From Bdellovibrionota bacterium (GTDB lineage: Bacteria; Bdellovibrionota_C; UBA2361; JBGSMV01): DNA of 64,000 nt. The notes under the pieces are model-generated. The model was not told the origin of the DNA, made no database searches, and saw only the letters and a program-made list of their open reading frames with translations. The stretch spans positions 64,001-128,000 of the forward strand of contig JBGSMV010000015.1 in assembly GCA_041739995.1 (NCBI GenBank), read 5' to 3'. The translations under genes were made by a program, and so were the position numbers. Below are positions 1 to 64,000 of the stretch, piece by piece (the first letter of the stretch is position 1; the number at the start of each line of letters is the position of its first letter).

Positions 1-94
1 GGGTTGTCTACAGATCACTGCAACGAAAGCTTAATTCCGTGTTGCCCCTAACGGGTCGATTTGCGGAGCAAATCGGGGGTGAAAATACTCTCCG

Positions 95-170
95 TTCACA
101 AGATGTAACCGTATCCGGTTCACAAGAGCTAGCCGTACGCGGCTCACAAGATGTAGCCGTACCCCACAAG
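95..170. repeat. Degenerate 24-bp tandem repeat x3
   Basis: TTCACAAGATGTAACCGTATCCGG / TTCACAAGAGCTAGCCGTACGCGG / CTCACAAGATGTAGCCGTACCCC read directly from the sequence. Confidence 0.8.
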
Positions 171-270
171 GGGACGACCACCGACCTGCCACCACCGAGT
201 CTCTTTCAGCACAAAGACTTCCTAACTCCAACAGTTAATTTTTACCCCGTGAACGGATACGAGCTTTTTC

Positions 271-1257
271 TTAGGAGCTTCGGCGTCTGAGTGGGATCAC
301 TTTTGCTTCTCGCGGCAACGCGCTCCCCGTAGTTAAACTGCGCTGCTCTGAGGAAAGGGATCGCAAACTCCGATGGGGTACAGTTCCATTCGAAACAGCC
401 CCATTCGAAACAGTCCCATGCGCAACTTCATTACCAGGAATTCGATTCTGGGCCCGTCGCACAAGTTCTGCGCCAGTGATTTGCTGGGAAAGTTTTGCCT
501 CGCTCGAGGGATTCGCCCCCGATATCCCCTTGGAAAGCTGTACTGACGTCGAGCGCATGCGCGAAGCGACCTCGAAAGGGTTCCCCCCAAAAGCCTCGAA
601 AGAGTTCCCCCCAAAAGAATGTCGCTCAATCATTGGCGTATCGCCACTAGACTCCAATGTGACAGAGCGAACAGATTGCTGATCTCGGAGGTCTCCTAAC
701 AACGATCTTCCTCCGCCTTCTAACTTCGCTGTTCTATCGGACCGCATTATCGGGCTCGCACTAGCTGGGTTCGCACTGACAGAGTTCGCACCGACACCTT
801 CCGGGCGCACTAGTGGAACTCCTGGCACGCCCGCAATTCCTTTAAGCGCTTCCTCTAGCTCGGAACATGCGGCAGATGCTGCTTGCGATCGCGCCTTAGT
901 CGCCACCAACGTGCGGCTCACCAGCGCAGTACGAATGAAATCTCCGCGCTCAGCGGCAACGACGACCTCTCTGTGGCGCTGATTCAGTGCCGTTTCGGCT
1001 TCTCTAAATTCTGCAAGAAATCTGTCGCGGAGATGAGCGACCTGCATCGGAAGCTGTCTGGTGTGAGGTCCATCAAGCAAGGAAGTGAGCTGCTTCACCA
1101 GTTCAGCATTGACGAGCCTCCATGCAGCTGCCTGCATTTCTGTATACTCGGCAGCTTCCCCCTTCTGGGATCTCTCCATTGAAGAATACAGGCGATGAGC
1201 CTGGCGGCTGCGCTGCAATAGCATCAGCAACCGCGATCGAAATGTTTCTCCGTCCAT
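271..1257 (-). CDS. Hypothetical protein: helical N-terminal ~140 aa, disordered C-terminal half ending KVIPLRRRSS
   Basis: 328-aa ATG ORF; amphipathic helical N-terminus; internal short duplications (FGGNSFEAFGGNPFE, VSNGAVSNG). Confidence 0.7.
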   Translation of the reverse strand: MDGETFRSRLLMLLQRSRQAHRLYSSMERSQKGEAAEYTEMQAAAWRLVNAELVKQLTSLLDGPHTRQLPMQVAHLRDRFLAEFREAETALNQRHREVVVAAERGDFIRTALVSRTLVATKARSQAASAACSELEEALKGIAGVPGVPLVRPEGVGANSVSANPASASPIMRSDRTAKLEGGGRSLLGDLRDQQSVRSVTLESSGDTPMIERHSFGGNSFEAFGGNPFEVASRMRSTSVQLSKGISGANPSSEAKLSQQITGAELVRRAQNRIPGNEVAHGTVSNGAVSNGTVPHRSLRSLSSEQRSLTTGSALPREAKVIPLRRRSS

Positions 1258-1333
1258 GCGGTGCTAAGAGTAGCGCATGCCGCACAAATTTCAAAACAAT
1301 TCCGTACCTGTGAATATCCTGTGGAAAGATGCG

Positions 1334-1735
1334 TCATCCCTCGACTGTACTGGTTGAAGGCGCCGGCATGGCCCTCAAAAGTGCCGCTCGAATCCGACTC
1401 GCAGTTCGCACCGCGTGCAGTAGCACTCGTTTTTCAAAGCGGCTGCTTTGAGCCTCCGAAAAGTCACCGCGCCCGACCCACTCAACAACGCGAGGACACG
1501 AATTACGGTACTCACGCAGCGCCCCCACGATCGGCTCGATGCAGCTTGGATTCGCTTTTTCCAAGATCGCAACTGGCTGAAGGTTGAGTCCAATTTCAGC
1601 CCGTAAAGCGCTCTGTGGCTCCTCGGCGAGAACTCGGAGCGAGCCCAAAAGTCTCCGAACACCACGTTCGCTGAGGTCAGCCTGCACAGCGATTCTCCGT
1701 ATTTCTTCGTCCCGCACAAGCGCTCCCTCAATCAA
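1334..1735 (-). CDS. Hypothetical protein (weak MraZ-like C-terminal motif)
   Basis: 133-aa ORF co-oriented with 271..1257; LREY...VEWVGRGDFSE resembles MraZ LREYAGL..EVV.VG.GD..E. Confidence 0.35.
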   Translation of the reverse strand: MIEGALVRDEEIRRIAVQADLSERGVRRLLGSLRVLAEEPQSALRAEIGLNLQPVAILEKANPSCIEPIVGALREYRNSCPRVVEWVGRGDFSEAQSSRFEKRVLLHAVRTASRIRAALLRAMPAPSTSTVEG

Positions 1736-2120
1736 AATGCATAATGAAAACGTGGTCAGATGCTATTTTTGCCGTCATGACTGACCCATTTCACTCCGTC
1801 AATCAATGGAAACTTCATTCCACTTACAATCACCTCGAAGCTCTTTCGGCTGGCTCTTAAGTCTCGCGGTCGGGGGCCGCATCTCTCTGGGAAAATATTT
1901 CCCAAAGCGGCAAACACTCTCCCGGCCCCCGGCGAGATCTGCCGAACCGGTCCACGTGACCCTCTCGCCGATCCACTCGCGAAGCGTCTCAGCCGCCAGC
2001 ACGACAAAAGGGTCTTGGCATGAGCTTTGCTTTTAAAGTCCCTACGCATTCGATGGTCTATCCCACGAAGGGCTAGTAGGGGCTTGCCGGGGTGTCCTCC
2101 GATACCACACACACACACAC

Positions 2121-2258
2121 CTTCCCCGGCAGGTCTTGAGCGTCATTCAGGGTCCTTCTTTGCTCTACGCCTTCAAGGCTTTAGAGGGAAGATAGGTTGA
2201 CTCGCAACTGTCAAGGGCTTGCCCTGAAGCAGAATTGTCATGGAGACCACCGAAGGAG
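2121..2258 (+). ncRNA. Candidate structured non-coding RNA (6S-like rod or cis-regulatory leader; family unassigned)
   Basis: Long-range complementarity CTTCC/GGAG, CGG/CCG, GGTCTT/GAGACC, TTCAGGGT/GCCCTGAA enclosing two hairpins; intergenic; followed by an intrinsic terminator. Confidence 0.45.
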
Positions 2259-2282
2259 TGAGGTATTAGCAATTAAGCGGTG

Positions 2283-2320
2283 AAGCCGGCCACCTCTAAA
2301 AAAGGTGGTCGGCTTTTTTT
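2283..2320 (+). terminator. Rho-independent terminator
   Basis: AAGCCGGCCACCT-ctaaaaa-AGGTGGTCGGCTT stem followed by a T-tract. Confidence 0.85.
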
Positions 2321-2361
2321 GTTCCGTGCAAGTTGTAGTAGGCTCTGACACCGTGGAAGCA

Positions 2362-3318
2362 ATGCTGCCCTCAACCCCAGATCGCCTCGTTATCAGCCGC
2401 CCCCCTGGTGGCGACTTCCTTCATGCCTTTATCCCAGCAAGCCGCGGCCTCCCCTCAAATAGGGTAGCAAAGGCAGCGCGTGCCAAGTTGCTGATCCCCT
2501 TTCACTGTGGGGCAGTAATCTGCGCGACTATCCTGTTTGTGTTCATACTCCCGACTTCGGGTAGCAGTCAGACACCCCCGACTTCGAGTGCAGACTCCGC
2601 TCGGGGTAGGACATGGCGCACAATCGCCCCTGATCTCGACCTCGGCGAGTTCCTCCCCGAGGGCTCCTTTCTTCAAGCGCCACTAGTCATGGTGAGGTCT
2701 AGTCTGGCGAAGACCAAGCTACGCCTCATTCGCTCTGCCGAATTTGGCCTGGCCCGAGCCGAGGTACGTTCACTTTGTCGCCTAGCGCATGCGAGCGCTT
2801 GTATTAACGCGAGCTTCTTTGATGAGTCTGGACACCCTCTGGGCTTGCTGATCAGTCGCGGCGTCGTGATTCAAAACATGCATCAAAAGGGAAGAACTCT
2901 TACCGGAGTGCTGCAAGTCACGCGCTTTGGTCTTGATGTGTTATCTCGTTCTCAGTTTCGCTCACACAATGTACTTGAAGCGGTACAAGCTGGACCTCGA
3001 CTTGCGATCGACGGAGTAGCCACTTCTGGACTAAAGAACGACTCCCGCACCGGACGAGCCGCGGTTTGTAGGGATAGAGATAACCGAGTGATCCTTGCGG
3101 CGAGTTCTGCCGGGTTGAGAGGCCTCACTTTCGAAGAACTGCAAGACGCGCTGTTGCATGAGTCAGTCGGCTGCGTGAACGCGCTCAATCTCGACGGAGG
3201 CGGGTCTGCTCAAATCTTCATTGCGCCACGCTCCTCCTCTTCATCCGATACCGCAGTAGCAGTCGCCATTAACGGATTCGATCCGGTGCCGGTTGCACTC
3301 GGAATTTTTGAAGAGTAA
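2362..3318 (+). CDS. Phosphodiester glycosidase (NAGPA-like) family protein, membrane-anchored/exported
   Basis: INASFFD, AGPRL, ALNLDGGGS motifs; hydrophobic N-terminal segment; ATG 2362 preferred because GTG 2305 lies inside the terminator. Confidence 0.8.
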   Translation: MLPSTPDRLVISRPPGGDFLHAFIPASRGLPSNRVAKAARAKLLIPFHCGAVICATILFVFILPTSGSSQTPPTSSADSARGRTWRTIAPDLDLGEFLPEGSFLQAPLVMVRSSLAKTKLRLIRSAEFGLARAEVRSLCRLAHASACINASFFDESGHPLGLLISRGVVIQNMHQKGRTLTGVLQVTRFGLDVLSRSQFRSHNVLEAVQAGPRLAIDGVATSGLKNDSRTGRAAVCRDRDNRVILAASSAGLRGLTFEELQDALLHESVGCVNALNLDGGGSAQIFIAPRSSSSSDTAVAVAINGFDPVPVALGIFEE

Positions 3319-3490
3319 GGCGCCAGCCTCCCTAACCCGAAAAGTTAAACGATTCCGTCAAGCTTTAAACTTGTTAAAATAAAGCGCTGCCAACCATAAA
3401 GGCCTGGCTTAAGAGCTCCGACCATTCATAGTACAACCACTTAGCGCAGCTAAATGTTTGCAATTACCGAGTTTTTAGAAAGATTCCGGA

Positions 3491-3523
3491 TTGACAGTGG
3501 AGTGGTCCACGTTTAATTAACGT
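3491..3523 (+). promoter_or_regulatory. Putative promoter (-35 TTGACA) with adjacent near-palindrome ACGTTTAATTAACGT
   Basis: Perfect TTGACA at 3491 upstream of the MerR-like gene; -10 element ambiguous. Confidence 0.35.
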
Positions 3524-3602
3524 AAACTAACTGTCGAAGGGATATGGTATCACGTCGGTTGTGCCAGGCTAGTTAGGTAGGCCAGTGAGGTAGGGAGGTT
3601 CC

Positions 3603-4121
3603 GTGGTAAAAGAAGTCGCGGTTCAGGGAATTGAGATGCTCGATCGTGAATTTACTGCAAAGGACGTGCAGCTTATTCTTCGCGCGCTCACTCAGGGCGA
3701 AGAAAAGATTGGCCTTGCTCTTCTTAACTACTACGCAAGAACGAACCTGGTTCCTTCGACTGGAAAAAGTCGCTCACGCGGTCGAAGAAAGTATTCCTAT
3801 TCAGATCTTGTACTCCTCTGCTGGCTGTTTCGCATGAAGGGAGAAGGCCTTCCCGTAAATCGTTTCCGCAGAGGTATCGACTACCTCAGGAAACGGTTAC
3901 CCAAGCTCCACAAGAACCCAGCGGACATGGTAATGCTCACCGATGGGCGTCAGCTCTTCATTAAGCATCGCGTCGAAGATAGAGGCGAGATAGCAGAAGT
4001 GCTTACCGGCAAGCGCGCGGGGCAGTACGTCTGGGCCTACGCGATAGGTTCGCTAATCGAGGAAGTCGATCGAATCATCCTTGAACGCTTTGAGCCAGAA
4101 GTGGCAAAAGTTGCTGCTTAA
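3603..4121 (+). CDS. MerR-family HTH transcriptional regulator
   Basis: FTAKDV...LNYYARTNLVPS...GRRKYSYSDL...MKGEGLP pattern typical of the MerR winged HTH; GGGAGG RBS. Confidence 0.75.
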   Translation: MVKEVAVQGIEMLDREFTAKDVQLILRALTQGEEKIGLALLNYYARTNLVPSTGKSRSRGRRKYSYSDLVLLCWLFRMKGEGLPVNRFRRGIDYLRKRLPKLHKNPADMVMLTDGRQLFIKHRVEDRGEIAEVLTGKRAGQYVWAYAIGSLIEEVDRIILERFEPEVAKVAA

Positions 4122-4127
4122 GTGTGG

Positions 4128-4196
4128 GGGCGTGACCGCTATACCTTTGAGGGCGTGACCGCCATACTCTTGAGGGCGTGACCGCCACAACCCTTT
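4128..4196. repeat. 23-bp tandem repeat x3
   Basis: GGGCGTGACCGCTATACCTTTGA / GGGCGTGACCGCCATACTCTTGA / GGGCGTGACCGCCACAACCCTTT. Confidence 0.85.
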
Positions 4197-4337
4197 CATT
4201 TGTGCTATTCCCCTACTGAGAACTGCCACGTTGGGATAAAGTTGATCTCACCGTGGTGGTATGCCAGGATTTCGCCTCAGGAATACCCCCTTGAGGTAAG
4301 GGTCGATTCAGATTCATCGAATTTCGTCAGACAAAAT

Positions 4338-4401
4338 AGTGCAGATTTGGGACAGTGCAGATTTGGGACCGTGTAGATTTGGGACAGTGTAGTTATGGGA
4401 C
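4338..4401. repeat. 16-bp tandem repeat x4
   Basis: AGTGCAGATTTGGGAC x2, CGTGTAGATTTGGGAC, AGTGTAGTTATGGGAC. Confidence 0.85.
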
Positions 4402-4568
4402 ATAGCCGCAGCGGAAGATCCAGCACAATTCGACAGCTCTTCGCCTTACTTATGGAGAAGAAAGCATGGTGGCTCATCCCTATGGTCTCCGTATTCCTAC
4501 TACTCGGGGTCTTGATCGTAGCGACTGCAAGCTCACCGCTGTCCCCGTTTATTTATGCACTGTTCTAA
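4395..4568 (+). CDS. DUF5989-like small membrane protein (57 aa; not in ORF track)
   Basis: Hand translation MGHSRSGRSSTIRQLFALLMEKKAWWLIPMVSVFLLLGVLIVATASSPLSPFIYALF; KKxWWLxP...PFIYxLF signature. Confidence 0.8.
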   Translation: MGHSRSGRSSTIRQLFALLMEKKAWWLIPMVSVFLLLGVLIVATASSPLSPFIYALF

Positions 4569-4849
4569 GCAGTAGCGGCGATTCCTGAGGTGCCCAGGTG
4601 CTCGTGTCCAGGTGCTCGTGTCCTAGGCGAGAAACCTCTCTGGGCGTCTTTCTCGCTGCTCTCTCTCTGAACTCTTTGTTTAGTTCAATAAATATTGAAA
4701 AAGAGATCAGCGAGCGCGGCGAGACTTATTCTTCGAACTCTGGACTCAGGATACTAGGTCTTGGCTCTGTAGGGCTCCAGGCCACTCGCCAATCAAGAGC
4801 CTGCCCCTCCTATACGAAAGGCGTGCTGGGGACGGACAAGACATCGATG

Positions 4850-5131
4850 TCAAGGTAGCGGATTAGCTTGCTGGGCGGTAACTTCTCGCTCGATTCCATA
4901 CAGAAAGCAGACCACTTCGGCGATCAGCTCATAGGTTTCAGGCGGCACACGAGCACCCTGTGGCAGGTTTGAAAGCAGCTGAGAGAGTGCTTCGTCTTGA
5001 TGAACGGGAATATCGTGCTCGGCTGCGATACGCAGAATCTGACGCGCCACCTCTCCCGCTCCGGACGCGAGCACGCGCGGGATAGAGTCCTCTTCGTCAT
5101 ACTGAAGCGCGATGGCTCGTTCACGTTGCAC
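4850..5131 (-). CDS. FlhB C-terminal-like (EscU/YscU/HrcU family) small protein
   Basis: AIALQYD...PRVLASGAGEVARQI...IPVHQD...L...VPPETYELIAEV matches the FlhB cytoplasmic C-terminal domain; GGAG RBS. Confidence 0.85.
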   Translation of the reverse strand: MQRERAIALQYDEEDSIPRVLASGAGEVARQILRIAAEHDIPVHQDEALSQLLSNLPQGARVPPETYELIAEVVCFLYGIEREVTAQQANPLP

Positions 5132-5175
5132 GGGTCATCTCTCCTCAAAGGAACTTATCGATTCTGTCACGAATG

Positions 5176-5712
5176 CTACAATTCTCGCCCGGAAGTCGTA
5201 GGACTCTCATTCGCCACCACTCCAACTACATGCTGTCCAAGTGCTTCAGTAGAGCGCACCTTTGACCTTGCACGAGCCAATTCGGACGGAAGTCTCCATC
5301 CACCGAGCTTTGGCTGTTCATCATCGCCGAAGAGAAGCTTATTCGAGCGCTCGTAATCAAAAAGTGCCTCAACAAAAGACGTGGTGGCTCGATTTGAGTA
5401 CTCATGAATGAAGTAATGCAGCGATCGCATTGAGTGGGCCATTGCCCGTCGAAGGTCGCGATCAACGGGGCCCATGTTATCCCCATTATCCACGAAGATC
5501 TGTCGGAACTGCTGACAAAGCTCCTCTGCGGAGGCCTCGGAATCCCATTCCATCATCTCTATAGTTCGATGAGCACGAGAGCGCTTCGCTTCGCGAAGCA
5601 CGATAAAGCGAGAGACAAAGGCGGTTCGACGCGCACGCTGCAAGGCCTCAGACTGAACAGACTCCAGGCCCTCTGCGTTTTCGATAACCTTTGATTTGTG
5701 TGGTAACTGCAT
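5176..5712 (-). CDS. Hypothetical protein
   Basis: 178-aa ATG ORF, protein-like composition, co-oriented upstream of the FlhB-like gene. Confidence 0.7.
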   Translation of the reverse strand: MQLPHKSKVIENAEGLESVQSEALQRARRTAFVSRFIVLREAKRSRAHRTIEMMEWDSEASAEELCQQFRQIFVDNGDNMGPVDRDLRRAMAHSMRSLHYFIHEYSNRATTSFVEALFDYERSNKLLFGDDEQPKLGGWRLPSELARARSKVRSTEALGQHVVGVVANESPTTSGREL

Positions 5713-6123
5713 ACAACCTCTAACACCCCTAGTCTTAACACCAACAATCTTGCGACTCAGTCGATCTCAACTCCTCGATGTACGGAAGTACAATCGAGGC
5801 GAAGAATCGACCATTCTGCACTTAGTCGCTGATCAGACGATTCCCGCTTGGGACGGGCCCCTCTGCCGCGCGACCCTTCTTTGGGGCTACTATTCCTCGC
5901 TGCTGATTATGCTCATCGACGTTTTTTTGGTAGGTCTTGACCGCTATCTTCGCCTCCGCAACACCTCAGAAATTCAAGACCTTTCTGAGCAAAGGCTCAG
6001 AATGCACCCAGCCAAATTAGTAGGAACTTTTCGTAATCCCCGGGGCCTCTCCCCTTTGATCCATTTCGCCGCCGGGCTATCGTGCACGCGTATTAGACCG
6101 TTTAACCAGCTCTCCTGCCCCTT

Positions 6124-7380
6124 ATGAGCCACTTCCGCACTCAAGAACCCGCTGCTCAATCATTTGCGAAGGCCACGACGGCTTTGCGAACTCGCCACCT
6201 CGCTCTTCTGGTTGATGACTCAGTCATGCCCGAGCGTGTGGCGTTCGTCGCGCCAGCTCAAAACATAACCCCCGAAGTGGTAAACGAAATTTTGACGATG
6301 AGCGGCGGCCTGACCTTCGTCGCGGTACGCGCGGAACGAGCTCGATCTCTGCTGCTGGAACGCATGACGCGCACCCTGATGGAGAAATCAAATAACTCTG
6401 GCGCAAGCGCAGCCGCGCAAGACAGCTCTTCTCAACTCCGAACGATGTGCACTTCAGTCGAGGCCAGAGAAGGCGTCACCACTGGTATCAGCGCTTCCGA
6501 TCGAGCAAAGACCATTGCGATTCTAGGCGACACTGAGCTCCTTCCAAGGAAGCTAGTACGACCAGGTCACATCTTCCCCGTGGAAACGCTTCCCGGCGGT
6601 GCCTTGGTGAAAAATTCCGTGTTTGAGGCTGCGGTCGATCTCGTTACCGCCAGCGGATTCACCGAAGCCGCCGTTGTCGTAGACGCACTCGACCCTAGTG
6701 GTAACTTTCTGAGTCTCGATGACGCTACCTCGCTTGCAAAGGAAAAGGCGATTTCGGTCCTAAGTGTTTCTCAGCTCATTCGTGCGCGCCTTGAACTCGA
6801 GCACCTGGTCGTAAGAGTGGCTGAAGCCAAACTGCCTACCCGCTTCGGCGGCGAACTGAAGGCGGTGGTCTATCGCTCCCAGTTTGATTCTCTAGAGCAC
6901 ATCGCGTTGGTGAAAGGACAGATTGAGAACGCACCTTCGGTCCTCGTTCGAGTACAACCCGAGCTTACTTTTGGTGACATATTCGATTCGCGTTCAGAGA
7001 GCACTCGAAATCAGATCGATCGCTGCCTTGCGGCACTCAACGATCGGCCTGCGGGCGTCTTTGTATATCTGCGTAGACCGTTCAAAGTTCAGTTTGGTCC
7101 TCAACTTAATTCACGCTCAAATTCAGATCAGCAGCACGACCAAGAATCGAGCCCACCAGTTGATACGAGGCTAAAGCCTGCCTGGATGATGCGTGAGTAT
7201 GGGCTGGGGGCTCAGATCTTACGCGATCTCGGCGTCACTCGTGCCGAAGTACTTACCGGCACCACTCGTAACCTGGTGGGTATCAACAGCTTTGGAATTG
7301 AAATTGTGGGGCAGCTGCCAATTCCGGTCCTTCCTCAACCCTCTGCTTCCGCGCGAAATCAGGAAACCGTCACACCATAG
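6124..7380 (+). CDS. ribBA: RibBA-like fusion (DHBP synthase + GTP cyclohydrolase II folds), catalytic residues degenerate in both domains
   Basis: EAREGVTTGISASDRA, RPGHIFP, AKLPTRFG, EHIALVKG, REYGLGAQILRDLGV present; DRENEGD, RxGHTE and the Zn cysteines absent. Confidence 0.85.
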   Translation: MSHFRTQEPAAQSFAKATTALRTRHLALLVDDSVMPERVAFVAPAQNITPEVVNEILTMSGGLTFVAVRAERARSLLLERMTRTLMEKSNNSGASAAAQDSSSQLRTMCTSVEAREGVTTGISASDRAKTIAILGDTELLPRKLVRPGHIFPVETLPGGALVKNSVFEAAVDLVTASGFTEAAVVVDALDPSGNFLSLDDATSLAKEKAISVLSVSQLIRARLELEHLVVRVAEAKLPTRFGGELKAVVYRSQFDSLEHIALVKGQIENAPSVLVRVQPELTFGDIFDSRSESTRNQIDRCLAALNDRPAGVFVYLRRPFKVQFGPQLNSRSNSDQQHDQESSPPVDTRLKPAWMMREYGLGAQILRDLGVTRAEVLTGTTRNLVGINSFGIEIVGQLPIPVLPQPSASARNQETVTP

Positions 7381-7392
7381 AGGTGCTTTTGT

Positions 7393-8661
7393 ATGTCGAC
7401 AGTAACGTTCGCTGATGTGGTTCACCAACTGATTGACTTCTCGACCGAAGACCCGGCAGAAGCGGCAGTGCTTCGCATAATCGACACTCCCTGGTTCCAG
7501 CGTCTGCGGGATATTTCACAAACTGCGAACACCCGCTTGGTTTATATGTTTTCTGAGCATTCGCGCTTCGGTCACTCCATTGGCGTTGCACACCTCGCAA
7601 AGCTCTTGATGGATCGGCTCCAAATCCGATTCCCTGAAAGTGTCACCCCTTATCGAACTGCGGTGTTATTGTCGGCAACTTTACACGACATTGGGCACCT
7701 AGCTCCTGGTTCGCACACCGCTTTTAAAGCCTGGTTTCCAGGGCAGCCAGACACTCACGAAGACCTTTCGGCAAAAATTATTAACGAAGACCCCTCAATT
7801 CGATCGATCTTAGACCGCGTCGGCCCTGATGTTCGCAAAACCGTCACTGCCATCCTTGAAGAATCCAGCAGCGTACCCGCCTGGACCTGGGAAATTATCA
7901 GCGGCGGCGGATGGAATGTGGACCGCGGAAACTGGTGTATTGTCGACAGTATCCTGGCAGGTGTCAGCTACGGACGGTACAACGTCGCGGCCTTGACCGA
8001 AGCAATGCAACTCACCGCAGATCATCACCTGGCACTCAATGAGAGTCGCTTAGATGCCATGATGCATTTCACACTGTCTCGTCACGCCATGTATCGCCAG
8101 ATTTACCAGCACCGCGTGCTGCTCGCGGCTGACACTATAAACCGTGCGGTGGTGCAACGCGCTCGTGACCTTGGAGAAAAGATTCCGTTCGCAGACGAAG
8201 TCATGCAACAGGTACTCGCTGCGGCCTCACCTGAAGTGCTGCCGCTTTCTGCCATTTTCTCAATGCGTGAGTCCTGGTGGAAATATCACCTGATGCGCTG
8301 GGCCGATGGCTCTGACAAAATTCTTAGCGATCTTTCACGACGCTTAATAGATCGCAGATTGTTTAAAACCGTCCGGGTGCACGAAGTCGATAGCGAAGCG
8401 GCGCTTTTGGAGAAGGCCCGCGAGACCGTTATCGAAGCCGGGTTTGACCCACGCTATTACCTGCACTCAGTAGAGACGAGCGACGTACATGCAGGCGATT
8501 TCCAGACTCCTATGCTGGTACAAATGGACGATGGTCGGCTCCGCCACTTGAGTGATGCCGAACCTTTGTTCAAGGCGCTGGTGCGCGAGTCCCGCGGCAG
8601 TAGCAAGCAATGGATCGTGCTTCCCGATGAAGCCAAGCAGCTCTTTGGGCGTTCGCGCTAG
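7393..8661 (+). CDS. HD-domain phosphohydrolase (dNTP triphosphohydrolase/SAMHD1-like family)
   Basis: IIDTPWFQRLRDISQ, EHSRFGHSIGV, LHDIGH, VDR, MYRQIYQH motifs. Confidence 0.9.
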   Translation: MSTVTFADVVHQLIDFSTEDPAEAAVLRIIDTPWFQRLRDISQTANTRLVYMFSEHSRFGHSIGVAHLAKLLMDRLQIRFPESVTPYRTAVLLSATLHDIGHLAPGSHTAFKAWFPGQPDTHEDLSAKIINEDPSIRSILDRVGPDVRKTVTAILEESSSVPAWTWEIISGGGWNVDRGNWCIVDSILAGVSYGRYNVAALTEAMQLTADHHLALNESRLDAMMHFTLSRHAMYRQIYQHRVLLAADTINRAVVQRARDLGEKIPFADEVMQQVLAAASPEVLPLSAIFSMRESWWKYHLMRWADGSDKILSDLSRRLIDRRLFKTVRVHEVDSEAALLEKARETVIEAGFDPRYYLHSVETSDVHAGDFQTPMLVQMDDGRLRHLSDAEPLFKALVRESRGSSKQWIVLPDEAKQLFGRSR

Positions 8662-8745
8662 GGCGAGTTCGCTCTGAGACGGAATGTCTCGCAGTAATAA
8701 ACGGAGCAGTACATTTGCATCGAGAGAGCCAGATGACAGACCCAT
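8662..8745 (-). pseudogene. Truncated PIN-domain (VapC-like) toxin, N-terminus only
   Basis: MGLSSGSLDANVLLRLLLRDIPSQ is a typical PIN N-terminus; the frame then runs antisense into the HD gene. Confidence 0.65.
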
Positions 8746-8747
8746 GG

Positions 8748-8999
8748 CTACTTCTTTCCACGGCTTTGGTAAAAATCACTCACATCGGAAAGTGGCGCGC
8801 GCTCAGGAGATAGGTGCTTTGATGTCATCTATTGAATTTCTTCGAATGTAGCTGGCTTGGATATAACCGCTTCTCCGCGATCGGGATAAAAGCGAATGGT
8901 CAGCTTCGCGCCGCGTTCGGTTATGCCCCACTGGCGCCGCATTTCAACCGGCAACGTGGATGTCCCCTGGCTGGTAGCCGAGATGGTGTCTTCGATTAC
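8748..8999 (-). pseudogene. AbrB/MazE-type antitoxin with an internal stop
   Basis: Hand translation VIEDTISATSQGTSTLPVEMRRQWGITERGAKLTIRFYPDRGEAVISKPATFEEIQ*MTSKHLSPERAPLSDVSDFYQSRGKK*; in-frame TAG at 8829-8831; ends 2 bp before the PIN ATG. Confidence 0.7.
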
Positions 9000-9011
9000 T
9001 TTTTTTGCGAT

Positions 9012-9070
9012 GTAAGAAATTTAAGATCTCCTTACTTTATTGATAAGTAAGATATTTTTAAAATACTTAC
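9012..9070. promoter_or_regulatory. Twin inverted-repeat operators GTAAG-N14-CTTAC upstream of the TA remnant
   Basis: GTAAG-aaatttaagatctc-CTTAC (9012-9035) and GTAAG-atatttttaaaata-CTTAC (9047-9070). Confidence 0.65.
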
Positions 9071-9561
9071 ACTCCAAGCAGGTAAGCTCGTGAATTCAAG
9101 GCGTTGCGGTTGATGATGCGCTTGAGATTGGAGGAAAGGAAAAGGGGGGCGAGAATGTGATAAACCACACCGACAAACCCTCTTAACCATATGTGCCCGT
9201 AGAGACCAGTGAAAATGGTGCACCACATCGCTCACAACCTAAGACCGCAGGGTCACTTCCTTTCATGGCTTGACTCGGCCCAAGTGAGCTCTACGGGAAC
9301 GCCCTTATCTCCTCCGGGGCACAAAAACCACCCCCACTAACAGGCTGGTGAAAAGTACCCTCCTTGGCACTTTTTCACCCGCTCCAAGCTTCTTTCGCGC
9401 GACGAGCGGCGCGAAATCCGCATCGCTTCGCGTACTTACGCTTTGCTCCAGTCCGCGCTCGGACATCCTGTCCTGCCTAGCAGGGTCGTGAAATGAGTTT
9501 TCCACAACCCTGCTAAGTCTTCTATTGGGTTTTCGGTAGGCTTTGTTCTATTAACTACCTC

Positions 9562-11835
9562 ATGAGTCAACCTCCGGTAGATCAACCTGCCACTCCAGCG
9601 AAGGATACAACCTCATCAAACGGGACACCGTCAAACGGTGTCGCCTCTCATCCACCATCTCACACAGGGCCCGACCCTGCTGCACCCGACCCTGCTGCAC
9701 CCGGCCCTGCTGCACCCGGCTCGGTCAGCGTCGATCGTCTTGAGTCCGGCCTAGCGATACTCCGTCTCGGCGCCGAACAAGAACGCGTAGTCACCCTGAC
9801 GTTTGAGCGCATGAAATCTCTGCGCTCTGCAGTTGAAGCTCTAAAAGCTTCTCCGCCAAAAGGTCTCGTCATCACCGGCTCTGGACCGGATATGTTTACC
9901 GCAGGCGCTGATCTAAATCTTATTCAGAATGTGTCGAACCCAGCTGAGGCTGCGCAACTTGCGAAAGAGGGCCAAGACATTTTCTCCATCATTGAGTCGC
10001 TTCCCTGCGTCACCGTCGCTGCCATTAGCGGCCCATGTGTCGGCGGTGGCTGCGAACTTGCACTTGCCTGTAAGATTCGAATAATTACTGATCACCGCAG
10101 CAGTATAATTGGACTTCCAGAAATTAAACTCGGGATTCTCCCTGGATTCGGCGGCACACAACGACTCCCGCGTTTGGTCGGATTACCAAAGGCGCTCGAT
10201 ATTATTCTCGCCGGCAAAACGCTGCGACCAAAACAGGCACTCGCCTGCGGGTTAGTAAATGAGGTTACTACGGTCGAACGATTGCGTCAGCGCGCAGAAG
10301 AAGTCGCACTCGGCCATCGCCCTGCGCGTGCAATTCGCCTGCGCCTGATCGATCGCCTGCTTACCCATACTGGATTGGGTCGCTCTATAGTGAAAAAGAA
10401 AGCTTCCGCCGGTATCGCGCGCGAAACGCGTGGACACTATCCTGCACCACCTGCCGCTCTCAACGCTGTCTTGCTTGGCCTGGAACAAGGCCTAGCAGTA
10501 GGCTACCGCTTTGAGGCTCAAGAGCTTGGTCGCTTAATCGTCACGCCAGAAAGCAAATCACTTGTACGACTTTTCTTTCTTACTGAAACGGCAAAAGCCC
10601 TCGGCAAGCCCGCACGCAAAGATGTGGAGCATCTTCACGCCGTGGTGGTGGGTGCTGGGGTCATGGGGGCGGGAATCGCAGGGTCTTTGGCGCGCAATGA
10701 CTGCCACGTGATATTGAAAGACACTTCGGAAGAAGCGCTTTCACGCGGCATCTCTCAAATTCGTGGCACACTTTCTAAGGCTCGCCACCTCTCTGATACA
10801 GAGAGAAGCTTTGTCCTTAACCGTATTGAAACAGCGACTAAAGATCCAAGCAGCCTCGGCAATTCTCACTTCGTGATTGAAGCTATTTTTGAGAACTTAG
10901 AGGTCAAACAAAAGCTGCTTGGGAATCTGTCGAAGTTATTACCGCCCGATGCAATCATCGCATCTAACACCTCGTCGCTTTCCATCTCGCAGATAGCCTC
11001 GGTTATTGACCGCCCTGAGCGCGTGATCGGAATGCATTTTTTCAACCCCGTTGAGAAAATGCCCTTAGTCGAAATCGTCTGCGGAAAGGCGACTGGCACT
11101 CGCGCGATCGCCATCGTCGCCGCACTCGCGACTAAGCTCGGCAAGTTTCCAATTGTGGTCGATGATGTGCCTGGATTCTTAGTGAATCGAATTCTCTCAC
11201 CCTATATCGGCGAAGCTGGATTCCTTATCTCCGAGGGCTTTGGCTTTAAAGAGATTGACCAAGCCGCTGAGCGTTTCGGTATGCCGATGGGTCCCATACG
11301 CCTGCTTGATGAAGTTGGTCTTGATGTGGCGCAGCATGTCTCAGAAATAATGGTGGCCGGATACGGCGAGCGTATGAAAGCCCCGGAGCACGCCCGAAAG
11401 CTGCTTGCCATAGGGCGTCGAGGTAAGAAAACCGGTGCAGGTTTCTATGATTTCTCTGATAAGTCAGCGACGCCGTCCGACGTTGCTCGCGCAGCACTTG
11501 AGATAAATGCACCTGCCGCCTCGGGGCCTGAGAAACCAGATCTCGCTGAAAGAATGATTTTACGTTTGGTAAACGAAGCAGTGCGTTGCCTCGATGAAGC
11601 GGTTGCTGGTCAACCAGGACCGGAGGCAGCTGCACAGATAGACCTTGGCACCGTGATGGGCATTGGCTTTCCGCCATTTAGAGGCGGCATAATTAGTTAC
11701 GCGCAGTCCCTTGGGGCAAAGGCGATTCTCGAGCGCCTAGAGACTCTCTTTAGAAAGCATGGTTCCCGCTTCGAACCTTCAGAAGGCATTCGATCACGCG
11801 CCGCATCTGGAAAATCTTTCTTTGAGTCGATTTGA
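9562..11835 (+). CDS. fadJ: Fatty acid oxidation complex subunit alpha (enoyl-CoA hydratase/3-hydroxyacyl-CoA dehydrogenase)
   Basis: AGADL, GGGCELALAC, GLPEIKLGILPGFGGTQRLPRLVG, GAGVMGAGIA, ASNTSSL, GMHFFNPVEKMPLVE, GFPPFRGG. Confidence 0.95.
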   Translation: MSQPPVDQPATPAKDTTSSNGTPSNGVASHPPSHTGPDPAAPDPAAPGPAAPGSVSVDRLESGLAILRLGAEQERVVTLTFERMKSLRSAVEALKASPPKGLVITGSGPDMFTAGADLNLIQNVSNPAEAAQLAKEGQDIFSIIESLPCVTVAAISGPCVGGGCELALACKIRIITDHRSSIIGLPEIKLGILPGFGGTQRLPRLVGLPKALDIILAGKTLRPKQALACGLVNEVTTVERLRQRAEEVALGHRPARAIRLRLIDRLLTHTGLGRSIVKKKASAGIARETRGHYPAPPAALNAVLLGLEQGLAVGYRFEAQELGRLIVTPESKSLVRLFFLTETAKALGKPARKDVEHLHAVVVGAGVMGAGIAGSLARNDCHVILKDTSEEALSRGISQIRGTLSKARHLSDTERSFVLNRIETATKDPSSLGNSHFVIEAIFENLEVKQKLLGNLSKLLPPDAIIASNTSSLSISQIASVIDRPERVIGMHFFNPVEKMPLVEIVCGKATGTRAIAIVAALATKLGKFPIVVDDVPGFLVNRILSPYIGEAGFLISEGFGFKEIDQAAERFGMPMGPIRLLDEVGLDVAQHVSEIMVAGYGERMKAPEHARKLLAIGRRGKKTGAGFYDFSDKSATPSDVARAALEINAPAASGPEKPDLAERMILRLVNEAVRCLDEAVAGQPGPEAAAQIDLGTVMGIGFPPFRGGIISYAQSLGAKAILERLETLFRKHGSRFEPSEGIRSRAASGKSFFESI
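9670..9720. repeat. In-frame 15-bp tandem repeat (PDPAA/PGPAA) in the fadJ N-terminal extension
   Basis: CCCGACCCTGCTGCA x2, CCCGGCCCTGCTGCA, CCCGGC. Confidence 0.85.
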
Positions 11836-11988
11836 TTCGACGGTTGATGTTCCCCTCTTTCGTTCATAAAGCCCAAAAACATGCCGGGGGGCGGTAACCT
11901 CCCGGTATGTTACAAATGTTCACAGAATGTGATCACTCACGTTGGTCCTTGTGTGCCAGTGACGAAGAACGCGACAAACGAGCTTTTG

Positions 11989-12768
11989 TCACTCGCTAGG
12001 TACAACTTGCATCGAATCTCCGGAGCTCACGAGACGAAAGCCCGTCGCGGGAGCAACCCACACGACGTACTCGATCTCGATGTTCTGCGGAATCTGATCT
12101 CGGCCCCAAGGATGATCATCAAGCCGCGAGAACCCTCCGTCCTTTTCCCGAGTACCGCGAATCACCACCCTCCCCTGGCTCTCCTTGAATCCTGCGCGAG
12201 AAAACGCGGTCAGCATTCGATGATCCGAGTCCGGATGGGACTTGACGTGCCCGGCGACCGCCGTCGCACCGCGCTCAGCTGCGACGCTCAACGCACCGCG
12301 AAGCAGTGCTTGCCCAATACCCTTGCGTCGGATCTCTCGATCGACACACAGGGAACGAATGAAAGCCGGAACCGGAGTTCCGAGCTGTATGAGACAAGCA
12401 ACCGTCTTGGCAGCGTAGGTCGAGCTGATTGCCGCCCCGAGATGCAGCACGAGAAATCCGACCACCTTCCCATCGCCCTCGGTGGCATACAGCACCTGCA
12501 CCGATTCGGGCTCGGTGTCAGCACGATTGAGCGAATCACGCCTCGGCGGAAACACCAACCCGCTGCCGGTCAGATGCCAGAGCGAACGATGCGCGAGGTC
12601 AAGAATCTCGCGCTTGATGCGATCGGAATGCTTGATCTCGTCTGCCGTCGACGCCGCACTGATTGGCGTGAGCGCGTGAACGCTGATGGTCGAAGCATTG
12701 ACCGAGGCATCAGAGACCTTGACCTGACCACTTACCATTTCCATGACAAACCTCTCCTTGCTCTCCAA
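11989..12768 (-). CDS. GNAT-family N-acetyltransferase
   Basis: FIRSLCVDREIRRKGIGQALL acetyl-CoA motif A; FSRAGF. Confidence 0.8.
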   Translation of the reverse strand: MESKERFVMEMVSGQVKVSDASVNASTISVHALTPISAASTADEIKHSDRIKREILDLAHRSLWHLTGSGLVFPPRRDSLNRADTEPESVQVLYATEGDGKVVGFLVLHLGAAISSTYAAKTVACLIQLGTPVPAFIRSLCVDREIRRKGIGQALLRGALSVAAERGATAVAGHVKSHPDSDHRMLTAFSRAGFKESQGRVVIRGTREKDGGFSRLDDHPWGRDQIPQNIEIEYVVWVAPATGFRLVSSGDSMQVVPSE

Positions 12769-13061
12769 TATCGCTGGTGAGCGCTTGCGCCTGCCGTGAA
12801 AAAGAATCGCTCCAAGCGACGCTCTTTACCGACAGGTAGGTGAACCTTCTGCCCTTTAAGGCATGTTTTTGCGATTACGAACGAATTCGATCTACTCGGA
12901 TAAGGTGGTGGAAATGAGCACGCAAACGCGATCGACGCCTTTGTTGGTCAATCACATAACCGTAACCAATTCCTAACACAACTCTAACAGTTGTTAAACT
13001 GTTTTTGTCTTGTATATTTAGGTGGTTAGAAGACTTTGGGGCGAATGCAGACGCGTTTGTG

Positions 13062-13550
13062 CTACTTGGAAGACAGGTTATTGGTTCTGTATTCCTCAGC
13101 TACGCGCTCATTGAGCGCGAGCCAGAGAATTCGAAAATTCCCCAGAGCCGCCCAATACATCTCTTTGAATAATTGAGACTTCTGTTTACCAACAGAGTTG
13201 AGCACCACGGGCTGATTACCCTCAATGATCCAGTGGCTCGCAAACAGCACGCCATACGTCGCCACCACTTGGGCAAAAAGAGCCAGAATCAGCGCTTCAA
13301 GGCCTGAATTGCGCGCATACTGGAATCCAAACACGAGCGAAAAGGTGAAAACCCCTAAGAGCGTGCCTGCATAATGCCACATTCGAGTTTTCGGATTGCT
13401 GTGCTGTGATAGGTAGAGCGGCCAGAATTCTTTGAAGCTCTTCACGGTTGCAGGGTCAGCGCCCGCTGACGAAACCTGCGGTGGAGTCTGAACTTTTTCA
13501 TACTCACTTCCCCTACTGTTCCTCTCATTCTCGTCCATAGCACTCTCCAA
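13062..13550 (-). CDS. DUF962 (Mpo1-like) membrane protein
   Basis: SFKEFWPLYLSQHSNPKTRMWHYAGT and SHWIIEGNQP; likely start is ATG 13538. Confidence 0.8.
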   Translation of the reverse strand: MESAMDENERNSRGSEYEKVQTPPQVSSAGADPATVKSFKEFWPLYLSQHSNPKTRMWHYAGTLLGVFTFSLVFGFQYARNSGLEALILALFAQVVATYGVLFASHWIIEGNQPVVLNSVGKQKSQLFKEMYWAALGNFRILWLALNERVAEEYRTNNLSSK

Positions 13551-13758
13551 AACTCATAAACTCAAAGGAACTACCAGATCTAACGCATCCTAAAGCTACC
13601 ACATCCGACTAATTCGCCCAACGCACCCACTCGCAATCCGGCATACCTTTTGCAGAATAGGTCCATCAGGGTGTTAGTTGGTCGATCGACACTGGTTCCG
13701 GGAACCATGTAGGGAACTCGCGTAAAGTGATAGTACGGGCCGTAGAAAGGGAAGTAGC

Positions 13759-14991
13759 ATGCTACTCAATCACCTTCGGCCATTCTTTCAACAGTCGCCT
13801 TTCGACATGCTGTCGCCAAAGCGCCTGGTCAAAATCTTCGTTGCGACGCTGATTGCCCAAGCCGCTGTCTCGCTGATTGATTATTCTTACGCACACGCAC
13901 TCAACTCAAAGTCCATTCGCGTCACTCGCCGGATACAAGCTCGCCTAATAGTTACAGACCACGCGCTCTCAAACAAAAAGGATCTGGTCTGCCTTCGCCG
14001 CAAACGCGGCCGCACTCCGATTCCAGGCCATCTCAGGAAGAAAAGAAAGGCTTCTTTCTTTATTCCGTTACGTCGTTCACGAAGAAATATCTCCTCGTTC
14101 GAAATGCTTACCTCGGTATGTACTCTAGCTCCCGGCCCTGTCCCTGAATTTACCGCCTCGCCAAACCCAACTGCAGCGCCAACAAATAGCGCGACGCCGA
14201 CTAGCCGAGCCACGGAAACTCCGACTCTTTCTCCCACCGCGGGAGCCACCCATACGCCTACTCGCACCGCCACGGCTACACGAACTGCCACAGTTACCGC
14301 CACGCGAACGGCCACCCGTACCCCAACCCGCACAGCGACTTCTGGACCGCCAGGAACCTCGACTCCAACGCGGACGGCCACCGCCACACCTACCCGCACG
14401 GCAACTCATACGGCGACACGCACTCCTACTCGGACCGCGACTCCCACACCAACGCGCACTCCGACCATGACGTCAACGCCTACGCCCACAACGGTCGGAT
14501 GTGTTCCACCTGCTGGCTACTCTCCTATTCGTACCGAAAGTGAATTTCGAAATATGAGTAACAGAAATGGCAACTATTTCTTGTGTAACAACATCCACCT
14601 CTCCACTGCGCTTAGCCCGCTTTTCAATAACGAAAGTTTCCGAGGTACTCTTGATGGCGGCAACAGAACCTTAAGTGGCGTGTCGCTCATCGCTCCTTCG
14701 CTACCCTCATATGGACTAGTGCGAGTTCTTGAAGGTGGCGTCATCCGCAACCTGACTATCACGAATCCCCAAGTCCACGGCAAAGGTGCCGTGGGTGTAG
14801 TTGCAGGTCTTTCTGCAGGAACGATCCAAAACGTCACCATCGTTGGAGGACAAGTGACTGCTGACCGGCACCCTGCAGGAGTGTTCGTTGGCATTCAAAT
14901 TAATGGCTCTCTCCAGAATTGCAGTTCGAGCACCTTTGTAACTGCCCAGGGACAAACAGGAGATCAATCAATAGGAGTGAGTTTCCCATGA
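13759..14991 (+). CDS. Secreted protein: basic N-module, Pro/Thr-rich linker, GLUG/pectin-lyase-like C-domain
   Basis: Signal-like segment, TPTRTAT repeats, YFLCNNI...[14 protein letters not shown]...IRNLTI...VGVVAG. Confidence 0.8.
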
Positions 14992-15791
14992 TGCGAAAGC
15001 TAATACTTTTCTCTCTTCTCTTCGGCATAACCGCACCCGTGGCATTGGCTGCACCCGATGCGGTCAGGGTCACGCGCAAGATCAGTGCGCTTCTGATTCA
15101 TACCGGTGAACGCCTGCCAAACAGAAAAGCTCTGGTGTGTTTGCAGCGCAACCCTAAGAAAGCACCTGCTCCTGGGTGGTTGAGAAAGGTCAAAAAGGTC
15201 CACGAATGGGTGCCTTTTAAAAAGACCAGAAAGAATCGAACAGCATTCAAGGCCATTAAGGCCAAGTGTATCTCCCACGCCCCGGCTCCTTCTGAGTGTA
15301 TTGCACCCCAAGGATTTGTCGGGATCTCTAGTGCAGAGACCTTCGCCCATCTCTCTGACCCGGAAGGAAAATACTTCCTATGTAACGACATTGAATTCCC
15401 ACAACCAATTGCTCCTTTAATGAACTCGCAAGCGTTCAAGGGAACTCTTGACGGAAATGGGAAGTCAATTCGTGGACTTCAAATCATTCGTCCGAACGAA
15501 CCCTCCATCGGACTGTTTCGTGTGCTGCAAGGCGCCACCATTAAGAACCTGCGCATCATCGCACCAAGCGTGCAGGGCAAGGGCGTAGTGGGAGTCCTCG
15601 CCGGAATATCAACGGCAACCATAGAACGAGTGGTGGTTGAAGGCGGCGGAGTCGTCTCCGAGCGTTATCCCGCTGGTTCTCTCGTCGGTGTGCAGCTAGG
15701 CGGAAACATCAACGCGTCAGAAGCCAGTGCAAGTGTCACGGCGCAGGGGCAACGCGCAGACATGATGCGAGGACTCTCGTTTCCTCCCTGA
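14988..15791 (+). CDS. Secreted paralog of the upstream gene lacking the PT linker
   Basis: ATGA overlap with the upstream stop; signal peptide [27 protein letters not shown]...[14 protein letters not shown]; ends SFPP. Confidence 0.8.
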
Positions 15792-15824
15792 ACTCACCAG
15801 TGACTTTAGGTCCTCTCATAATAT

Positions 15825-15881
15825 TCAACCAAACGGTTGACACTGTGCCTCGCGCTGCTCTATATTCAACCATATGGTTGA
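15825..15881. promoter_or_regulatory. Two palindromic operators TCAACC-N4-GGTTGA (ArsR autoregulation)
   Basis: TCAACCaaacGGTTGA (15825-15840) and TCAACCatatGGTTGA (15866-15881, overlapping the ATG), both preceded by ATAT. Confidence 0.8.
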
Positions 15882-16266
15882 TAAAGATGCCCTTCAATTA
15901 GATAGAGTTTTTCATGCGCTGTCGGATGCGACCAGGCGCGCGATCCTTGAACAGCTTGCCCACGGTGAGCAAAGCGTCACAGAAGTAGCAGAGCCTCATG
16001 ATCAAACTCTGGCAGGAATTTCGAAGCACCTAAAGGTGCTCGAGGCAGCTTCTCTAATTGAGAAGACGCGTCTCGGCAGAGTGATTCAGTGTCGGGCTAC
16101 TCTTGAGCCACTTGGGTCCGCTTACGCAGCTTTAGAAGAACTGGGGGCTTTCTGGCGTAAGAAGCTAGAGGCGCTCGATCTATTTTTGAAGGAAGAAAAG
16201 GAGCATATAAATGACAAGCAAAGTACAACATCCAAAAGTCGTCGTAAAAAAATTCGTTCACGCTGA
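15874..16266 (+). CDS. ArsR/SmtB-family transcriptional regulator
   Basis: LDRVFHALSDATRRAILEQL..GEQSVTEVA...ISKHLKVLEAASLI. Confidence 0.92.
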   Translation: MVDKDALQLDRVFHALSDATRRAILEQLAHGEQSVTEVAEPHDQTLAGISKHLKVLEAASLIEKTRLGRVIQCRATLEPLGSAYAALEELGAFWRKKLEALDLFLKEEKEHINDKQSTTSKSRRKKIRSR

Positions 16267-16693
16267 CTGTGAGCGAGTATTTGACGCCTGGACAAAGCCC
16301 GAACTAATGCAGCAGTGGATGATTCCCGGAGACGGTACTGCAAAAACATCGAACGACTTTCGCGTTGGCGGTTCATACAGTCATGAGATGATAAAGCAAC
16401 AGGCCGCGTCAGACTGCGTGGGCGGAACCGCGTGCGCTGATGGAACATTTAGCTACATGCACGAAGGTATCTACGAAGAGATCAATCGCCCTCACCGGCT
16501 TGTCTTCACCTGGAACTCACCAGCCGTACAGAACACGCGAGTGACCGTTGAGCTAAAAGCCCAAGACGGTGGGACCGCTGTCACGGTCACCCACGAGTTG
16601 ATTGACTCCGACGAACAGCGACAGAGTCATACTAGCGGATGGGAAGGGTGCTTGGAAAACCTGGCTTTGTTTTCGAAAGCAGCGGGCAAGTAA
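16211..16693 (+). CDS. SRPBCC/AHSA1-domain protein
   Basis: ERVFDAWTKPELMQQW, DFRVGG, RLVFTW, TRVTVEL, HTSGWEGCL; classic partner of ArsR. Confidence 0.92.
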   Translation: MTSKVQHPKVVVKKFVHADCERVFDAWTKPELMQQWMIPGDGTAKTSNDFRVGGSYSHEMIKQQAASDCVGGTACADGTFSYMHEGIYEEINRPHRLVFTWNSPAVQNTRVTVELKAQDGGTAVTVTHELIDSDEQRQSHTSGWEGCLENLALFSKAAGK

Positions 16694-16741
16694 TATTTAC
16701 TCACGCGATCCGAAGGCGCGCGGTGTTCTGCGCCGTTTCGT

Positions 16742-16818
16742 TTTCACCACGGAGTTACACAGAGGATCTCAGAGGAAAGAGTTTTCCTCTGTGTAACTCC
16801 GTGTCCTCTGTGGTGAAA
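16742..16818. repeat. Imperfect 77-bp palindromic (REP/MITE-like) element built of CAC(A/G)GAG sub-repeats
   Basis: TTTCACCACGGAGTTACACAGAGGATCTCAGAGGAAA...TTTCCTCTGTGTAACTCCGTGTCCTCTGTGGTGAAA. Confidence 0.75.
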
Positions 16819-17123
16819 TAGAGCGGTGCTGAAATGTAATACTTCGCAGTTCACGACGATCACCCACTTCCGTTCTCGGTCGCTCACGTACTGCCTTTCA
16901 GCTTTTTGCCTAGGCCTCCATAGGCAATGCGAGGGGTGAACTCTCCATAAATTCCTGAGTCCTTGCGAGGCGTTTCTCAGTTGTAGAAACGGTCACCCTC
17001 TCTTTTCGACTGATTCGAACTGATGCGCTCCCTAAAGCGACCCTTTCCCAAGCAACCAAGTTCTTAAGCGGCAAAGGTTTTTTCATATGCTCATGCTTTA
17101 GTGCCGTTTCAACGACACTTCTA

Positions 17124-18488
17124 ATGGGGGTAGGGATTCAGGAAGCGTTTGAGGGAGAGTCCCCTATGCTATCTATGAGAGTCCCAGGAATTTATCTCAC
17201 CTGTACGGCGCTTCTGAGCTTGGCTCTCACCTGGGAACCCTGCACCGCCGAGGCCCAATTCAAACTTAAGCACCTAGGGAAGTCTGAAATATCTGTCCAT
17301 ATAGACGAACAGCTCTTCGCCTCATTTGCTAACGCAACGGACATAGAGATAACACTTAACGGCCCACCACGTGCCCACTTCATGCTTGCGGTCGGAAGCT
17401 CGAGCCAGCTCTTTGCAGAACGTCCCAGCTCTCGTCCACTTCCGGGCGTATCGTTGATAGAGGGCGAGTTTGATCGAAACGGCGAGGCCTCTCTCGAACT
17501 AGATCTGAGTGGCTTCAATGTCGCCCGAGTATACGTTCAAGCCGCCTTGGACAAGCGCGGATTGTGGCGCGATACTTCACTGACCCCCGTTCGCACTCTT
17601 GTCGATCTTGAAAGAGTCTTAAAATCAGGTGGGGTGATTCCGGCCGAACCAATAGTCGGCCCCACTGGGCCGAAGGGAGATACGGGCGAAATTGGGCTCC
17701 CGGGAGAACCTGGGATCGCCGGTCCCCAAGGTCCAATGGGAGAGACAGGTGCAATCGGTGCAACTGGGCCGGCTGGAGCTGTCGGACCGATGGGTCCACA
17801 AGGGCTTCAAGGATTGCGAGGTGATGCGGGTGCTGACGGAATCGCTGGCGCGACTGGTCCTCAAGGGGTGAAAGGCGACACTGGTGTTGCCGGTCCACAA
17901 GGGGAACGCGGAGCTGATGGTGCGGTCGGTGCAACCGGACCACAGGGCATCGCCGGACTACAAGGACTTCCAGGCATTGCCGGGCAAAAAGGCGACAAAG
18001 GCGATGTAGGACCGCAGGGTCCCGTAGGTCCTGCCGGCCCCGCTGGCTCAGGAGGCGGAGGTGCGGCAACATTCATCGGCTGGTCTGGCGGTTGCCCTCG
18101 AACCCTGTCAAGCGCAGGCTGGAATAGGTACTGCGCTGAAGGTACCGACTTCAACACAGCGCAGAGCCATCTCTCCGTTGCGCCTGACGGCACCATAACT
18201 GTACTGCAAGCTGGCTTCTATCAAGTGAGCATGGCTGCCTCAACGCAAGTCTCTTCTCTTGGATTTATAAGGCTCATGAGACAAGGCACTACCGTACAGA
18301 TTGGAAGTGCCACCGCAAACAATAACCTTGATGATCTTCGAGTCGACATCGCCTGGCCGTTCGCAGTCGGCGACAAGATCGTGATTGAGGTCTTCAACGC
18401 TGCCGCCAACATCAGTGGAACAGGCCCTTGGTCGCCTACGGATGCCTATAGCCGCATGCAGGTGACTTATCTTGGTCCCGCACAATAA
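17124..18488 (+). CDS. Collagen-like surface protein with C-terminal C1q/BclA-like beta domain
   Basis: About 43 uninterrupted Gly-X-Y triplets; signal-like segment (start likely ATG 17166); [14 protein letters not shown] and [11 protein letters not shown] are C1q-like. Confidence 0.88.
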
Positions 18489-18520
18489 GGCCAATAAACA
18501 TTGCGCTTACAAATGGACTC

Positions 18521-19297
18521 TCACTCCTCGTCGCGCGCAATGACTATGCCATACGAGAGGCTCGCCAAGTCAGTCATGTGGTCTGACATCATACGCTGAA
18601 ACATCATGGTCTGCTCCAAGATATGCGGTACCGCATTTTCAGGAACACCACCCTGAAAGGCTTGATCAGAGAGATGAAGTCGAAAACCCTGGAGCATCGA
18701 CTTGAGATCTTTGGCGTGAGTTTGCGCACGAACGGTTAAAGGATCGCATGCTGCTATGGAGAGCACCTTGGTGAGTGTCTGAATCACCTTAGAACACCCA
18801 TCAACAATTTCATCTGTGGTAACTGCCGGCATTGATCGGGATGAAAAGCCAAACCCAAGCGATGGTCGACCAGTATTCTTTTCCACAAATTCGTCGAGCA
18901 TACCGTAGAGAGCCCGACTCAGATCTCTAACCATCGACACAGGATGATCGCCAGGCAAAGCCTCCGGCCCCTTCCTTGATCCTGCCGAGGGCTGTGTGAG
19001 CTCAGAAAACACCTCTTCGCTACCAGATGCAGAATTTGTAGCTGTAAGCGGCTTCCTATGTCCCGCTGGACTGTGTGCGTGCCTACGTTCAGGTGGATGC
19101 GGGGGCAGCTTTCTTCTCGTCGTACCCGAGAGGTCTTGTATCGGTTCTGGCGTAGCCTCATGGTTTGGCTTTGCTGCGTTGGATTCACCGGCAACTTCGC
19201 TATCACTCGACATCAGAGCACCCGACATAACGGCACTCGACATGCCTGGAAATCGATGTCCACCGCTCGCTGGCTGCTCTCTAAAACTCTGCTGCAT
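18521..19297 (-). CDS. Hypothetical protein (disordered N-terminus, helical C-terminus)
   Basis: 258-aa ATG ORF with GAGG RBS. Confidence 0.6.
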   Translation of the reverse strand: MQQSFREQPASGGHRFPGMSSAVMSGALMSSDSEVAGESNAAKPNHEATPEPIQDLSGTTRRKLPPHPPERRHAHSPAGHRKPLTATNSASGSEEVFSELTQPSAGSRKGPEALPGDHPVSMVRDLSRALYGMLDEFVEKNTGRPSLGFGFSSRSMPAVTTDEIVDGCSKVIQTLTKVLSIAACDPLTVRAQTHAKDLKSMLQGFRLHLSDQAFQGGVPENAVPHILEQTMMFQRMMSDHMTDLASLSYGIVIARDEE

Positions 19298-19481
19298 AAC
19301 GTCACCCTCAATAAACCTTCATCCACTTAAATTCGCTCACTTTCGATGCAAGGTTTTTGCTAACGTCGTGCTCACACTTGAATTACCCCCCTTCCACACC
19401 CACAACTAAGGGAACCCCTTTGTTATTGCTCTCAGGCATGCCTTGAGGATACGCTCTGCTAGCTAAGTTATTGAGCCAGCT

Positions 19482-21104
19482 ATGAAATTGACTTCTTCTC
19501 TCAGCACCTCAAGTCCTGATTTTCGGGCAAATCGAGAGCACTCTGAACGGTTGCTCGGTCAGCTGGGCGATCGGCTCTCAGAAGCCGCCGGAAGCCCCTC
19601 GGATTCGTCCATTGTACGGCACAAATCTCGCGGGAAACTGTTGGCCCGAGAACGCGTCGAACACCTGATTGATCCCGGTAGTCCTTTTTTAGAACTCTCC
19701 GCATTGGCGGGCCTTGAGCTGTACGAGGGAGTAAGACCAGGGGCAGGAATCATTACCGGCATAGGCCGGGTCTCTGGTCGCGAGTGCATGATTGTCGCGA
19801 ACGACGCGACCGTGAAAGGTGGCACCTACTTTCCACTGACTGTGAAGAAACACCTTCGTGCGCAAGAGATAGCTCTGGAGAACCATCTCCCCTGCTTATA
19901 CCTGGTCGATTCTGGTGGTGCCTTCCTTCCGCTACAAGACGAAGTATTTCCTGACCGTGACCACTTTGGACGCATCTTCTATAATCAAGCCCGCATGAGC
20001 GCGGCACGCATTCCACAGATTGCCGCCGTCATGGGGTCTTGCACCGCAGGTGGTGCCTACGTTCCCGCCATGAGCGACGAAGCCATCATCGTTCGTGAAC
20101 AAGGCACTATCTTTCTGGGCGGCCCTCCACTGGTAAAAGCAGCGACGGGAGTAGACATTTCAGCTGAAGAACTAGGCGGCGCAGACGTGCACTGCCGCAT
20201 TAGTGGCGTCGCTGACCATATCGCTGACGACGACTATCATGCGCTTCAGATCATGCGCCGCATTGTCGCGAACTTAGGTGTCGCCCCCCAGTCCCTTTTT
20301 GACCTCGCCACCCCTGTTCCTCCCGCATACGACCCCAACGAGATCCTTGGACTCATTCCTGCTGAACCAAAGAAATATTTCCCGATGCGAGAAATTCTCG
20401 CTCGCATGCTGGATGAGAGCGTGCTTGACGAATTCAAGCGCACCTACGGGGAATCCGTCATCTGTGGTTTTGCACGCCTCGAGGGCATGCTTATTGGAGT
20501 GATTGCCAACGACGGCATTCTGTTTTCAGAAAGTGCGGTAAAAGTCGCGCACTTTATTCAGCTCTGCAATCAACGCCGCATTCCGTTGCTCTTCATGCAA
20601 AACATCGTCGGCTTCATGGTAGGCAAAGACTATGAGCATGGCGGCATTGCTAAGCACGGCGCCAAAATGGTTACTGCGGTTTCTTGCTGCACAGTCCCTA
20701 AATTGACTCTTCTAGTGGGTGGCTCTTTCGGCGCCGGCAACTACGGAATGGCTGGTCGTGCTTATCAGCCTCGCTTCTTGTTCTCGTGGCCAAACTCTAG
20801 AATCTCGGTGATGGGTCCCGAACAAGCAGCCAGCGTACTTACCCAAGTCCGCCGAGAAGGCGCAGAACACAAAGGCAAAAAGACTTCTGAAAAAGAGCTC
20901 GACGCATATCGCCAAGAAATCGAGGCACGTTACAACGCACAAGCTTCAGCGTTTTATGCCACCGCACGCCTTTGGGACGACGGTATAATTAATCCCTTAC
21001 AAACCCGCTGTGTGCTCGCATTAGCGCTTGCGGCCAGCATGAACCGATCACATCAGCAGCAAAGCTCGACCTCTCAGTCGGACTTTGGAATTTTTAGAAT
21101 GTAA
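19482..21104 (+). CDS. liuB: 3-methylcrotonyl-CoA carboxylase beta (carboxyltransferase) subunit
   Basis: [73 protein letters not shown]. Confidence 0.95.
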
Positions 21105-21123
21105 CTTTCGATTGCAGTTCTCA

Positions 21124-23334
21124 ATGGCGAAACATTCTTCTCAACCTATTCGTAGGCTCCTGATTGCCAATCGCGGCGAAATTGCGTGCCGCATTATTCG
21201 ATCCTGCAAATTAGCTGGTATTACTCCCCTTGCGGTCTTCTCCGAAGCGGATCGATACGCGCTGCACACCAGGCTTGCAACCGAGTCGCTGTGCATAGGG
21301 GAAGGCGAGGCTCAAGCCTCATATCTCAATGGCAAAGCGGTACTTGATGCAGCGATTGCACTGAAAGCTGACGCGATACATCCAGGCTATGGATTTCTTT
21401 CTGAGAATGCTGAATTCGCCAAACAAGTTGAGCAGAAAGGAATACGGTTCATCGGCCCCTCACCTGAAAGTATGCGCGCGGTGGGCGACAAACTCGCCGC
21501 CAAAGCACTCGCTGCTCTTGCCAAGGTTCCCGTTGCCGCCAGCATTGGAATCTCAGTCTCTACCAGCAAGGGCAAAGATGCGGGTAAGGTCTCCAATCTT
21601 GAAGCGCTTAAATCCTTCACTAAGACAGTCGGTTTTCCGATCATTGTGAAAGCTTCTGGCGGCGGTGGCGGTCGCGGCATGCGCAAAGTCTACAAAGCAA
21701 CAGAGCTTGAAGAGGCGATTGCGAGTGCGTCGCGCGAAGCACAAAGCGCTTTCGGCAATGCCACTGTGTTTTGTGAGAAGCTAATAGAAAATGCGCGACA
21801 TATTGAAGTGCAAATTCTAGGCGACCATCACGGTACTGTCCTGGCACTTTCTGATCGTGACTGCACCATGCAGCGCAAACATCAGAAAGTGCTCGAAGAA
21901 GCCCCCGCGCCGGCACTTGAAGCACATGTTCGCCAAGCTCTGCATCAGTCGGCCGTCAGCCTGATGAAAGCGGCGAAGTACGCGAATGCAGGCACCGTGG
22001 AGTTTCTGCTCGACAAGGCAGGTTCGATTTATTTCCTTGAGGTGAACTCTCGGCTGCAAGTCGAGCATCCAGTCACCGAGATGGTTCTGGGGATTGACCT
22101 AGTAGCATTGCAAATAGCGGTAGCAGAAGGGGCCAAGCTTACCGACTTGCTTCCTAATGGACTTAGCGTTTGCGGTCACGCCATTGAAGCGCGAGTGTGC
22201 GCCGAGAATCCAGAGACTGGTTTTATCCCGTCGACCGGAATGCTCAGCACCTTCTCTACTCCTCAGCAGAGCACTTCTTACTTCGAGAGCGCTGCGCCTT
22301 CGTCCGGTACACTACTTCGTGTTGACACCGGATTCGAACGCGGAGACAGAATTTCTCACTTCTATGATTCGCTTGCCGCCAAGGTAATCGTGCATGCTCC
22401 CAATCGCGCTGAGGCAATCACCTCCTTGCGTGCCGCGCTCAGCAACTTCCTCATTGAAGGCGTGCACACCAATCGTCACTATTTACTCTCTCTCCTCAAA
22501 GAAGAGTCTTTCGCCAAGGTTTCGCACTCTATCGACTCTGCTGGCTCAATTCAGACGCAGATCTCCCCGCGCGAGCGTTGGTTTGCTGTTGTTGCCGCCG
22601 CGCTCTGGGAAATTCTTGGCAGCGGACAAAGCACCGGCAGAACAGCTCGCCACACTCAAGGTGGCCTGCCAAATGCTATTGGCGCATGTGGTAGCACATC
22701 CTCCTCCCTCTCTCCTTGGTCGCTCGAGATGGGCCATCGACAGAGCGCGAGACAATCCGGCGCAGAATCGTCAGGCACCACGAGTTTTCAACGTTGCATG
22801 TTGGTGGATTCTCTTCCTTGCCAGGTTGAGATCTCAGGCTTGGGACTCGATTCCACGCACTCGCTTACTGCAACAGTGAAAGTTTCGAACGACGGCGCAG
22901 CCCTTTTAAGCGGAAGAGTCCAGGCCTCCATATCCAAGACCGGCGCTCTCGCATTTACATTCGAGTCTATTGGGCGAGAGTTTTTCTTTAGCGCCAAGGC
23001 TTTGGAGCGCTTCAATCGCGGCGAAGGTATTTGGGTCCATGGACAAACGGCGACATTTCGGATCACCCTCGTCCGAGAGAAGCTTCGCACTCATTCATCT
23101 AAAGAGAGCGCACACAGTGGAGAGATTACAAGCCATCTACCCGGCAAGATTTTGTCCCTGAAGGTCAAGGTCGGTGATACAGTCGCCCAGGGTGACGTGC
23201 TCGTGGTGTTAGAATCCATGAAAATGGAGCATCGCATTGAAGCTCCCTCGGCTGGCCGCGTCAGGGAAGTCTCTGTGACGAATGGTCAGACGATCGAGGC
23301 CGGAAAGATCTTGCTTTCAGTTGAAACTAACTAG
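21124..23334 (+). CDS. liuD: 3-methylcrotonyl-CoA carboxylase alpha (biotin carboxylase + biotin carrier) subunit
   Basis: LIANRGEIACR, HPGYGFLSEN, GGGGRGMR, EVNSRLQVEHPVTE, ESMKME biotin site; ATG 21124. Confidence 0.92.
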   Translation: MAKHSSQPIRRLLIANRGEIACRIIRSCKLAGITPLAVFSEADRYALHTRLATESLCIGEGEAQASYLNGKAVLDAAIALKADAIHPGYGFLSENAEFAKQVEQKGIRFIGPSPESMRAVGDKLAAKALAALAKVPVAASIGISVSTSKGKDAGKVSNLEALKSFTKTVGFPIIVKASGGGGGRGMRKVYKATELEEAIASASREAQSAFGNATVFCEKLIENARHIEVQILGDHHGTVLALSDRDCTMQRKHQKVLEEAPAPALEAHVRQALHQSAVSLMKAAKYANAGTVEFLLDKAGSIYFLEVNSRLQVEHPVTEMVLGIDLVALQIAVAEGAKLTDLLPNGLSVCGHAIEARVCAENPETGFIPSTGMLSTFSTPQQSTSYFESAAPSSGTLLRVDTGFERGDRISHFYDSLAAKVIVHAPNRAEAITSLRAALSNFLIEGVHTNRHYLLSLLKEESFAKVSHSIDSAGSIQTQISPRERWFAVVAAALWEILGSGQSTGRTARHTQGGLPNAIGACGSTSSSLSPWSLEMGHRQSARQSGAESSGTTSFQRCMLVDSLPCQVEISGLGLDSTHSLTATVKVSNDGAALLSGRVQASISKTGALAFTFESIGREFFFSAKALERFNRGEGIWVHGQTATFRITLVREKLRTHSSKESAHSGEITSHLPGKILSLKVKVGDTVAQGDVLVVLESMKMEHRIEAPSAGRVREVSVTNGQTIEAGKILLSVETN

Positions 23335-23456
23335 TTTTGCCTTGCGAAGACCCGGCAATCCAGCCCGCACTCCTTTATGCGAGCACTCAATGCTCATTTC
23401 AAATGGTTAAGGCGGGTCGATGATTTGGGTGTCCAAATCTCTTCAACCAGATTCAT

Positions 23457-24122
23457 TTAAGTCTTTCGAAAGATTCTTACATTCTTGTGCGGCGTTTCCA
23501 TTCGCCAGTTATAGCATGCTGCGATCCAAACAAACGTTTGCGGCTGATAAAACGAGACATGCGTAAAATCTCGTAAGTACCACCAAGTCTCAAATGGAAA
23601 AGTTCCATCGAAAACTTCAGTCATAATGACTAGGCTACCGCCCGGGGCGAGTAACTGATTGACCTGCCTGAATTCCTTTGCAGGGATATGAAAATGCTCA
23701 ATTGTTTCAGTGGAAATTATAAAATCGTACTGATCGGTTGCGAGAAATTCTTTCGGCGCAAAGTAAGGATCATAATTCTCAATACTGAAGCCTGATTCGG
23801 TGAGCATGGCCGCCACCACTGGCTCAGGACCAGAACCATAATCAAGTCCTCGCATCCCGTTTCGTAAGGTTGGAAGAAGTGGCTCAAGCGCACGATTTAA
23901 AAACTCTCGATATTGAAGATTATCTATAGAATTTTCGTGCATTTCATAGCGTTTGCGCTCCTCATTTTGATTGGGACGCAAATTAGGATGGAGCGATATG
24001 AGTCCGCAGTTCGCGCATTCACAGTATCCGCGAGCGTTTGGGATACTCCTTGATATTAGAACATTATGGGCGCACAGCGGGCAGGCTTTCATTTCCTTCT
24101 CGAGAGTCACCATTACCTTCAA
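23457..24122 (-). CDS. Class I SAM-dependent methyltransferase with N-terminal CxxC/CxxC zinc ribbon
   Basis: CPLC, CANCG, GLDYGSGPEP, YDPYF, ETIEHF, WWYLRDFTHVSFY. Confidence 0.9.
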   Translation of the reverse strand: MKVMVTLEKEMKACPLCAHNVLISRSIPNARGYCECANCGLISLHPNLRPNQNEERKRYEMHENSIDNLQYREFLNRALEPLLPTLRNGMRGLDYGSGPEPVVAAMLTESGFSIENYDPYFAPKEFLATDQYDFIISTETIEHFHIPAKEFRQVNQLLAPGGSLVIMTEVFDGTFPFETWWYLRDFTHVSFYQPQTFVWIAACYNWRMETPHKNVRIFRKT

Positions 24123-24341
24123 TCGTTAACTTTATTTAAGCTTCTTAGGGAACTGTTTTCTTAGGGAACTGTTATTGTCGAGACTTGATGAGCAAACACA
24201 TCTGCAAACAGCGGGCCATCACCAGAAAAGTTCTGGGACACCCATACTCTTAGCATTGAGAATCTCAACCCATTCCAAATGGTAAGAGATTGGGTGCCCT
24301 AAGCTCCACTCTATCAGCTTCAGCACTGGGATAAAGAAACA

Positions 24342-25430
24342 TCAAATACCGGATAGCAACTTAAACTCTCGCAAGTACCCCCCTGCCACGAAGGCCGGGG
24401 AAAGTTCTAGTCGACGGGTCTGATTAGCTTCGAGCGCCTTAAGATAGTCACCGCTCTCTATGCACTCCGCTATCTTTGCAGCGCCTGCGCTCCAGTCAGC
24501 ACTCTCTATGTCCTCAAGATTACTATAGGGAACTTTTATCACTGAAAGCTTCTCAGAAACCTCAGCTGAATTCATTTCAAGGACCACGGGGATACTAAAT
24601 CCACGGTGCAGGGAGCCGGAGTTCTCACCTGTCCTGACCTTAGCTCCAAGATGATAGAGCTGAAGATTAAAGGTCAGATTGATTTGGCGTGGCATCACAT
24701 CCTCATGACACACCACCACCAGCGGGTGGGATGGTCTATTTATCGGAAGCGAGAGCCGAGAAGCCTGCACAAGCTCAAAGGACGGTAGACCGGCTTCAAC
24801 GAACATTTCGTCCAATAGCGTGAGCTGAAGCTCAGAGCTTGGCGCCCCTCCAAGATAGCCAATGACAGAGAGATCGGCGTGATTCATAAGCAGCGACGCG
24901 AGAACACGCACCGCATGCCTAACGGAACGCATTTCACCCCAGATGGTGTGCGCTCCAACGATAATTGGATCGATCTGTCGCGGAGCTTCTTCCAAAGTAG
25001 GCGAATCAAAAAATCCATGCGCGATGTCCATGCAAGCAAGCCCTGTCGCTAATAGTGCTTGGTCTTGCAAGTGCCAGGAGCCAAGAAGCGCTATTCTTGC
25101 TGCTGACAAGGATTCAAATCGCCAACCCTCAAGCTCTTCATGAAACCGCTGCTGAATTTCATCGGGGCGATGCATCAAAATTATGGTCGGAGCTGAGTTC
25201 CGTCGGACTCGGTCTGGTAGGGCCCTAAATATCTCCCTGTCATATTCTGCCGAATGGGGTGCTCCGTGAATCTGCACGAGTAACGGCGAATTGGTGCCAA
25301 AGCGTTCGTAAATCTCATCAGCAGAGGAACTCAAAAACGTGGGAACGCCGAGAACATCGAAACCTTGCTTCAGTATGCCACTAGAATAGTGAAGCAATGT
25401 CGGTGCGCCGAGAATCGAAATGAACTTCAT
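24342..25430 (-). CDS. Hypothetical protein, possible GT-B glycosyltransferase-like fold
   Basis: Long ORF (likely start MKFISIL); alternating beta-alpha pattern, IAHGF, ENSGSLH...IPVV resembles the GT4 donor-binding region. Confidence 0.5.
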   Translation of the reverse strand: MKFISILGAPTLLHYSSGILKQGFDVLGVPTFLSSSADEIYERFGTNSPLLVQIHGAPHSAEYDREIFRALPDRVRRNSAPTIILMHRPDEIQQRFHEELEGWRFESLSAARIALLGSWHLQDQALLATGLACMDIAHGFFDSPTLEEAPRQIDPIIVGAHTIWGEMRSVRHAVRVLASLLMNHADLSVIGYLGGAPSSELQLTLLDEMFVEAGLPSFELVQASRLSLPINRPSHPLVVVCHEDVMPRQINLTFNLQLYHLGAKVRTGENSGSLHRGFSIPVVLEMNSAEVSEKLSVIKVPYSNLEDIESADWSAGAAKIAECIESGDYLKALEANQTRRLELSPAFVAGGYLREFKLLSGI

Positions 25431-25726
25431 TGACAATACACTTTCCCCCAGTAGGAGAGAGAAGACCATAGCTGCGGCAGCCAATCGGCGCGAGCTGCTC
25501 CAAGCTCACATCAGAAATTTCAAATTTTGCACAATCTTAAGCGCCAACGCCTCGACCTGTCGGCAGAGATTTCCGCGTCTCTTAAAGAGTCACTAAGCCA
25601 CTGTAACCTCAGTAAATTTTGAATGGTTGAACTTTTTGGTACTCCACCGATAGTGGCCACACACCTGAATTATTTGCGGGGTGTGGTTTGAGGTGTAGTT
25701 CCAGGTCCTCGATTCAACCGTGATGT

Positions 25727-26404
25727 CTACAAAGTCACGGCTTTGACTGGGTGCACCGATTCGCCATCGTAGATCCCCGCAGTGTCCTTAACCAGTTTTA
25801 GCAGCTGCGCTTTAAGCTCTCGTGAAAGGTTGCGCCCAGTCACCTCCCGGTACTCATGCGGGCAAAAACCGAGGTAATTTACCCAAACCACCAGATCGAA
25901 TGGCCCTGCTTTCAGAGAACTCAGCAACGATTGGTCTAAGTCCATCACTACGTGCTTGTACGGCTCAGGGGAGCTTTCACGAATGTCGACTCCTATGACA
26001 TCCATGCCCAGAGCACTAAGAAATCTCGCTCTCCACGGTTCGAATTGAACTCCATTGACGCTGACAAACAAAGGTCCAGGCTGAACCCGAGCTCCGCAGG
26101 CCACATCTAAGCACTGCAGTCCCTTCAAGGTAGAGAGGCCCCCAAAGAAACTTCCAACCGCCAGTGAGGTATCCAATAAGCGGTGCTCAATTCGTCTTGT
26201 GGTGAATTCATCGGCAGAATCTTGAAGTGGGACCAGAAGGTCGCGAATAACTTCTCGCAAAGTCCTGCCATCCGGCACTATGTGTTCAAGTTGGAACCGA
26301 TCACCCAAGTGCTTCGGAAGATTATCCAGGGAACGAAAAATCGCCCCATCACTACTCGGTAGGAATAATAAGTCCCGAGCGCTCGCGCGTGGTTGAGGAT
26401 CCAT
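25727..26404 (-). CDS. SAM-dependent methyltransferase-like protein
   Basis: LDVACGA motif I, VIGVDI motif II, GPFDLVV. Confidence 0.7.
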   Translation of the reverse strand: MDPQPRASARDLLFLPSSDGAIFRSLDNLPKHLGDRFQLEHIVPDGRTLREVIRDLLVPLQDSADEFTTRRIEHRLLDTSLAVGSFFGGLSTLKGLQCLDVACGARVQPGPLFVSVNGVQFEPWRARFLSALGMDVIGVDIRESSPEPYKHVVMDLDQSLLSSLKAGPFDLVVWVNYLGFCPHEYREVTGRNLSRELKAQLLKLVKDTAGIYDGESVHPVKAVTL

Positions 26405-26470
26405 GCAGCGCAGTTTAGAGCGATTCCATACCTAATCAAACTGCGGCGGGGAGGCCCCCACCACCGGTGC

Positions 26471-28336
26471 CTACACGAAAGAAATATCTGCTGAATAGGG
26501 GGAATGCCTCAGGAACAATGCACGAGGAAGCACTTCCACCTTAACTCCGCTAAGAAAGCGCGCATGATGATATCCCACGGCCGCGATCCTCGCATCGCTC
26601 CGAATATCGCGAACCAAACAACGAACTTCAGCGCTCGCAAGCGTTCCATTCTCGAGAGCTGGCGTTCCAAAAGGCTGCATAGCAACCAGATGAGGCAAGG
26701 CGCGCATAGAGGTGACGACTTCGATACTACCGCACGCCGCGGCGAGAAGTGCGCCCATGCGAGCGAGCCGCATGGCTCTTCCCGTTGACGTTAGCTGGGC
26801 ATTCACCGCGTCGCTTAAGCACTGAGTGCCGCGATAGAAGCCCGAAGCTCCCTCTCCACCCGGATTGGTCAACACCTGAGCGAGAGTCCTGTACCAGCTA
26901 GCGGCAACAAACGTCTCGGCAGAATCTCGTGGCACAGGCGCATCCTCCCACTGAACCCCAGAAGCAGCGCGAATCTCAAGTAACTTCGCTGCCCGTTCGC
27001 TTTGCTTAGTGAGCACACACCAAGAAGCAAGGCGACATAAGGTCATATCAGCATCAATTCCAAGAGTTCCTGCCTTAGCCGCCGAAGACTCCACCGCAGA
27101 CCACGCCACCGCCTGTTGCTCGCCTGATCCAAACGCGTGCACAATCTGAAAGGCCTGGCTCGCCTCAACAAACAGTTCACGCCCAGTCTCGAGAAAGAGG
27201 TCTCTGGTGGGAACCTCCTTTCCTGAAAGAATCATGGCTGCTTGCTTGATGCCATGTGCAAGATTCGCCACGGGTTGACTCTCTCCGCCCTCGGCTGGAC
27301 ACGGAGAAATTTCAATAGCGCGCTTTACGAAGGTGATCGCTTCTGAAAACCTCCCTGCTCTTAAACTCCCTTCGGCCAAGTCGCAGCGCGCACTACTATT
27401 GGCAAACGAGGTCGCTCGCGAAAGCATCCGCGAAATTCGAGAATCGACCTCAGCCAATATTAAATTGTCTGGGTCACATCTGGCGAAACCATTTCGTATT
27501 TCGCAAAGAATCGGCAAAATTAACGCTGAGGGAACTGCTTCAGAGACAGCACCTTCACTCAACTCCTTACCTCGAAGGATCTCCCAAGCCTCTACCGGAG
27601 CTCCAACCCGACAGAGCGCAGCAACTACACTGGGCAAGCCGTGGGCAGCACCGGAAACGCTGGTCGACGGGCTCAGCAGTTCGACGCTCTCGCGGACAAA
27701 AGCCGCCATCGATGGCACGGCCTCTAATTTCAGGTGAGATTGCTCTGTAAATGCCCGCAGGACACCGAGCCGCGCGGCAGGCTGCGCAGCGTCAGGGAGC
27801 TCCGCGAGTTGTTTGCGCACTTGTTTAAGGACTTCTTCGGCACCTCTAAACAATCCGCTCCTGGTAAAGTAAGCTCCTAGCGAAGCATGTAATGCCGCAG
27901 CTTCAATTTGGGCTTCCAGTGGCGCTATCTCATCGATAGGACGAGAAGCGAGGGTTCCACGCCTAAGGACATCTGCAATCTTCACCGCTACGGCGCCGGT
28001 CACCACGCCATCTTTTTCACGTCCTGGCTGAGATCCCGATCCAAGTACCATTCCCGCCTGCCCAAAAATCATTCCAATTTCTAAGGCTGTTTGCGGAGCT
28101 GAACTAAGCACTCGAGGCGATAGAGACAGATGAAGCGCCTGAGATACAAAGAAAGGGGCGAGAGTCTGGTTCCACAACGAAGTGCGTTGGATGCGCACGA
28201 GCTGCTCTTGAGCATTGGGGGCACGAAAGCCTGTGAGCCCTCGATCACTCGACGCTCCACTCGCGCTATAATCTGAACCAGCACCGGAAGACGGCGAATT
28301 CTGAGAACTAAAGTGGACCATCGACGAGGCAAGCAA
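26471..28336 (-). CDS. Hypothetical alpha-helical (TPR-like) protein
   Basis: 621-aa ORF, Ala/Leu-rich; LAEGSLRAGRFSEAITFVKRAIEISP is TPR-like. Confidence 0.6.
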   Translation of the reverse strand: MLASSMVHFSSQNSPSSGAGSDYSASGASSDRGLTGFRAPNAQEQLVRIQRTSLWNQTLAPFFVSQALHLSLSPRVLSSAPQTALEIGMIFGQAGMVLGSGSQPGREKDGVVTGAVAVKIADVLRRGTLASRPIDEIAPLEAQIEAAALHASLGAYFTRSGLFRGAEEVLKQVRKQLAELPDAAQPAARLGVLRAFTEQSHLKLEAVPSMAAFVRESVELLSPSTSVSGAAHGLPSVVAALCRVGAPVEAWEILRGKELSEGAVSEAVPSALILPILCEIRNGFARCDPDNLILAEVDSRISRMLSRATSFANSSARCDLAEGSLRAGRFSEAITFVKRAIEISPCPAEGGESQPVANLAHGIKQAAMILSGKEVPTRDLFLETGRELFVEASQAFQIVHAFGSGEQQAVAWSAVESSAAKAGTLGIDADMTLCRLASWCVLTKQSERAAKLLEIRAASGVQWEDAPVPRDSAETFVAASWYRTLAQVLTNPGGEGASGFYRGTQCLSDAVNAQLTSTGRAMRLARMGALLAAACGSIEVVTSMRALPHLVAMQPFGTPALENGTLASAEVRCLVRDIRSDARIAAVGYHHARFLSGVKVEVLPRALFLRHSPYSADISFV

Positions 28337-28475
28337 AAAACGCCGTTATGGGCGTAACACATTGAGCGCGTTGTACTCCTATAGATATGGGTAAGCTAGT
28401 GCCAATCGTACGTCTAACGAAACTTAAATAACGCTGGAATGTGGACTAAGATTTTGTAGTTATTAAGTAAATCTT

Positions 28476-28952
28476 TTAGACGAGGTTCATTTCATGCACG
28501 ATCGCGAGCACTTCCTTAGTCTCGACCAGGCGTAAATTGTCGTCCCATGGAACTCGAACGCCCGCGTGCTTTCCGATCAAAACAATGGCTCCCAGGGGAA
28601 TTCCACTGATATTCGACTCCTCGTCGGAACCCTGATCGCTGGCGGTTGCCACCTCTAATACCTCAGCCAAAACACTCTCCGAAGCCGCTGCCTTAGCTCC
28701 TTCTGGAAGATATAATCCCCCGTCGGACACGTTGCTGTCCTTGCGGATGCTCACCAGAACCCGCATTCCTATCGGACTAACCTTCCGGATGCGTCGATGG
28801 TCTCCAAAACGCACCGAAGACGTTTTTCCGCGACCTCCCTCGGCTCGAAGATTCTGCAGCTCTTCGTTCATTTCCTGCTCAATCGTACGTTCAAGCAGGT
28901 CATCTTTTTTCTTTGGACCGTTGGACATTCGGAGCGCCTCATCAATCATCAC
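28476..28952 (-). CDS. groES: GroES/Cpn10-family co-chaperonin with N-terminal extension
   Basis: VSPIGMRVLV...SDGGLYLPEGAK...AEVLEV...GAIVLIGKHAG...LVETKEVLAIV. Confidence 0.8.
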   Translation of the reverse strand: MMIDEALRMSNGPKKKDDLLERTIEQEMNEELQNLRAEGGRGKTSSVRFGDHRRIRKVSPIGMRVLVSIRKDSNVSDGGLYLPEGAKAAASESVLAEVLEVATASDQGSDEESNISGIPLGAIVLIGKHAGVRVPWDDNLRLVETKEVLAIVHEMNLV

Positions 28953-29531
28953 GTCTAGGAAAGCCCCTCAGTGGAGCGGAAACGAACTCGGATAGTGTAC
29001 TGGGATGTAGATTCTAGCAACTAACGGCTCCCTCAGAGGCATTTCACGCCTGTCCTACATGTTGTTTGGGCATATTTCGCTTCGAAGCAGGGGGCGCGGA
29101 CCGGGAGGCTTCGAATATTGGAAAGAAATCGAGCGAAAGTTGTTCTCAGAGTGCCCTAGAACAGTTATTCTGACTCCCCAGCAACTGAGAAGGTTCGTTT
29201 TTCATCAGTGCATAGAATCACACGAGTGACACTCGGTCGGGCGCCACGAGTCAGGCGCTTTTTCGAGGTCTACTCGGAGCGGCGAGTTTCGTGGCACGCC
29301 GAGTGATTCTTCGTTGCACTTGGCGGATCAAATCCGACTTTCTTAATTTTAGCTCTGGCTTAATTTAGCCCTGGCTTTAGCTCTCGAGCACGCTCCGTTG
29401 CATTTTGTTCTGAGTGGCTTTGGAACTCCGCGCGTTGGAGGCCCACGGTCAACGACTCGGTTCACGGAAGGAATGCCGCGAAGTGTGAAGATAAATTTTA
29501 AAGGTCCGCCTGATTTTCTTAATGGGGTCAT

Positions 29532-30833
29532 ATGGGTGAGAAAGCAACCTTACAGTTTGGTAAAGATCAGGGCGGTAAGGAGCCAATTGAATTAGATGTC
29601 GTAGTCGGCACTGAGCAAGAGCGCGGCATAGACATCACTCGCCTTCGAGAAAAAACCGGATACATCACACTCGATCCAGGCTTCGTAAATACTGGCGCGT
29701 GCAAGAGCGCGATTACATTCATTGATGGAGACAAAGGCATTCTTCGTTATCGAGGAATTCCTATAGAGCAGCTTGCAGAAAAATCGACCTTCCTTGAGAC
29801 CTCATTCCTTGTGCTCTTCGGCAAGCTTCCGACGCAAGCAGAACTGACAAGATTCACCAATGAAATTAGCGCACAGACCTATCTTCATGAGGATCTAAAA
29901 AGCATCTTTTCCGCCTTCACTCGCGACGCGCATCCGATGGGCGTGGTAGGATCGATGTTGCATGCGCTCGCCGCTGTGTACGAGAGCGAGCCTGGCACTC
30001 GCGAAGAGTTGTTTTACGTGAACACCATCCGCCTACTCGCACAGTTTCCAACCATTGCCGCGTTCGCCTACAAGCGCTTGGTCGGTCAGCCCTTCATGTA
30101 TCCTGATCATAAGCGTGAATACTGCGAAAATTTTCTCTACATGATGTTTGCACTCCCGACTGTAGACTACGCGTCGGAAAAGGAAGTGGTTGAAGCGCTT
30201 AATTTGTTGCTTATTCTGCACGCTGATCACGAACAGAACTGTTCAACTTCAACAGTGCGTCTGGTGACTAGCAGCCACGCCAATCTGCAGGCATGCATGG
30301 CAGCCGGCATCTCCGCTCTATGGGGCCCACGGCACGGCGGTGCCAACCAAGAAGTAATCGAAATGCTCGAGCAAATTCGGGTGAACGGTGGTGGCGTGCA
30401 GCGCTACGTTGAAATGGCCAAGGACAAGGATAGTTCTTTCCGACTGATGGGTTTCGGACATCGAGTGTATAAGAACTTCGATCCCCGCGCGAAGATCATT
30501 AAGACCGCCTGCGACAAGCTGCTTAACAAACTGAAAGTAAGTGACCCCTTGCTTGATATCGCTCGCGAACTTGAGGCGGCCGCATTGAAGGATTCATACT
30601 TCGTTGAGCGAAAGCTCTACCCGAACGTCGATTTCTATAGCGGTATCATGTACCGCGCCATGGGAATTCCAGTGAACTTCTTCACGGTGATGTTCGCGCT
30701 TGGCCGATTGCCGGGATGGCTCGCACACGCGAAAGAGCTCATTGATGACACCTCAAATAAGATCGGTCGACCAAGACAGGTATACGTCGGCCCAGCACTC
30801 ACCAACTACACTCCAATTGCCGGACGAAGCTAA
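29532..30833 (+). CDS. gltA: Citrate synthase (type II)
   Basis: TLDPGF, FIDGDKGILRYRG, ILHADHEQNCSTSTVR, GPRHGGAN, RLMGFGHRVYKNFDPRA, LYPNVDFYSG. Confidence 0.97.
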   Translation: MGEKATLQFGKDQGGKEPIELDVVVGTEQERGIDITRLREKTGYITLDPGFVNTGACKSAITFIDGDKGILRYRGIPIEQLAEKSTFLETSFLVLFGKLPTQAELTRFTNEISAQTYLHEDLKSIFSAFTRDAHPMGVVGSMLHALAAVYESEPGTREELFYVNTIRLLAQFPTIAAFAYKRLVGQPFMYPDHKREYCENFLYMMFALPTVDYASEKEVVEALNLLLILHADHEQNCSTSTVRLVTSSHANLQACMAAGISALWGPRHGGANQEVIEMLEQIRVNGGGVQRYVEMAKDKDSSFRLMGFGHRVYKNFDPRAKIIKTACDKLLNKLKVSDPLLDIARELEAAALKDSYFVERKLYPNVDFYSGIMYRAMGIPVNFFTVMFALGRLPGWLAHAKELIDDTSNKIGRPRQVYVGPALTNYTPIAGRS

Positions 30834-30904
30834 CGACCCCAAATCTCGATCGCACCAGCATCACTGGCTGGAAGCTTTCTTTGGGAAAATTTCGTTGAGG
30901 TTTA

Positions 30905-31813
30905 GTGGGGCGACTATCAAGAACGATCGCTTGGCTGGTACCGGTCGCCGCATTACTACCGTACATTCTCGGGCCGCTTCTGATCCAGTTCTCCTTCGAG
31001 GCCGAAGTCGTTCGGCCGCTGCTTGAGCGCCTGATATACTTTTGGCTGCTGTTTTTGACCTGGTCGATCGCCCTGCAAGTTGCCTTTCGATGGTTCCTGC
31101 CAACTCCGGGAAAAACGAAACCCGCTGCCCGCACCGCCTCTGGCCTTTTCGAGAGGGTCGAACCCAAGCCGAAAGTGAGATCTGTGCTTCAAGTCGCCGC
31201 CTTGGTGCTCAGCGTATGCGCGTTTCTCGTCTCATTGCAGTTCGTCCAGGCGAAGCTAGAAAACCCTCCTTTTGCCCTCGCACTGTTCAGCGTGGGGATA
31301 GTCGCCCTACAGCGCTCATACTCGGCGCGCTCTCAGATTATCCGCGCAGGCATCGCCCGAGCCGTTTCGATTACCGGCATCAGCTACCTCTCTGTATTGG
31401 TAATGAAGCCTCTACTGTCATGGGAACCCGCTCTCGTTTGTGCTGCGCTAGGACTACTTTGGGCCGGGCGCGACCTGACCCAGCACCTCTCTGAAACTAG
31501 GGAACACTCGCCCACGCAGGCAGAAGTTGCGAATCCTCGGAAACTAGCTCGTTACACTCTAAAGTCTAGAGCTGCCTTGATGTGCTTCGTTTTGGCTCCA
31601 ACTCTTGTCGCCAGTCTTTGCTATCTCGGGATACTTCCGACCGAATTCATCCTCGTTTTCGGCATATTTCCCCTACTACTCCCGCTCGCGGAACGCCTTC
31701 GACAATCAGATCTTTCAGGGCAGGACTGTGAATTTATAAGGATTCGGGGCGATATGATTTTTGTCGCATTTGCTGCTATTTTAGTCGCGGTCAACCTATT
31801 GGGGCACTTATGA
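30905..31813 (+). CDS. Multi-pass membrane protein
   Basis: About 8-9 hydrophobic segments; overlaps the next gene by ATGA. Confidence 0.7.
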   Translation: MGRLSRTIAWLVPVAALLPYILGPLLIQFSFEAEVVRPLLERLIYFWLLFLTWSIALQVAFRWFLPTPGKTKPAARTASGLFERVEPKPKVRSVLQVAALVLSVCAFLVSLQFVQAKLENPPFALALFSVGIVALQRSYSARSQIIRAGIARAVSITGISYLSVLVMKPLLSWEPALVCAALGLLWAGRDLTQHLSETREHSPTQAEVANPRKLARYTLKSRAALMCFVLAPTLVASLCYLGILPTEFILVFGIFPLLLPLAERLRQSDLSGQDCEFIRIRGDMIFVAFAAILVAVNLLGHL

Positions 31814-32670
31814 AACACTCAAGTTTTTCGCTCATTCGCATCGGTAGTTTATCTCTCGCATCAGTAGTCTTTTGTTCAGCTGTTGCTTTCGCCGCACCGG
31901 CACCTTCGGCCCCTGAATCTAACGCAGCCGTGAGTGCCCCAGGAAGCGGTAACGTAGGAAACAAAAAATCATTTGACCTCAATGAACAAGGGGTCAAAGC
32001 TCAACTTGAAGGACGAACCGAGCAAGCTGAAGGCTTCTTCCGACGGGCGGTGGCAATCGATCCGCGCAATCTGACTGCAGCGTTCAATCTCGCAAGCGTT
32101 TTAGTCATTCACAACAAAACGCCTGAAGCCATCTCGCTACTTGAAGGATATGTAAAAGAGTTCGACCAGGACCCAGGACTATTTTCAAGATTAGGCGACT
32201 CCTATTTCGCGGAAAAGAAACTTGACCCCGCATTGAAGAGCTATCAGCGCGCATTCGCCCTAGACCCGCACTACCCGCGCCTCACGAATCGCCTGGCAAC
32301 AATTTATGGTCTGAGGAACAACTCAAAGGAAGCGGAGAAATATCTTGCGCTCTCAGTAGAGCATGACCCTCGAGACTTTGAAGGCTTGGCGAGCTACGGA
32401 AGTATACTTCTTTTTAATGGCAAGGTTGACCAATCCATTCAAGCCACCAAGAGATCGTTACAAATTAAACCGACCAGCGGTGCTTACATCACCCTCGGCA
32501 CTGCCTATGAAGCCCGCGGCGATTTCGGAAATTCATTAATCTCGTTTCAGCGTGCTAGAGATTTGGGCGACACGCGCAAGGAACTCTCGGAGCGCATTGC
32601 CGGTCTCGAAAAGAAAGTGGCCAAGTCAAAGCAGCCTGGCACCACAAATAGCGCTTCCAATACGATCTAA
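31810..32670 (+). CDS. Exported tetratricopeptide-repeat protein
   Basis: Signal peptide; repeats such as AEGFFRRAVAIDP, LGDSYFAEKKLDPALKSYQRAFALDP. Confidence 0.88.
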   Translation: MKHSSFSLIRIGSLSLASVVFCSAVAFAAPAPSAPESNAAVSAPGSGNVGNKKSFDLNEQGVKAQLEGRTEQAEGFFRRAVAIDPRNLTAAFNLASVLVIHNKTPEAISLLEGYVKEFDQDPGLFSRLGDSYFAEKKLDPALKSYQRAFALDPHYPRLTNRLATIYGLRNNSKEAEKYLALSVEHDPRDFEGLASYGSILLFNGKVDQSIQATKRSLQIKPTSGAYITLGTAYEARGDFGNSLISFQRARDLGDTRKELSERIAGLEKKVAKSKQPGTTNSASNTI

Positions 32671-32707
32671 GTTCTCATTCTAGTTTCGATATCCGTAGGG
32701 TTGTGAG

Positions 32708-34225
32708 ATGGCAACGCAAGATCTGATGAGTAAGGTCGCTTCTCTATGCAAGCGACGTGGTTTTATTTTTCAGAGTAGTGAGATCTACGGAGGCCTCAAG
32801 AGCGCCTATGATTACGGCCCGCTTGGAACCGAGCTTAAGCGCAACATCGCTCAAGAGTGGTGGCGCGCCATGGTGCATGAACGAGAAGATGTCATCGGAC
32901 TCGATGCTTCAATATTGATGCATCCAACCGTCTGGAAAGCGAGTGGCCATCTTGCTGGCTTCTCCGATCCGCTGGTTGATTGCCGAAATTGCAAAGAGCG
33001 TTTCCGCGCTGATAAAGCGCCAAAACTTGCCGAAGGGACTCCGGTTACATACCGAAAGGGTGGGAAATCTTCTGAGCCTGAGCTTAAAGGAGTTGTCGGA
33101 GCGGTTGGCTACGTGTGCCCTGCGTGCGGGGGAGCCGATCTGTCGGCCGAAAGACAGTTTAATCTGATGTTTCGCACTTCAATCGGCCCGATAGATCCGA
33201 TTGAGTCTGTCGTTGATAAACTGCACGGCAAGACCCTTTCCCGCGCTGAGCTTCGAGGCGCCATTGAGGCTGCCGTTCAAGAAAGCGCTATCTATCTGCG
33301 CCCCGAAACCGCGCAGGCCATGTTTGTACAGTTCAATAATGTGCTGCAAAGCATGTCCCCAAAAATGCCCTTTGGGATTGCTCAAATCGGAAAGTCTTTT
33401 CGCAATGAAGTCGTCACCGAGAAGTTCATCTTTCGCACCTGCGAGTTCGAACAGATGGAAATGGAGTTCTTCTGTGAGCCCGGAACTCATGAGCAATGGC
33501 TTACTCACTGGACGGAGACCAGGGTAGCCTGGTGGCGACGCTACATGAATTCCCCTGAACGTATTCGCCTAAGACAGCATGATGCGGATGAGCTTGCTCA
33601 CTATGCGAGCAACTGCTTCGACGTGGAGTACGAATATCCATGGGGCTGGGATGAACTCGAAGGCGTTGCGTCCAGAACTGACTACGACCTAAAGAAACAC
33701 GCCGAGCACTCAGGCGAGAAAATTACCTACTTCGATCAACAAAAGAACGACCCTGAGTCTGGAAAACCGGGCTGGCGCTATGTGCCGTATGTCATTGAGC
33801 CCGCGGCGGGTCTCACCCGAGCGGTGTTGGCCTACTTGCTGGACGCTTACTCAGAAGAGACCGGAACGGACGCCGATGGTGCGCAGAAAACCCGCGTCCT
33901 TTTAAAACTTCATCCTCGTCTCGCACCCTACAAAGCGGCGGTATTACCACTAGTGAAAAAAGACGGGCTTCCTGACGTTGCTCGAGAGCTCGTCAATAGC
34001 TTCCTCAAAGAGGGTATCAACGCACGCTATGACGAGCAACAATCAATTGGAAAGCGCTACGCCAGACACGACGAGATTGGGACTCCATACTGCATCACCA
34101 TTGATCATCAGACACTCGAAGATAAGACGGTGACCATCCGCGATCGTGATACGACGAAACAGGATAGAGTTCGCTTGGATGATGCGCTTACTTCAGTGAG
34201 GTCAAGACTACAGGATGTCTCGTAG
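32708..34225 (+). CDS. glyQS: Glycine--tRNA ligase (homodimeric alpha2 type)
   Basis: LCKRRGFIFQSSEIYGG, YDYGPLG, YLRPETAQ, FRTCEFEQME, ELEGVASRTDYDL, IGKRYARHDEIGTP. Confidence 0.97.
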   Translation: MATQDLMSKVASLCKRRGFIFQSSEIYGGLKSAYDYGPLGTELKRNIAQEWWRAMVHEREDVIGLDASILMHPTVWKASGHLAGFSDPLVDCRNCKERFRADKAPKLAEGTPVTYRKGGKSSEPELKGVVGAVGYVCPACGGADLSAERQFNLMFRTSIGPIDPIESVVDKLHGKTLSRAELRGAIEAAVQESAIYLRPETAQAMFVQFNNVLQSMSPKMPFGIAQIGKSFRNEVVTEKFIFRTCEFEQMEMEFFCEPGTHEQWLTHWTETRVAWWRRYMNSPERIRLRQHDADELAHYASNCFDVEYEYPWGWDELEGVASRTDYDLKKHAEHSGEKITYFDQQKNDPESGKPGWRYVPYVIEPAAGLTRAVLAYLLDAYSEETGTDADGAQKTRVLLKLHPRLAPYKAAVLPLVKKDGLPDVARELVNSFLKEGINARYDEQQSIGKRYARHDEIGTPYCITIDHQTLEDKTVTIRDRDTTKQDRVRLDDALTSVRSRLQDVS

Positions 34226-34259
34226 ACGCGTAACGTCATCGTCGACAGCCGGCGCAGCC

Positions 34260-34679
34260 TTATCTGCGATTTAAGCCCGAAATGACCTCCATCATGCGTC
34301 GCGCGTCCCCTACTGCGACATGCACCGCCCCTCCAGAGCGCAGAGACAACCGCAAGGCGTGCTCGCGCTTGGGGTCATACAAGGAAGTTATGGAACTGTT
34401 CGGCACCAGATCCATGCGTTGAATATCTTCCAGTGCCACCTCGCGCTTGATCAAGCCAACACCAAAGGACAGCAACACGCCATCACGGGAAACATGAACA
34501 CTGAGACAAAAGAAATTTAAGAAGATCAAACTTGATACCACAATGGAGGTGATGGCCAGGCCAATATTTCCACGCTGCATTCCAAAAAAGAGCAACGTCA
34601 GCTCCAACGCAAACAAGATCGCAACAATGATAACACTCACTTTGGAGCTTCTGTACTCCATCGCGACTTGCTGATTCAT
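34260..34679 (-). CDS. Small membrane protein with PH-like cytoplasmic domain
   Basis: Two TM helices, then LSVHVSRDGVLLSFGVGLIKREVALEDI. Confidence 0.7.
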   Translation of the reverse strand: MNQQVAMEYRSSKVSVIIVAILFALELTLLFFGMQRGNIGLAITSIVVSSLIFLNFFCLSVHVSRDGVLLSFGVGLIKREVALEDIQRMDLVPNSSITSLYDPKREHALRLSLRSGGAVHVAVGDARRMMEVISGLNRR

Positions 34680-34763
34680 AAATCTGCTTCCTACAAGATG
34701 GTCGAGTAACCAACGTCCGCGACTTTCCGATATCCGACGGCCCAGACCGAGCCAATCACCATG

Positions 34764-35399
34764 CTAAACGCTTTCAGCTCTTTCATACGGCGCCTCGATA
34801 AATTTCTCGCCGCCTTCCAACTCAAACTGCTCTAGCAGCCGCCGGGCTGTTCGCCCAAAGACCGGGTGTGTCCAGTCTGGAGCAACCTCGACCAAGGGAA
34901 CAAGCACAAAATCGCGCCTCTGAAGCTCTGGATGCGGCAGTACCAAGCCAGTCCCTTTCACCGGCACTCTACGCTCACATTCGTCATAGCCCAATGTGCT
35001 ATTAGCAGCTCCTCCCCATTGATCGGAATCACGCCAGGATCCGCAAACGAGAGAGCCGACCCCAAGCAGGTCCAGATCGATTTTTCGCGGCATCCAACGC
35101 TGGCCATGCGGCACGACCCCCCGCTCTCGCCCGAGATTTCTCTCAATGTCCAGCAACGCCGCAAGAATTTGCTCCGGGGTCAAAGTGCTCTCACTCGCCA
35201 CTACTAGATTTAGAAACTGATTGGATACCTGCCCAGCTGAACTTTCAGGATCCACCATCGCCCGCGTCAGGTACCAGGTCGATTGTTTGGAGATTGGTCC
35301 AATTCTCACCGAAATAGCCGCAAGCGCGAGGCTCACCAAGCACTCGCGATCACCAAGATTCGAACCAATCGCAATGAGCGCTTGCATCGTTGTTCTCAC
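34764..35399 (-). CDS. folK: 2-amino-4-hydroxy-6-hydroxymethyldihydropteridine diphosphokinase
   Basis: IAIGSNLGDR, FLNLVV, IERNLGR, PRKIDLDLL, LPHPELQRRDFVLVPL. Confidence 0.93.
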   Translation of the reverse strand: MRTTMQALIAIGSNLGDRECLVSLALAAISVRIGPISKQSTWYLTRAMVDPESSAGQVSNQFLNLVVASESTLTPEQILAALLDIERNLGRERGVVPHGQRWMPRKIDLDLLGVGSLVCGSWRDSDQWGGAANSTLGYDECERRVPVKGTGLVLPHPELQRRDFVLVPLVEVAPDWTHPVFGRTARRLLEQFELEGGEKFIEAPYERAESV

Positions 35400-35459
35400 C
35401 AGTTATGACTATCCAGACTCTACTATCCAGAAACGGCAAAATTCAGGTACACTTGGCTC

Positions 35460-36002
35460 ATGAAGGCGAAAACATTCTCGTGGAAGTGGCGTCGCGGGAT
35501 CCACATTCCAACCAGAGCTTTCGGCGTAGCCGTGCTCGGGCTGCTATTTATAATCGTCCAGCCCGTCGAAGCTGAGCGAGTCTACCGTTGTTATGGGAGA
35601 GTTCAATACCGCCCCTGCGAGGCACCACCTCTGGGAGGCGCCGCAAACACCAGTATTTTTGGGCAGCACGAATTCGCCAAACCTCAAGTCTCATCAGCTC
35701 GCATCGCCCGCAACATCCAACCTCTCGAATCAGCCACATCGGCGTATGCTCGTATCGAGGGCCCGTCACTCTCCAAAGCCGCTAGCTCACCACGTGACGG
35801 AGTTTGGCGCGGGACAGTTCACGGCAATGGCGTCGTTTACCTGTACCTTGAGATATTGGAAAAAGAGCAATTATCAGAGCGCCGCTTCATAGGGAATGTG
35901 GCCCTAGAAAGAGCGGCAACTACATTCGCTTTCGTAAGTCGTTTACCTAGCGGCAGTCAGTGGACCTGGAGAGTTCGCGCACTGGCAAGTCCTTTCACCT
36001 AG
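35460..36002 (+). CDS. Exported hypothetical protein
   Basis: Signal-like segment, VYRCYGRVQYRPC (DUF4124-like), beta-rich C-terminus. Confidence 0.6.
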   Translation: MKAKTFSWKWRRGIHIPTRAFGVAVLGLLFIIVQPVEAERVYRCYGRVQYRPCEAPPLGGAANTSIFGQHEFAKPQVSSARIARNIQPLESATSAYARIEGPSLSKAASSPRDGVWRGTVHGNGVVYLYLEILEKEQLSERRFIGNVALERAATTFAFVSRLPSGSQWTWRVRALASPFT

Positions 36003-36267
36003 GGCGCTGTCAGATTTTAGCCCCCAACCCCCAGGCTAACTATCTAGACTTTATAGGATCCTAACATATTCCCTAATGGCGGAATCGGCTCGTGCCGAGA
36101 TATAATCTATATAGATGAAGGCTTTTTACCCGCTTAGGGCAAGAAGTCCCGTACCATACGGTAGCAGTAGGGGCTCTCAGATATGGTGGTTGGCTTAAGC
36201 AGCGGCCACGATTGCTTAGAGGTTCTCCTGACGGTTACCGACTTGAATAAGCGGCCTGTATAAGGAC

Positions 36268-37086
36268 ATGCGGTTGAAGACGCAGGACCCAGACGGTTCT
36301 CTTATCGGCGAATTTATCGATTCTAGCGCCGACATGAGCGAGCAGCTCAGCGAAGAGCACGCTTGTGAGCGCCCAGACTTCGATTTAAGCCCATACGACA
36401 CCCCCGCGCACTCTCTTCCTGTGACCTTTCCGAAAAGGCAAATCACCGAGATCATTTCGATCGAGTCAGATTTTTCCCTCACGTCGGACATGGCCTGTCC
36501 GTGGGAACCAAACTTTCGTCCTCATGCGCACCCCCAGATATTTCACAATGGAGTCGGCTATTGCTCACTCTCCGAAGCCTCATTCTCAATCCTCTTAGAG
36601 TACTTTATCCCGGGCTTTGACATCGTTCCTGGAAAAACGTTCCAAGTGGCAATTGGGGCTGGGCGAAGCGTCGATTTCTGTATCAATGGCACGTTAGTGG
36701 AATACCACCAACTGCGCCTGAATCCGTCACGGGGCAAGTTCGGTGACTTTAGCTCGGAATCGGAGTTCCGCGAATATCGGCGAATTCTACAGAGAGTGCG
36801 CGGAAGTAGTCGGAAACGTGCGCTACTTGAAAAGATAGTACACCAACGCTTGGCTGGACATTACTACCGGAAGCGCCGAGCCTTCGTTGATAGAAGCCCT
36901 CACTTTGCCCATTGTGATTTGGTGGTGGCCACCACGCGAGAGGAGTTCTTTGACCGAGTGGTCCGTCAATTTTCGATTCTTGCGGTTCCTTCGAACTCGG
37001 TACTTGAGAGCATGTTCTGGAAGGGAGTCAAGCAGGTGGCCGAGAATCAGGAATGCACCCCTTCGCGCAAAGATGGCCTTCCCTAG
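36268..37086 (+). CDS. Hypothetical protein with possible PD-(D/E)XK nuclease-like core
   Basis: SLSE...FQV...VDFCINGTLVEYH pattern. Confidence 0.55.
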   Translation: MRLKTQDPDGSLIGEFIDSSADMSEQLSEEHACERPDFDLSPYDTPAHSLPVTFPKRQITEIISIESDFSLTSDMACPWEPNFRPHAHPQIFHNGVGYCSLSEASFSILLEYFIPGFDIVPGKTFQVAIGAGRSVDFCINGTLVEYHQLRLNPSRGKFGDFSSESEFREYRRILQRVRGSSRKRALLEKIVHQRLAGHYYRKRRAFVDRSPHFAHCDLVVATTREEFFDRVVRQFSILAVPSNSVLESMFWKGVKQVAENQECTPSRKDGLP

Positions 37087-37165
37087 AACTCTGTGACGCC
37101 GCCCATGCCTAAATCTCTGTGCCTGAGTCACAGACTCTCCGGGAAGTGCGTATCCCCCATCGGAT

Positions 37166-40100
37166 GTGTATACTAGGCGGATGCCATTTATTCACCCATC
37201 CGAGCGTTCCCGCCTGATAGAATTCTTGCGTGCCTTAGCCCCCAGTGAAAACCTCGAACGGGGGCTAGCCCTCGCTCACGCCGAAGCAGTAACTGAGTGC
37301 AGCTTCGCCTCTAACGAAGTGCATGGCTCGGTACGCCGTGCACTGAGCGACCGCTCCTCGGAAGCCAAGGAAAGTGACGTCTCAGTAGCGCTCGCCATCA
37401 CCTCTCCCCGCCGAATCGAAGCCTCCTGCTCGTGCGAGAGCGTCACTATCGGTACGGAGCCCGCTCCACGAAAGCCTCGTGACGAAGGGGTATGGTGCCC
37501 GCACGCCGTCGCCCTGCTTTGGCGAGCTCACGAACTTGGTTTTCTCTCCGAAGACCACGGTTTTGACTCTCAGTTTTCAAATGCGCCTCGTATCGGATCT
37601 TTGGCTGCATCAGCAGGCGATTTTGCTGCTGTGGTACGAGAGCTTTCGGCGCGCACTCTCTCGGAGAGCCCCGACGCAGACTATATGCCTGAGGTTTCAA
37701 TTAGCCTCGATCTCTCCTCCGACAGACTTGGAGTACAGGTGTCCTTTGACAACGCGGTGCAGGAGCCAAGCGTCTTTGACGGCTTTCGAAAGCGATCTTC
37801 ACGAGCACTCGATGAACTTCTTATTCGCATTCTAGATGACGAAGGCGTTTGGGATGACGCGTCGCGCTTGTGGTACGTCAACTCCAGTGAAGGCATCTCT
37901 CTCGTTCTCGGACTCTTACATGAGTACCAGAAAGTCACACTGATTGGAAAACGTAAGCAAATTACAGTGTCGCAACGCGCACTCAATGCCCAACTAATGA
38001 TCCGCTGGATCGCGGCAGGCGCCGAGCTTTCGATGCGCTGGGTGCTAGAGGATAAAGGCAGCACCGCTCCGCCTGATCTAGCTCCCGTGAATGGAGTATT
38101 CGGAAATGGCCCCTATTGGACTTTGGTTGACAGCACCATTTTTAAACTTTCGAGCGAAGCCGCTAACATTCATGCACTCTTCCCGCATGGCCCCTCGCAG
38201 GCACTCGCTCGCGCTCAGCTCGCTCCGTTGCTTGAAGTTATTTCCGCCGGACTTCACCGCAGCGATTTCGTCACGATAGAGAATCCAGACCTACAACCAA
38301 TTGGAGAACCGCAGCAACCTGAAACCACCCTACGTGTCTCACGTGGGGAAATCATGGTGATGTCTGACAGAGATTCTCAGCCTCCTTCAATTGTCGGCGA
38401 ACTTGACTTCACATACCCCGAGCCGGACACCGCCAGAAACACAGTGGTACTCCCCGATCGTGGGTACGAGAAGGACTGTCACGATGCGCTCCTGATGCTT
38501 GGCTTTCGCTTCGACGCGAGCCAGCGGCGCTACTCCTGTACTAACGACCCTGCGCTTGATCTGATCTCAAAGGGACGCACTGGATTTCCCGCTGACTGGA
38601 AAGTTGAAGGCATCGAAACTCTCAAGCGCGGACTTCGTTTCACCGACTCAAAAATCTCAGTAGTACTCTCAGAAGGAAATCCAGACGGCTCGATTCAAGA
38701 TCCGGTCTCTGACAAAAAAGGCGCAAAGAAAGCGGCATCTCGTGGTTCAAAGAGCGCTCCTGCGGCCAAAATCGACTGGTTCGATTGTCATGTTTCTCTT
38801 GTCTTGAATAACTCAAATGTTCCTTTGAGCACGCTATTCAAGTCGAGTTCCAGTGATGATGACCGTTGGCTGCGCCTCGACAGTGGCGCATACACCAAGG
38901 TCCCCGGGGGTAGCGTTCGACAACTCAAGGGCATCTTGGGAATGCTCGATCCCAACTATCGACTGAGCAACTCTATACGCTCTCGACTGAGCGCTCCCGT
39001 CGCTGTGGGACTGAGCAGAAGTCCTGGCACAGATTTCTCAGTATCATGCTCGCCTGCCCTGCTCGAACTTGCGAAGCGGTTGGAGGAGTTCTCTGGGATC
39101 ACGACAGTTAAAGTACCCTCTTCGTTCAAGGGGAAATTGCGCCCCTATCAACAGCAAGGCGTCAACTGGCTTGGATTTCTCTGCGATTATAAATTGGCTG
39201 GAATTCTGGCTGACGAAATGGGACTCGGGAAAACCGTTCAGACTCTCGCTTTTCTTCTGAGTCGCGGAAACACCTTGAAGGCCCGCAGCAAAGCCTCTCC
39301 GCACACGTTCAAGAAGAAACCGACCCTCATAGTCGCGCCGACCTCAGTGATAATGAATTGGTTTTATGAAGCGCAAAAATTTACTCCGGGACTTAAATGC
39401 TTGGTGCTGCATGGCCCCAAACGCCGAGCGCTGTTCGCCAAACTCAGCGAGTACGACATTGTCATCACCTCATACGCTCTGCTTAGAATCGATCGCCTCG
39501 AGCTCGAGCGACAGCAGTTTGACTATCTGGTGTTGGATGAAGCTCAGCATATTAAGAATTTTCAGGCGGCTACCACCTCAGCGGCGAAGGGACTTAATGC
39601 GGAGCATCGACTGGCTCTCTCGGGAACGCCCACCGAGAATCGTCCGCTTGAGCTTTGGTCGATTTTTGACTTCCTCATGCCGGGCTACCTCGGCACCCAT
39701 GACTTTTTCCGTGCACATATAGAGCGCCCTATCCTTGACCAAGGCGGGTCAGTTGATGTGGCTCAAATGCTGAGGGGCAAAACTCGCCCCTTCGTTCTGC
39801 GCCGAACAAAGGCTGAAGTTGAACGCGATCTTCCTCCGAAGATCGAATCAGTGCTTCATGTCGAGATGACCGAGTCGCAGAGAGATCTCTATAACCATAT
39901 TTTGGAGGAGGTGCGGCCGCGCGTGATGGAAGCCGTAGCTCAGAAAGGGATTGCGGGAGCGAGCGTATCGATTCTCGCGGCGCTGCTGCGCCTACGACAA
40001 GTCTGTAATCATCCTAACTCCATAGACGCTCTCAAGGATCTTCCTGGCTACGACTCAGGCAAGTTCTCCCTATTCCAAGAGGTCTTAGAGGAAGCTCTAG

Positions 40101-40570
40101 ATAACGGTCGAAAGATCCTCGTGTTTGCTCAATTCAGGGAGATGTTAAAGATCATTCGCCGACATCTCGACGAGAAAAGCGTCAAATACTGCTACCTCGA
40201 TGGGGCGACGAAAGATCGCCAAAGCGCCATCGAACAGTTCAGTAACGATGAGAAAGTGCGAGTATTTCTAATTAGTCTCAAAGCAGGTGGTCTCGGACTT
40301 AACCTGACGGCGGCCGACACCGTGGTCATCTACGATCCGTGGTGGAACCCCGCAGTTGAAAGCCAAGCGGTGGATCGAGCACACAGAATCGGGCAACGAA
40401 AAACCGTTCATGTGTACAGACTGGTAACTGAAGACTCGGTGGAGCAAAAGATTATGGCACTCAAGGCCAAGAAGACCGCCATTGTTGACGCTCTCGTTAA
40501 CGACAATGGTCTGTCCGCTGCCGCTCTCACCAAGGTCGATATCGAATCGTTGTTTGCACCACTGGTATAG
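37166..40570 (+). CDS. SNF2-family helicase with N-terminal SWIM zinc finger
   Basis: CSC...WCPH SWIM; LRPYQ, GILADEMGLGKT, DEAQ, SGTPTEN, SLKAGGLGLNLT, WWNPAVESQAVDRAHRIGQ. Confidence 0.95.
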   Translation: MYTRRMPFIHPSERSRLIEFLRALAPSENLERGLALAHAEAVTECSFASNEVHGSVRRALSDRSSEAKESDVSVALAITSPRRIEASCSCESVTIGTEPAPRKPRDEGVWCPHAVALLWRAHELGFLSEDHGFDSQFSNAPRIGSLAASAGDFAAVVRELSARTLSESPDADYMPEVSISLDLSSDRLGVQVSFDNAVQEPSVFDGFRKRSSRALDELLIRILDDEGVWDDASRLWYVNSSEGISLVLGLLHEYQKVTLIGKRKQITVSQRALNAQLMIRWIAAGAELSMRWVLEDKGSTAPPDLAPVNGVFGNGPYWTLVDSTIFKLSSEAANIHALFPHGPSQALARAQLAPLLEVISAGLHRSDFVTIENPDLQPIGEPQQPETTLRVSRGEIMVMSDRDSQPPSIVGELDFTYPEPDTARNTVVLPDRGYEKDCHDALLMLGFRFDASQRRYSCTNDPALDLISKGRTGFPADWKVEGIETLKRGLRFTDSKISVVLSEGNPDGSIQDPVSDKKGAKKAASRGSKSAPAAKIDWFDCHVSLVLNNSNVPLSTLFKSSSSDDDRWLRLDSGAYTKVPGGSVRQLKGILGMLDPNYRLSNSIRSRLSAPVAVGLSRSPGTDFSVSCSPALLELAKRLEEFSGITTVKVPSSFKGKLRPYQQQGVNWLGFLCDYKLAGILADEMGLGKTVQTLAFLLSRGNTLKARSKASPHTFKKKPTLIVAPTSVIMNWFYEAQKFTPGLKCLVLHGPKRRALFAKLSEYDIVITSYALLRIDRLELERQQFDYLVLDEAQHIKNFQAATTSAAKGLNAEHRLALSGTPTENRPLELWSIFDFLMPGYLGTHDFFRAHIERPILDQGGSVDVAQMLRGKTRPFVLRRTKAEVERDLPPKIESVLHVEMTESQRDLYNHILEEVRPRVMEAVAQKGIAGASVSILAALLRLRQVCNHPNSIDALKDLPGYDSGKFSLFQEVLEEALDNGRKILVFAQFREMLKIIRRHLDEKSVKYCYLDGATKDRQSAIEQFSNDEKVRVFLISLKAGGLGLNLTAADTVVIYDPWWNPAVESQAVDRAHRIGQRKTVHVYRLVTEDSVEQKIMALKAKKTAIVDALVNDNGLSAAALTKVDIESLFAPLV

Positions 40571-40883
40571 GTCGCAAATTGCCTCGGTGCTTCCGTCCTA
40601 CCAGATGCGGCTGCTTGCACACCTCACATTCCAGTGTCCTGAGGTAGAATTTTTAAGTATCTTTCTGGCTGACCTCTTGTGTAACCCATCTCTTGTCTTC
40701 CCCTCATTAAACAAAGAGACCGGTGAGCATGGCGAGAATTGTTCATCGAAGTCTTAACCCAGGGTACTAGCAGTGCTCGTAAAAAAGTACCGGCCAAGGC
40801 CCCATTTCACAAACTCAAGACTTCCTGTGCGCGAAGTGCGACGCAGCCAGATACTCGACAAGGCGAGCAGCCTCCGGCACAGA

Positions 40884-41903
40884 CTAGAGAATCCAAGGCA
40901 GGGTGTGCCCTTTGCGGAGCATCGATTCAGTCACCGCCACTAAATCTCCTCGATCCTGTCCAAGGATATAGCCGAGAGACTCCCAATAGGGATCTGTGAC
41001 GGTGTGAGATCGGTTGGTTCGAATACACTCAGTGATAGTAAAGGCGCTCAACCATTGGAACTGTTCTGCTTCGGAAGGATCGGTAGGCAGAGCTGGGGTC
41101 GCATAACGAACTGTACCAAAGGCTGCATCTCGTCCACATCCAGCGGCAGAAAGAACCAAGGCACTTACTTGAAGTGGCTGCACTCCATACACCGCCTCTC
41201 CCACTGCACTAATCTCTGCGCCGGAAGCAAGCATTTCGAGTGCTCTACGAGCGTCATCGAGTTCTCCAGAGGCGATGAGGAGGGCTAAGCCAGAGCGTCC
41301 TGCGAAACCTGCAAGCATACCTCTACCGGCTCCGAACTCGTGATTCCTTTCTCCGACCAAGAATCCAATCTGTGCGCGCAATATTGCGTCGTCAAGAATC
41401 GGTCGCCAAATGCGTTCGAACTGGCATGCGGCGAGACGTCGACAGACACCGTGAATTACCGCGACCGCCGCGATCACATCGGGCGAGAGAATTTCAATGG
41501 CGCGATGGATGCTATTGACCTTACGTCCCACTCCCAAGAACGGGTCACTTGCTGCGGCAAAGACGAGTCGTCGCAGTCCAATTAGCCCGCCATCAGTAAG
41601 TGTTTTCGTTTGCCCTGTAGAACTGAATACATAATTGCTTAAGCGCCATATGAACCATGGCACTGGTCTGAGCTCTTGCACGATTTCGCGTGCCCGCGTC
41701 CAACTTTTCGCACTACGCTCATCCTTATTTTTTTGGAATTCGAGAACTTCCTTCTGGGTCCCCTCCAAGGCCTTATCAAACTCTTGGTCAAACGAGCCGG
41801 CGTCCGCGGGCATCTCTGGTTCAACCATCAGTGCCGCAGGATCTGCGTCTTCGCGCTCCTTGAGCACCAAGTCTGATAGAATTTCTTCCCCCTGACCTTT
41901 CAT
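40884..41903 (-). CDS. Hypothetical protein with degenerate HDOD-like domain
   Basis: Likely start MKGQGEE; VNSIHRAIEILS...IW...AILRAQIG...GMLAG...G.LAL...EAVYGV...SALVL resembles HDOD. Confidence 0.55.
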   Translation of the reverse strand: MKGQGEEILSDLVLKEREDADPAALMVEPEMPADAGSFDQEFDKALEGTQKEVLEFQKNKDERSAKSWTRAREIVQELRPVPWFIWRLSNYVFSSTGQTKTLTDGGLIGLRRLVFAAASDPFLGVGRKVNSIHRAIEILSPDVIAAVAVIHGVCRRLAACQFERIWRPILDDAILRAQIGFLVGERNHEFGAGRGMLAGFAGRSGLALLIASGELDDARRALEMLASGAEISAVGEAVYGVQPLQVSALVLSAAGCGRDAAFGTVRYATPALPTDPSEAEQFQWLSAFTITECIRTNRSHTVTDPYWESLGYILGQDRGDLVAVTESMLRKGHTLPWIL

Positions 41904-42564
41904 GCGTAGTTTAGCTCCAACGAACAGGCGCTGATTGAGTTCTAATCGGCATAATGTCGAAAAATCTGGACCTCCGAAGCGATGAAGATCGTGCAACTCC
42001 GCCCGTCCCTCTAGGAAAAACGAGCACGCCCCAATGGGACACCCAATCTCCCCTGCTCGCCCCACCGCCACCCGCGTCTCCGGAAGCTGCCCCAGCCTCC
42101 AATAGCTGGCCACCCACGCTTGCCAACCCCGCTTCTGCCGAAAACCCTTGGGCAAATCGACTCGTGGGCCGATTCGCCGACACCCATTGACCGCGCTCCA
42201 AGCGCTCCTGAACATCTCTGTAATTTCAGCACACTAAGCCGTGGTTTTGGGAAAGAGAGGATCCCTACCCGTCACTCCGCTTCTATAGCGGTCTGTATTT
42301 ACTACGAAAATTAATAAATCCTTTCTTCCTTCACTCGCGTCTTATAGACATAAGAGCAACTTGAGCTCTAACTGCTTGTGTTTGCTATATAAGTGAAGTA
42401 GTAACGGAAGAATTTCCGAGCATTTGTATCAAGCTCGTTTCGTGGTCTGAAGTATTCGAGAGCCGTTTTTCATTAGAGTGCCCCACCCTTTTGGGATTCT
42501 CTAGCAGAAAATTAGCCTTGAACTAACTGGGTCCGAGTCGAGTCTTTTTCAGCGAGATCCATGT

Positions 42565-42918
42565 ATGGGCAATACCCGCTACTGTTTGACCAAAGCTGAT
42601 TTAGCAGACTCTATTTACGCGGCGCTTCCGCTCGATAAGCAGAAGGCGGCGCAGATTGTCGAAGATTATGTTGAGCTCATCAAAGATGCGCTCGCCAAGG
42701 ATGGCAAGGTAATGCTGTCTGGATTCGGCTCTTACGAAGTTAAGTTCAAACCCGCACGTCGTGGGCGCAACCCTCAGACCGGTGATTCGATCATTCTCCG
42801 ACAACGCAAAGTCGTAAAATTCAAGCCAAGTCAGTTGCTGCGCAAAGCCATCAACGGAAACACAAATATCTCCGAAGCTGATGCTGACTCCTTCGATGAT
42901 ACCGACGACGATATGTAG
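42565..42918 (+). CDS. ihfA: Integration host factor / HU-family DNA-binding protein
   Basis: LTKADL, KVMLSGFGSYEV, RRGRNPQTG, VVKFKPSQLLRKAIN; acidic tail. Confidence 0.88.
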   Translation: MGNTRYCLTKADLADSIYAALPLDKQKAAQIVEDYVELIKDALAKDGKVMLSGFGSYEVKFKPARRGRNPQTGDSIILRQRKVVKFKPSQLLRKAINGNTNISEADADSFDDTDDDM

Positions 42919-42944
42919 CCGAACCTGCGCTGCCCCGTCTCGTA

Positions 42945-43042
42945 GTCCCTCTTGGAATGTCCCTCTTGGAATGTCCCTCTTGGAATGTCCCTCTTGGAAT
43001 GTCCCTCTTGGAATGTCCCTCTTGGAATGTCCCTCTTGGAAC
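42945..43042. repeat. 14-bp tandem repeat x7 (VNTR)
   Basis: GTCCCTCTTGGAAT x6 perfect plus GTCCCTCTTGGAAC. Confidence 0.95.
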
Positions 43043-43232
43043 TTATATCACCCAATTGTGTAGCGAATCTGCGGCGCTTGGGTGCGCGCTGGTGTCGAGC
43101 CTCTTTGAGCTGCGCCGCTGCTTGCAATAGAGCACCTCTACCCACATCGCCGCAACTTCGGAGCGCCCTCAAAGCACCTGGGTTTCAAATGGATTTGCCT
43201 CGAAGCGAGGTGGTCCTCTAAGCTCAAGGCCT

Positions 43233-43478
43233 ATGAGATACATCCCCTTCCCTACCGCTTCGACGTTGCTCCGGTTCGCTGCGCTCATCATTTGCTTGCC
43301 TCTATCTGGATGCAAAGAAAGCACTCCGCAGACTTCGACGCCTTCAGAGCCAAAGACCCATTTTGGACAGGCACTCGAAAGTGCCCGTGACACAAGCGCG
43401 GCCGTCTCTTTAAAGAATCAGCAAGTCCAAGAAGAGATCAACGAATTGGGGGACGAGCAGCAGACACCCGAGGAGTAG
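43233..43478 (+). CDS. Small lipoprotein
   Basis: Signal peptide with lipobox LSGC. Confidence 0.7.
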   Translation: MRYIPFPTASTLLRFAALIICLPLSGCKESTPQTSTPSEPKTHFGQALESARDTSAAVSLKNQQVQEEINELGDEQQTPEE

Positions 43479-44752
43479 AGTAAGGACAGCTCATTCTTCG
43501 CCTCACTTCTTAGCCAGCCTTGGTCGCTCTCTGTTTTAAACAGCCCTCTCGGTATTCCACTCATCCATAAATACGATCTCCTAGTATGAAAAAATGAAAA
43601 TGAAGAAAAAAGGGCGGCTAAGCGAGAAGGGTCAGTGCCAAGGCAGGCGCTTGGTTGGCTTGAGCAAGAACAGCCGCACCGACTTGAGTAAGGATTTGTC
43701 TCCGAGCAAGCTCAGCGCTGTCCTCCGCCACATCAGAATTGGTAATTCGCGCGTTCGCCGCGTTGTAGTTTTCGACTCGCGAGAAAAGCGCCCCTAGGGC
43801 TGCGCCAAGTCGGCTTTGACTGCTACCGATGGCTCCCCTTTCCAATGCAAGACGACGCATAACGCCCTCAAGCAGATCTAAGGCGTCGTAAGCACCTTGC
43901 TGAGTCGTGATGTTGAGTCTCTGAATCGTCGTCGATTCCTGCGTATTGGCGAGATATATTGAGTTGGAGGAAATTAAATCTGGCACCCCATCATTATTGA
44001 GATCCACCGCCCACGAACTGGCCGCGGGAGCATAAATCTCTGAATTCGCAAAGGTCCCGTCTCCTCCACCATAAAAAGCCTTCGCCTTTCCGCCAGCATC
44101 CCGCGTCAGGAGATCTAGTTTCCCGTCACCATTCATATCAATGATAGATAGGACTCCCAAGCCTCCCGTGCCGACATTCACCGCTGAATGAAAAGTTCCA
44201 TTGCCGCTTCCGCTGAACGTGTGAACACCGCCCGCTGAGATTGCCGCTGCGTCAAGGATGCCGTCGTTATTGAAGTCGCCTAATTGAACATTGCTGATGC
44301 CGATGACCGCAGGAGTGATGAGAGAATTCCCCGCCTGAAAAGTTCCCGTTCCAGTCCCAAGCGCGCTCACCAGAGAGGCGCCCGACGCATAGGCGATATC
44401 TAACTTGCCGTCGCCGTTAAGATCCCCGAGTGCTAGGGTTCCTGCGGCAGCAGCGCCGGTGAGCCCCGTGGCAAATGCGGTGCCAAAGGATCCGTCGGCA
44501 GCGCCAAGTCTGGCAGAAATAACACCGGCCGTTGAGACGCTTACAATATCGACAAGCCCGTCCCCATTGAGATCTCCGATTTCTAACGCATTCACCGCTG
44601 AGGCACTAAGGAGGGTGGAGTCCATAAAGGTACCATCCCCATTTCCCAACGCGACATAGAGTCCGCCACCTCCAACACCATCGTTATTTCCCTCGATGAC
44701 ATCAAGAAAACCATCCCCATTTAGGTCAGCTAACCGCGAAGTCGAACTCAAG

Positions 44753-44779
44753 CCGCGCGCTTAACGACGAAGACACTGC
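44753..44779. repeat. 27-bp perfect direct repeat, copy 2 (at the flagellin frameshift)
   Basis: CCGCGCGCTTAACGACGAAGACACTGC, identical to 45290-45316. Confidence 0.95.
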
Positions 44780-45289
44780 AACTCCGGCCTGAAAAGTCCC
44801 GTCTCCGTTCCCGAGATGCGCATAGAGCGCTCCGGCATCATCGGTTACAATCAGATCGATATGACCATCGTTATTGAGATCTCCTGAGGTCCCGTTGGCC
44901 CCTCCCGCAGGAGTGCTTAAAGCGGAACTCGCTGCGGAATTGAAGCTGAGGAGTATATTGCGAGAGAGTTCTTCGCCAATTCTAGCATTCAGGCGCTCAG
45001 AGTCTCCGAACCCAAGCTGCAATGCCAACTCCCCAAGTCGTCCATCGATTAGTACTCGCCCATTAAAGGTAGTAGTAGCAACAATACGATTGAACTCGTC
45101 TGTAAGCGCGGTCGCTTCTTTATCATTTGAAACGCGCTGAACCCGCCCTAACGACCCGTTTGCGGAGCTGTTCGCCAATTCCTGAAGTCGCGTTGCAATG
45201 CTAGAAAGTTGTGAGAGTGCAGAGTCTGCGATATTTAAGGCGCTGATGCCGTCGTTCGCATTGCGAATACTCTGTGAATAAACTCGGCT

Positions 45290-45316
45290 CCGCGCGCTTA
45301 ACGACGAAGACACTGC
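45290..45316. repeat. 27-bp perfect direct repeat, copy 1 (flagellin N-terminal AVSSSLSAR)
   Basis: CCGCGCGCTTAACGACGAAGACACTGC, identical to 44753-44779. Confidence 0.95.
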
Positions 45317-45519
45317 GAGCCCAGCAGCATCATCTGAAGCATTATTGATACGCAGACCAGACGACAGTCGCTGCAGCGCAGAACCCATCGCACTCTCGTT
45401 TTGAGAGAGCATGCGCTGAGCTACAAGCGCATTGATGTTACTGCCAATACTTGTCGTCAAAAGTACTCCGTTACCACAACGACCTCTTCCCTCTCCTTAG
45501 GGTTAGATTCTTACTAAGG

Positions 45520-45546
45520 AAATCGTCTACTTATACCGCAGGCTTA
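45520..45546 (-). promoter_or_regulatory. Candidate sigma28 (FliA)-like promoter for the minus-strand flagellin
   Basis: Minus strand TAAG-N15-GACGATTT versus consensus TAAA-N15-GCCGATAA, about 60 bp upstream of the TTG start. Confidence 0.45.
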
Positions 45547-45941
45547 ATGAATGGGGGCTAACCCCGCGGTTAACGTTTGAGCTGCTCGACCCTTCCTAAG
45601 ATATTCCCCTAGCTAACCTGGGGTTACAGAAATCATTGGGACGCACATTCAGTGGTGGTCCGAGTCTCAGCGGGTCGAGAATGGTTGGGCGCCCCAAGCG
45701 GGCTCCTCACTCCGAACGAGGGACGCGTCAACGAAGAATCGTGATTGCTAAGTATTTCCCCCACTAATGCCGGATTGAGAACAAAAATAGCCCCCGATTG
45801 TCCAGACACCGAGGACAGAGGTCGACTTAACAAGAGCATAGGAATTGCACTTAGCTCCTGAGCCCCGAACGGAGTCAGTGGGGCGTCATTCACACTCGAT
45901 GTGCCTCAAGGTGCATAGAAGGGGTGGCGCCAGGAGGCAGT

Positions 45942-47790
45942 TTGCCGATAACACTTGGTCAAAACATCTCTTCCCTTAACGCTCGCCGTTACCTCGACGG
46001 TAGTACTGCTCTATTTTCTGCTGCATCAGGAAGACTTTCGAGTGGTCAGCGAATTTCCACTCCCTCGGACGATCCAGCCGGTCTCGCGGTCACTGCGGCT
46101 CTCTCTACAAAGTCACGAGTGCTCGGGCGAGCAGGCCGTAACCTTAGTGATGGAATTTCGGCTCTGCAGACGGCAGAAGGAGGCCTTACCTCAATCCAGA
46201 CGTTGCTGGTTCGCATGAACGAACTTGCTGAACAGGCGGCGAATGGGAGTCTGAGCTCGGTTCAACGCAAGAGTCTTGACGAGGAGTTTCAATCTCTCTC
46301 TAAGGAAATTCAGCGTGTATCACGTACCACCTCTTTTAATAGGATCTCATTACTTTCTGGACAGCGCAGTGCGCGAGCTCCTAGTGCGATGACCGCCACT
46401 GGCCTTCTGGGCCCTGCAGGCCTCTCCGGTGATGGGCGCTATGCGGTTACCGCGACGGCTGCCGACGGAGTGCGATTACATGATCTTCAAACGGGCGCCA
46501 TTACCACTGTAGATGCTGCGGCCTCGAATGCGAATACGGTGATGGCGAGCAATGGCGACATTGTTTACTCGAAAGGTGGCCAACTCTTCCATTTCAGCCG
46601 TTCGAGCGGAACAATCTCGCAAATTACCGCCTCACTTGACGCTGACCCATTCCTCGGACTTGCCATTAGTGCCGATGGCACGACCGTAGCCTTCACTACA
46701 ACCACCAGATATACAAATGAAGGGAAGGTAAGCGATGGCGGTGTAAGCAGCGGAATGAACATCACTCTGCTAAATCTTGACACCGGCGTACTCAAGGTAC
46801 TGGATGGAAACTCTTATTTAGGCAGCGACGGCTTCCGACTCAGCAATGATGGGTCAAAGCTGCTCTTTTACCAAGACGCCGGGCTATGGCAGGATATCTA
46901 TTATGTTGACGAAACTATCCTGACCCCTCGCAATATTGCGACACACAACGTCCCAGGATTTATTCCAATTATCGGAGGAGTTACCGACGATGGTCGCGCC
47001 TTCTACGGCGCCTTCGATGACTTCGTTCAATTCACAGGCAACCTTGAACTAATCGAGTACAATGGAAATACACAAACCAATTCACTTGTTCACGCCATCT
47101 CCTACTCAGGACCTGATATATATTCTATAGCCTCAATTACTGTAGGGGCCGACAACAACACACTCCAAATTCTGAGTGGCCATAACTACACAGGCGAAAA
47201 TACCTCGGAGCATATTCAGGCCTTCAAATTTGACCTCAGTTCTCGACAGTTCACTCAACTTACGTCTTTCACCGGAGAACTCTCTGTATCCGCAAGCCCG
47301 ACCTCCCTTCTTTCCGGGGACGGGAGTCGATTGGTTTATCTTGGTGCTGGATCACGAGCCTTTGCAGTCGATCTATCTCCAGAATCTTCCCCGCTAGACA
47401 TCGAAGCGGGTTTCGGTTCCGCCGGTCGCTTACTCGCCTCCTTGCCGGGCTTAGAGGGCGGGATCCGCGGTATTTGGGGGATACGCCGTGAAATCGCAGC
47501 GGGGAGCATGGGGTGCGCTTGATTCAACTCGCCAAGCTATCGCCAGGGTGGCAGAAATTCTTGGCGATCTTGGGTCATTCTCAAGCAGACTTCAGGCAGC
47601 TGCCACGGTCACCTCTGCCCAGGAAACGGAAATCTTGGCGGCTAGAAATCGTATCACCGACATCGATGTGGCACAGGAGAGTGCGGCACTGCTTCGCTCC
47701 AGAATCGCACAAGATATTGGTGTCGCCATTCTCTCTCAGGCGAACCTCCAACCGCAGATTGTGCTCACCTTGCTGCAAGCAAGACAATAA
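45942..47790 (+). pseudogene. fliC: Flagellin with a TolB/PD40-like beta-propeller insert; +1 frameshift at TTTGGGGG (47473-47480)
   Basis: AGGAGG-TTG start; RLSSGQRISTPSDDPAGLAV...RNLSDGISALQTAEGGL; repeats SGDGRY, ISADGTTVAF, LSNDGSKLLF, LSGDGSRLVY; C-terminal flagellin in ORF 47488..47790 (RNRITDIDVAQESAALLR...LSQANLQPQ). Confidence 0.88.
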
Positions 47791-47914
47791 TAAGGCACTC
47801 GATTATTAATAGAAACGAGCCTGCCGACCTCATTTCTCAGAGGAGTAGTCGCCACCGAAGTGAGAGAGGGGGGGGTCTCAGCGAAACACTTGGTCACGGC
47901 CGGTGAGCTTGCCA

Positions 47915-48445
47915 TCAAGCTTGGTCATTCGATCGAGATCTCCGAGAAACATCGCCAGAACATTGTGTGGTGCAATCGGCGTGAGTTCGTTGATGCGGAG
48001 TAGAGACTCTTCTATTCAAGGTGCTCAACAGAAGTCGCCAGCACAGAAACGCTAAGAATCCCAAGCAGAGTACTTGGCTAAGGTTCTCCTTCGAGTCAAT
48101 ACCGAGCGCAAAAAACCACATGGGGAATACTATAAAGAGCGACCCCACCGCGGCCACGATAAACATGAAAATATACTGCGCGAGCCCTCTCTTCCTCCAG
48201 AGGAACCGAAGCAAAGAGCAGATCAGAAGCAGCGCCAACAGCAAGGCCGCCAGTATTGCCGACAAGGTCCACGGTTCAAGATCGAACGCTCCGTCAATCG
48301 CAGTGAATGCGTTCCCCTGCGCGGGGAAGCAAAGGATCAAGAGCAGCACTGCAGTAATGACGTCCCTCCCAGGCGTGTCACGGTGGCCCCTCTGCATCTC
48401 AGAATCAACTTGGCGAGCAATTATCCGCCCAAACATTCTACCCAA
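47915..48445 (-). CDS. Membrane hypothetical protein
   Basis: Four hydrophobic segments. Confidence 0.55.
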   Translation of the reverse strand: MGRMFGRIIARQVDSEMQRGHRDTPGRDVITAVLLLILCFPAQGNAFTAIDGAFDLEPWTLSAILAALLLALLLICSLLRFLWRKRGLAQYIFMFIVAAVGSLFIVFPMWFFALGIDSKENLSQVLCLGFLAFLCWRLLLSTLNRRVSTPHQRTHADCTTQCSGDVSRRSRSNDQA

Positions 48446-48683
48446 CTTTATTGTCCCCGCTAAACAAAGCTAAGGAGGGACACTGGATCGTCGCACGCCT
48501 TTCTTGATGGAGTGGGTGGGAGACTCTCGGTTGAAAGGATATGCGCATTCAAACTGCTCTGGAGAGCCCAGCTCGAAAGCCGAGAATTTTACATTTTCGC
48601 TTATGTGTAGAAGTGCTCACCGATTCTTACTCGACCCCCGGCGGGGCTTCAATATCGTACCGGTGAGGGATAAAGGATGAAAC

Positions 48684-49088
48684 TTAATGCCGCACCTGAC
48701 ACTGGCCAGACACTGTCGCAAGCGTGTGAAGAATGGTCTCTATGTCTTCTGGATCTTCACTTCGAGTCATGAAAGCCACGGCGCCATGTCTAAAGGCCTG
48801 CTCCTCAGCCTCACGACTTCGAAGCTCTCCGGTCGCCACAACTGGAACTTCGAGTTCTGAGCACCCACGCATAAGCGCGACCGCTTCATTGTCAGCTGCA
48901 TGCATGTCCATAAGGACTACCGAAGGATCGAAGCGCACCATGAGATTACGCGCCTCAAGACCTGAGCCAGCAAACTCGGCAACTATCTCGTATTGATGGC
49001 TACACAGCTCTATAATTTCGCGAAGTTGATCACGAAACTCAGGTTCACTTTCTACAACCAGGAGCCTTACGTGTTTTCTAAGATCCAT
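48684..49088 (-). CDS. Single-domain response regulator receiver (atypical)
   Basis: RLLVVESE, PSVVLMDM, PVVATG, AFRHGAVAFMTR; likely start MDLRKH. Confidence 0.8.
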   Translation of the reverse strand: MDLRKHVRLLVVESEPEFRDQLREIIELCSHQYEIVAEFAGSGLEARNLMVRFDPSVVLMDMHAADNEAVALMRGCSELEVPVVATGELRSREAEEQAFRHGAVAFMTRSEDPEDIETILHTLATVSGQCQVRH

Positions 49089-49416
49089 AGTTTTTTTCTC
49101 GTCGTAAGAGACCTGTCGGCAGACGAGCGCGAAAGTTAAAGGATTCAGAGCTACGAAATTTTCGTTCCAAGGAAACGCTGAAAAACTTGGCTCAGTCATC
49201 GATCCTTCTCGAACCTGCTAGGCAAAAAACACCACGAGCTTCAGCCTTGGCTCGATGATAAAATGCCGAGGTAACCCATCGCATTCGCTTGGGGTTTACG
49301 GGGCTATCAACCTCACCTTACGGACTATCCACGCGGATTCCTGAAATCGTTCAACAAAAGCCTCTTGCCGACTTCTAGTCTTATTGTATATGGTAACCCC
49401 ATCGACGGAGACCAGT

Positions 49417-50190
49417 ATGGGCAACCCAAAATCGAACGAAAAGAACAAAAAAACCAGCGTAACTGAAGGGTTGGACCATGAATCAGATAAACCCCATGAA
49501 TCAGCTCGACCCCATGAAGCAGCTCAACCCCAGGAAGTAAGTGTCAGACAGGGGGCCCTTCCGGGAAGCACAGTAGAGTTTAAGTCGAGTACGCTAGCTC
49601 CTGTACAGCGTCAGACTTTGGAGTTTTTGCGCAACTTCATTGCTGACCGTGGGTACGTTCCCACACTGAAAGATATCTCAGGACACATTGGCGTAAAGTC
49701 GCTCTCGACTGCCCATTTTCACTTGGAACGTCTCGTCGATAAAGGTTTCATTCGACGTGGTGAAGACGGAATCGTCGAGCTGATAGAGGTGGCCAAACCA
49801 GAATTAGGTCCAACCGCCGTTCCGTTAGTTGGCGTAATCGCTGCCGGACTCCCTATCGAGGCAATCGAGCAAGCAACTTTCATAGACATTCCGCCGAGTA
49901 TGATTGACGGTCGTGGCGAAGTGTATTGCCTAGAGGTCAGCGGGAATTCGATGATCGACGAGCATATATGCGACCAAGATATTGTAGTCATTAAGAAACA
50001 GCCCAGCGCAGAAAACGGCCAGATAGTGGTAGCACTTCTTGATGACGGCACCGCAACTCTTAAGACATTTCGCCGATTAAAGAACGGCAAGGTGATGCTT
50101 ATTCCGGCTAATCCGGCTTTGACTCCGATAACGCTCGACAGCGTTACCATTCAAGGCAGGGTCGTTGGAGTAATCCGTCAGCTTCATTGA
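49417..50190 (+). CDS. lexA: SOS repressor LexA with N-terminal extension
   Basis: wHTH (GYVPTLKDI...STAHFHLERL), AAG cleavage site, GNSM serine, TLK lysine; directly upstream of recA; GGAG RBS before ATG 49417. Confidence 0.95.
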   Translation: MGNPKSNEKNKKTSVTEGLDHESDKPHESARPHEAAQPQEVSVRQGALPGSTVEFKSSTLAPVQRQTLEFLRNFIADRGYVPTLKDISGHIGVKSLSTAHFHLERLVDKGFIRRGEDGIVELIEVAKPELGPTAVPLVGVIAAGLPIEAIEQATFIDIPPSMIDGRGEVYCLEVSGNSMIDEHICDQDIVVIKKQPSAENGQIVVALLDDGTATLKTFRRLKNGKVMLIPANPALTPITLDSVTIQGRVVGVIRQLH

Positions 50191-50238
50191 GAGCGTTTCA
50201 TTAAAAACATTTTATCAGCAACTTATCCGAAGGTGTGT

Positions 50239-51531
50239 ATGGCAATAAATGCGTCAAAATCGAAATCAACAAATTCTAACTCTGAGGCTGGAGATACAGA
50301 GAAAGACAAGGCTCTAAGCTCTGCAATTAGCCAGCTCGAAAAGCGTTACGGGCAAGGTGCAATAATGCAGCTTGATGGCGAAAACGTTGCCGCCATAGAG
50401 TCCATTCCATCAGGTAGCCTTGGTCTCGACATCGCCCTGGGTATTGGCGGAGTGCCTCGCGGTCGAATCGTTGAAATATATGGGCCTGAGTCCTCCGGAA
50501 AGACCACTCTCGCTTTGCACGTTGCAGCGCAAGCGCAGCGCAAACAGGGCACCGTCGTATTTATCGACGCAGAGCATGCGCTCGATGTAAATTACGCCAA
50601 GAAACTTGGCGTTAACACGTCTACTTTGCTTGTAAGCCAGCCCGACTGTGGTGAGCAGGCACTAGAAATTTGCGAGACTTTAATCCACTCAGGATCTGTA
50701 GATCTAGTGGTAATCGATTCGGTTGCAGCGCTTGTTCCGCGCGCTGAAATCGACGGAGAAATGTCCGATCAGCAGCCCGGCCTTCAGGCTCGCTTGATGA
50801 GCAAGGCACTTCGAAAGCTAACCGCAATTGCCGCCAAGGCAGGCACGACGATTATCTTCATCAATCAAATACGTATGAAGATTGGGGTAATGTTCGGCTC
50901 TCCAGAAACTACTTCCGGTGGTAATGCGCTAAAATTCTACGCCTCAGTGCGTATGGATGTGAGACGCATAGGCTCCATTAAGGACGATGCAAACTCTGAA
51001 GTTCGCGGAAATCGAGTACGCGTGAAGGTAGTGAAGAATAAGATAGCGCCTCCATTTCGTGAAGCTGAGTTCGACATTATTTTTAATGAAGGCATCAGTA
51101 AGGTCGGAGAGCTTGTCGACATCGGAGTGGATAAGGGCGTGGTCGATAAGGCCGGGGCCTGGTTTTCTTTCCGCGGCGAGCGTCTCGGACAAGGCAGAGA
51201 GGGAGCTAAGCAATTCCTTAAAGAGCATCCAGAGCTCGCCGATGAGATTGAGCGTCTCGTTCTTTCCACCATGGGCATTGGTGCCGACTCAACTGGTACG
51301 GAGTCAGGAGGATCGAAGGCTGGCAGTGTGGCTCTTGGTAATGTCGCTCTTGGCAGCGCAGCTCTGGACGAGAAAACCACATCTTCTCCTCTCGATGCAG
51401 TCGAGAAAGTTGCAGTTGCTGAAGCTAGCGACGAGGAATCTACTGAAAATTCTTCATCGAAAGCGAAGTCAGCCGGGGCTCGCCCTGGAAAGGGCAAGGC
51501 TTCCAATTCTATGGCGAGCGCTTCTACCTAA
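50239..51531 (+). CDS. recA: Recombinase RecA with long Ser/Ala-rich C-terminal tail
   Basis: [61 protein letters not shown]. Confidence 0.98.
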
Positions 51532-51802
51532 ACGGAGGGGCTATCAGGTAAAGGCGCCTGCTAAGATAGAGAGTTCCTTCGTTCTTGAATCATATTGGTT
51601 TTAGGACGAAGGGCTCTTGCTGAGCATAACTGCAACATCGAGATTCTAATCCTGAATTCACTTAATCGCCTTTGTCCCTCCCCGTTCTGATGCCTGTGTG
51701 TGTCCACAGTCCTATGGTGGCAAACTGCCGAGTTAGGAATCGCTTCAGCGATCTAGGTGTCGCACAATACCGCCGGAACCCTTAGTATCGAGTCGGACTC
51801 TT

Positions 51803-52807
51803 ATGCTCATCCGCTCCTCCGGCCACATTTCTGATGGATTTTTCCTCTTTAGCTTAGGGGAGAGTTGCCACTATGCGCTGGCGGCTCTCAATCCTCACAC
51901 ACTTGATGACGATTCTTCCCCTCAGAGTGCGCCTTCTCTTAGTGAGACCTTTTCACCGGCTGCAATCCCTCCTGCTCGCATCGAGAACGTGCCTTTCGTC
52001 GTTTTCGACCCCGGCACTACTGCACATGCTCAACAACTGGCTCAGCGATTTACTCAGGCGGGGCTCAAAATTGAAAATTTAAGCCTGATCTTGCTTACTC
52101 ATCTGCATCCGGAGAGATGCGCAGGAGCTTCCTGGCTCGCAAGCAGAGCAGGCAACGCTAAAGTCGTAGGATCTTCACAAATGGCAGCCGCACTTCGTAA
52201 CTCCGAAGTTTGCCAAGCCTTGCTTGATGCGGATTTAGGCTGGTCAAAGGAATTCGGAATCGTGGCAACTCCTCCTAATAAGAAGATTGCGCCGCTAACG
52301 ATTCATGAAGAGGTAATGGACGGTGAAATACTTGGCGTTGGTGACGACGTCACTATACGCGTCCTGAATTCTCCGGGGCACACCGCTGAGTCTTTGTGGT
52401 ACCTCATTCAACCTCACGGAATTCTTATCGGAGACGATCTAATCGGGCACTACCGTGGGCGCTCACCCCCTACTCCTGCTGCCGATTTTGACTTTGAGGG
52501 AGCGCAGGCCAGCCTGAAGCGCCTTGAACGAGTGGCCTGGTCTGGAATCGGACTTCCATTTAATGGACTCCTGGTTGGAAAGCCCGCTCGCGGGTTTCCG
52601 AAGCAAGTAGCTACCGTCCTAGAAGAAGTAAAAGCTCAAATCGAACACGCAAAAAGTAACGGAATTTCCGCAGAAGAAATTAGGGCAGCTCTTCAAGAGC
52701 AGCTCTTTTCTAGTTTATCGAGAGACCCAGTATTGCGTGCAACTCGCGAGCGCTCACTGTCGTGCGTGCTAAAGATGTTCTCCGTCGAGGCCCCTCAAAA
52801 CAGCTAG
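51803..52807 (+). CDS. Metallo-beta-lactamase-fold protein (degenerate metal motif)
   Basis: VVFDPG, LLTHLHPER (instead of HxHxDH), SPGHT, LIGD. Confidence 0.8.
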   Translation: MLIRSSGHISDGFFLFSLGESCHYALAALNPHTLDDDSSPQSAPSLSETFSPAAIPPARIENVPFVVFDPGTTAHAQQLAQRFTQAGLKIENLSLILLTHLHPERCAGASWLASRAGNAKVVGSSQMAAALRNSEVCQALLDADLGWSKEFGIVATPPNKKIAPLTIHEEVMDGEILGVGDDVTIRVLNSPGHTAESLWYLIQPHGILIGDDLIGHYRGRSPPTPAADFDFEGAQASLKRLERVAWSGIGLPFNGLLVGKPARGFPKQVATVLEEVKAQIEHAKSNGISAEEIRAALQEQLFSSLSRDPVLRATRERSLSCVLKMFSVEAPQNS

Positions 52808-52827
52808 CGCCGATGTGCAATGATAGA

Positions 52828-53988
52828 CTACCAATAGAGTCTCGCCAGCACGAGCGCATGATCTGACGCCTCTTCGGGTGTGAAAACGAGCTCGCTGTCG
52901 AAATCTCCCTCCTTAAGGTCAGACTTCCACGCGTATCCAAGAGTCGCGCTGGGTAGCAGGATATCATCCAGCCAAAATTGTCTCTTCCCTAGACGGTAGG
53001 TTCCTCCCATCAGCTTGGTCTCTGGGTCTAAAGTAAGAACACTTGTAAGTATCGGCGCTTTTGCGACATTTCCCTGGCAAAGGGGAGTGCCACGCTTCCC
53101 TAGTCGACATGGCGCACCAGTTTGAAAATCGCTGAGGGCGAGCGTGCCATCAAGTAGCTTGGCTGTTGCGCTATCAAAGTCGGTGTTTCTATCGCCCATC
53201 ACCACAAGAATACCGCCTGAACCCCCGAGCGAGTCTTTATGCCGCTCAATGATGATTCTGCGCAGCGCCTCAGCCATCTCCATGCGGTATGTTTCCCAGC
53301 CAAGCCCACTTGGGTCATCTCCTCCACCGGCGCGCGACTTAAAATGGAAATTCACCACGGTCAGAATCTGACGCTTGCCCTCGCCACGCGGCTTGATGGC
53401 AATCTGCATTTCCAATGGACCTCTCCCAAAGAACCTTGGCTTTTGGTCTTCGCTCAGCTTTGGGAGCTCCGCTCTGTGGTAGGAGACCACGTTCTCGATA
53501 GAGCCACGGTCCGCCGCAACCAGGATTGCATTACGCATGCCTTCATCGTTTGAAGACCCCACCTTGCCGATAAAAGTCCTCCCTGAGCCCTTCTTTAGTG
53601 CATCGGCAAAAAGCTTGAGCACCTCTTCGCCACGCTCATCAGTACGAGAAATAATTTCCTGCACTGCGATAACGTCGCATCGCGCACTCACCATTCTGTG
53701 CACAAGCGCAATCTCTTTGTCGCGATACGCTTGTTCCGACACTCCGCGTAACTTGGACCTGACTTCAGAATAGCGCCCGTACATTTGCAAGTTCTGGCTA
53801 CAGACCGTTAGTTGAGGCACTCGCTCTGGAGCATCATCAAAAGCCTCCAGATTAGCGCGCGTTTGGGCAAGCGCCGCACCAGCACTGCACAGGCCACCAA
53901 TACACAGGCCACCCATACACAGTCCAACAAAAGACAGCGTCAACGCCTGCAAACGGTTTCGTAAAAAAGAAGGGCTCGAGTGTTTCAT
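52828..53988 (-). CDS. Exported endonuclease/exonuclease/phosphatase (EEP) family protein
   Basis: SQN, DVIAVQE, NFHFKSR, VMGDRN, LDDIL, SDH motifs; signal peptide. Confidence 0.88.
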   Translation of the reverse strand: MKHSSPSFLRNRLQALTLSFVGLCMGGLCIGGLCSAGAALAQTRANLEAFDDAPERVPQLTVCSQNLQMYGRYSEVRSKLRGVSEQAYRDKEIALVHRMVSARCDVIAVQEIISRTDERGEEVLKLFADALKKGSGRTFIGKVGSSNDEGMRNAILVAADRGSIENVVSYHRAELPKLSEDQKPRFFGRGPLEMQIAIKPRGEGKRQILTVVNFHFKSRAGGGDDPSGLGWETYRMEMAEALRRIIIERHKDSLGGSGGILVVMGDRNTDFDSATAKLLDGTLALSDFQTGAPCRLGKRGTPLCQGNVAKAPILTSVLTLDPETKLMGGTYRLGKRQFWLDDILLPSATLGYAWKSDLKEGDFDSELVFTPEEASDHALVLARLYW

Positions 53989-54626
53989 TGGTTCACCTTA
54001 AGTCGCGGAGTTCGCTTCACTAGAGACTCAAACACCACCTCTGCTGAAAGCCCACTCGCCTTAGCGGTCTGTATTCTTGCCAGAGCTACGCTCCCCACCA
54101 AAATCGCATCTACGATGTCTTGATGCCTTTGCAACTCGCTTTCCTCTGTAGGAAATCCCATGGCGCTCAACTCTTTGTGATAGAGTGTCGCCACCACTCG
54201 CACCGCCGAAGCTTTTATCTGATCACGGGGTAACTGCTTGCCTCGCAGCCCCATCATTTCACTATGAACACTTCGCGGATTGACCCGACCAGGCACCACC
54301 AACTTTCGTTGCCTTGCGAGAGTCTCAAACAGGGCTCTAACTTGCTCGACCAAAAGCGCAGCACGCGGGTCCTTCATCGTGGTAGGCGCTTCACACACCA
54401 AAAAATCATCCTGGTTCAGCTTAAGGTCCTCAAGACAGGTAGAAAAACGCTCCTGAAGATTCCTTAGCCTTTCGGCCAACGGTCTATGCGGAGGCAATGA
54501 CCGAAGCTTCCCGACGGCAACTAGGCGCTGACTTCCAATCGAAAACAGCGCCCACCCCGAACACGTCAGACTCGGGTCCACAGACATAAGCCGAGCAACC
54601 TCGGGCGACCCTGACATATACCTCAA
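53985..54626 (-). CDS. ruvC: RuvC-like Holliday junction resolvase (RNase H fold)
   Basis: SVDPSLTCSGWA, AERL, LVCE, DIVDAILVG. Confidence 0.75.
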   Translation of the reverse strand: MRYMSGSPEVARLMSVDPSLTCSGWALFSIGSQRLVAVGKLRSLPPHRPLAERLRNLQERFSTCLEDLKLNQDDFLVCEAPTTMKDPRAALLVEQVRALFETLARQRKLVVPGRVNPRSVHSEMMGLRGKQLPRDQIKASAVRVVATLYHKELSAMGFPTEESELQRHQDIVDAILVGSVALARIQTAKASGLSAEVVFESLVKRTPRLKVNQ

Positions 54627-54954
54627 CTCCTTGGAAGTCTTAAGCTTATCTTCGTACGCCGCACTGCTGAACAGCCACCCACTCCGAAGGTTCTTCTATA
54701 AGACCCTAGATTCGGCTCAATTAGTCTGACCTCGGACGTCCTCGACTTCCACCTCGTAAAAGATGCCCTATGATGCCCCAAAGAATGGACCCCAAAAGCA
54801 ATGAATTACCGGGCTCAAGTATACGGGCGCCTAAATCCCCCCACAACGTTCTATTCGGGCCTCTAGGCTCTACTGACATCCTCACTCCCGCAGTTCCATG
54901 CATAATCTTGCTGTGTTACACCCTTATCGTCGAATAGCTCGTTAAGTTTCTCAT

Positions 54955-55902
54955 ATGGATCAAGAACTTCTTTCTGATTTGTACCGTCGTATGTCCCGAA
55001 TTCGGCGTTTCGAGGAAGAGGCCGCGCGCCTCTACACCGAGCGCAAGATCGGAGGGTTTCTTCACCTTTATATTGGACAAGAGGCCGTCGCCGTCGGAGC
55101 TTCCTCCGTCCTTGAAGCCAAGGACTTCTTCATTACCGCCTATCGTTGTCACGGCCACTACCTTGCCCGCGGGGGAACTTCCCGCGCTGGCATGGCAGAA
55201 CTTATGGGCAAAGACACGGGCTGCTCGCGCGGTCGCGGCGGCTCGATGCACTTCTACGACGCCGCTTTAAACTTTATGGGAGGATGGGGCATCGTAGGTG
55301 CCCACCTTCCAGTCGCCGCCGGAGTCGCATTTGCCCAAAAGTACCGCGATAGCGATGCGGTGACGATTTGCTTCCTCGGCGATGGTGCGATCAACATTGG
55401 CTGTTTTCACGAAGGAATGTCACTCGCCGCACTTTGGAACTTACCCGTCATTTTCGTGATCGAGAACAACTACTTCGCAATGGGCACGCCGCTCTCGAAA
55501 ACTTGCCCAACTGAAGATCTTTCAATCCGCGCGCTTGGATATCCCATGGCGCGCGCCAGCGTGGATGGCCACGACGTATTCGCAGTGCGTTCAACAATTC
55601 ACACCGCTGCAAAGCGCGCCCGAGAACAGCGCATGCCAACGCTCATTGAGGCTAAGACCTATAGATATCGTGGGCACTCGATGGCGGACCCCGCAAAATA
55701 TAGGACAGAGGCCGACGTCGAAGAATGGAAGCAACGCGACCCGATTCGCGTACTAGGCGAGAAGCTTGATAGCTTAGGCTTCTCTGAAACGCGGCAACGC
55801 ATTGACCGCGAGATTGAAGACGAAATTAATGACGCAGTACAGTTCGCTGAGAACTCTCCGTTCCCAAGCGCAGACTCCGTCGCCGAATACGTTTATACAT
55901 AG
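54955..55902 (+). CDS. pdhA: Pyruvate dehydrogenase E1 alpha
   Basis: KIGGFLHLYIGQEAV, GRGGSMH, GDGA...ENN, TYRYRGHSMADPAKYRT. Confidence 0.96.
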   Translation: MDQELLSDLYRRMSRIRRFEEEAARLYTERKIGGFLHLYIGQEAVAVGASSVLEAKDFFITAYRCHGHYLARGGTSRAGMAELMGKDTGCSRGRGGSMHFYDAALNFMGGWGIVGAHLPVAAGVAFAQKYRDSDAVTICFLGDGAINIGCFHEGMSLAALWNLPVIFVIENNYFAMGTPLSKTCPTEDLSIRALGYPMARASVDGHDVFAVRSTIHTAAKRAREQRMPTLIEAKTYRYRGHSMADPAKYRTEADVEEWKQRDPIRVLGEKLDSLGFSETRQRIDREIEDEINDAVQFAENSPFPSADSVAEYVYT

Positions 55903-55917
55903 TTTAGGTAGTGTCGT

Positions 55918-56928
55918 ATGGGAGAAGCCGCTCCACAAAGCGCTCCGCGTGAAATTGCAATTCGTGACGCCATTCGAGAGGCCATGTCAGAAGAGATGCG
56001 AAGGGATGACCGCGTCTTTCTCATGGGCGAAGAAGTTGGTTCCTATAACGGTGCCTACAAATGTTCGCGAGGCATGCTCGATGAGTTTGGCGCCAAACGA
56101 GTAGTAGACACCCCTATCGCCGAGAACGGTTTTACCGGTGCCGGAATCGGTGCGGCAATGGCAGGCCTCAGGCCGATCATTGAGTTCATGACCTTTAACT
56201 TCTCTCTGATAGCAATTGATCAAATTCTGAACACCGCCGCCAAAGCGCGCCTCATGTCGGCCGGACAGCTTCAGTGTCCGATAGTATTTCGTGGCGCGGG
56301 GGGGGCGGCGTTCCAGTTGGGCGCTCAACACGCCAACTCATTCGATCACTTTTACGCATACACACCAGGCCTTGTGGTCGTTGCCCCAGCCACTCCCTAC
56401 GACATGAAAGGCTTACTAAAAAGCAGCATTCGAAACGACAATCCGGTAGTTTTCTTTGAGTCTGAGCTCACTTATTCGATGAAGGGCGTGGTGCCTGAAG
56501 AGGAGTACCTAGTTCCAATTGGCGTTGCTGACGTTAAGCGCGAAGGTACAGACATCACCCTTATCTCTTGGGGAAGAAGTGTGTTTCTTACCCTCGAGGT
56601 CGCTGCTGAGCTTGAGAGCCAAGGAATTTCTGCAGAAGTTATCGACCTTCGAACCCTCAGACCTTTAGATCGCGATGCAGTACTGCGCTCAGTGGCAAAA
56701 ACCCACCGCGCTCTAGTGATTCAGGAGCAGCATCAAGTCGCAAGTTATGGCGCATGGCTCAGCCACCTAATCACCTCTGAAATTTTTGACGAATTGGACG
56801 CTCCGGTGGGATTAATCTCCTCACTTGAGATCCCGATGCCATACTCCAAACCATTAGAAGCAATTGTACTACCATCCAAAGAGCGCTGTATCGCTGAGGC
56901 AATGAAGATTCTTGAGGGCGCGCGCTAG
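55918..56928 (+). CDS. pdhB: Pyruvate dehydrogenase E1 beta
   Basis: FLMGEEVG.YNGAYK, DTPIAE, EFMTFNFS, PIVFRG, IDLRTLRPLD. Confidence 0.96.
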   Translation: MGEAAPQSAPREIAIRDAIREAMSEEMRRDDRVFLMGEEVGSYNGAYKCSRGMLDEFGAKRVVDTPIAENGFTGAGIGAAMAGLRPIIEFMTFNFSLIAIDQILNTAAKARLMSAGQLQCPIVFRGAGGAAFQLGAQHANSFDHFYAYTPGLVVVAPATPYDMKGLLKSSIRNDNPVVFFESELTYSMKGVVPEEEYLVPIGVADVKREGTDITLISWGRSVFLTLEVAAELESQGISAEVIDLRTLRPLDRDAVLRSVAKTHRALVIQEQHQVASYGAWLSHLITSEIFDELDAPVGLISSLEIPMPYSKPLEAIVLPSKERCIAEAMKILEGAR

Positions 56929-57449
56929 TGCCCGCGCTTGCGTTTAATGGCCACATCCCTGCTGAGGGAGAAAATCTGTTTCTTGCGCCTGATGCCTGGT
57001 TGATTGGAGACGTGACAGTCGGCAAGAATGTGTCCGTCTTTTTTGGAGCAGTAGCCCGTGGCGACATTCTCCCTATTCGCATCGGGGACAGCACCAATAT
57101 TCAAGAGCATGCCATGCTTCACTCTTCTCATGGGCTGAAGCCCTGCGAGGTTGGAGAACGAGTTACCGTCGGCCATCGAGCCATTTTGCATGGATGCCGC
57201 ATCGAAGAGCGTTGCATCATTGGCATGGGCGCAACAGTGCTTGACGGTGCGGTGGTTGGTGCTCAATCAATCATTGGCGCTCAGACACTAGTTCCGATGA
57301 ACATGGTGATTCCACCTCGCTCCCTCGTCATGGGAGTTCCTGCTAAGGTGAAGAGAACCCTAGGCGACGACGAACTTGCGCAACTAGACGATTCCGCAGC
57401 ACGATACATGGAACTTGGCAGCGAGTATCGAAAGGTGTTTCGCGTATGA
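56928..57449 (+). CDS. Gamma-carbonic-anhydrase-family (YrdA/PaaY-like) hexapeptide protein
   Basis: IGDVTVG, ARGD, TNIQEHAMLH, VTVGHRAILHGC, IGMGATVLDG; start overlaps the pdhB stop. Confidence 0.92.
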   Translation: MPALAFNGHIPAEGENLFLAPDAWLIGDVTVGKNVSVFFGAVARGDILPIRIGDSTNIQEHAMLHSSHGLKPCEVGERVTVGHRAILHGCRIEERCIIGMGATVLDGAVVGAQSIIGAQTLVPMNMVIPPRSLVMGVPAKVKRTLGDDELAQLDDSAARYMELGSEYRKVFRV

Positions 57450-57982
57450 TTCAGCAGGGCCTTCGCCCGTTATCTTATTTCCTGGTTCTCATTTCCGTTT
57501 TGCTTGTGTGCCCTTTTGCCAATGCTCAAGACGTCACAGAAGATGCCCCTTCTCTCTTGGCCTCCTCAGCTCGCATCGAAAGACAACAGATTGTGAGCTC
57601 GCTGGACCGCAAGGCTGCCGAAGCCAAGAATTTGTATGGTATTGATGTGAGTGTAATGGGAGCTCTTGAAGCGTGTGCGCCTCTCGATGCATCAGTCGAG
57701 ACTTGCAGCCAGGCCGCTGAAAAAATCTCGCTAGAGATTGACGCCGAGGTCGAGCGCGAGATTAGGCTCAGGCAATTGCAGGACCCAAATACGCCTGTTC
57801 CTCAAGTTAATGTGACCATTATCGAGCAGCATGACACTGTGATATTTCCGCCACACCGGAACCGCCCTACCCGATTACCCGATCCCCCAGGCGAACCTCC
57901 CGCTCCAATTGTCAAACCCGGCTTGCAACCGCCGACTTGGCGCAATCCAATTCCGCCCTTTAAGAACCCCGTTCCCAGATAG
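57446..57982 (+). CDS. Exported hypothetical protein with Pro-rich C-terminus
   Basis: Signal peptide ending ANA; ATGA overlap. Confidence 0.7.
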   Translation: MIQQGLRPLSYFLVLISVLLVCPFANAQDVTEDAPSLLASSARIERQQIVSSLDRKAAEAKNLYGIDVSVMGALEACAPLDASVETCSQAAEKISLEIDAEVEREIRLRQLQDPNTPVPQVNVTIIEQHDTVIFPPHRNRPTRLPDPPGEPPAPIVKPGLQPPTWRNPIPPFKNPVPR

Positions 57983-58021
57983 TAGTCTCCCTCAAGGCAC
58001 TGCTGAGTACATGTAATTCTC

Positions 58022-58276
58022 CTAAGAACCATCCCCGAAGATATCCTGAAGAAGGCGGTCGAGGCGCTTTTTCTTTTTGATATCTCGAATTTGGGAGTGG
58101 AACAGCGACCAGAAAAGTGGCTGCGGCAGTCGCTCCCTCGTTCGTGACAATGCCGCAGAGGTGGAAAGGAGCCGCTCTATTTCCTTCGAAACTCCGCTCT
58201 TCACGGGGGCCTCTTTTTCTTCGGAACTCTTCACCGTGTCTGCTGTTGTTCCTTCTTCATCTCCGTGATCACTCAT
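58022..58276 (-). CDS. Small hypothetical protein
   Basis: 84-aa ORF, ATGA overlap with the upstream small ORF. Confidence 0.5.
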   Translation of the reverse strand: MSDHGDEEGTTADTVKSSEEKEAPVKSGVSKEIERLLSTSAALSRTRERLPQPLFWSLFHSQIRDIKKKKRLDRLLQDIFGDGS

Positions 58277-58461
58277 TTTTCCACCCCTGATGGCTCACTA
58301 CTTATCTTGAAGCCCACAAAATCGCTGGCGTACCTTCTAAGTATAGACATGAATTGCTTCGTCGCCCTCTTGAAAAGAAGCCTGAAAAATACCGGGACTA
58401 CATACTTTTTAATAACCCCCGAGATCCCTCGGGGCAGCGCTAACCCATGGCGACGCCGCAC
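58273..58461 (-). CDS. Small hypothetical protein
   Basis: 62-aa ORF translationally coupled to 58022..58276. Confidence 0.3.
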   Translation of the reverse strand: MRRRHGLALPRGISGVIKKYVVPVFFRLLFKRATKQFMSILRRYASDFVGFKISSEPSGVEK

Positions 58462-58570
58462 TAAATGCTACGGTGGACCTTTCTGGCTTTTAAACCTATT
58501 TTGCGGCTCTACGATGTACCATTTGCTCACAGGTAATTCTTTAGAGGCATTTTAGGATATACTAACCGCA

Positions 58571-59122
58571 ATGAATAAGGCCTTCCTTCCTGAAGACGCT
58601 CTCGAGAATCTCGATGAGCCATACGTTGCCCCCATTGTTTCGATGGAAAAGAACTACATGACGCCGGCAGGTGCCGCGCGGCTTCGTAGTGAATTCGATA
58701 ATCTCAAATTTAAGGAGCGCCCCGAAGTAGTAAAAGTTGTCGAATGGGCTGCGGGGAACGGAGACCGATCGGAGAACGGAGACTACTTATACGGGAAGCG
58801 CCGGCTGCGGGAAATCGACAAGCGGCTTCAGTACCTCTCAAAGCGACTTGAAAGCCTAGAAGTCATTGATCCTTCCTCCATTGTCTCCGATCAGGTGCGC
58901 TTCGGCGCCACCGTTAAAATTCGAGATGAGGATGACCGCGAAAAATCCTACTCGATCGTGGGAATAGACGAGGCCGACGCGGCCAACGGTCGCATTAGCT
59001 GGGTCTCCCCCGTGGCCCAGGCGCTTTTAAAGGGCAGAGTAGGCGATTATGTGCAGGTACGCGCACCAAAGGGGCTACAAGAAATTGAGATTGTCGCGAT
59101 AGAGTACCTACAGGTAGCCTAG
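58571..59122 (+). CDS. greB: Transcription elongation factor GreB
   Basis: KNYMTPAG, ERPEVV..VEWAAGNGDRSENGDYLYGKRRLREID, ISWVSPVAQALL. Confidence 0.95.
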   Translation: MNKAFLPEDALENLDEPYVAPIVSMEKNYMTPAGAARLRSEFDNLKFKERPEVVKVVEWAAGNGDRSENGDYLYGKRRLREIDKRLQYLSKRLESLEVIDPSSIVSDQVRFGATVKIRDEDDREKSYSIVGIDEADAANGRISWVSPVAQALLKGRVGDYVQVRAPKGLQEIEIVAIEYLQVA

Positions 59123-59327
59123 GTGCGGGCACGTCCGACCAGGCGTAATGCGGCAAAGGAAACACTCTCCTCAGGAGACGGCCTAATCCCTGATTCGGAT
59201 TAGCCGAGAGGTCTCATTCTGAGTTGGCTGATGGTTCTGACTAAACGTTATGGGGCAGCTCCATACTGTCGTCAAAGAACCTTCCGAACTTGTCGCCATA
59301 GTTTCTTGCTGAGAGTTACGCAGACGC

Positions 59328-60455
59328 ATGGATGCAATTATTTACATTATCTGGGTCAGTATCCCCATCACCTTGGTACTGCTCTCGATCTTGGTAGGCA
59401 TTAGAACTGCTTTCGACGATTCCAAAGAACTCGATCGCAAACGGCCAAAGCGCATCCTGCGAATGGCGAATGCCTTTGCATGCTACGCTGCCATTTGTGC
59501 GTCAATTGACCTCTACGTCCTTCAAGATATCGGCGAGTGGATTCCAGAATTTTACCCGTCAGACCAGTTTATCCTGCTTGCACGCTTAGGAATGCTGCCC
59601 GTACTGGCGATCGCCGGCTCCTTTCTTCTGCTCGTTGCGCGAGCGATTCGCCCCAGACGAGGCTTTGACCGTCTTCAAATGGAGGTCAGAGGCTCAAGTC
59701 CTCTTTTCCTATTCATAGCGTTGGGAATAGTGGCTTTTGTGGTTTGGGAACGAAGCGAAGCTATTCGAGCGAGCTCGCTTGAATATCCACGCGGAACCTC
59801 GAGCTTTAATCAAACATCAAGGCCAACTTTTGGAAACGGCGACCAGGCCCCTTCTCAGTCTAAAAATAGCGCCGCCTCGAGTGATGGCCAAACTCAGGAG
59901 CGGGGGCTTTTTGAATCGCTCTCCGAAAACTTTTCATCCTTCACAAGCGATTTGTATGAGATGGTTGGTCTCGAACGCCCCGCTCCCTCTTATGAAACGC
60001 CCCAACCGATGCCCACACCCATTCCCGGAGATCGTCCTGATTTTAATTCTGAAGGGAGTCTCACCTTCGGCCCTGTAGTCGAAAAAGTTGCACTGGAAGA
60101 AGGCGTCGATCCTTCTTTGGTGCTGGCCTTGGTCGAAGCATCTTCAGGGTTTAATGTGCGCTGGGAAGGAGTCGACGGCCACAAGGGCCTTATGGGCCTT
60201 CGTCCAGATTTGATGAGCGCGGTGGGCGATCGTGATTTCTTTAACGGATATCAAAACGTGCGCTTCGGCTGTCGCGAACTCAAACACATACTTGCTGCGA
60301 ACAATGACGATATCGCTCTAGCGGTGGCCCGCTACCGAATGGGCCTTCAGGAGATTGATTCTCTCTCCGATATCAAGGAAGGAAGTTTTCTATCCGAGTT
60401 TGTTGAAAAGGTGCTGGCAATTTACAAGATCGCAAAGGCACGCAATCGAACATAG
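59328..60455 (+). CDS. Membrane protein with C-terminal lytic transglycosylase (SLT)-like domain, catalytic motif degenerate
   Basis: Four TM segments; GVDPSLVLALVEASSGFN, GLMGL, NVRFGCREL, ALAVARYRMG, FVEKVL. Confidence 0.78.
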   Translation: MDAIIYIIWVSIPITLVLLSILVGIRTAFDDSKELDRKRPKRILRMANAFACYAAICASIDLYVLQDIGEWIPEFYPSDQFILLARLGMLPVLAIAGSFLLLVARAIRPRRGFDRLQMEVRGSSPLFLFIALGIVAFVVWERSEAIRASSLEYPRGTSSFNQTSRPTFGNGDQAPSQSKNSAASSDGQTQERGLFESLSENFSSFTSDLYEMVGLERPAPSYETPQPMPTPIPGDRPDFNSEGSLTFGPVVEKVALEEGVDPSLVLALVEASSGFNVRWEGVDGHKGLMGLRPDLMSAVGDRDFFNGYQNVRFGCRELKHILAANNDDIALAVARYRMGLQEIDSLSDIKEGSFLSEFVEKVLAIYKIAKARNRT

Positions 60456-60482
60456 GCTAAGAACCTACAACCACCGAAAGCA

Positions 60483-61865
60483 ATGAAAAAATCAACCTCA
60501 AAGGGCTCAGGTCAGACTAAGGCAACACCGAAACCCAGCCTTCTCGCGAAAGAGAGTTTGTCGCGCGCCCTGGACGCCCTAAAAAACTCGCCTCGCTATG
60601 AGATTTTAAGAGGTCTGAGCGCCTCGGCACTGATTAAGGATACAAAGAACGACTACACCGAAATTGCTTCATTCTCACTGGAGGATTTAGTCACGCTCGG
60701 CACCAAAGAGCTTACTACTCTAAAAGGTCTCTCGACCGCCCACTTCCAACATATCGCTGAAGGGATCCGGCTGGTCGCATCTCAGCCAGCTTCTCCAACA
60801 GCCGAATCGCAAGATCCCAGCTCAAGCGCTACCGTCAGCTCTCCCGATTTTCTTAAGTCAAAACTTTCAAGCTCACGCACCGACGGTGCCCTCGATTATC
60901 GCTCCTCAGAAGCTGAGCTGACATTTCTCAAGCTCCTACAATCTGCACGGACGCACTCCTTTCAAGATTCAGATCTTTCGCGTCGCCTCGCAGATCTCTG
61001 GGAGCCTTCATGGCCGAGCGCCCCATTCGAGCAGCAACTCACGCTCAAACAGTTGCTTGATTTAGATGTCGAAGTGATTCTTAGGAAACGGTCATTCACC
61101 GCCATTAAACTCGCCACTCTTACCAAGCTCGTCGAGAAAGTCCTTCAACTGCCTGAACAGTCAGATCGAAACGGTGAGTCTGAAGGAGCACTATCGCGAA
61201 CATCAAAGCAATCTAGCCCACACTCCGAGACTCCGCGCGTTCATACCCTGGTTGGGGCGGAAGATTTAGTAAGTAAGGCAATGGCTTCGGCTTTGTGGGG
61301 ATTTGAAGAGTTCCTGCTGCAGCTTCCAGAAGAGCACCCTCTCCATAGAATTTTTATCCCTTTAGACAAAATTATCAGCGCCCCCGACCTCGCAGCGTTA
61401 ATGTCTTTGGATGAAGAACCTACATCTCCTGGATCTGAAACTGCCGTACTCGATGTGCCGCTCTCCGCGGTTAGCCGGCGCGTAAAGGAAAATGACCCGG
61501 CACTCGCATCCAGTTGGACCGCAAGTCTATCGGGACCAGGAGTTCATCTAAGCCAGCTGTGTGAGATGGTGCCACCCCTTCAGCCGGGGCTTCTTCAGAA
61601 ACCTGGGCAGGCGTCCTTCTCCAGTCCTTTTGTCCAGGCAGTCACTATTTGTATCCGCGCCCTTGGCGCTACTCCAGTCTTGTTCAAGAACGCTCCTGTG
61701 GCTGGATATTGGTCACTGAACTCTGCCGTATTTTCGATGCTTGCTGAGTCTCTCCTGCCTCAGCTGCGCTCCGAGCCCGCAAAGGCACGCAGCTTGCTTG
61801 CTAAGACCTTCCCGCTTTTTAAGTCCAGCACTCTAGACACCCTGGCGAGCAACTTATTGGAATAA
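60483..61865 (+). CDS. Hypothetical protein with two RNA polymerase alpha-CTD/HhH-like modules
   Basis: SLEDLVTLGTKELTTLKGLSTAHF and TLKQLLDLDVEVILRKRSFTAIKL. Confidence 0.6.
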   Translation: MKKSTSKGSGQTKATPKPSLLAKESLSRALDALKNSPRYEILRGLSASALIKDTKNDYTEIASFSLEDLVTLGTKELTTLKGLSTAHFQHIAEGIRLVASQPASPTAESQDPSSSATVSSPDFLKSKLSSSRTDGALDYRSSEAELTFLKLLQSARTHSFQDSDLSRRLADLWEPSWPSAPFEQQLTLKQLLDLDVEVILRKRSFTAIKLATLTKLVEKVLQLPEQSDRNGESEGALSRTSKQSSPHSETPRVHTLVGAEDLVSKAMASALWGFEEFLLQLPEEHPLHRIFIPLDKIISAPDLAALMSLDEEPTSPGSETAVLDVPLSAVSRRVKENDPALASSWTASLSGPGVHLSQLCEMVPPLQPGLLQKPGQASFSSPFVQAVTICIRALGATPVLFKNAPVAGYWSLNSAVFSMLAESLLPQLRSEPAKARSLLAKTFPLFKSSTLDTLASNLLE

Positions 61866-62222
61866 ATGCCCTTTCAGCTTTCATGATCGAACTTCCTAGA
61901 TCGTGAGGCCTAATTCAATCTAAAGGCCTCTGATACCGCCTCGGAAAGTAGCTCTGGAAAATTCACAACCTCATGTTCCATTAGGTACTTACGGGAACAA
62001 ACTGCGCCAAAATTATTTTCATTTTCTTCACGCGCAACCGTTCAACTATACCTGCATCTGAAGTGAGCACATTCGCGTGTGGCGCTCGTCTCCACTTAGG
62101 GTCGAGCACTTGGTGCCTGATCCTATGGGTCAGCCAGGAGGTTCTCACATCAACAAAAACTTACAGAATGCGAAGCTTCATTCGCATAATGTGGGATTTA
62201 GCATGAGAGGCTTCAGGCAGGT

Positions 62223-63083
62223 ATGAGCAGCGCCAAAGCAACCCATCAGCACTCAAATTCTCGATCACTTTCACACGAGCATGTGTGGACTGAGATTCTT
62301 CTCCATCTTCACTCTCCAAGTTCGAGCAAAGCGCTCCATGAGTTGGGTGGTCACTACCAACAACTGGTACAAGGTGGTCGCACCCCACGCAGCACGTTCG
62401 AGCGCGAAGCTTTCGCACACCTTAAACAAGCGGTAAGTGACTTCGTCTACTCAGCCATCGCTCGCACCCGTGAGCGAGCATCGCAAGATGGCTCCGTGGC
62501 AGCGACTCCGTGTATAACGTCTGTAAGCATTCGAGAAGAATTCTTTACGATCAAAGAAACCGGGGAAGTGCGCGAGCTCTGCATGCTCGTTCAGCTCCAA
62601 GATGCGCTTGGAAGAACCTCGGTGTTTAGCGACGGCTTGCTCTCCTACCCGACCCGCAACCCGATGCTCATTTACGTGCGATGCAAGGATTGGGAAACGT
62701 TTTCGTTTGATTATGATGTGCTTTTTTCTCGCTCCGCATTCCTGGAAGAGATCGAAGTGGTAAGACTGCTACTCGACCCTTTTAACGCTACTCATCGGCG
62801 CAAGGCCTTACTCCCGGTCACCTACTTTGCAATTGAGCGCGCTGCCCTTTCAGCATGTGGGGTTCCACCGTGCCAGAATGCAGCATTAACTACCTGCATG
62901 GCCGCCACAATCGATAATATCACTGTTATCGATCGTGGAATGAAGGAGGTCCCCGCGTTCCTGGTGCACGTGAGCTGGGGAGCCGGGCTATCTCAGCGCT
63001 GTCTGGTACGCTTCGGCTTTAGCGCGGAGTTGCCTTTCCCCATCACCAGGACAACCCTGTTGGCAGATGAAGGATTTGCTTAA
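62223..63083 (+). CDS. Hypothetical protein
   Basis: 286-aa ATG ORF with protein-like composition. Confidence 0.6.
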   Translation: MSSAKATHQHSNSRSLSHEHVWTEILLHLHSPSSSKALHELGGHYQQLVQGGRTPRSTFEREAFAHLKQAVSDFVYSAIARTRERASQDGSVAATPCITSVSIREEFFTIKETGEVRELCMLVQLQDALGRTSVFSDGLLSYPTRNPMLIYVRCKDWETFSFDYDVLFSRSAFLEEIEVVRLLLDPFNATHRRKALLPVTYFAIERAALSACGVPPCQNAALTTCMAATIDNITVIDRGMKEVPAFLVHVSWGAGLSQRCLVRFGFSAELPFPITRTTLLADEGFA

Positions 63084-63159
63084 CCATTTCCTCTAAATTC
63101 GTCTTTACGGCCCCCAAGTGGTTCCAAGCGCGACTCAATCTGATACGGTTGCAAAACCG

Positions 63160-64000
63160 ATGTTATTTCGATCTCGTCAAAGTGCGCACTTAGACTCTGA
63201 GTCGACAGAAGCTCCTCGAGAGCCGCCGACTCGCGCTCCTTTACCCTCTAGCTCAGGCTCACTCACTGGCTCTAGTTCACTGGCAGGGCTCCTGCTGTTG
63301 TGCGTGGCCATGCTGCTTCTTGCCACGCACCTTAACCCTTCAGATTCCAGCTTTATCCGCTTGGTTCGAGCTTTTGCTGAAGCCGCCCTAGTGGGTGGTA
63401 TTGCCGACTGGTTCGCAGTCACCGCACTATTTCGCCGACCCGCTGGGCTCCCAATCCCCCACACCGCCATTCTGCCGCGCAATCAAGCCAGGGTCGCACA
63501 AGGTGTTTCTGAATTCGTCGCTGATAATTTCTTCTCATCCTCCGCTTCACCACTAGGCGACGACCGTGCCGCAGCCATGGTGGCCTCAGCCCTGGAGCAG
63601 TTATCTGAAGAAGCAACGCGCGAAAGCGTCTCACGAAACATCTGCATATCGCTTGGTTTCGCACTTAGATACCTTGAGCACACCGATGCCGGCCGCCGCG
63701 CAACACACTCACTCTTCGAACAGCTAGTTCGCGGCACCCCAACTGCAGACACTCTGGCAGATGGCATTGAGCTACTCTTCAGGGACCCCTATCAAAAACG
63801 CGCAGTAACCGAGATGCTTCGGCTCACGCAGCGTGGTCTTCATCACAATCGAATAAGCGTCATTAATTGGATCGGGCGAGTGGCTCCCTGGTTTATTCCT
63901 TCACCGATTACGCGCTCAATGGCGAGCATGGTAACGACGAAGGTGGAGGAACTGCTTCAAAAGATGATCGCAGAGGAGAATCACCCCTCACGAGATGCGC
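63160..64000 (+). CDS. DUF445-family membrane protein (partial, runs off the window; not in ORF track)
   Basis: Hand translation includes AFAEAALVGGIADWFAVTALFRRPAGLPIPHTAILPRNQARVA. Confidence 0.88.
   Translation, partial: MLFRSRQSAHLDSESTEAPREPPTRAPLPSSSGSLTGSSSLAGLLLLCVAMLLLATHLNPSDSSFIRLVRAFAEAALVGGIADWFAVTALFRRPAGLPIPHTAILPRNQARVAQGVSEFVADNFFSSSASPLGDDRAAAMVASALEQLSEEATRESVSRNICISLGFALRYLEHTDAGRRATHSLFEQLVRGTPTADTLADGIELLFRDPYQKRAVTEMLRLTQRGLHHNRISVINWIGRVAPWFIPSPITRSMASMVTTKVEELLQKMIAEENHPSRDA

Follow-up and report, generated by a model that had tools for sequence, protein, structure and literature searches.

Frameshifted propeller-bearing flagellin genes in an uncultured Bdellovibrionota lineage and the cargo-flagellin family to which they belong

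Flagellinolysin (FlaMP) is a flagellin that carries a foreign domain in its middle region and, according to the available portions of its descriptions, is encoded beside the structural flagellin forming most of the filament (PMC5595980, PMC7643111), of which it is itself a minor component (PMC7643111). It carries a zinc peptidase, whereas the flagellins described here carry non-catalytic propellers and reach up to tens of paralogues per genome. VCBS, FG-GAP and PD40 domains are absent from the available part of the PMC5595980 supplement, whose 61-domain list may be incomplete there.

The arrangement of flagellin N, propeller and flagellin C found here is already catalogued, as cluster #55 “WD40-repeats” of Fields et al. 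2024, to which the accessible text devotes one sentence, with no function (PMC11532411). FG-GAP_3 occurs in at least 16 of its 40 rows (16 among the 35 listed), at lengths of 545-670 aa and mostly in vaguely labelled MAGs, the others coming from Paenibacillus, Desulfovibrio, chlamydiae and clostridia. Per-genome expansion, lineage and two insertion sites are not described in the accessible text of that paper, and our literature search, with most subscription journals outside its reach, found no paper describing the flagellin expansion or a second insertion site.

In Vibrio, the surplus flagellin paralogues FlaE and FlaF keep the flagellin core and are exported by the flagellar channel, as we propose for the present family, but they lack a propeller, bind exopolysaccharide and were shown outside the filament, according to the available text (PMC6692518). 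The FlaE/F case shows that display does not follow from core conservation combined with a promoter of FliA type.

Two divergent flagellin genes with different propellers

The window, the whole 64,000-nucleotide stretch analysed, belongs to a genome (G000) of an uncultured class whose records are labelled Bdellovibrionota/Bdellovibrionales. It holds a divergent gene pair, each gene combining flagellin N, a seven-bladed propeller and flagellin C, with an FG-GAP/integrin-type propeller in the minus-strand gene and a TolB-like one in the plus-strand gene (Table 1). Profile searches of the ORFs confirm the two flagellin-framed genes of a preliminary description, with Flagellin_N at 117-118 bits (curated cut-off 26.6) and Flagellin_C at 53-57 bits (cut-off 23) in both, and the two genes retain 72 and 69 of 104 columns invariant in canonical flagellins. 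Start-to-stop spans of 1843 nt (minus, TTG at 45460) and 1849 nt (plus, TTG at 45942) equal 613 and 615 codons plus a stop and one extra base each, in agreement with the read-through lengths of ~613-615 aa given earlier; no single open frame joins the core halves in either gene. The flanking genes, ihfA/SNF2 on one side and lexA-recA-like genes on the other, bear out a location outside any flagellar operon.

Table 1. Features of the two flagellin genes, in window positions
Feature	Position	Strand	Basis
Minus gene, 3' ORF, different frame: six FG-GAP blades and flagellin C core	43618..44751	-	
Flagellin_C match, minus gene	43624..43878	-	profile search
FG-GAP (integrin-alpha-like) seven-repeat propeller region, ends approximate	43957..44917	-	profile matches; paralogue model
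Minus gene, 5' ORF, TTG start: flagellin N core, D1 beta-hairpin, first FG-GAP blade	44726..45460	-	
27-bp exact copy of 45290-45316, at minus-gene frameshift	44753..44779	-	bridged by X1 and X2 contigs
Flagellin_N match, minus gene	45041..45445	-	profile search
Source copy of 27-bp repeat, inside flagellin N core	45290..45316	-	
Sigma-28-type promoter-like site, minus gene, 16.3 bits	45520..45548	-	trained matrix
Weaker sigma-28-type site, plus gene, 10.9 bits	45800..45828	+	trained matrix
Plus gene, 5' ORF, TTG start 45942: flagellin N core, TolB-like propeller, displaced D1 hairpin	45942..47522	+	
Flagellin_N match, plus gene	45960..46364	+	profile search
TolB/PD40-like seven-bladed propeller, inserted before D1 hairpin	46386..47372	+	AlphaFold model, structure and profile matches
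T/G homopolymer run at plus-gene frameshift	47472..47481	+	bridged by X1 contig
Plus gene, 3' ORF, different frame: flagellin C core	47488..47790	+	

In the minus gene, the 5' ORF matches Flagellin_N (E 8e-34) and one FG-GAP_3 repeat, and the 3' ORF matches FG-GAP_3 (E 1e-42) and Flagellin_C (E 3e-14). The DxN/DxDG..D motifs number 1 + 6 across the two ORFs, confirming the seven counted before, and the gene type fits cluster #55 by Pfam architecture and length (FG-GAP_3, about 600-670 aa). Its closed seven-bladed fold was seen on the predicted structure of an intact paralogue, P0001 (pLDDT 91.5, complete helical core), which matches the integrin alpha propeller best (Z 32.6, rmsd 2.5, 323 aligned). 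Weak Pfam matches to TcdB_toxin_midN lie below the cut-off and reflect FG-GAP-like repeats, and the likeness to Tc toxins among the Foldseek matches is limited to the propeller; a toxin identity was rejected. A signature pattern scan for relatives of this gene gave 5 loci and 0 flagellins.

In the plus gene, the ORF at 45924-47522 matches Flagellin_N (E 4e-34) and the 3' ORF Flagellin_C (E 3e-15). The preliminary description had counted about seven S(G/A/N)DG repeats; the strict S.DG motif occurs just 4 times and the PD40 match reaches 18.3 bits against a gathering cut-off of 20.9 (29.8 bits in a relative, P0185), yet the AlphaFold model of this ORF (pLDDT 80.9) contains seven strand groups and resembles seven-bladed propellers (best Z 21.3, rmsd 4.2, 300 aligned). 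Seven-bladed propellers are predicted for the plus ORF and for the paralogue P0001, the broken minus gene itself not being the modelled protein. TolB has six blades and an N-terminal alpha/beta domain. The insert matches TolB by profile (E 5e-12) and shares the S-x-D-G turns of TolB/PD40 propellers, but it has seven strand groups, no TolB_N family match and is fused into a flagellin, and identity with TolB of Tol-Pal was rejected. ESM Atlas neighbours are PD40 clusters (0.89-0.92, recognition below threshold). More closely related are large proteins with several propellers, which also bear domains of extracellular type (Calx-beta, cadherin-like, SdrD_B, DUF11 or dockerin); scanning metagenomes with the insert as query yielded no relative.

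Some databases call such proteins “FlgL-like”, an identity rejected here: the window ORFs reach 62-68 bits against a FlgL cut-off of 127, and the true FlgL of this genome lies after flgK on another contig (C36, 152 bits). Pfam profile search detected no metallopeptidase domain of the flagellinolysin kind in the window genes, nor did profile search find any peptidase family in cargo flagellins; no Rfam family was detected in the window. Among the listed sequencing runs that contain this DNA none was of RNA, a result that says nothing about expression.

Contigs of sequencing runs X1 and X2 span the minus break and an X1 contig spans the plus break, with the same letters and no gaps. Because the frameshifts recur in run contigs, the breaks are present in the DNA and both window copies are pseudogenes, unable to work as written. 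The bridging contigs, found among the best 32 of 48 records, all come from one study that may include the source sample, at a depth of 4-6, which leaves some room for assembly error; nevertheless, errors behind the frameshifts or fusions are extremely unlikely, as the contigs show neither gaps nor differing letters, frameshifts occur in 0 of 54 other loci, and the best 120 homologues of one paralogue, 119 of them from other records, all have both flagellin ends with FG-GAP. Elsewhere no break was seen in orthologues: P0131 is whole, and L193 keeps its frame open to the contig end. Broken loci amount to 9 of 18 for the cargo set compared with 3 of 54 other loci. As for the head-to-head layout, the 481-bp spacing and a sigma-28-type site on each gene might suggest a dedicated two-gene module whose products cooperate or swap inserts, a most improbable reading that is already largely refuted: a sister grouping of the two cores is rejected (p-AU 7e-6; 32 rows, simpler model), the inserts have no detectable homology (hhalign probability 0.1%) and occupy different sites, none of the 13 other TolB-type loci that extend about 1 kb upstream has a partner, and the minus gene's orthologue in genome G001 has a different upstream neighbour. 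The side-by-side arrangement is incidental, and the pair is not a special unit.

Insertion sites, selection and repertoire of the family

In a profile scan, FG-GAP propellers follow the D1 beta-hairpin in 34 of 40 sequences and TolB-like ones precede it in 19 of 20, the plus gene's own site being placed by its predicted structure and an orthologue alignment. On the core tree, built without three rows whose N cores were short and four of no assigned class, FlgL among them, cargo labels change 10 times (minimum 6, shuffled mean 72). Cargo class tracks core lineage. Together with the non-sister cores, these results contradict the earlier proposal that propellers are interchangeable between the two types, and suggest that propellers were captured at two sites, on at least three separate occasions. 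Exchange among paralogues inside one cargo class has some support: in 5 of 6 paralogue pairs dS is higher for the insert than for the core, with codon bias a possible cause, and one pair has a mosaic insert. The preliminary description had asked whether core and insert phylogenies would reveal shuffling, and whether the architecture was already characterised; catalogued it is, and possible signs of exchange appear within a class and not between classes.

Cargo cores retain a median of 68-77% of the 104 canonical-invariant columns, thus losing a quarter to a third of these residues, and have longer branches than canonical cores. The cores are under purifying selection, with dN/dS of about 0.04-0.16 compared with 0.21-0.29 for inserts (6 paralogue pairs, 5 with finite insert dS), and dN/dS over these 6 pairs gave no sign of domain-wide positive selection on inserts. 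In genome G013, paralogous cores are 89-96% identical; gene conversion as the sole cause was rejected, since four-fold sites are only 0.22-0.65 identical (seven pairs), so that purifying selection does much of the core similarity. Across 109 sequences the calcium-loop residues are invariant or nearly so. The calcium loops average 1.2 bits at constant length, while the propeller's b-c and d-a loops differ in length and reach a mean of 3.0 bits, and the variable face of the propeller is the non-calcium face.

The variability of the top loops may be neutral.

A relaxed sigma-28 pattern, loosened after inspection of upstream regions in this genome, finds a match in 12 of the 107 upstream regions taken from other genomes and in 2 on the reverse strand. 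A matrix trained on those 12 matches recognises 10 of 22 flagellin upstreams in this genome, both window genes included and 12 left without a match, compared with 62 of 694 background regions (p 2e-4). The strict sigma-28/54 pattern gave no sigma-28 site in these upstreams, k-mer enrichment gave nothing clear, and sigma-70 and terminator scans stayed at chance level.

The genome has 24 Flagellin_N and 24 Flagellin_C matches. In the phylum, 113 of 124 genomes bear a flagellin (median 8 matches; 48 genomes with 10 or more), 12 of these 113 having 20 or more, and full-length FG-GAP flagellins occur in 56 of the 124, some with at least 10 and 53 of them with FliD. None was found in five control genomes (titled Bdellovibrio, Halobacteriovorax, Oligoflexales, Oligoflexia and Polyangiales). 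Cargo flagellins are scattered in genomes that also hold short canonical flagellins and a flagellar machine; here, an flg rod/ring/hook-junction operon includes FlgM-like, CsrA and FliW genes, and two FliD, FlhA, MotB, FliA and FliS are encoded besides. The modular flagellin display first proposed is supported as regards two propeller kinds framed by flagellin, many paralogues and a full apparatus, but the window copies are frameshifted and inserts are not swapped between types.

Proposed filament display and its alternatives

From sequence, we read the window genes as cargo flagellins that lost function recently and belong to a birth-and-death family, whose members would act as minor filament subunits with varied non-catalytic binders (probability roughly 0.55). 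Intact members pair a full D0/D1 core with a non-catalytic seven-bladed propeller, captured independently at two sites. They may be transcribed late by FliA (sigma-28), exported unfolded via the flagellar type III system and, as in flagellinolysin, incorporated as minor subunits among canonical flagellins. Judged by strand order, the variable face would look away from the filament and the calcium-loop face would lie against it, such that the paralogue set might offer varied binders, with surfaces, matrix or prey cells as putative ligands. Copies would duplicate, recombine inside their class and disappear, this genome apparently shedding about half its set. Filament display appears the likeliest role, the many copies probably providing varied sticky or protective filament coatings.

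Alternatively, the flagellar channel could be a mere export route and the cargo flagellins free, calcium-stabilised proteins of the biofilm matrix or surface, like FlaE/FlaF or Bap1. This is unlikely, despite the FlaE/F precedent in the available text (PMC6692518), the extracellular-type relatives of the TolB-like insert, the greater divergence of cargo cores than canonical ones and a biofilm metagenome as best-matching run for this DNA. The FG-GAP insert also has a weak sequence match (E 2e-4) to PDB 6mlt, which we take to be the propeller protein Bap1. Strong purifying selection, however, covers the entire core, the D1 helices as well as the two terminal D0 helices, which would exceed what an export signal needs, and a lattice estimate from filament geometry leaves space for a propeller on every subunit. 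Improbable as well is a filament coat without ligand binding, in which propellers would either make the filament thicker or keep its conserved core out of reach of grazers, proteases or flagellotropic phages. In its favour, the outer face is variable with no conserved pocket, gain and loss are rapid, and the available text of PMC7018530 has outer-domain diversity usually ascribed to such selection. Against it, many paralogues are retained together, scattered and with promoter-like sites of their own, no layout of invertases or silent cassettes was seen near cargo loci, and the capture of propeller domains on at least three separate occasions suggests a role for the fold itself.

Beyond subunit display, prey recognition by cargo flagellins is put forward as a hypothesis. 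In its broadest form, which is possible but doubtful, the filament would be a combinatorial recognition array throughout an uncultured, possibly predatory class, comprising up to tens of FliA-controlled flagellins from at least three captures at two sites, each with its own prey- or surface-binding face, and renewed by duplication, recombination and loss.

Relation to known recognition systems

The pair alone amounts to two pseudogenes, and its importance lies in the family. At least 20 flagellins per genome with folded repeat domains on a conserved core would suggest that an unstudied lineage employs its flagella for more than swimming, and a propeller before the D1 hairpin indicates a second tolerant flagellin site, which bears on filament evolution and engineered display. 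Because isolated propellers can be expressed and screened without culture, the recognition hypothesis is directly testable.

The seven-bladed fold is shared with the integrin alpha chain, here without a beta-chain partner; with the fungal lectins PVL/PAL/AAL2, PVL/PAL being the best sequence matches (E 2e-6) and also among the Foldseek matches; and with Streptomyces UmbA4, likewise among those matches, here without a toxin particle. The shared fold indicates no ligand. The PVL binding loop is the W..H.R-bearing loop between blades; a PVL-type GlcNAc lectin was rejected, as the window protein has gaps or unrelated residues opposite this Trp/His/Arg loop.

In B. bacteriovorus, prey contact occurs at the non-flagellate pole and the filament is sheathed and built of six flagellins; the Bdellovibrio control genome has short flagellins only. 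By analogy alone, a conserved scaffold with paralogous, variable outer domains recalls Bdellovibrio MAT fibres (PMC13689555), Myxococcus Kil pilus Tips (PMC12075869) and umbrella-toxin lectins (PMC13274773), which use other scaffolds and are experimentally tested, whereas cargo flagellins are known from sequence. If it exists, the recognition array would be the flagellar counterpart of these three systems.

Two broken flagellins and their predicted folds

The minus and plus genes of the window are both broken flagellins, the span of each exceeding a whole number of codons by a single base. As the preliminary description had proposed, both carry flagellin ends, with Flagellin_N and Flagellin_C matched in each, and the seven DxNxDG..D-type motifs announced for the minus gene were recovered as seven DxD/NxDG..D motifs; of the roughly seven S(G/A/N)DG-type repeats ascribed to the plus gene, only four strict S.DG turns were found, the number seven holding for the strand groups of its model. 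This AlphaFold model of the plus ORF (30-row alignment, pLDDT 80.9) matches seven-bladed propellers among known structures (Z 21.3, rmsd 4.2, 300 aligned). For the fold of the minus-gene type, the intact paralogue P0001 (109 rows) stood in for the broken gene, and its model (pLDDT 91.5) combines a full helical core with a propeller of seven blades, the nearest known structures being integrin alpha chains (Z 32.6, rmsd 2.5, 323 aligned). No homology between the FG-GAP and TolB-like window inserts was detectable on comparison. The locus lies among ihfA, SNF2 helicase and lexA/recA-like genes.

Features of the window locus (window positions)
Feature	Position	Strand	Content
Minus gene, 5' ORF	44726-45460	-	Flagellin_N and one FG-GAP repeat
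Minus gene, 3' ORF	43618-44751	-	FG-GAP repeats and Flagellin_C
Plus gene, 5' ORF	45942-47522	+	Flagellin_N and propeller
Plus gene, 3' ORF	47488-47790	+	Flagellin_C
27-bp copy	44753-44779		exact; at the minus-gene break
Source of 27-bp copy	45290-45316		N-core DNA of the minus gene
Tandem repeat, ~42 nt	near 42950-43050		short; downstream of ihfA; a repeated peptide in spurious ORFs
443-aa ORF	40884-42215	-	no match in Pfam or NCBIfam

Among 32 of 48 records, all from one study, the minus break is bridged without gaps by contigs of two sequencing runs (X1 and X2), and the plus break by one X1 contig. The latter sits within a T/G run, and an intact 629-aa orthologue of the plus gene (P0131) is 68% and 70% identical to its two halves. 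The minus break coincides with the 27-bp copy, which overwrites part of blade 1. The 27-bp sequence occurs only twice in the genome (G000), and the minus-gene orthologue in genome G001 has unrelated sequence at this place; the frameshift was likely caused by a template switch. Across 40 other FG-GAP flagellin genes, exact repeats reach 21 bp at most. Both lesions look recent, since the 3' halves of both genes remain open.

Cargo type, core lineage and the status of the pair

The interchange of propellers proposed in the preliminary description did not hold between cargo types, as insertion sites differ and cargo type tracks core lineage. The canonical D1 hairpin profile scores higher before the insert in FG-GAP (34/40), DTN-type (13/13) and ~190-residue (17/17) flagellins, and after it in 19 of the 20 TolB-like ones. 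A quick tree built on 123 cores unites all 21 TolB-like rows (SH-aLRT 96) and, in another group, 22 of 23 canonical rows (SH-aLRT 100); taken together, the cargo labels need 10 changes (minimum 6, shuffled mean 72). Sequence comparison gives signs of exchange within one cargo type: G013 paralogues have cores up to 86-95% identical with inserts at 35-42%, dS is higher in the insert than in the core for 5 of 6 pairs, and one G065 pair carries a mosaic insert. Cores are under purifying selection (dN/dS ~0.04-0.16), cargo cores retaining a median of 68-77% of canonical-invariant columns.

We rejected the head-to-head pair as a unit. A sister relation of the two cores is rejected (p-AU 7e-6, 32 rows), the minus-gene core grouping instead with its G001 orthologue (SH-aLRT 98), whose upstream neighbour is a radical-SAM-like gene (MiaB-like, by eye), and none of 13 other TolB-type loci has a divergent flagellin within ~1 kb. 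The window pair is a chance meeting of two pseudogenes; the features first described are real, these being cargo-bearing flagellins, and the preliminary reading of them is partly right. The flagellin-propeller architecture is already catalogued and occurs beyond this class, because the part of Fields et al. 2024 covered here (PMC11532411) lists a cluster #55, "WD40-repeats", of 40 members, at least 16 with FG-GAP_3. No propeller term was found in the portions covered of Eckhard 2017 (PMC5595980, including one supplement) and Hu and Reeves 2020 (PMC7018530), and in the literature searched neither the expansion of cargo flagellins nor their second insertion site nor their promoters was described. 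The family behind the pair is large, unstudied and testable.

The cargo-flagellin family

Counting paralogues, as had been suggested, gave 24 Flagellin_N and 24 Flagellin_C matches in G000. Sorted by manual reading of the search results, these comprise four canonical flagellins of ~287 aa (one of them cut in two by contig ends), one short flagellin and FlgL, nine FG-GAP and two TolB-like propeller loci, five loci with a ~190-residue middle, two with a degenerate FG-GAP middle and two N-only remnants. Among themselves, the FG-GAP cores of G000 share no more than 43-55% identity, and stand-alone FG-GAP proteins are nearly absent (two weak matches). Nine of 18 cargo loci are broken against 0/6 non-cargo loci (Fisher p 0.05); in other loci, frameshifts number 0/54 and stops 3/54 (p 8e-5 against the 9/18), three further loci having been left out because the hits lay antisense to flagellin genes. 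As far as the tests went, G000 has a complete flagellar system, with rod, rings, FlgK/L, FlgM-like, CsrA, FliW, two FliD, FlhA/B, MotB, FliA and FliS.

Several neighbouring observations concern this repertoire. Two tandem FliD cap genes adjoin a canonical flagellin (L010:380-3607, contig C6); most of the class has 2-3 FliD per genome, one large genus mostly 1, and specialised caps are possible. Canonical loci L009:6570-9670 and L010:6589-9003 are flanked by RepA-like, lytic transglycosylase and type IV coupling protein genes. Flagellins of 430-460 aa with the ~190-residue middle (L011, L012, L013, L016 and some ten G001 loci, G001 having at least 10 copies) match no Pfam family in that middle, as judged on the G000 copies. 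A short divergent flagellin, seen as a single copy per genome (L017:4637-5431 on G000 contig C32, L175, L200, L212, L219), has a 35-residue middle in four of the five, and its cores neighbour the TolB-like clade (SH-aLRT 91). Beyond the window, two ~300-aa ORFs (C32:88330-89247, C42:11695-12543) give weak partial flagellin-N matches.

The GTDB phylum set holds 124 genomes of one class, presumably UBA2361; as these are kin and incomplete, the counts are descriptive. Flagellin occurs in 113 (median 8 matches; at least 10 in 48, at least 20 in 12, and 38 in one genome), and full-length FG-GAP flagellin in 56, some with at least 10, FliD being present in 53 of these 56. The TolB-like insert profile matches loosely in 27 of 91 order genomes and strongly in 11, partly by construction, since 10 of the 11 supplied profile rows. 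Most of the named homologues and loci carry the label of Bdellovibrionales, Bdellovibrionota or Deltaproteobacteria MAGs, and none of five control genomes of other groups had such cargo flagellins. A third, DTN-rich propeller type was seen in other genomes (L204-L212 of G065, L126, L130, L132); it is built of SADG and DTN repeats, and its insertion site follows the hairpin. G065 has ten such copies with cores 81-93% identical, L205 and L208 sharing a common recent tract within the propeller. In G013, from which 18 full-length copies were retrieved, tandem arrays hold up to four FG-GAP flagellins (L161, L163, L164, L167).

Proposed expression, export and display

Upstream of many cargo genes lies a TAAG-N15/16-[GC]xCGAT site, which resembles the sigma-28 consensus. 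It occurs in 12 of 107 upstreams of other genomes against 2 reverse-strand controls, and a matrix trained on other genomes, its seed pattern loosened after the G000 upstreams had been viewed, scores 10/22 G000 flagellin upstreams against 62/694 in the background, both window genes being positive. The short divergent flagellins tested in other genomes have the site in 3/3 cases. Calcium-type loops are constant in length and sequence and opposite-face loops variable (opposite-face loops 3.0 vs calcium-type loops 1.2 bits; in the TolB-like type, opposite-face loops 2.6 vs 1.8 bits).

Cargo flagellins would be expressed late under FliA, exported through the flagellar channel and incorporated as minor subunits, as suggested by their frequent GTG/TTG starts and the flagellinolysin precedent (in the part of PMC7643111 covered). 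The variable propeller face may point outward, because the linkers exit at blade 7, through its c-d gap, and a rough lattice estimate leaves space enough for a propeller. The PVL sugar-binding loop is absent from the FG-GAP insert, no catalytic family was found in cargo flagellins, and the TolB-like insert has its relatives among large proteins that bear domains of extracellular type.

B. bacteriovorus touches prey at its non-flagellate pole (PMC13689555, in part). Elsewhere in G000, a Tad locus of Kil-like layout (L241:3608-12874, C47) encodes CpaB, an ATPase and two T2SSF, followed directly by an FHIPEP (SctV/FlhA-like) gene, and a non-flagellar type III-like locus (L242:6542-12574, C5) holds sigma factor, YscJ-like, SctV-like and TPR genes. 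By analogy, these two loci recall the pairing of Kil with a needleless T3SS in predators, as described in the part of PMC12075869 covered here.
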